Below the pieces are notes generated by a model. The model was not told the DNA's origin and did not search any database. It saw only the letters and a program-made list of their open reading frames with translations. From positions 31,492-55,491 of the forward strand of contig JAWABU010000006.1 in assembly GCA_038884455.1 (NCBI GenBank): a stretch of 24,000 bases of DNA. Direction: 5' to 3'. This stretch comes from Thermoplasmatota archaeon. GTDB taxonomy: Archaea; Thermoplasmatota; E2; DHVEG-1. Below are positions 1-24,000 of the stretch, piece after piece (the stretch's first letter is position 1; the number at the start of each line of letters is the position of its first letter). The position numbers and the translations under genes were made by a program.

Positions 1-119
1 AGTTTCAACTGCGAGGATGAATTCATGACTCCAAAACAGCTTCTTTGGTATAATCTTCCAATATCATTTGGATTTGTTACAAGAACATTAGTATTTTTGA
101 GGATCCCATGAATCGGCAT
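1..119 (-). CDS. hypothetical protein, N-terminal fragment (gene runs off the window start)
   Basis: The minus-strand frame is open from ATG (117-119) to position 1: MPIHGILKNTNVLVTNPNDIGRLYQRSCFGVMNSSSQLK... It starts 24 nt downstream of the stop of the S16 gene on the same strand. It is too short to appear in the ORF track and I recognise no family. Confidence 0.3.
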   Translation of the reverse strand, partial: MPIHGILKNTNVLVTNPNDIGRLYQRSCFGVMNSSSQLK

Positions 120-143
120 AGCAATCAAATATTGTTTCCTGCC

Positions 144-2270
144 TTATTTTTGTTTCTTAAAATAATCTTGGATGCTGCGGGGGATTTGACGATCAGGAAA
201 ATCACTGCTTTTTTGTTTTCGGTAATACGCAGTGAAATCTTGGTCTGCATGGTTTAATTGACCAGGATGTTGATTTTGAGGTTGGTCTGATCGTCGAATT
301 AAGATTAAACCAACGATTAATAACCCAATACCAAGTCCTCCAATCCCTCCAACAAAAAGAAAGAATACTGCATATTCAATATTCTGATAGAGCAGTCGAT
401 TCGTAAAAGGTTCCTGGGGTTCAGGAATACCATAGTACCGAGAATTTTGAGTGCTGTAGGTGCTGGTAAAACGGATTGCTCCTGCGATAAGATTTGCATA
501 TTTATAATAGACAAGGGCAAGATCATATGATGATTCATTTTCTAGACTTTGACCATATTCATAGTAGCTTACTGCGAGTACTGGTTCGATTCCAAGTTTT
601 CTGCTTTCGCTAATGCTTGAACTTGCTTGTTCCTGAGCACGATCAACCTTTGCTTGACTTGAGCCATCAACAGTTTCTAGCGCAAGATTCGCTTTCACCA
701 GTGCTTCTAACGCTTCGAACAGTGCTGCTGCAATATATCCATCATCTCGATTTTTTTCAGCAGATGAAAGCAGTTGTTCAGCTTCTGAAATAAACGAAGA
801 GGTTTGTCCCATTTCATCAACAATAACATCTGCATAGACAACTGCTTGTCGAGCATCTTCGATGTACTCCTCAGCAAGATTTCGAACATCCTCAATGCTC
901 ATTTCTCCAGTATCATTGAACGGTTTTCCGATGCCAAGCCACCAGTGGATACTCTCGATGCGTTGCCGTGCAAATGAAATTTGATATAATGCGGTGAGAT
1001 GGTTTTGTGATGAGTAACTCGATTGAGCTTTGGTGATATATGATGCTGCCTCTGAAACACGGGTTTGTGCTGCCCCGACACATTGTAATGAAATCGTTCC
1101 TCGTATCTCTGCGTTTTTAGCTTGTTGGCTATTCGTATCAAACATTGATTGAACCTCAGTAAGAAGTGATTGAACAAAATCATCTTTTTTTGACGTGTTA
1201 AAATACCTGCAAGCATAGGATACAAACTGTGCGTCGATAAGTGATTGAAAAGAGTTACTGGTACTTGTATAGTAACATTGTTGATCGTACCACTGCTGGG
1301 ATTCTTTAAGGTTTTGTTCTGCATTGTTGAGATAGTCTGTAATCTCGTTTTTATAGTAATATGGGAATCGATTTGGTATTTCAGTCGTGTTAAACGCTGC
1401 ACTGGCATTCCGGTATGCCTGTTTTGCATCTTGTAAGAGTTGTGTTGCAAGTGGCTGCATTGATTCAACGTAATGCTTTGTTGAAATACTTTGATTTGAT
1501 TCTGAAGTAGTAAACGTCCATCCGGTGAAATACAGGATTGCTTCGTTGATATCTTCAACTTCACAAACTTCTATACCGTATTTTGTCATTGCATAATCTG
1601 AGACGTTTCGCTTAACCTGTCGTGTTCTGATCTGTGTCCACATTCCATCCTGAGTTGTCTCAGTGATTGTTTCAGTATACACATTTTGACCTTTTGGTAT
1701 GAGAAAACGTGTTGCACCCACCGAATATGCGGCATCACATTTTTGGATGATTCCTCCAATTGGGCCGATACTCCCATCAGGATTAATCATTCCAGTCATA
1801 ACCGTTTTACTATCCAGTGTCCAATTCTCAAGTAGTGCAACGACTGCTGTGGTCATGACTGCTCCTGCAGAAGGACCTCCAATAATCGGCGATGAGGTCC
1901 GAACAACAAAAAAATAATCATAGGTCGTGGGGTCGACTTGGCAGCGATGATCGTTTTTTACGAGTGTTGACGCAACTTTAACTGCAAGTCGAGCAGATCC
2001 TTGCATATCAATTTGTGTTAATGGGAGGGTATCTACAAAGACACGGCCATTTCCATGACTTTGGATGGTAACAGTGATGGTTGAAATAACACCAACATAT
2101 CCTTGACTTGTCTGCGCAACTGCTGGTGCATACACTGTTACATTTCGATATTCAAGAGAAATCTGCCCTCGATGGATATCACCGGCAGGGAACGCCATCG
2201 ATGATACGTTCAAACCTACGTTCGGTAAAAGGAAAATGAGAACAAGAATCAAGATTTTCATCAGCTTCAT
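144..2270 (-). CDS. exported, membrane-anchored Lon-like serine peptidase (S16 proteolytic domain only, no AAA+ module)
   Basis: 708-aa ORF with AGGTGA 6 nt upstream of the ATG at 2270. The N-terminus has a signal-like hydrophobic segment (MKLMKILILVLIFLLPNVG). Lon proteolytic-domain motifs are present: GGPSAGA (Ser codon 1869-1871) and IGGIIQKCDAA..RFLIPKGQ (Ser-Lys dyad). No Walker A/B motifs are visible. A long Q/S/Y-rich region follows with about nine N-x-S/T sequons, then a C-terminal TM helix (AVFFLFVGGIGGLGIGLLIVGLILI) and a basic tail. Confidence 0.8.
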   Translation of the reverse strand: MKLMKILILVLIFLLPNVGLNVSSMAFPAGDIHRGQISLEYRNVTVYAPAVAQTSQGYVGVISTITVTIQSHGNGRVFVDTLPLTQIDMQGSARLAVKVASTLVKNDHRCQVDPTTYDYFFVVRTSSPIIGGPSAGAVMTTAVVALLENWTLDSKTVMTGMINPDGSIGPIGGIIQKCDAAYSVGATRFLIPKGQNVYTETITETTQDGMWTQIRTRQVKRNVSDYAMTKYGIEVCEVEDINEAILYFTGWTFTTSESNQSISTKHYVESMQPLATQLLQDAKQAYRNASAAFNTTEIPNRFPYYYKNEITDYLNNAEQNLKESQQWYDQQCYYTSTSNSFQSLIDAQFVSYACRYFNTSKKDDFVQSLLTEVQSMFDTNSQQAKNAEIRGTISLQCVGAAQTRVSEAASYITKAQSSYSSQNHLTALYQISFARQRIESIHWWLGIGKPFNDTGEMSIEDVRNLAEEYIEDARQAVVYADVIVDEMGQTSSFISEAEQLLSSAEKNRDDGYIAAALFEALEALVKANLALETVDGSSQAKVDRAQEQASSSISESRKLGIEPVLAVSYYEYGQSLENESSYDLALVYYKYANLIAGAIRFTSTYSTQNSRYYGIPEPQEPFTNRLLYQNIEYAVFFLFVGGIGGLGIGLLIVGLILIRRSDQPQNQHPGQLNHADQDFTAYYRKQKSSDFPDRQIPRSIQDYFKKQK

Positions 2271-2386
2271 AGTACTTCACCTGGTTATCTGCTGACTATA
2301 TACCTAGGTTTTTTAAAGTTTGCGAGAAGAACTCTAAATAAGCGAGTCCCGATATTATTAAGTAGGGTAACAGGATACCTTTTTCG

Positions 2387-2431
2387 TTTGAACATGCTAC
2401 TTGTATGGCTTTTCAAAGTAGGATGTTCAAA
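2387..2431. promoter_or_regulatory. imperfect inverted repeat (16-nt arms, 13-nt spacer) upstream of pycB; candidate operator or 5' leader hairpin
   Basis: The left arm tttgaacatgctactt (2387-2402) is the reverse complement of aagtaggatgttcaaa (2416-2431) at 15 of 16 positions. The repeat lies 33-77 nt upstream of the pycB ATG (2464), which has a GGAGG RBS at 2449-2453. Confidence 0.4.
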
Positions 2432-2463
2432 AAAATAATAAAAATACTGGAGGATATATAATT

Positions 2464-4287
2464 ATGGTTCAACTACACGAACTTGTTTTACGAGATGGAC
2501 ATCAATCACTACTGGCGACACGGATGCGAACAGAAGATATGTTACCAATTGCCGATAAATTAGATCAGGTCGGTTTTTTCTCGGTAGAAGTGTGGGGTGG
2601 TGCAACATTTGATGTTTGTATTCGATATTTGAATGAAGATCCATGGATTCGCCTTCAAAAGTTAAAAAAAGCCATGCCAAACACGCCTTTGCAGATGCTT
2701 GAACGAGCTATGAACATTGTTGCCTATTGGAATTTTCCTGACGATGTTGTAAATAAATTTATTTACTTTGCAAAGAAAAATGGCGTTGATTATTTCAGGA
2801 TTTTTGATGCATTGAACGACCTACGAAATATGGAAATACCGATGAAAGCAGTCAAAGAAAACGGAGGTCATGTTCAAGCCTGTCTTAGTTATACAATTTC
2901 ACCAGTACATACCGTTGATTATTTTGTTGAAAAATTTGAAAAACTGCAGAAAATGGGTGCTGATTCATTATGCATTAAAGACATGGCAGGGATGATATCT
3001 CCAAAACGAGCCTATGATATCATCAAGGGGGTGAAAGATGCAGGTATTAAACTACCCATGGATTTACATTCCCATTATACAAGTGGTATGACGGGGATGG
3101 CATATCAACGTGCTCTTGAAGCAGGTGCAGATATTCTTGATACGTCGATGTCACCGATTTCAGGAGGAACTGCTGCCCCTGCAACCGAAAGTGTCGTTGC
3201 TGCACTACAAGGAACTGAATGGGATACGAAGTATGATTTAGAACTCCTCATTGAAATTCGGAATTATTTCTTAAAAGTATGGGAGAAATACCGACATTTA
3301 CATCGGTTTGATGCGTTAAAAGTCGATCCCAGTGTAACCCTTCATCAAGTTCCTGGGGGGATGTTGTCAAATTTAATCTTTCAATTAGAAGAGCAAGGAG
3401 CTCGTGATAAATATCGTGAGATACTCTTGGAGACCGCACGGGTTCGAGAAGAACTTGGATATCCTCCATTGGTTACTCCAACAAGTCAGGTTGTTGGCGT
3501 TCAAGCGGTGATGAATGTACTGCATGGTCGATATAAAGTTGTGACCAATGAGACGAAGGATTATTGTCGTGGGATGTATGGAAAACCACCTGCTGATATC
3601 AAACCAGACATTATGAAAAAGGTTCTTGGGCCGAAATGGAAAGATGAAGTTATAGATTGCCGTCCGTCTGATCTGTTGAAACCCCTGTGGCATCAGCGGA
3701 AAAAAGAACTTCAAGAAATCGATGGAGGATCATTGATCAAAAAAGAAGAAGACATTCTGACGTATATCTTGTATCCTCAAGTTGGATTGAAGTTTTTAAA
3801 AGGAGAAGCGCGTGCTGAGTTTACCTCAGATGCATTGCCGCTACCGATTGATCATCCATTAACCCGATCAATGGTGAAACAATCATTTCCTGAATATAAA
3901 CAGATTTGGCTTGAAATTGAACCACCTGAAAAACGTTCTGGTCCTGCTCAGATCCCAACGGAGTTTACTGTTGAGGTTGACGGAGAGCCATTTGAGGTGA
4001 AAGTCATACCCACGGGCGGTTTCATGGTTGCCGGAGCTGGAGAGAGCACCGTATGTTCAAAACCCAAAGATGTTGAGGGTGGCGTGAAAACTTCGATGCA
4101 AGGAACGATTTTGAAAGTCAAAGTCAAAAAAGGAGATAAAGTCAAAAAAGGTGATGTCATCGCAACGATTGAAGCTATGAAAATGGAACAAGAGATCAAA
4201 TCAGAGGTCGACGGTGAAGTTAAAGAAATCTTCATCAAAGAGGGCACTGGTGTCGCCTGTGGTGATCTCCTGATGCAGATCCTTTAA
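2464..4287 (+). CDS. pycB: biotin-dependent carboxylase, carboxyltransferase + biotin-carrier subunit (pyruvate carboxylase subunit B / oxaloacetate decarboxylase alpha family)
   Basis: 607 aa with a GGAGG RBS. The N-terminal HMGL-like carboxyltransferase signature is present (LRDGHQSL, FSVEVWGGATFD). The C-terminal biotinyl domain carries EAMKMEQEI, with the biotinyl-Lys codon at 4180-4182. A biotin carboxylase gene follows immediately. Confidence 0.9.
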   Translation: MVQLHELVLRDGHQSLLATRMRTEDMLPIADKLDQVGFFSVEVWGGATFDVCIRYLNEDPWIRLQKLKKAMPNTPLQMLERAMNIVAYWNFPDDVVNKFIYFAKKNGVDYFRIFDALNDLRNMEIPMKAVKENGGHVQACLSYTISPVHTVDYFVEKFEKLQKMGADSLCIKDMAGMISPKRAYDIIKGVKDAGIKLPMDLHSHYTSGMTGMAYQRALEAGADILDTSMSPISGGTAAPATESVVAALQGTEWDTKYDLELLIEIRNYFLKVWEKYRHLHRFDALKVDPSVTLHQVPGGMLSNLIFQLEEQGARDKYREILLETARVREELGYPPLVTPTSQVVGVQAVMNVLHGRYKVVTNETKDYCRGMYGKPPADIKPDIMKKVLGPKWKDEVIDCRPSDLLKPLWHQRKKELQEIDGGSLIKKEEDILTYILYPQVGLKFLKGEARAEFTSDALPLPIDHPLTRSMVKQSFPEYKQIWLEIEPPEKRSGPAQIPTEFTVEVDGEPFEVKVIPTGGFMVAGAGESTVCSKPKDVEGGVKTSMQGTILKVKVKKGDKVKKGDVIATIEAMKMEQEIKSEVDGEVKEIFIKEGTGVACGDLLMQIL

Positions 4288-4316
4288 TAGTTATTGGATT
4301 AATTTTGGTGAAGTAT

Positions 4317-5783
4317 ATGTTGAACAAAGTGCTCATTGCTAATCGCGGTGAAATCGCGATTCGTATCATGCGTGCCTGTAAGGAATTCGGGATTGCAACA
4401 GTTGCTGTGTATTCAGATGCTGATCAATCAGCATTATTTGTTAAATATGCTGACGAAAAATATCACATTGGTCCTGGTCCTGCAAGTCAAAGCTATCTTA
4501 ACAAGGATAAAATCATCGATGTTGCCTTGAAATCAGGTGCTGAGGGGATCCATCCAGGATATGGTTTTCTTGCTGAGAATGCTGAGTTTGCTGAACTCTG
4601 CAAAAAAAACGGCATTGAATTTATCGGACCGCCGGTTTCTGCAATGAAACTCATGGGGTCAAAGATTGATTCAAAGAAATCCATGATTAAAGCAGGTGTT
4701 TCTGTGGTTCCTGGCGTTGTTGAAGCGATTTCTGATCATGAACGAGCAAAAGATATTGCCCATGAAATTGGATATCCAATCATGCTGAAGGCATCTGCAG
4801 GTGGTGGTGGTATTGGTATTCAAAAAGTTGACAATGAGCAACAGATGGAGAAAGCGCTTGCAACGGTTCGTCAGCTCGCAAAAAATTCTTTTGGCGATGA
4901 TTCTGTTTTTATTGAAAAATTCATTGAAGACCCACGACATATTGAATACCAAGTTATCGGCGACAAGAAAGGTCATTTAATCCATTGTTACGAACGTGAA
5001 TGTAGTGTGCAACGTCGCCATCAGAAACTGATTGAGGAAACACCCTCCTGTGCATTAACACCAGAACTCCGAGAGGAAATCGGCAGGCAGGCGGTACTTG
5101 CAGCAAAAACCGCTGGTTATTATAATGCAGGTACCTGCGAGTTTATGTTTAAAGATGGACGGTTTTTCTTCCTTGAAATGAACACGCGACTGCAGGTTGA
5201 ACATCCAATTACTGAAATGACTACAGGAGTTGATCTTGCTCGGGAACAACTTCGGATTGCATCAGGTTTTGAACTTGAATACGATCAAGAAGATATTCAT
5301 CCAAGAGGTCATGCGATTGAATGTCGAATTAACGCAGAAGACCCGCTAAACAATTTTATGCCTGCACCTGGTAAAATCGTTCGATATGCTGAACCAAGTG
5401 GCCCAGGGATTCGTGTTGATGCAGGTGTATATCAAGGGTTTACAATTCCTCCGTTCTATGATTCAATGATTGCAAAACTGATTGTCTGGGCTGAAGATCG
5501 ATCACGTGCAATTGCTCGTGTGAAACGTGCATTGTGGGAATATCAAATCGGTGGAGTGCGAAACAACATTCCATTTCATCAGGTGGTGATGAACCATCCC
5601 AAGTTTGTCTCGGGAGAATATAATACAAGTTTTATCCCACGATATAATATTCTCGAACAGGTAGTCCAGCATGTCCAGACGATGAAAGCTCAATCTCAGA
5701 CGCCAAGGACAGCTGCAGCAATGGCTGCTGTGCAAGCAGTACTTCTTGCTGCAAACCAAGGATCTGGTCAGAAAAAATCTTAA
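4317..5783 (+). CDS. pycA: biotin carboxylase subunit (pyruvate carboxylase subunit A / AccC family)
   Basis: The product starts MLNKVLIANRGEIAIRI, as biotin carboxylases typically do. It has the ATP-grasp glycine loop KASAGGGGIG and the EMNTRLQVEHPITE signature. I prefer ATG 4317 (GGTGA 5 nt upstream) over the TTG at 4305 used by the ORF track. Confidence 0.9.
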   Translation: MLNKVLIANRGEIAIRIMRACKEFGIATVAVYSDADQSALFVKYADEKYHIGPGPASQSYLNKDKIIDVALKSGAEGIHPGYGFLAENAEFAELCKKNGIEFIGPPVSAMKLMGSKIDSKKSMIKAGVSVVPGVVEAISDHERAKDIAHEIGYPIMLKASAGGGGIGIQKVDNEQQMEKALATVRQLAKNSFGDDSVFIEKFIEDPRHIEYQVIGDKKGHLIHCYERECSVQRRHQKLIEETPSCALTPELREEIGRQAVLAAKTAGYYNAGTCEFMFKDGRFFFLEMNTRLQVEHPITEMTTGVDLAREQLRIASGFELEYDQEDIHPRGHAIECRINAEDPLNNFMPAPGKIVRYAEPSGPGIRVDAGVYQGFTIPPFYDSMIAKLIVWAEDRSRAIARVKRALWEYQIGGVRNNIPFHQVVMNHPKFVSGEYNTSFIPRYNILEQVVQHVQTMKAQSQTPRTAAAMAAVQAVLLAANQGSGQKKS

Positions 5784-5806
5784 AAAAATTGCCAGCAAAT
5801 TTTTGT

Positions 5807-6607
5807 ATGAATAACGTTGGAGATTCTACAGAACTTGAATTTAGAAAAAAAGCAAGCGAGTTTCCCAAAGGTTTTTTTCATCAATTGATTTTTTTACCTG
5901 TGGTTTCATCGACCAATGTCTTTTTGAAAGAAGGACTCAAACGACGTACTCTTCCTATGGGGACCGTCGTAGTTGCCGCAGAGCAGACGCACGGTCGTGG
6001 TCGTTTTGATCGTGTATGGTTCTCCCCAAAAGGTGGTTTATATTGTTCTTTATCGTTACGTCCAAAAACAGCAGTCAAAAATACCTCTTTGATCCCGTTA
6101 TTTACCGCGCTTGCTGTCGTAAAGACGCTTCTCAAGTTTCAGATTCACTCATTGATTAAATGGCCAAACGATGTGCATATCCATGGCAGAAAAATCGCAG
6201 GCATTCTTCTCGAATCTGAAGTTGAAAATAATGCGGTGAATTATGTGATAGTCGGCGTTGGAATAAACGTTAATATTTCAACGTTTCCTGATACCTTAAA
6301 GGTGCCTGCAACGTCGTTATTGCAGCAGCTTCAGAAGCCAGTTTCTCTCGTTTCCGTGTTCTCAGAATTTATCGAGTGTTTTCATCACTATTATACTCTT
6401 TTTCTTCAGGAGAAATATAACGAAATTCTTTATGAATGGAAGCTGAATTCTGATACGATCGGAAAACATCTTGTAGTTCGTTCCGGTGCTCTTGAGATCG
6501 ATGGTGTCGCTGTTGATGTGGATGACTTTGGTTTTCTCCTGGTTCAAACACCTGATGGAATTATGAAGGTTTCAAGTGGTGATTGTGAGTATCTTGATGG
6601 TCTATAG
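5807..6607 (+). CDS. birA: biotin--protein ligase (group I BirA, no N-terminal DNA-binding domain evident)
   Basis: It carries the GRGRFDRVWFSPKGGLYCSL and KWPNDVHIHGRKIAGILLE motifs. Its length of about 266 aa leaves no room for a winged-helix N-terminal domain. I use ATG 5807; the track ORF begins at TTG 5789. Confidence 0.85.
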   Translation: MNNVGDSTELEFRKKASEFPKGFFHQLIFLPVVSSTNVFLKEGLKRRTLPMGTVVVAAEQTHGRGRFDRVWFSPKGGLYCSLSLRPKTAVKNTSLIPLFTALAVVKTLLKFQIHSLIKWPNDVHIHGRKIAGILLESEVENNAVNYVIVGVGINVNISTFPDTLKVPATSLLQQLQKPVSLVSVFSEFIECFHHYYTLFLQEKYNEILYEWKLNSDTIGKHLVVRSGALEIDGVAVDVDDFGFLLVQTPDGIMKVSSGDCEYLDGL

Positions 6608-6949
6608 CATACTCCACATGAAGGTAGGTGGTACTCCAACTGTTATGTACACTACTTTTTCTCTACCGTTGTTTCGAGCTTTATGTTTGAGGCTGGAATC
6701 ATGATACAACAGGTCTCCTTTGGTTAATTTGTAGGTATGATCTCCCACCATGTATTCCATTTCTCCTTCGAGGACGAGATGAAATTCCTCGCCGGTATGC
6801 TGGAACCAGCGTGATTCTGCCTGCGGGTCAAGTTCAGCAATAATCGCCTCCATGTTGTTTGATTTCACCATAAGACGATACAGTCGCCCTGGTTTATGTG
6901 TTTTACTTTGTTCTTCTCCTTTCTTCAAAAGAATAACTTTTTGTTCCAT
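6602..6949 (-). CDS. cupin domain protein
   Basis: 115 aa with a cupin_2-like core: HTGEEFHLVLEGEMEYMVGDHTYKLTKGDLLYHDSSLKHKARN. It is convergent with birA and overlaps its end by 6 nt. Confidence 0.7.
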   Translation of the reverse strand: MEQKVILLKKGEEQSKTHKPGRLYRLMVKSNNMEAIIAELDPQAESRWFQHTGEEFHLVLEGEMEYMVGDHTYKLTKGDLLYHDSSLKHKARNNGREKVVYITVGVPPTFMWSML

Positions 6950-7080
6950 ATGTTCGTTGCTCCCCGCGCATGAATAGTCGTTTTTCTCTAATAAAGGTTT
7001 CCAAAAAATGCTGCTTTGGGTAGCATGATGGAGCGGAAGGATTTTCTTTGTGGTACTGTCGAATTTATTCGTGAGAAAAT

Positions 7081-7088
7081 TATAAATA
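7081..7088 (+). promoter_or_regulatory. TATA-box-like element for the 7112 gene (little or no leader)
   Basis: tataaata begins 31 nt upstream of ATG 7112, and no Shine-Dalgarno motif lies between them. This geometry is typical of archaeal leaderless transcripts. Confidence 0.45.
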
Positions 7089-7111
7089 CTTAACAGGCGT
7101 TAATAACACGT

Positions 7112-8581
7112 ATGGGGAAAAATATGAAGGACAAACAAATCATCTCTTTTGTAGGAGTTGTTGTCATTACTTGGTGTTTTCTTTTTTCATTACCAAGTAA
7201 TGCTGAAAAGATATTCATAAACCAATCAGTAAAACAAAATAGTACACCACCACCATCATCGCAGCTTACAGATAGTCTTCCATATACTGGCCGCGTTCGA
7301 ATTTACATTGTTGAGCCAGTATCTCGGTGGAAGATGGCAAATCAAGAATACTATCATTTTGGTTTCTTAGGATTTGCATATAATAATCAGATTTCAATCA
7401 ACTATGGTGAAACGTTTGATCAGACAATTACCTGGGATGGTGACTCTCTTGTAAACGAGAATAACATCATGGTTATCGCTGCGGTCTTCAACCCAGAACG
7501 ATACCCTGGATATGCACGACCGCCATCACAGAATCCTTTTGATGCATACTATGTCGATGCAACTGCTGGTGCTCGGCCAGGTCAAACAGGGTATAACCGA
7601 ATTCAAGAAAATTTCACCCATACGGTGCTCGTTGAAGAGAGTACAGCAACCTGGTGTGGCTACTGTCCCTCAATGGCAGACGTATTGTATAGTATTTATC
7701 AATCGGGTGAGTATCCATACTATTTTGTTGCGCTTGTAGACGATAAAAACACACAGGCAGCTCAGCGAAACGATGAGTTCAACTTGTATGGTTTCCCAAC
7801 AGCGTTTTTCGATGGCGGATATAAAGTGCTTGTCGGCGGTCAATCAAGTGATACAACCGCTCGAAATTACATTAAAAACTCAGGGAAACGAAACGTTCAT
7901 GAACTCAATCTGAGTGTTTCAGTAGCATGGCTTGGCAATGGTGATTTATCGATTCATTTCACAATTACGAACAATGAGATGATTAATCCTCCTGAGACAC
8001 CAAGCGCTCCAACCGGTCCCACACAAGGATATTCCAATATTGAGTATACTTATACTGCAGTGACCACTGATCCGAACAATGACAAGATCTTGTATAAGTT
8101 TGACTGGGGTGATGGAACGTCGTCTGATTGGATCGGACCAAAAACATCAGGAGAACCTATAACTGCAAAACACACATGGACTGCTGATGGGGCGTATCAA
8201 GTAAAAGTGAAAGCAAAAGATGTCGGTGGCGGCGGCTATGAAACAAGTTGGTCAGCACCTCTCTCTGTTCAGATACAGCCCGCTCAGTTTAATATTGTGG
8301 TTGCCGGTGGTAAATCGATAGTTACCGCAACGATTACTAATGCCGGTGCGAGTACCTTGCCATCAGTTGAGTGGCGTATTTCGGTAAAAGGCGGGATTTT
8401 CGGTCGAATCGACATTGTATCCACAGGAACCCTCATAAATCTTGCACCGAACACACCGACCGAGGTTTCGACAGATAAAACCTTGTTTGGCGTTGGGAAA
8501 CTTGCTATCACCGTGACTGCTGATACAACCGTGAAAGAATTCAATGGTTTTATTTTTGGACCGTTTATCATCATTCGATAA
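7112..8581 (+). CDS. exported thioredoxin-fold (CxxC) protein with a PKD domain and a C-terminal CARDB/Ig-like beta domain
   Basis: 489 aa with a signal-like N-terminus (IISFVGVVVITWCFLFSLPSNA). The thioredoxin-like core reads VLVEESTATWCGYCP (CxxC at 7655-7666) with a cis-Pro-loop-like YGFPTAFFDGG. The PKD signature is YKFDWGDGTSSDW...YQVKVKAKD (about 8000-8275). The last ~98 aa (8283-8578) align with the C-terminus of the C25 peptidase encoded at 9674-11839. Confidence 0.75.
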   Translation: MGKNMKDKQIISFVGVVVITWCFLFSLPSNAEKIFINQSVKQNSTPPPSSQLTDSLPYTGRVRIYIVEPVSRWKMANQEYYHFGFLGFAYNNQISINYGETFDQTITWDGDSLVNENNIMVIAAVFNPERYPGYARPPSQNPFDAYYVDATAGARPGQTGYNRIQENFTHTVLVEESTATWCGYCPSMADVLYSIYQSGEYPYYFVALVDDKNTQAAQRNDEFNLYGFPTAFFDGGYKVLVGGQSSDTTARNYIKNSGKRNVHELNLSVSVAWLGNGDLSIHFTITNNEMINPPETPSAPTGPTQGYSNIEYTYTAVTTDPNNDKILYKFDWGDGTSSDWIGPKTSGEPITAKHTWTADGAYQVKVKAKDVGGGGYETSWSAPLSVQIQPAQFNIVVAGGKSIVTATITNAGASTLPSVEWRISVKGGIFGRIDIVSTGTLINLAPNTPTEVSTDKTLFGVGKLAITVTADTTVKEFNGFIFGPFIIIR

Positions 8582-8635
8582 AAATGAGCTAACACTCTCT
8601 TCGCTATGATCAAAGAAAAAAGAGAGGATAGAGAC

Positions 8636-9088
8636 ATGAATAAAATATTATTGCTTGGAAGTATAGCTCTTGTGGGAATATCAGCGTTTTCGTTACTCGT
8701 CGGTGCGCATACCATGTGGCAGAAAACAAGTGATCTTCTTGGTGGCTATGAAACGATTACGTTTACCATCTATGAAGGCGAAGGTTGTGGATGTGTTCCG
8801 ATTTATAATGCTACCGTTTCAGCGGTTGGCAGAACAACCTCTCATAGCACGGCAGGCAGTACGGATGATGATGGTCAATGTATCCTTGCATTAGAATACG
8901 ACGAAACGTATCGAATTCATATTAATGCTGACGGTTTTCATACCGTGCTGTTTGATGTTAATATTGTAGATGATCAGATGTTTTCATTTCATCTTGAAAA
9001 AACCGATGATGCTATATCACTCCGATCCATACTTCTGCAGCATCTCGTCCAGAGGATACCATTGATGAAAAGATTTATTCCTCAATGA
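8636..9088 (+). CDS. small N-terminally anchored protein with a CarboxypepD_reg-like beta-sandwich
   Basis: I prefer ATG 8636 (GAGAGGA 7 nt upstream) over the track start at 8606. The N-terminus MNKILLLGSIALVGISAFSLLVGA looks like a signal or anchor. The segment ITFTIYEGEGCGCVPIYNATVSAVGR...TDDDGQCILALEYDETYRIHINADGFH resembles carboxypeptidase regulatory-like domains. Confidence 0.6.
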   Translation: MNKILLLGSIALVGISAFSLLVGAHTMWQKTSDLLGGYETITFTIYEGEGCGCVPIYNATVSAVGRTTSHSTAGSTDDDGQCILALEYDETYRIHINADGFHTVLFDVNIVDDQMFSFHLEKTDDAISLRSILLQHLVQRIPLMKRFIPQ

Positions 9089-9103
9089 GAGTTACCTGAT
9101 CCG

Positions 9104-16959: not shown

Positions 16960-18534
16960 CTACCAGGTTCCCTGTTGGAATGCAGTGAGATCCATCCGAT
17001 CTGAACTCCAGTCGTTGAAATCGTTTTTCCCGCGAGAACCATCAGAATAATCAACCATTCTATACATGTATCCGTAGTTCATGCAGCTTTTATACGGACG
17101 CCATTTCCACCAGCCAAGCTGCCAGGGATACTTACTGTTTTCATCATGCCCCCCAAGTGGTTCCAGGCCAAGCGTATGTCCGGTTTCATGCATGTAGGCG
17201 CTTGCATAAACAATATCACGACGTAAGAGCGGTAACGCTGCTTTTTCCTCAAGAAACTTTGCAGAGATTTGAAAACGATTCGAACCAAACGCATTCCCAC
17301 CAGCAATTGTACAATTGTAGACGAGAATGCCATAATGGAAGACACCGCTCCGCCAGTTATTCTGATCAAAATGAAGGAAATATTGTTGGTATAACTCATT
17401 TAATTGTTGGTACGATGTCTCTGTTTGATAAGGAAGATTGTCTGACCCAGTTCCAACCCATCTTCCATCATCGAGATGAAAAATGATATTTCGCCGATTA
17501 AATGCGGTGTAGATCAACTCTTTTGCTGCTTCAGGAAAGACAAGTGGTACGCCATCAGGCCCTAACATCTGATCCAGTTCAACAAAAAGATCTTTTCGGA
17601 AAGGATCAGACCCCCATTGACTGGTTAGGTATTCTTCATAGTTTGATAATCCATCTTGGTCAGGATCAAGATTGCGATGAGCATCATACTGTGAATCATT
17701 GAATGCCCATGCATGAGAAAAATTATTACTATGCCACTGTCGAATAAAATAATGACCCCATTTATATTCCCATTCAAGAGGACAACCATCGCCATCGGCA
17801 TCGATACCTCGATTGTCAACCGTTGGGTCCGTCAAGGTAACCATGGTTTCAGCCCAATACGGGATCCCGTCGCCATCGTAGTCGTTTTGGTTTATATCAA
17901 ACCATAGTTCACAGTCAAGATCCTGTTGATAAAAACTCCGATCATCGCAGCCATTCAATCGTCCATAGCCGCTTTCATCAGGAAGCATCCACCAATTTAT
18001 ATGAACAGGGTTGTTGTTGTCATCTCCATACCAATGACCTGTTTTGATACTATAGGTGAGATTGACCCCCCGAGAATCAAGTAGCTCATTAGTGTTTAAA
18101 CCACTGAGGTCACACTGTTTGTCAAACAATAGTTGTCGATCCCAGAGTTCAATACGGACATTCACCCATTCTGTATCATCAGGGACATCAAGTGTTGCTG
18201 ACCAATCTGGTGTATAAATGTATCGAGTATTCCGCCAAACAGGGCTTGTAAACTCTTGATTGTTGATGTAGACTTTAACATACAAATCAGGTTTACTGAG
18301 CAAGTCAATTCGTTTGATTGAATGGACTTGCTGATCATATTTTTCAAGAGATCGAATTGTTTTAATAGTCACGGTTACCTCGATATTTATCAGCGGATCA
18401 AAATCATCGTGATACGAAATCGCTGTTGTTTGAATATGATTTTGAATTTGAGACGCACTGGCCCCCATAACAACTAAAAGACAAATTCCACAAAGTATCA
18501 TTGTTTGAATTGTGCCGTTTATCTGCCGCTTCAT
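16960..18534 (-). CDS. exported zinc metalloprotease (metzincin-like) with N-terminal C2-like beta-sandwich and three TSP3-like Ca-binding motifs
   Basis: I prefer ATG 18534 (GGGGGA 5 nt upstream) over the track start at 18573. This gives the signal peptide MKRQINGTIQTMILCGICLLVVMGASA. A C2-like segment reads PDLYVKVYINNQEFTSPVWRNT...VNVRIELWDR. The acidic motifs are DYDGDGIPYWAE, DADGDGCPLEWE and DPDQDGLSNYEE. The zinc site is MHETGHTLGLEPLGGHDE (HExxH at 17175-17189), with a possible Met-turn at SCMNYGY. Confidence 0.7.
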   Translation of the reverse strand: MKRQINGTIQTMILCGICLLVVMGASASQIQNHIQTTAISYHDDFDPLINIEVTVTIKTIRSLEKYDQQVHSIKRIDLLSKPDLYVKVYINNQEFTSPVWRNTRYIYTPDWSATLDVPDDTEWVNVRIELWDRQLLFDKQCDLSGLNTNELLDSRGVNLTYSIKTGHWYGDDNNNPVHINWWMLPDESGYGRLNGCDDRSFYQQDLDCELWFDINQNDYDGDGIPYWAETMVTLTDPTVDNRGIDADGDGCPLEWEYKWGHYFIRQWHSNNFSHAWAFNDSQYDAHRNLDPDQDGLSNYEEYLTSQWGSDPFRKDLFVELDQMLGPDGVPLVFPEAAKELIYTAFNRRNIIFHLDDGRWVGTGSDNLPYQTETSYQQLNELYQQYFLHFDQNNWRSGVFHYGILVYNCTIAGGNAFGSNRFQISAKFLEEKAALPLLRRDIVYASAYMHETGHTLGLEPLGGHDENSKYPWQLGWWKWRPYKSCMNYGYMYRMVDYSDGSRGKNDFNDWSSDRMDLTAFQQGTW

Positions 18535-18575
18535 AAAAATCCCCCAGATATAAGCTGATATGATAGATATCATAC

Positions 18576-18584
18576 TTTATAAAA
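18576..18584. promoter_or_regulatory. near-palindromic TATA-like element in the divergent intergenic region
   Basis: tttataaaa lies 50 nt from the metalloprotease ATG (18534, minus strand, SD-bearing leader) and 68-76 nt upstream of the small ORF ATG at 18652. It could serve either or both directions. Confidence 0.35.
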
Positions 18585-18651
18585 TTTTGCATCATCTAGA
18601 AAAATAAACATAAAAAGGGGTGATGGCATATCAGATTTTTGAGTAGTATCT

Positions 18652-18831
18652 ATGAATGATGAAGATTGCAAAAGATTTCTTGAAGATTTCAAAAAGGCAG
18701 ATGTTGCACGAAAGGTTGATATGTGGTTTTATGCTGTTGAACAAGCAGCAATCTGGGAGGAACTTCTAGGTGAGATGTCTGCAATTGCTCAAGCAGCACA
18801 ACCGAAAAAAAGTCTCGCCGAAGATGAATAA
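18652..18831 (+). CDS. small acidic hypothetical protein (59 aa), paralog of the next gene; not in the supplied ORF track
   Basis: My own translation is MNDEDCKRFLEDFKKADVARKVDMWFYAVEQAAIWEELLGEMSAIAQAAQPKKSLAEDE, with the stop at 18829-18831. It aligns without gaps to the downstream 67-aa ORF, with 24 of the first 50 residues identical. Confidence 0.6.
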   Translation: MNDEDCKRFLEDFKKADVARKVDMWFYAVEQAAIWEELLGEMSAIAQAAQPKKSLAEDE

Positions 18832-18849
18832 CAACGAGAGGATATCTCT

Positions 18850-19053
18850 ATGAACGATGAGGATAAAAAAGAATTCATCGAAGAATTCAAAAAGGGTGAT
18901 GGTGCAAAGCGGCTTGACCTTTGGGATTATGCCCTTTCACAGCAGGTTCTCTGGGAAAAAATTATTGCAGAGATGCAGACGATTGCCCGGGAACAGGGCG
19001 TTGATGAAGAAATTGAAAAAATGATTGAAGAAGCAACCAAAGAAGAAGCATAA
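18850..19053 (+). CDS. small acidic hypothetical protein (67 aa), paralog of the preceding small ORF
   Basis: The product is MNDEDKKEFIEEFKKGDGAKRLDLWDYALSQQVLWEKIIAEMQTIAREQG... with GAGAGGA 7 nt upstream of the ATG. I recognise no family, and it is predicted to be helical and acidic. Confidence 0.6.
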   Translation: MNDEDKKEFIEEFKKGDGAKRLDLWDYALSQQVLWEKIIAEMQTIAREQGVDEEIEKMIEEATKEEA

Positions 19054-19071
19054 ACTCTGGAATAATTTGTT

Positions 19072-20178
19072 TTATTTTTGATGAGCTGCTCGTTCTAGCA
19101 TCTGTAACGCTTTGATAAGTTCTGAAGATTCTGGATTAATTTTTCCAAGACCTAGTCGGATCATTGGTGTTGCATACAATGTATAGTCTTTTTTAAAAAG
19201 AAAAAATGAACCTGGTACCACTGCAAGGCGCATTCGTGGAATTGCATATGTTTGTACCCACGTATACGTATCAGGTATCGATGTTTTTATCCAATAGGTT
19301 AGACCATACCTGTTTGGATAAAACAACATATTTTGATCGATGAGCCATTCCTCTACCACTCTTTTTAAAGAAAAATATTTTTTCATCAGATTTTCTAATT
19401 TTTGATGATATTTGGTAAAAAGCTCTGCAGTCAGATACTCCACAAGGTTTGAACTGTTTCCAACAGAAAACAACGCATCTTGATACAATTCATCTACAAG
19501 AGTATGATGGGCAAGCACGATGCCAAGCTTCAAACCACCAAGTCCATACGCCTTGGTAAAACTTGTCGTCACTATCGCATGCTCCTTATCATGTAGAAAA
19601 ATCGTAGGAAATGTTTCACGATTAAACTCTGCATAGATCTCATCACAGAGAACATAAAAATTGTATGAACCTGCGAGGGTCATAATTTTTCTGATTTCAT
19701 TTTTTGAAAAAACTGCAGCACTTGGTGCATGGGGATTGGTCAAGACCAGTAACCCTGTCTTTTTTGATATCTTTTTTTCCAACTCATCAAGATCAAGACG
19801 ATAATTTTCATCAGGTACACGTCGAATTTGATGAACTGTTGGATAGTATTCTTGGAGAAGTCGTAACAGTGGCTCATACATCGGATATTCGATAATCGCT
19901 TCATTTTTTTTTGGGTATTTCTCAGCAAGATATCGGATGATACGTGTATTTTGACCTGAAGTTCCGTCACTACTTAAAAAAATATTTCTTGGATTTGTAT
20001 GATATCGTTTTGATAAAATTTTAAGAGTTTCAGGATTTCCATGATGATAATTGACCCCCAAATCAAAAGAAAGATGTTGTAGGTTGATTGGGCATGTAGT
20101 GATACCACTTGATCGAAGATCATAAACAAGGTTTTTTTGGTTGGTGTACCACGAGAGATATAAACTATGCTGTTTCAT
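19072..20178 (-). CDS. class I/II pyridoxal-phosphate-dependent aminotransferase (HisC/CobD-like size class)
   Basis: It contains the PLP-lysine motif TTSFTKAYGLGGLKLG, along with LVLTNPHAPS and LCDEIYAEF. I use ATG 20178 (MKQHSLYLSW...); the track ORF extends to GTG 20217. Substrate specificity cannot be called from sequence alone. Confidence 0.75.
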   Translation of the reverse strand: MKQHSLYLSWYTNQKNLVYDLRSSGITTCPINLQHLSFDLGVNYHHGNPETLKILSKRYHTNPRNIFLSSDGTSGQNTRIIRYLAEKYPKKNEAIIEYPMYEPLLRLLQEYYPTVHQIRRVPDENYRLDLDELEKKISKKTGLLVLTNPHAPSAAVFSKNEIRKIMTLAGSYNFYVLCDEIYAEFNRETFPTIFLHDKEHAIVTTSFTKAYGLGGLKLGIVLAHHTLVDELYQDALFSVGNSSNLVEYLTAELFTKYHQKLENLMKKYFSLKRVVEEWLIDQNMLFYPNRYGLTYWIKTSIPDTYTWVQTYAIPRMRLAVVPGSFFLFKKDYTLYATPMIRLGLGKINPESSELIKALQMLERAAHQK

Positions 20179-20347
20179 ACAGTTAACTCTTTTAATTCTA
20201 TGTTTGGTTCGAAACACTAATCTCGTTTTTTTGTTTTGTTCACCAAAAATCCTGTGAACAGCTTTTTCCGGAGCAGCCTATTTTGATACGTTCTATTTTT
20301 ATGAGAAAAGATACCAGCATATTATAATTTTTTCTCTACAAAGGAAA

Positions 20348-20418
20348 CAGCCCCGGGCGGATTTGAACCGCCGACGTTGGCTCCAAAGGCCAAAATGTTG
20401 CCGCTACACCACGGGGCT
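20348..20418 (-). tRNA. tRNA-Gln (anticodon UUG)
   Basis: Hand-folded cloverleaf on the minus strand: AGCCCCG UG GUGU AGCGGCA ACAU U UUGGC CUUUGGA GCCAA CGUC GGCGG UUCAAAU CCGCC CGGGGCU G. The 7-nt anticodon loop is CU-UUG-GA. The acceptor stem closes with an A1-U72 pair and the discriminator is G73. No CCA is encoded and there is no intron. Confidence 0.85.
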
Positions 20419-20467
20419 ACTTCTTTAGTAATATCTACTGTTTGAGGGGGGAAATGTTAGTTGTATT

Positions 20468-22147
20468 TTATTTAGTTTTGTCTTCTATCTGCTTCCAAGT
20501 TCCACGGAGCTCGACACTTCTATTGATAATAAGATGATCCCTTGTGGTGTCAGGATCGATACAGAAGTACCCAAGACGTTCAAACTGAAATCGATCGAAG
20601 GGTTTTAACTTTTTTACAATCGGTTCAACTTTACAGTTCTTACGTATCTCACAAGAGTTTGGATTAAGGAATTTTTTAAAATCTTCCCCCTGTTGATCTA
20701 ACGGATCTGAAACAGTAAATAATCGATTAAAAAGTCGTATCGTTGCATCGACAGCGTGACGTGCACACACCCAGTGTATGGTGGATTTTACTTTACGGCC
20801 ATCTGGAGCATATCCACCTTTTGTTGCGGGATCGTACGTACAATGTATCTCTGTGATTTTTCCGTTTTTTTTCACAACATCAACGCATTTGATGAAATAT
20901 GCGTAGCGAAGACGTACTTCTCTTCCGGGTGCAAGTCGGTAGAATTTATTCGTCGGTTCTTCCATGAAATCATCTTGCTCAATAAATAATGTATTTGAGA
21001 ATGGTATTTTTCTTGTCCCCATATTTGGATCTTCTGGGTTATTAACCGCCTCAAGTTCTTCAATTGTATCTTTAGGGTAATTGTCAATGATCACTTTGAG
21101 TGGTTTTAGAATGCCTAGATAACGAGGAGCGGTTTTATTAAGGTCCTCCCGAATGCAATGTTCAAGGAACTCAAAATCAACGGTACTGTTGACTTTTGCA
21201 ACACCGATTCGTTTACAGAACAATCTGATTCCTGATGGAGAATATCCTCTCCGCCGCATCCCACTAATCGTGGGTAATCTTGGGTCATCCCAACCGTCAA
21301 CATAGTTTCCCTCGACAAGTTGCAACAGCAATCGTTTACTCATCACGGTATACGTCAGGTTCAACCGTGCGAATTCAATTTGCTGTGGATGATAAATACC
21401 AAGCTGATCAAGAAACCAGTCGTAGAGAGGACGATGATTTTCGAATTCTAAAGTACATATTGAATGTGTAATTTTTTCTATTGAATCTTCAAGACCATGA
21501 GCCCAGTCATACATCGGATAGATACACCATTTATCCTTTGTTCGATGATGACGAGCATGTAGTATCCGATACATCACGGGATCTCGCATATTGAGATTTG
21601 GATGTGCCATATCGATTTTTGCTCTGAGAACCTTTTCTCCGTCTTTAAATTCACCGTTTTTCATTCGTCTGAAGAGATCCAGGTTCTCTTCAACAGTACG
21701 ATCACGATACGGACTGTTTTTTCCTGGTTTTGTTAGCGTCCCACGATACTCTGCGATTTGCTCTGCAGTAAGATCATCAACGTATGCTTTACCTTTTTTT
21801 ATCAGATCAACTGCATAGTCATACATTTGGTCGAAATAATCAGATGCAAAAAAGAGCCGATCACCCCAGTCAAAGCCAAGCCATTTCACATTGTCAATAA
21901 TTGATTGTACGTATTCTTTTTCCTCTTTTGCAGGATTTGTATCATCAAACCGTAGATTACACAATCCGTGATATTCTTCAGCAATACCAAAATTAAGACA
22001 TATCGATTTTGCATGACCAATGTGAAGGTAACCATTTGGTTCAGGAGGAAATCTAGTATGCACTCGGCCGTTGTATTTCTTTGTTTTCAAATCATGATCA
22101 ATGATTTCTCGAATAAAATCTTTGGTTTGTGAGGTTGCTTCATCCAT
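20468..22147 (-). CDS. glnS: glutaminyl-tRNA synthetase (bacterial-type, ~559 aa)
   Basis: A strong GAGGAGG RBS sits 9 nt upstream of the ATG. It has the HIGH motif ([12 protein letters not shown]) and the KMSKS motif (TVMSKR). Long stretches match E. coli GlnRS as I recall it: [86 protein letters not shown]. It has no eukaryote-style N-terminal extension. Confidence 0.9.
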
Positions 22148-22179
22148 AAATATTTCCTCCTCATTTTTTTAATTTTAGA

Positions 22180-22251
22180 CAGCCCCGGCCAGATTCGAAC
22201 TGGCGTCAAGAGATCCAGAGTCTCTGGTGCTAACCGCTACACTACGGGGCT
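22180..22251 (-). tRNA. tRNA-Gln (anticodon CUG)
   Basis: Hand-folded cloverleaf on the minus strand: AGCCCCG UA GUGU AGCGGUUA GCAC C AGAGA CUCUGGA UCUCU UGAC GCCAG UUCGAAU CUGGC CGGGGCU G. The anticodon loop is CU-CUG-GA. It has an A1-U72 pair and a G73 discriminator, and no CCA is encoded. Its 3' end lies 33 nt upstream of the glnS ATG, with no intervening T-run. Confidence 0.85.
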
Positions 22252-22398
22252 ACTTTTTTCTAGATTGATTTAAACAGAGGATAAAATGTTTGCTATATAA
22301 TCTTTGATGTTTCAGTAACCTCTGATGACAAAACCTCATTAGTTATGAGGATGATATCTATTTATAAAATACCATCATATATGTTTTTCTGGACATCT

Positions 22399-23016
22399 AT
22401 GGGGTTAGAACAGATTCGAGTTGGAGTAGATAATTTTTGTTACGTTGTCTATGATGAGCAAGAACACATCGCAGCAGTTATCGATCCTAGTTTTGATTTG
22501 ACGCCAACCCTACTGTTCCTAGAATCATTTAATCTTGACGTAAGATATATTATCGCAACACATTATCATCATGACCACACCTCAGAGATCGAGACATTAA
22601 AGAAGCACTTTCCAAAAGCAGCACTTATTGCATCTGTTGACGATGGAAAACTTTTACCAGGTTCTGTTGATATTTTCGTTGGGGATGACGAACACTTAAA
22701 AGTTGGTACAATTGAACTACAATTCTTTATTACCCCAGGTCACACACAAGGAAGTATATGTATTCTAGTCGATCAGAAATTTCTATTAACTGGGGATACA
22801 TTGTTCATCGGGAATTGCGGCCGAACCGATCTTCCTGGCGGAAGTTTGAAACAAATGTTTGATTCGTTACAACGGATAAAAAAACTTTCTGATACTATTA
22901 TTGTATATCCAGGTCATGACTATGGAGACAAACCGTTTGATACTCTCAAGAATCAGAAAAAAACGAATGTAACACTTCGTGCAAAAAATATCGTTGAATT
23001 TTCTAAAATACCTTAA
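22399..23016 (+). CDS. MBL-fold metallo-hydrolase (hydroxyacylglutathione hydrolase-like)
   Basis: The motifs are THYHHDH (HxHxDH), PGHTQGS, GDTLF and PGHDYG. I prefer ATG 22399 (MGLEQIRVGVDNFCYVV, a typical family N-terminus) because tttataaa at 22361-22368 would place the transcript start inside the longer track ORF that begins at 22345. Confidence 0.8.
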   Translation: MGLEQIRVGVDNFCYVVYDEQEHIAAVIDPSFDLTPTLLFLESFNLDVRYIIATHYHHDHTSEIETLKKHFPKAALIASVDDGKLLPGSVDIFVGDDEHLKVGTIELQFFITPGHTQGSICILVDQKFLLTGDTLFIGNCGRTDLPGGSLKQMFDSLQRIKKLSDTIIVYPGHDYGDKPFDTLKNQKKTNVTLRAKNIVEFSKIP

Positions 23017-23294
23017 AAAATAGGCTTGTGAGACGGTTTGAAATAATGAATTTGGTATCTTTCAGAATACAAAAACGTGACCTTTTTTGAAAAGATGATA
23101 CAAACACAACTTTTTTGTATCTTGAGTCATCTAGGTAAAACTAGCGGTTGATATAACTGAGAAAGGTATATTGCACTAAGATCAAAAGTTAAATCTCATG
23201 CAAAATTTCAGATTTCTACATAGATCGTTCTGTAGTTTGTTGTTCTGGTTGCATATGCTTTCTGTTGTATTGATATATTAAATTAATGAATAAA

Positions 23295-23303
23295 TTATAT
23301 AAA
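23295..23303 (+). promoter_or_regulatory. TATA-box-like element for radC (leaderless geometry)
   Basis: ttatataaa begins 31 nt upstream of ATG 23326, with no SD motif in between. Confidence 0.45.
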
Positions 23304-23325
23304 CAAATGTTTATAATATTATTTT

Positions 23326-24000
23326 ATGAGACTCAAAGAGATACCATGGTACAATCAACCCGGTGTTCGGCTGAGAAAAAAAGGCGCCTCAGTTCTCTCA
23401 GATGCTGAACTCCTTGCAATTGTACTTGGCAGGGGTGATTACACAGAAAATGCGGTTGATTTGTCAAACAGAGTGCTTGCACGATATAATTTTAATAAAC
23501 TTGCACAGCTTTCTTTCGCTGAACTTGAAAAAGAATTTCGTAATCCTGTTAAAGCATTGAAAATGCAGGCAATGTTTGAAATTTTTCGACGAACTAATCG
23601 TCTGAATCATCATGGATATGCCACTAAGATACAGAATGCAGAAGACGTGCATCGATTTTTTATGGATAACCTCAGCGATAAGAAAAAAGAGTTTTTCTAT
23701 GCTCTTCTTTTAGATGCGAAGAATCGAATTATTGAAGAAGTGTTGGTTTCAATAGGTATCTTAAATGCAAGTTTAATTCATCCTCGAGAGGTTTTTAATC
23801 CCGCCATCAAAGCAAGCGCTCATGCAATCATCTTAGTTCATAATCATCCAAGTGGTGAATGTGAACCTTCCAGTGCAGATATTGAAATAACTAACATGCT
23901 TTCTGAATCTGGCAAGTTGATTGGTATCAATGTTCTTGATCATGTTATTATTGGAAAAGAAAAATATATAAGTATGCGAGAGAAAGGTTTGATAAAATAA
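23326..24000 (+). CDS. radC: RadC-like JAB/MPN-domain protein (UPF0758)
   Basis: 224 aa, complete, with the stop at 23998-24000. The N-terminus is HhH-like (LSDAELLAIVLGRG). The JAMM motif is ILVHNHPSGECEPSSADIEIT. Confidence 0.85.
   Translation: MRLKEIPWYNQPGVRLRKKGASVLSDAELLAIVLGRGDYTENAVDLSNRVLARYNFNKLAQLSFAELEKEFRNPVKALKMQAMFEIFRRTNRLNHHGYATKIQNAEDVHRFFMDNLSDKKKEFFYALLLDAKNRIIEEVLVSIGILNASLIHPREVFNPAIKASAHAIILVHNHPSGECEPSSADIEITNMLSESGKLIGINVLDHVIIGKEKYISMREKGLIK

Follow-up and report, generated by a model that had tools for sequence, protein, structure and literature searches.

The window analysed here, a 24-kb stretch of a Thermoplasmatota archaeon MAG contig, contains exactly two tRNA genes by ARAGORN and Rfam RF00005. 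Both are tRNA-Gln genes on the minus strand, and they enclose glnS, which encodes a bacterial-type GlnRS. Reading along the minus strand, tRNA-Gln(CUG) (22180..22251; ARAGORN, with a full-model Rfam tRNA score of 62.7 bits, the gathering score being 29) is followed by a 32-nt spacer (22148..22179), glnS (20468..22147; 559 aa, identified by TIGR00440, Pfam and PDB matches), a 49-nt spacer that begins after the glnS stop codon (20419..20467), and tRNA-Gln(UUG) (20348..20418; ARAGORN, Rfam 61.6 bits). On the same strand, a BRE/TATA-like box, AAAGATTATATAG (22293..22305), starts 54 nt upstream of the 5′ end of tRNA-Gln(CUG) and is a putative promoter. A T-rich tract, TTTCCTTTG (20339..20347), directly follows G73 of tRNA-Gln(UUG) and is a candidate archaeal terminator. 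A preliminary description of this DNA had proposed the same gene order on the minus strand, and the two tRNA predictions with an ORF between them agree with it; the covariance model and ARAGORN likewise uphold the tRNA-Gln identity of both flanking genes. Its spacer lengths, 33 and 49 nt, were right for the second spacer, but direct reading gives 32 nt for the first.

The 559-aa protein scores 744.6 bits against the TIGR00440 GlnRS equivalog (cut-off 425.8), and archaeal GluRS models fall below their own cut-offs (355 vs 401.75 and 303 vs 516). It matches PF00749, PF03950 and PF20974, the latter two representing the anticodon-binding β-barrel domains, both of which are present. E. coli GlnRS structures align with it end to end at 702–704 bits; the human enzyme scores lower, at 469 bits, as does another GlnRS of eukaryotic length (817 aa), at 420 bits. 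The class I motifs are found at residues 42–45 (HIGH) and 268–272 (VMSKR), and their H, G, H, M, S, K and R residues are invariant in 120/120 archaeal sequences. In E. coli GlnRS, residues R30, Y211, C229 and Q255 select glutamine over glutamate. All four are kept in the same 120 archaeal sequences, as are the anticodon-reading arginines R341, R402 and R410 (E. coli numbering). The protein has neither an N-terminal extension nor a YqeY domain. The NCBI name, a GlnRS/YqeY fusion, is a misnomer: NF011291 is matched only at positions 9–561 of 769, and the protein stops at residue 559. Judged by its sequence, the window GlnRS is complete, with all of the catalytic and glutamine-specific residues checked intact, and it looks to be under selection. 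Glutaminylation of the flanking tRNAs is its predicted activity.

Both window tRNAs encode A1-U72, G2-C71, C3-G70, G10 and G73, lack an encoded CCA, and carry G and A at positions 37 and 38, the archaeal pattern. tRNA-Gln(CUG) has a G10-C25 pair. tRNA-Gln(UUG) has a 15-nt D-arm and the T-loop UUCAAAU, and is nearly identical across the seven loci compared, with a single C/T difference in the D-loop. The Rfam alignment and the sequences themselves confirm the earlier reading that A1-U72 is combined with G73, G2-C71 and G10 in both tRNAs. By the archaeal rule, tRNA-Gln has the discriminator A73 (PMC9499178); the cassette tRNAs have the canonical archaeal A1-U72 pair but not A73. Conversely, they contain G73, G2-C71, G10, U35 and G36 of the E. 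coli-type identity set (reviewed in PMC9976931), but in place of U1-A72 and G3-C70 they have A1-U72, a weak, inverted pair, and C3-G70. The C-G pair at 3-70 and the bases at 37/38 lie outside the E. coli identity set, a mismatch that counts against the reading favoured below.

A1-U72 and G73 are each found in 19/19 glnS-linked tRNAs. By contrast, 108 of 120 archaeal metagenome tRNA-Gln genes have A73, and none of these 108 is beside glnS. The association between G73 and glnS linkage has a flank-filtered Fisher p of 9e-7, a value that overstates the case: because all linked cases fall in one clade, they count as a single evolutionary event. The linked tRNAs also differ in the D-arm, which is 15–16 nt long in 18/19 of them and 17 nt in 63/71 A73 tRNAs, and their D-loop is shorter by 1–2 nt. 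Both G73 and the shortened D-loop may contribute to recognition by GlnRS.

The tRNA-glnS-tRNA unit recurs in the relatives examined, at loci L081–L091 (locus numbers are ours), on contigs of 961, 785 and 240 kb with differing neighbours. Because the three-gene order is seen in independent assemblies of at least eight related lineages, chance is excluded as its origin. The second tRNA is absent beside glnS in the divergent L137 and in L197. Among the first 60 bacterial glnS loci scanned, three have any nearby tRNA-Gln, each on the opposite strand, and the flanked arrangement occurs in none of the bacterial loci scanned. A tandem CUG-UUG tRNA pair is present in Methanothermobacter (L133). It is speculation that glnS was inserted between such an existing tandem pair; our search found no close GlnRS-less relative with one. 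Nor could an ‘empty site’ be identified, because no A73 locus is syntenic with the window apart from a weak (32%) BirA-like match in L113.

Putative transcription signals accompany the unit. The motif AAAR[G/A][T/C]TATATA lies 45–58 nt upstream of tRNA-Gln(CUG) in L083, L084, L088–L091, L106 and L123, and L142 has a TTAAATA variant. The search pattern excluded A at the fifth position, and the AAAGATTATATAG boxes of the window and L082 were spotted by eye. The box is kept although the upstream genes differ among loci. The first spacer of the window has no T run longer than three; it contains a Shine-Dalgarno-like GAGGAGG (22162–22156) and an A/T-rich stretch, TAAAATTAAAAAAA, that could be a separate glnS promoter. 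Similar GGAGG or GGTGAGG elements occur in L083, L106 and L123, and the first spacer measures ≤19 nt by called gene starts in L084, L088 and L090. The 49-nt second spacer likewise has no T run longer than three. A TTAAATAA box, which may be an internal promoter, ends 27 nt before tRNA-Gln(UUG) in L083, L084, L088 and L090. Across the core clade the spacers are 4–46 nt long and free of T5 runs. T-rich tracts follow tRNA-Gln(UUG) in L082, L083, L084, L088 and L090, where they may act as terminators. The suggestion of a tRNA-mRNA-tRNA co-transcript fits the first spacer of the window, and fits less well with L137, from a divergent sub-clade, where a T5 run and a TATA-like box separate the tRNA from glnS. 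We consider co-transcription plausible, and all but unavoidable if the spacer measures ≤19 nt.

The archaeal GlnRSs, at least 120 sequence clusters that are 77–100% identical, form one clade. Its monophyly was recovered in 100/100 bootstrap replicates, and in 195/200 after addition of the divergent L137 and L142, in neighbour-joining trees on p-distances in which E. coli was the sole distant bacterial outgroup sequence. Among its members are MAGs labelled Thermoplasmata archaeon M11B2D (Marine Benthic Group D / Thermoprofundales), Thermoplasmatales archaeon and Methanobacteriota archaeon. Archaeal and bacterial GlnRSs are 60–74% identical (median 65%), and the bacterium-to-bacterium median is 66%. 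In a scan of genome contigs with the window GlnRS, all matches listed are bacterial, among them the closest non-archaeal relatives. These comparisons show a monophyletic archaeal GlnRS with bacterial affinity. Because archaeal-bacterial identity equals the bacterium-bacterium level, and because the E. coli score exceeds those of the human and the eukaryotic-length GlnRS, the sequences place the origin of the gene in bacteria; it is, on this evidence, a horizontal acquisition, for which a single transfer event is the best fit. We considered Planctomycetes as donor but do not claim them: L001 and L002 come closest in sequence and share N235 and H180, but as NJ sisters they received 0/200 support.

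These results bear on the earlier claims in different ways. The genome is indeed archaeal: NCBI labels the protein and the neighbouring NucS Candidatus Thermoplasmatota archaeon, and the tRNAs are archaeal-type. A horizontally acquired bacterial-type GlnRS is borne out by TIGR00440, the identities and the NJ trees. The picture of a lineage-specific oddity, however, has to be abandoned, as GlnRS defines a broad, old archaeal clade in which this gene order is the rule. Because that clade shares the gene order, a finding named beforehand as decisive, an event confined to a single genome is refuted. The acquisition is not recent in the window genome, and as a clade-level phenomenon it still contradicts the reviews discussed below.

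We therefore favour, with good if incomplete confidence, one old bacterium-to-archaeon transfer of glnS, which was joined to native tRNA-Gln genes and led to direct glutaminylation. The ancestor of a large Thermoplasmatota clade would have gained a bacterial-type glnS once, and the gene would have become fixed next to the lineage’s own tRNA-Gln genes, between the CUG and UUG genes in the core clade. The resulting unit would run from promoter box through tRNA(CUG), glnS and tRNA(UUG) to the T-rich tract. Transcription of the tRNA(CUG)-glnS pair would probably start at the upstream promoter, after which RNase Z, cutting behind G73, would free a glnS mRNA with a short leader, and the downstream tRNA would be trimmed by RNase P. 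GlnRS would charge the cassette tRNAs with glutamine directly. These would have kept their archaeal body, with its U35/G36 anticodon bases and a 1-72 pair weak enough for GlnRS to open, and would combine it with a bacterial-type discriminator, G73, and a D-loop shorter by 1–2 nt. We infer the order of events in this history from the extant loci.

The bacterial character of the nearest non-archaeal relatives among the matches listed might instead point to an artefact, in which mis-binning or chimeric assembly placed a bacterial gene in an archaeal MAG. This is contradicted by archaeal-type tRNAs within 50 nt of glnS on both sides, by the same unit in independent NCBI, JGI, ENA and Logan assemblies on contigs of up to 961 kb, and by a glnS GC content that is not anomalous and matches its surroundings; we regard an artefact as practically discounted. 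It is scarcely less improbable that the donor supplied glnS and the tRNAs together, already matched, as the tight linkage of the enzyme to both its substrates might suggest. With A1-U72, C3-G70 and G37, and lacking an encoded CCA, the tRNAs are 81–86% identical to A73-type archaeal tRNA-Gln, whereas bacterial tRNA-Gln genes near related glnS have U1-A72 and G3-C70, with CCA encoded in 2/3, and no bacterial locus scanned has the flanked arrangement. The preliminary description had envisaged linkage to native or co-adapted tRNA-Gln genes, and this was apt: the tRNAs look native and modified, not imported. When they were modified is a separate matter. G73 and the short D-loop may predate glnS in this part of Thermoplasmatota and have made a foreign GlnRS usable. 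G73 without adjacent glnS occurs in cassette-like tRNAs of Thermoplasmatota (L095, L174 and L187) and in canonical tRNAs (L138, from a Thermoplasmataceae archaeon, L139 and L143), and the N235 common to the most similar bacterial GlnRSs suggests that the incoming enzyme may have tolerated a non-G3-C70 stem. However, other Thermoplasmatota have A73 (Methanomassiliicoccales, Methanomethylophilaceae and several Thermoplasmata archaeon MAGs), and the genomes with unlinked cassette-like tRNAs may carry glnS elsewhere. We hold such pre-adaptation to be quite possible, if a little short of an even chance.

Direct glutaminylation may have replaced GatDE, through the bacterial GlnRS and changes to the native tRNA-Gln (A73 to G73, and the D-loop); this is a tentative reading that we rate somewhat below even. 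Alternatively, GlnRS and GatDE coexist, with the ancestral ND-GluRS/GatDE route kept and GlnRS serving as a second route that is redundant or conditional. Many other Thermoplasmatota have GatD, and an expressed gatE (K03330, arCOG01719, 512 bits) on M11B2D_scaffold_622 appears in a published supplementary table; it is the sole entry for K01886, K09482 or K03330 in the supplementary tables searched of papers on Thermoplasmatota. Because M11B2D carries the clade GlnRS and cassette, GlnRS may not be the sole route to Gln-tRNA. However, the best nr match of this gatE is only 40% identical, whereas other M11B2D genes are 64–88% identical to MBG-D genomes, and it may lie on a mis-binned scaffold or represent a divergent paralogue. 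Among the best 120 matches to GatD from the Thermoplasmata contig L195, none shares a contig with GlnRS. One apparent GatD/GlnRS contig of 10,677 bp proved to be a coincidence of two different contigs. GatDE reads A1-U72 and positions 19/20 of the D-loop region; the former is retained in all linked tRNAs, which fits coexistence, but the latter is altered, which does not. On balance, we see coexistence as possible, though less likely than not. If GatDE has indeed been replaced, the unit would be a natural breach of the barrier by which archaeal tRNA-Gln is orthogonal to GlnRS, and a self-contained, co-expressed decoding module.

According to reviews published up to 2022, GlnRS is missing from all known archaea, and the explanation given is that bacterial and eukaryotic GlnRSs cannot use archaeal tRNA-Gln (PMC9499178, PMC8762117, PMC8007984, PMC3439900). 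An abundant, widespread sediment clade with an intact GlnRS between archaeal-bodied G73 tRNAs makes this explanation directly testable. It also raises the questions of which changes in the tRNA are enough for recognition, whether GatDE has been lost and by what means GluRS avoids mischarging. For genetic-code engineering the unit provides a naturally occurring hybrid of enzyme and tRNA; for evolutionary work it is a clean case in which the movement of a core translation gene from one domain to another can be dated and traced. Databases already auto-label the proteins; the literature searched yielded no description of an archaeal tRNA-glnS-tRNA cassette. GlnRS has been reported beside cox genes in Hodarchaeales and Kariarchaeaceae MAGs (bioRxiv 10.1101/2024.07.04.601786), which are likewise archaeal but represent a different phylum and gene context, with no tRNA linkage described.

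One close counterpart is the E. coli GlnRS/tRNA-Gln system (PDB 1GTS, 1QTQ and 1O0B, among others). The E. coli enzyme has the same three-domain architecture and length, is ∼57% identical to the window GlnRS over the alignment columns kept, and shares HIGH, VMSKR, R30, Y211, C229, Q255, L136, R341, R402 and R410 with archaeal GlnRS. Its tRNA resembles the cassette tRNAs in G73, G2-C71, G10, U35, G36 and a weak 1-72 pair. Unlike the E. coli system, the cassette has an archaeal host and tRNAs with A1-U72 rather than U1-A72, C3-G70 rather than G3-C70, and G37/A38. The enzymes differ as well: position 130 is R in E. coli but T, S or A in archaeal GlnRS, and position 235 is D in the common E. coli sequence but N in 120/120 archaeal GlnRSs. 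N235 is also found in 1qrs_A, the PDB chain with the best score; we take this chain to be the relaxed-specificity D235N mutant. Bacterial GlnRSs of Pirellulales, Planctomycetota and other phyla (L001–L080) are 60–74% identical to the archaeal clade, and L001–L003 share its N235, with H180 also shared by L001 and L002. However, their loci lack a flanking tRNA-Gln pair, they retain R130, and none is a supported sister group. The archaeal ND-GluRS and GatDE route yields the same end product, Gln-tRNA-Gln, on the same tRNA body with A1-U72, but from an A73 tRNA-Gln, whereas the cassette has a direct synthetase, G73 and a shortened GatDE-read D-loop region. Finally, pylT-pylS also links a synthetase gene to a dedicated tRNA gene; that pair brings in a 22nd amino acid and is mobile as a unit. 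In both systems enzyme and substrate are inherited together through physical linkage, but the cassette joins a foreign enzyme to seemingly native tRNAs and serves a canonical amino acid.

Two tRNA genes, and exactly two, are identified in the window by ARAGORN and the Rfam tRNA model, both of them tRNA-Gln on the minus strand. ARAGORN assigns the anticodon CUG to the gene at 22251–22180 and UUG to that at 20418–20348; their full-length Rfam matches score 62.7 and 61.6 bits, respectively (gathering score 29 bits). Between them, on the same strand, lies the 559 aa glnS ORF (22147–20468). The gene order, strand and spacing given in the preliminary description are borne out by ARAGORN, Rfam and the sequence, except that the first spacer was off by one nucleotide: 32 nt separate tRNA-Gln(CUG) from glnS and 49 nt separate glnS from tRNA-Gln(UUG), with T runs of three or fewer in both spacers. 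Both acceptor stems read AGCCCCG...CGGGGCU-G, giving A1-U72, G2-C71, C3-G70 and the discriminator G73. Both tRNAs also contain G10 and the anticodon loop CU-[C/U]UG-GA (hence G37 and A38), and neither encodes CCA. The E. coli-like character claimed for these tRNAs thus holds at G73, G2-C71 and G10, but not at pair 3-70, which is C3-G70 in both.

The window protein matches the GlnRS equivalog model TIGR00440 at 744.6 bits (cut-off 425.8), scores under the cut-offs of the archaeal GluRS models, and is made up of a catalytic domain plus the two anticodon-binding domains. E. coli GlnRS structures align with it over the full length (702–704 bits); weaker matches include the GlnRS of Deinococcus (497 bits), human (469 bits) and another of eukaryotic length (817 aa, 420 bits). 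The YqeY domain is absent, the NF011291 match spanning only positions 9–561 of a 769-position model. The NCBI name ‘glutamine--tRNA ligase/YqeY domain fusion protein’ is wrong for the whole clade, whose proteins stop before the YqeY part. All 120 archaeal homologues compared share, without exception, the HIGH and VMSKR motifs and residues R30, Y211, C229, Q255, L136, R341, R402 and R410 (E. coli numbering). The window protein thus has the appearance of a functional GlnRS maintained by purifying selection, and is presumably active. Position 235, where the aspartate of E. coli GlnRS reads G3-C70, is asparagine in all archaeal sequences. N235 is also present in 14 of the 80 bacteria, the most similar ones among them, and so probably came from the donor. 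Among PDB chains the top-scoring one, 1qrs_A, likewise has N at 235, whereas D is the usual E. coli residue. Position 130 is T, S or A in 118 of the 120 archaeal sequences and R in 60 of the 80 bacterial ones.

The 120 best database matches to the window GlnRS are 77–100% identical to it, and the named ones are labelled Thermoplasmatota, Thermoplasmata (including M11B2D), Methanobacteriota or Euryarchaeota archaeon. M11B2D has been handled as a Marine Benthic Group D/Thermoprofundales MAG (PMC6461988). We compared gene order in the DNA around eight of the 120. Every one of these loci that reaches far enough contains tRNA-Gln(CUG), glnS and tRNA-Gln(UUG) in the same order and on the same strand, among them contigs of 240, 785 and 961 kb. 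An MBL hydrolase and an aminotransferase flank the cassette in the window and in L082; in L084–L088 and L090 the cassette lies between a C11 peptidase or I42 inhibitor and a beta-eliminating lyase; L083 and L089 have yet other neighbors. Because the flanking genes vary, the conserved entity is the three-gene unit. By contrast, among the first 60 of the closest bacterial matches listed, those scanned for tRNAs, a tRNA-Gln lies near glnS in only three, each time as a single gene on the opposite strand. The feature is real, conserved and biologically meaningful. A divergent, higher-GC sub-clade (L137:3092–4906 and L197:1255–3112) encodes a GlnRS 71% identical to that of the window; here, tRNA-Gln(CUG) lies upstream of glnS and the downstream tRNA-Gln(UUG) is absent from both loci.

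Across 120 archaeal and 80 bacterial GlnRS sequences aligned together, archaeal-to-bacterial identity is 60–74% (median 65%), on a par with the bacterium-to-bacterium median of 66%. Neighbor-joining recovers the archaeal proteins as monophyletic in 100 of 100 bootstrap replicates, and in 195 of 200 after addition of the divergent metagenome members L142 (77%) and L137 (71%) with E. coli as root; no bacterial sister group has support in the tree. We conclude that these distance trees, with their thin outgroup sampling, point to one old transfer from a bacterial donor to archaea. The most similar of the 80 bacteria are two Pirellulales (L001 and L002), about 69–72% identical to the archaeal GlnRS and sharing N235 and H180 with it. 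They gain no support as its sister group: 0 of 200 replicates place them with the archaea.

The three bacterial tRNA-Gln genes near related glnS contain U1-A72, G2-C71 and G3-C70, with CCA encoded in two of the three. The cassette tRNAs, instead, are 81–86% identical to archaeal tRNA-Gln, and we regard them as native in type, but altered. Scanning public metagenomes with an archaeal tRNA-Gln pattern that left positions 1–3 and 73 free returned 120 genes, 108 with A73 and 12 with G73. Exact-sequence clusters that carry names assign A73 loci to Methanomassiliicoccales, Methanomethylophilaceae, several ‘Thermoplasmata archaeon’ MAGs, Halobacteria and Methanothermobacter, and none of the 108 contains glnS. 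Six of the 12 G73 genes lie directly upstream of a glnS 71–87% identical to that of the window. Counting genes with at least 400 nt on the relevant side, glnS adjoins 6/12 G73 and 0/86 A73 genes (Fisher p = 9e-7), effectively one evolutionary event rather than six because all linked cases fall in one clade. The linked tRNAs have a paired 13:22 position and, in 18 of 19, a D-arm of 15–16 nt; the D-arm is 17 nt in 63 of 71 A73 tRNAs. The A1-U72 pair is recognized by GatDE, which also makes use of positions 19 and 20 of the D-loop (PMC2330236), so the altered D-loop region is one read by the old pathway. The alteration may reflect release from GatDE.

The other six G73 genes lack an adjoining glnS. 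Three are cassette-like, with G73 and a short D-arm: tRNA-Gln(CUG) at L095:1425–1496 (also G1-U72; Thermoplasmatota by its neighboring proteins) and L174:2200–2271, and tRNA-Gln(UUG) at L187:3782–3852 (also G1-U72, with tRNA-Glu next). No glnS was found within 1.3–3.7 kb on the expected side of these three. L138, L139 and L143 combine G73 with a canonical D-arm; the first, a tRNA-Gln(UUG) at L138:3248–3320, comes from a Thermoplasmataceae archaeon in acid mine drainage and has no glnS within 5.7 kb upstream. Such genes may mean that G73 is older than the glnS transfer and served as a pre-adaptation; equally, their genomes may encode glnS at another site. A Methanothermobacter locus (L133:9256–9429, minus strand) contains tRNA-Gln(CUG) followed by tRNA-Gln(UUG) after a gap of about 27 nt; both genes have A73, and glnS is absent. 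Because this is the cassette order, glnS could have inserted at a tandem pair of this kind. On several unrelated archaeal contigs, tRNA-Gln(UUG) is followed at once by tRNA-Glu(UUC) (L156:2812–2971, L162:1007–1167, L163:1133–1433 and L187:3781–4006); tRNA-Gln and tRNA-Glu are the two substrates of non-discriminating GluRS.

In the core clade, an AAAR[G/A][T/C]TATATA box lies 45–58 nt upstream of tRNA-Gln(CUG) regardless of the gene further upstream (window 22305–22293, minus strand). By appearance and spacing it has the look of an archaeal BRE/TATA promoter, and transcription from it would leave a leader of roughly 15–20 nt. The tRNA-to-glnS spacer of the core clade spans 4–46 nt with no T5 run; the called gene starts put it at 19 nt or less in L084, L088 and L090, too short for a separate glnS promoter. 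Several loci have a Shine-Dalgarno-like GGAGG or GGTGAGG before the glnS start codon (GAGGAGG at window 22162–22156, minus strand), and T-rich tracts follow tRNA-Gln(UUG). The cassette is most simply read as giving a tRNA-mRNA(-tRNA) precursor that RNase Z and RNase P would process. Three observations call for caution, as A/T-rich boxes inside the spacers could be promoters. The window's tRNA-glnS spacer includes an A/T-rich stretch whose distance is roughly that of the TATA-like boxes of other window genes, and four loci contain a TTAAATAA box 27 nt upstream of tRNA(UUG). In the divergent sub-clade, a T5 run and a TATA-like box (TTTATAAC) separate the tRNA from glnS in L137, and the downstream tRNA is missing from both L137 and L197.

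At the sequence level the mechanism is well supported; that direct charging may have replaced GatDE is the key physiological claim. The sole direct hint against abandoned transamidation is an expressed gatE on M11B2D_scaffold_622, listed in a supplementary table (PMC6461988). The best nr match of the gene reaches just 40% identity, which sets it apart from the M11B2D genes tabulated with it, so the scaffold may be mis-binned. In a Thermoplasmata archaeon, gatD-gatE (L195:9653–12719) lies 7.6 kb from an A73 tRNA-Gln(UUG), which makes this archaeon useful for comparison as a member of the same class that lacks GlnRS.

A protein identical to the window GlnRS is on record from assembly GCA_038740275.1 (contig JAVYLX010000011.1), labelled ‘MAG: ... 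[Candidatus Thermoplasmatota archaeon]’. The window NucS bears the Candidatus Thermoplasmatota archaeon label too and matches the archaeal-type model PRK04247, and GC content is level across glnS and its neighbors. The other window genes include those for pyruvate carboxylase A and B, BirA, PKD-domain proteins, RadC and two C25 peptidases, a set we take to be typical of protein-degrading sediment Thermoplasmatota. Both C25 (gingipain-type) peptidases are large (9659–11839 and 13089–15524) and, like a PKD/thioredoxin-like protein (7112–8581), have signal-peptide-like N-termini. In related loci, C1, C11 and C25 peptidases and an I42 inhibitor adjoin the cassette; these peptidases presumably fit a protein-degrading lifestyle. 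Pyruvate carboxylase subunit B (with the biotin carrier domain), the biotin carboxylase subunit and the BirA biotin ligase stand in a row on the plus strand (2464–6607), apparently as one operon. A secreted-looking 537 aa protein (16960–18573, minus strand) has a weak C2-domain match and a metalloprotease-like HExxH motif (HETGHTLGL), and matches no further family; L081 and L082 have homologues at the corresponding place.

According to reviews and surveys, GlnRS is missing from archaea (PMC9499178, PMC8762117, PMC8007984, PMC5388404, PMC3439900), and several of them blame incompatibility of the archaeal tRNA-Gln, naming A73. The wording in PMC8762117, citing Di Giulio 2020, is ‘almost all archaea’, and a 2024 preprint mentions GlnRS beside cox genes in Heimdallarchaeia (bioRxiv 10.1101/2024.07.04.601786). 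Among the papers listed by our literature search, none mentions GlnRS in connection with Thermoplasmatota, Thermoprofundales, MBG-D or Marine Group II. NCBI and JGI have already given these GlnRS proteins automatic labels; as far as we found, the genes are known to databases without description or interpretation in the literature. The cassette is a new archaeal form of an enzyme system already known, set apart by its gene arrangement and by a hybrid set of tRNA identity elements.
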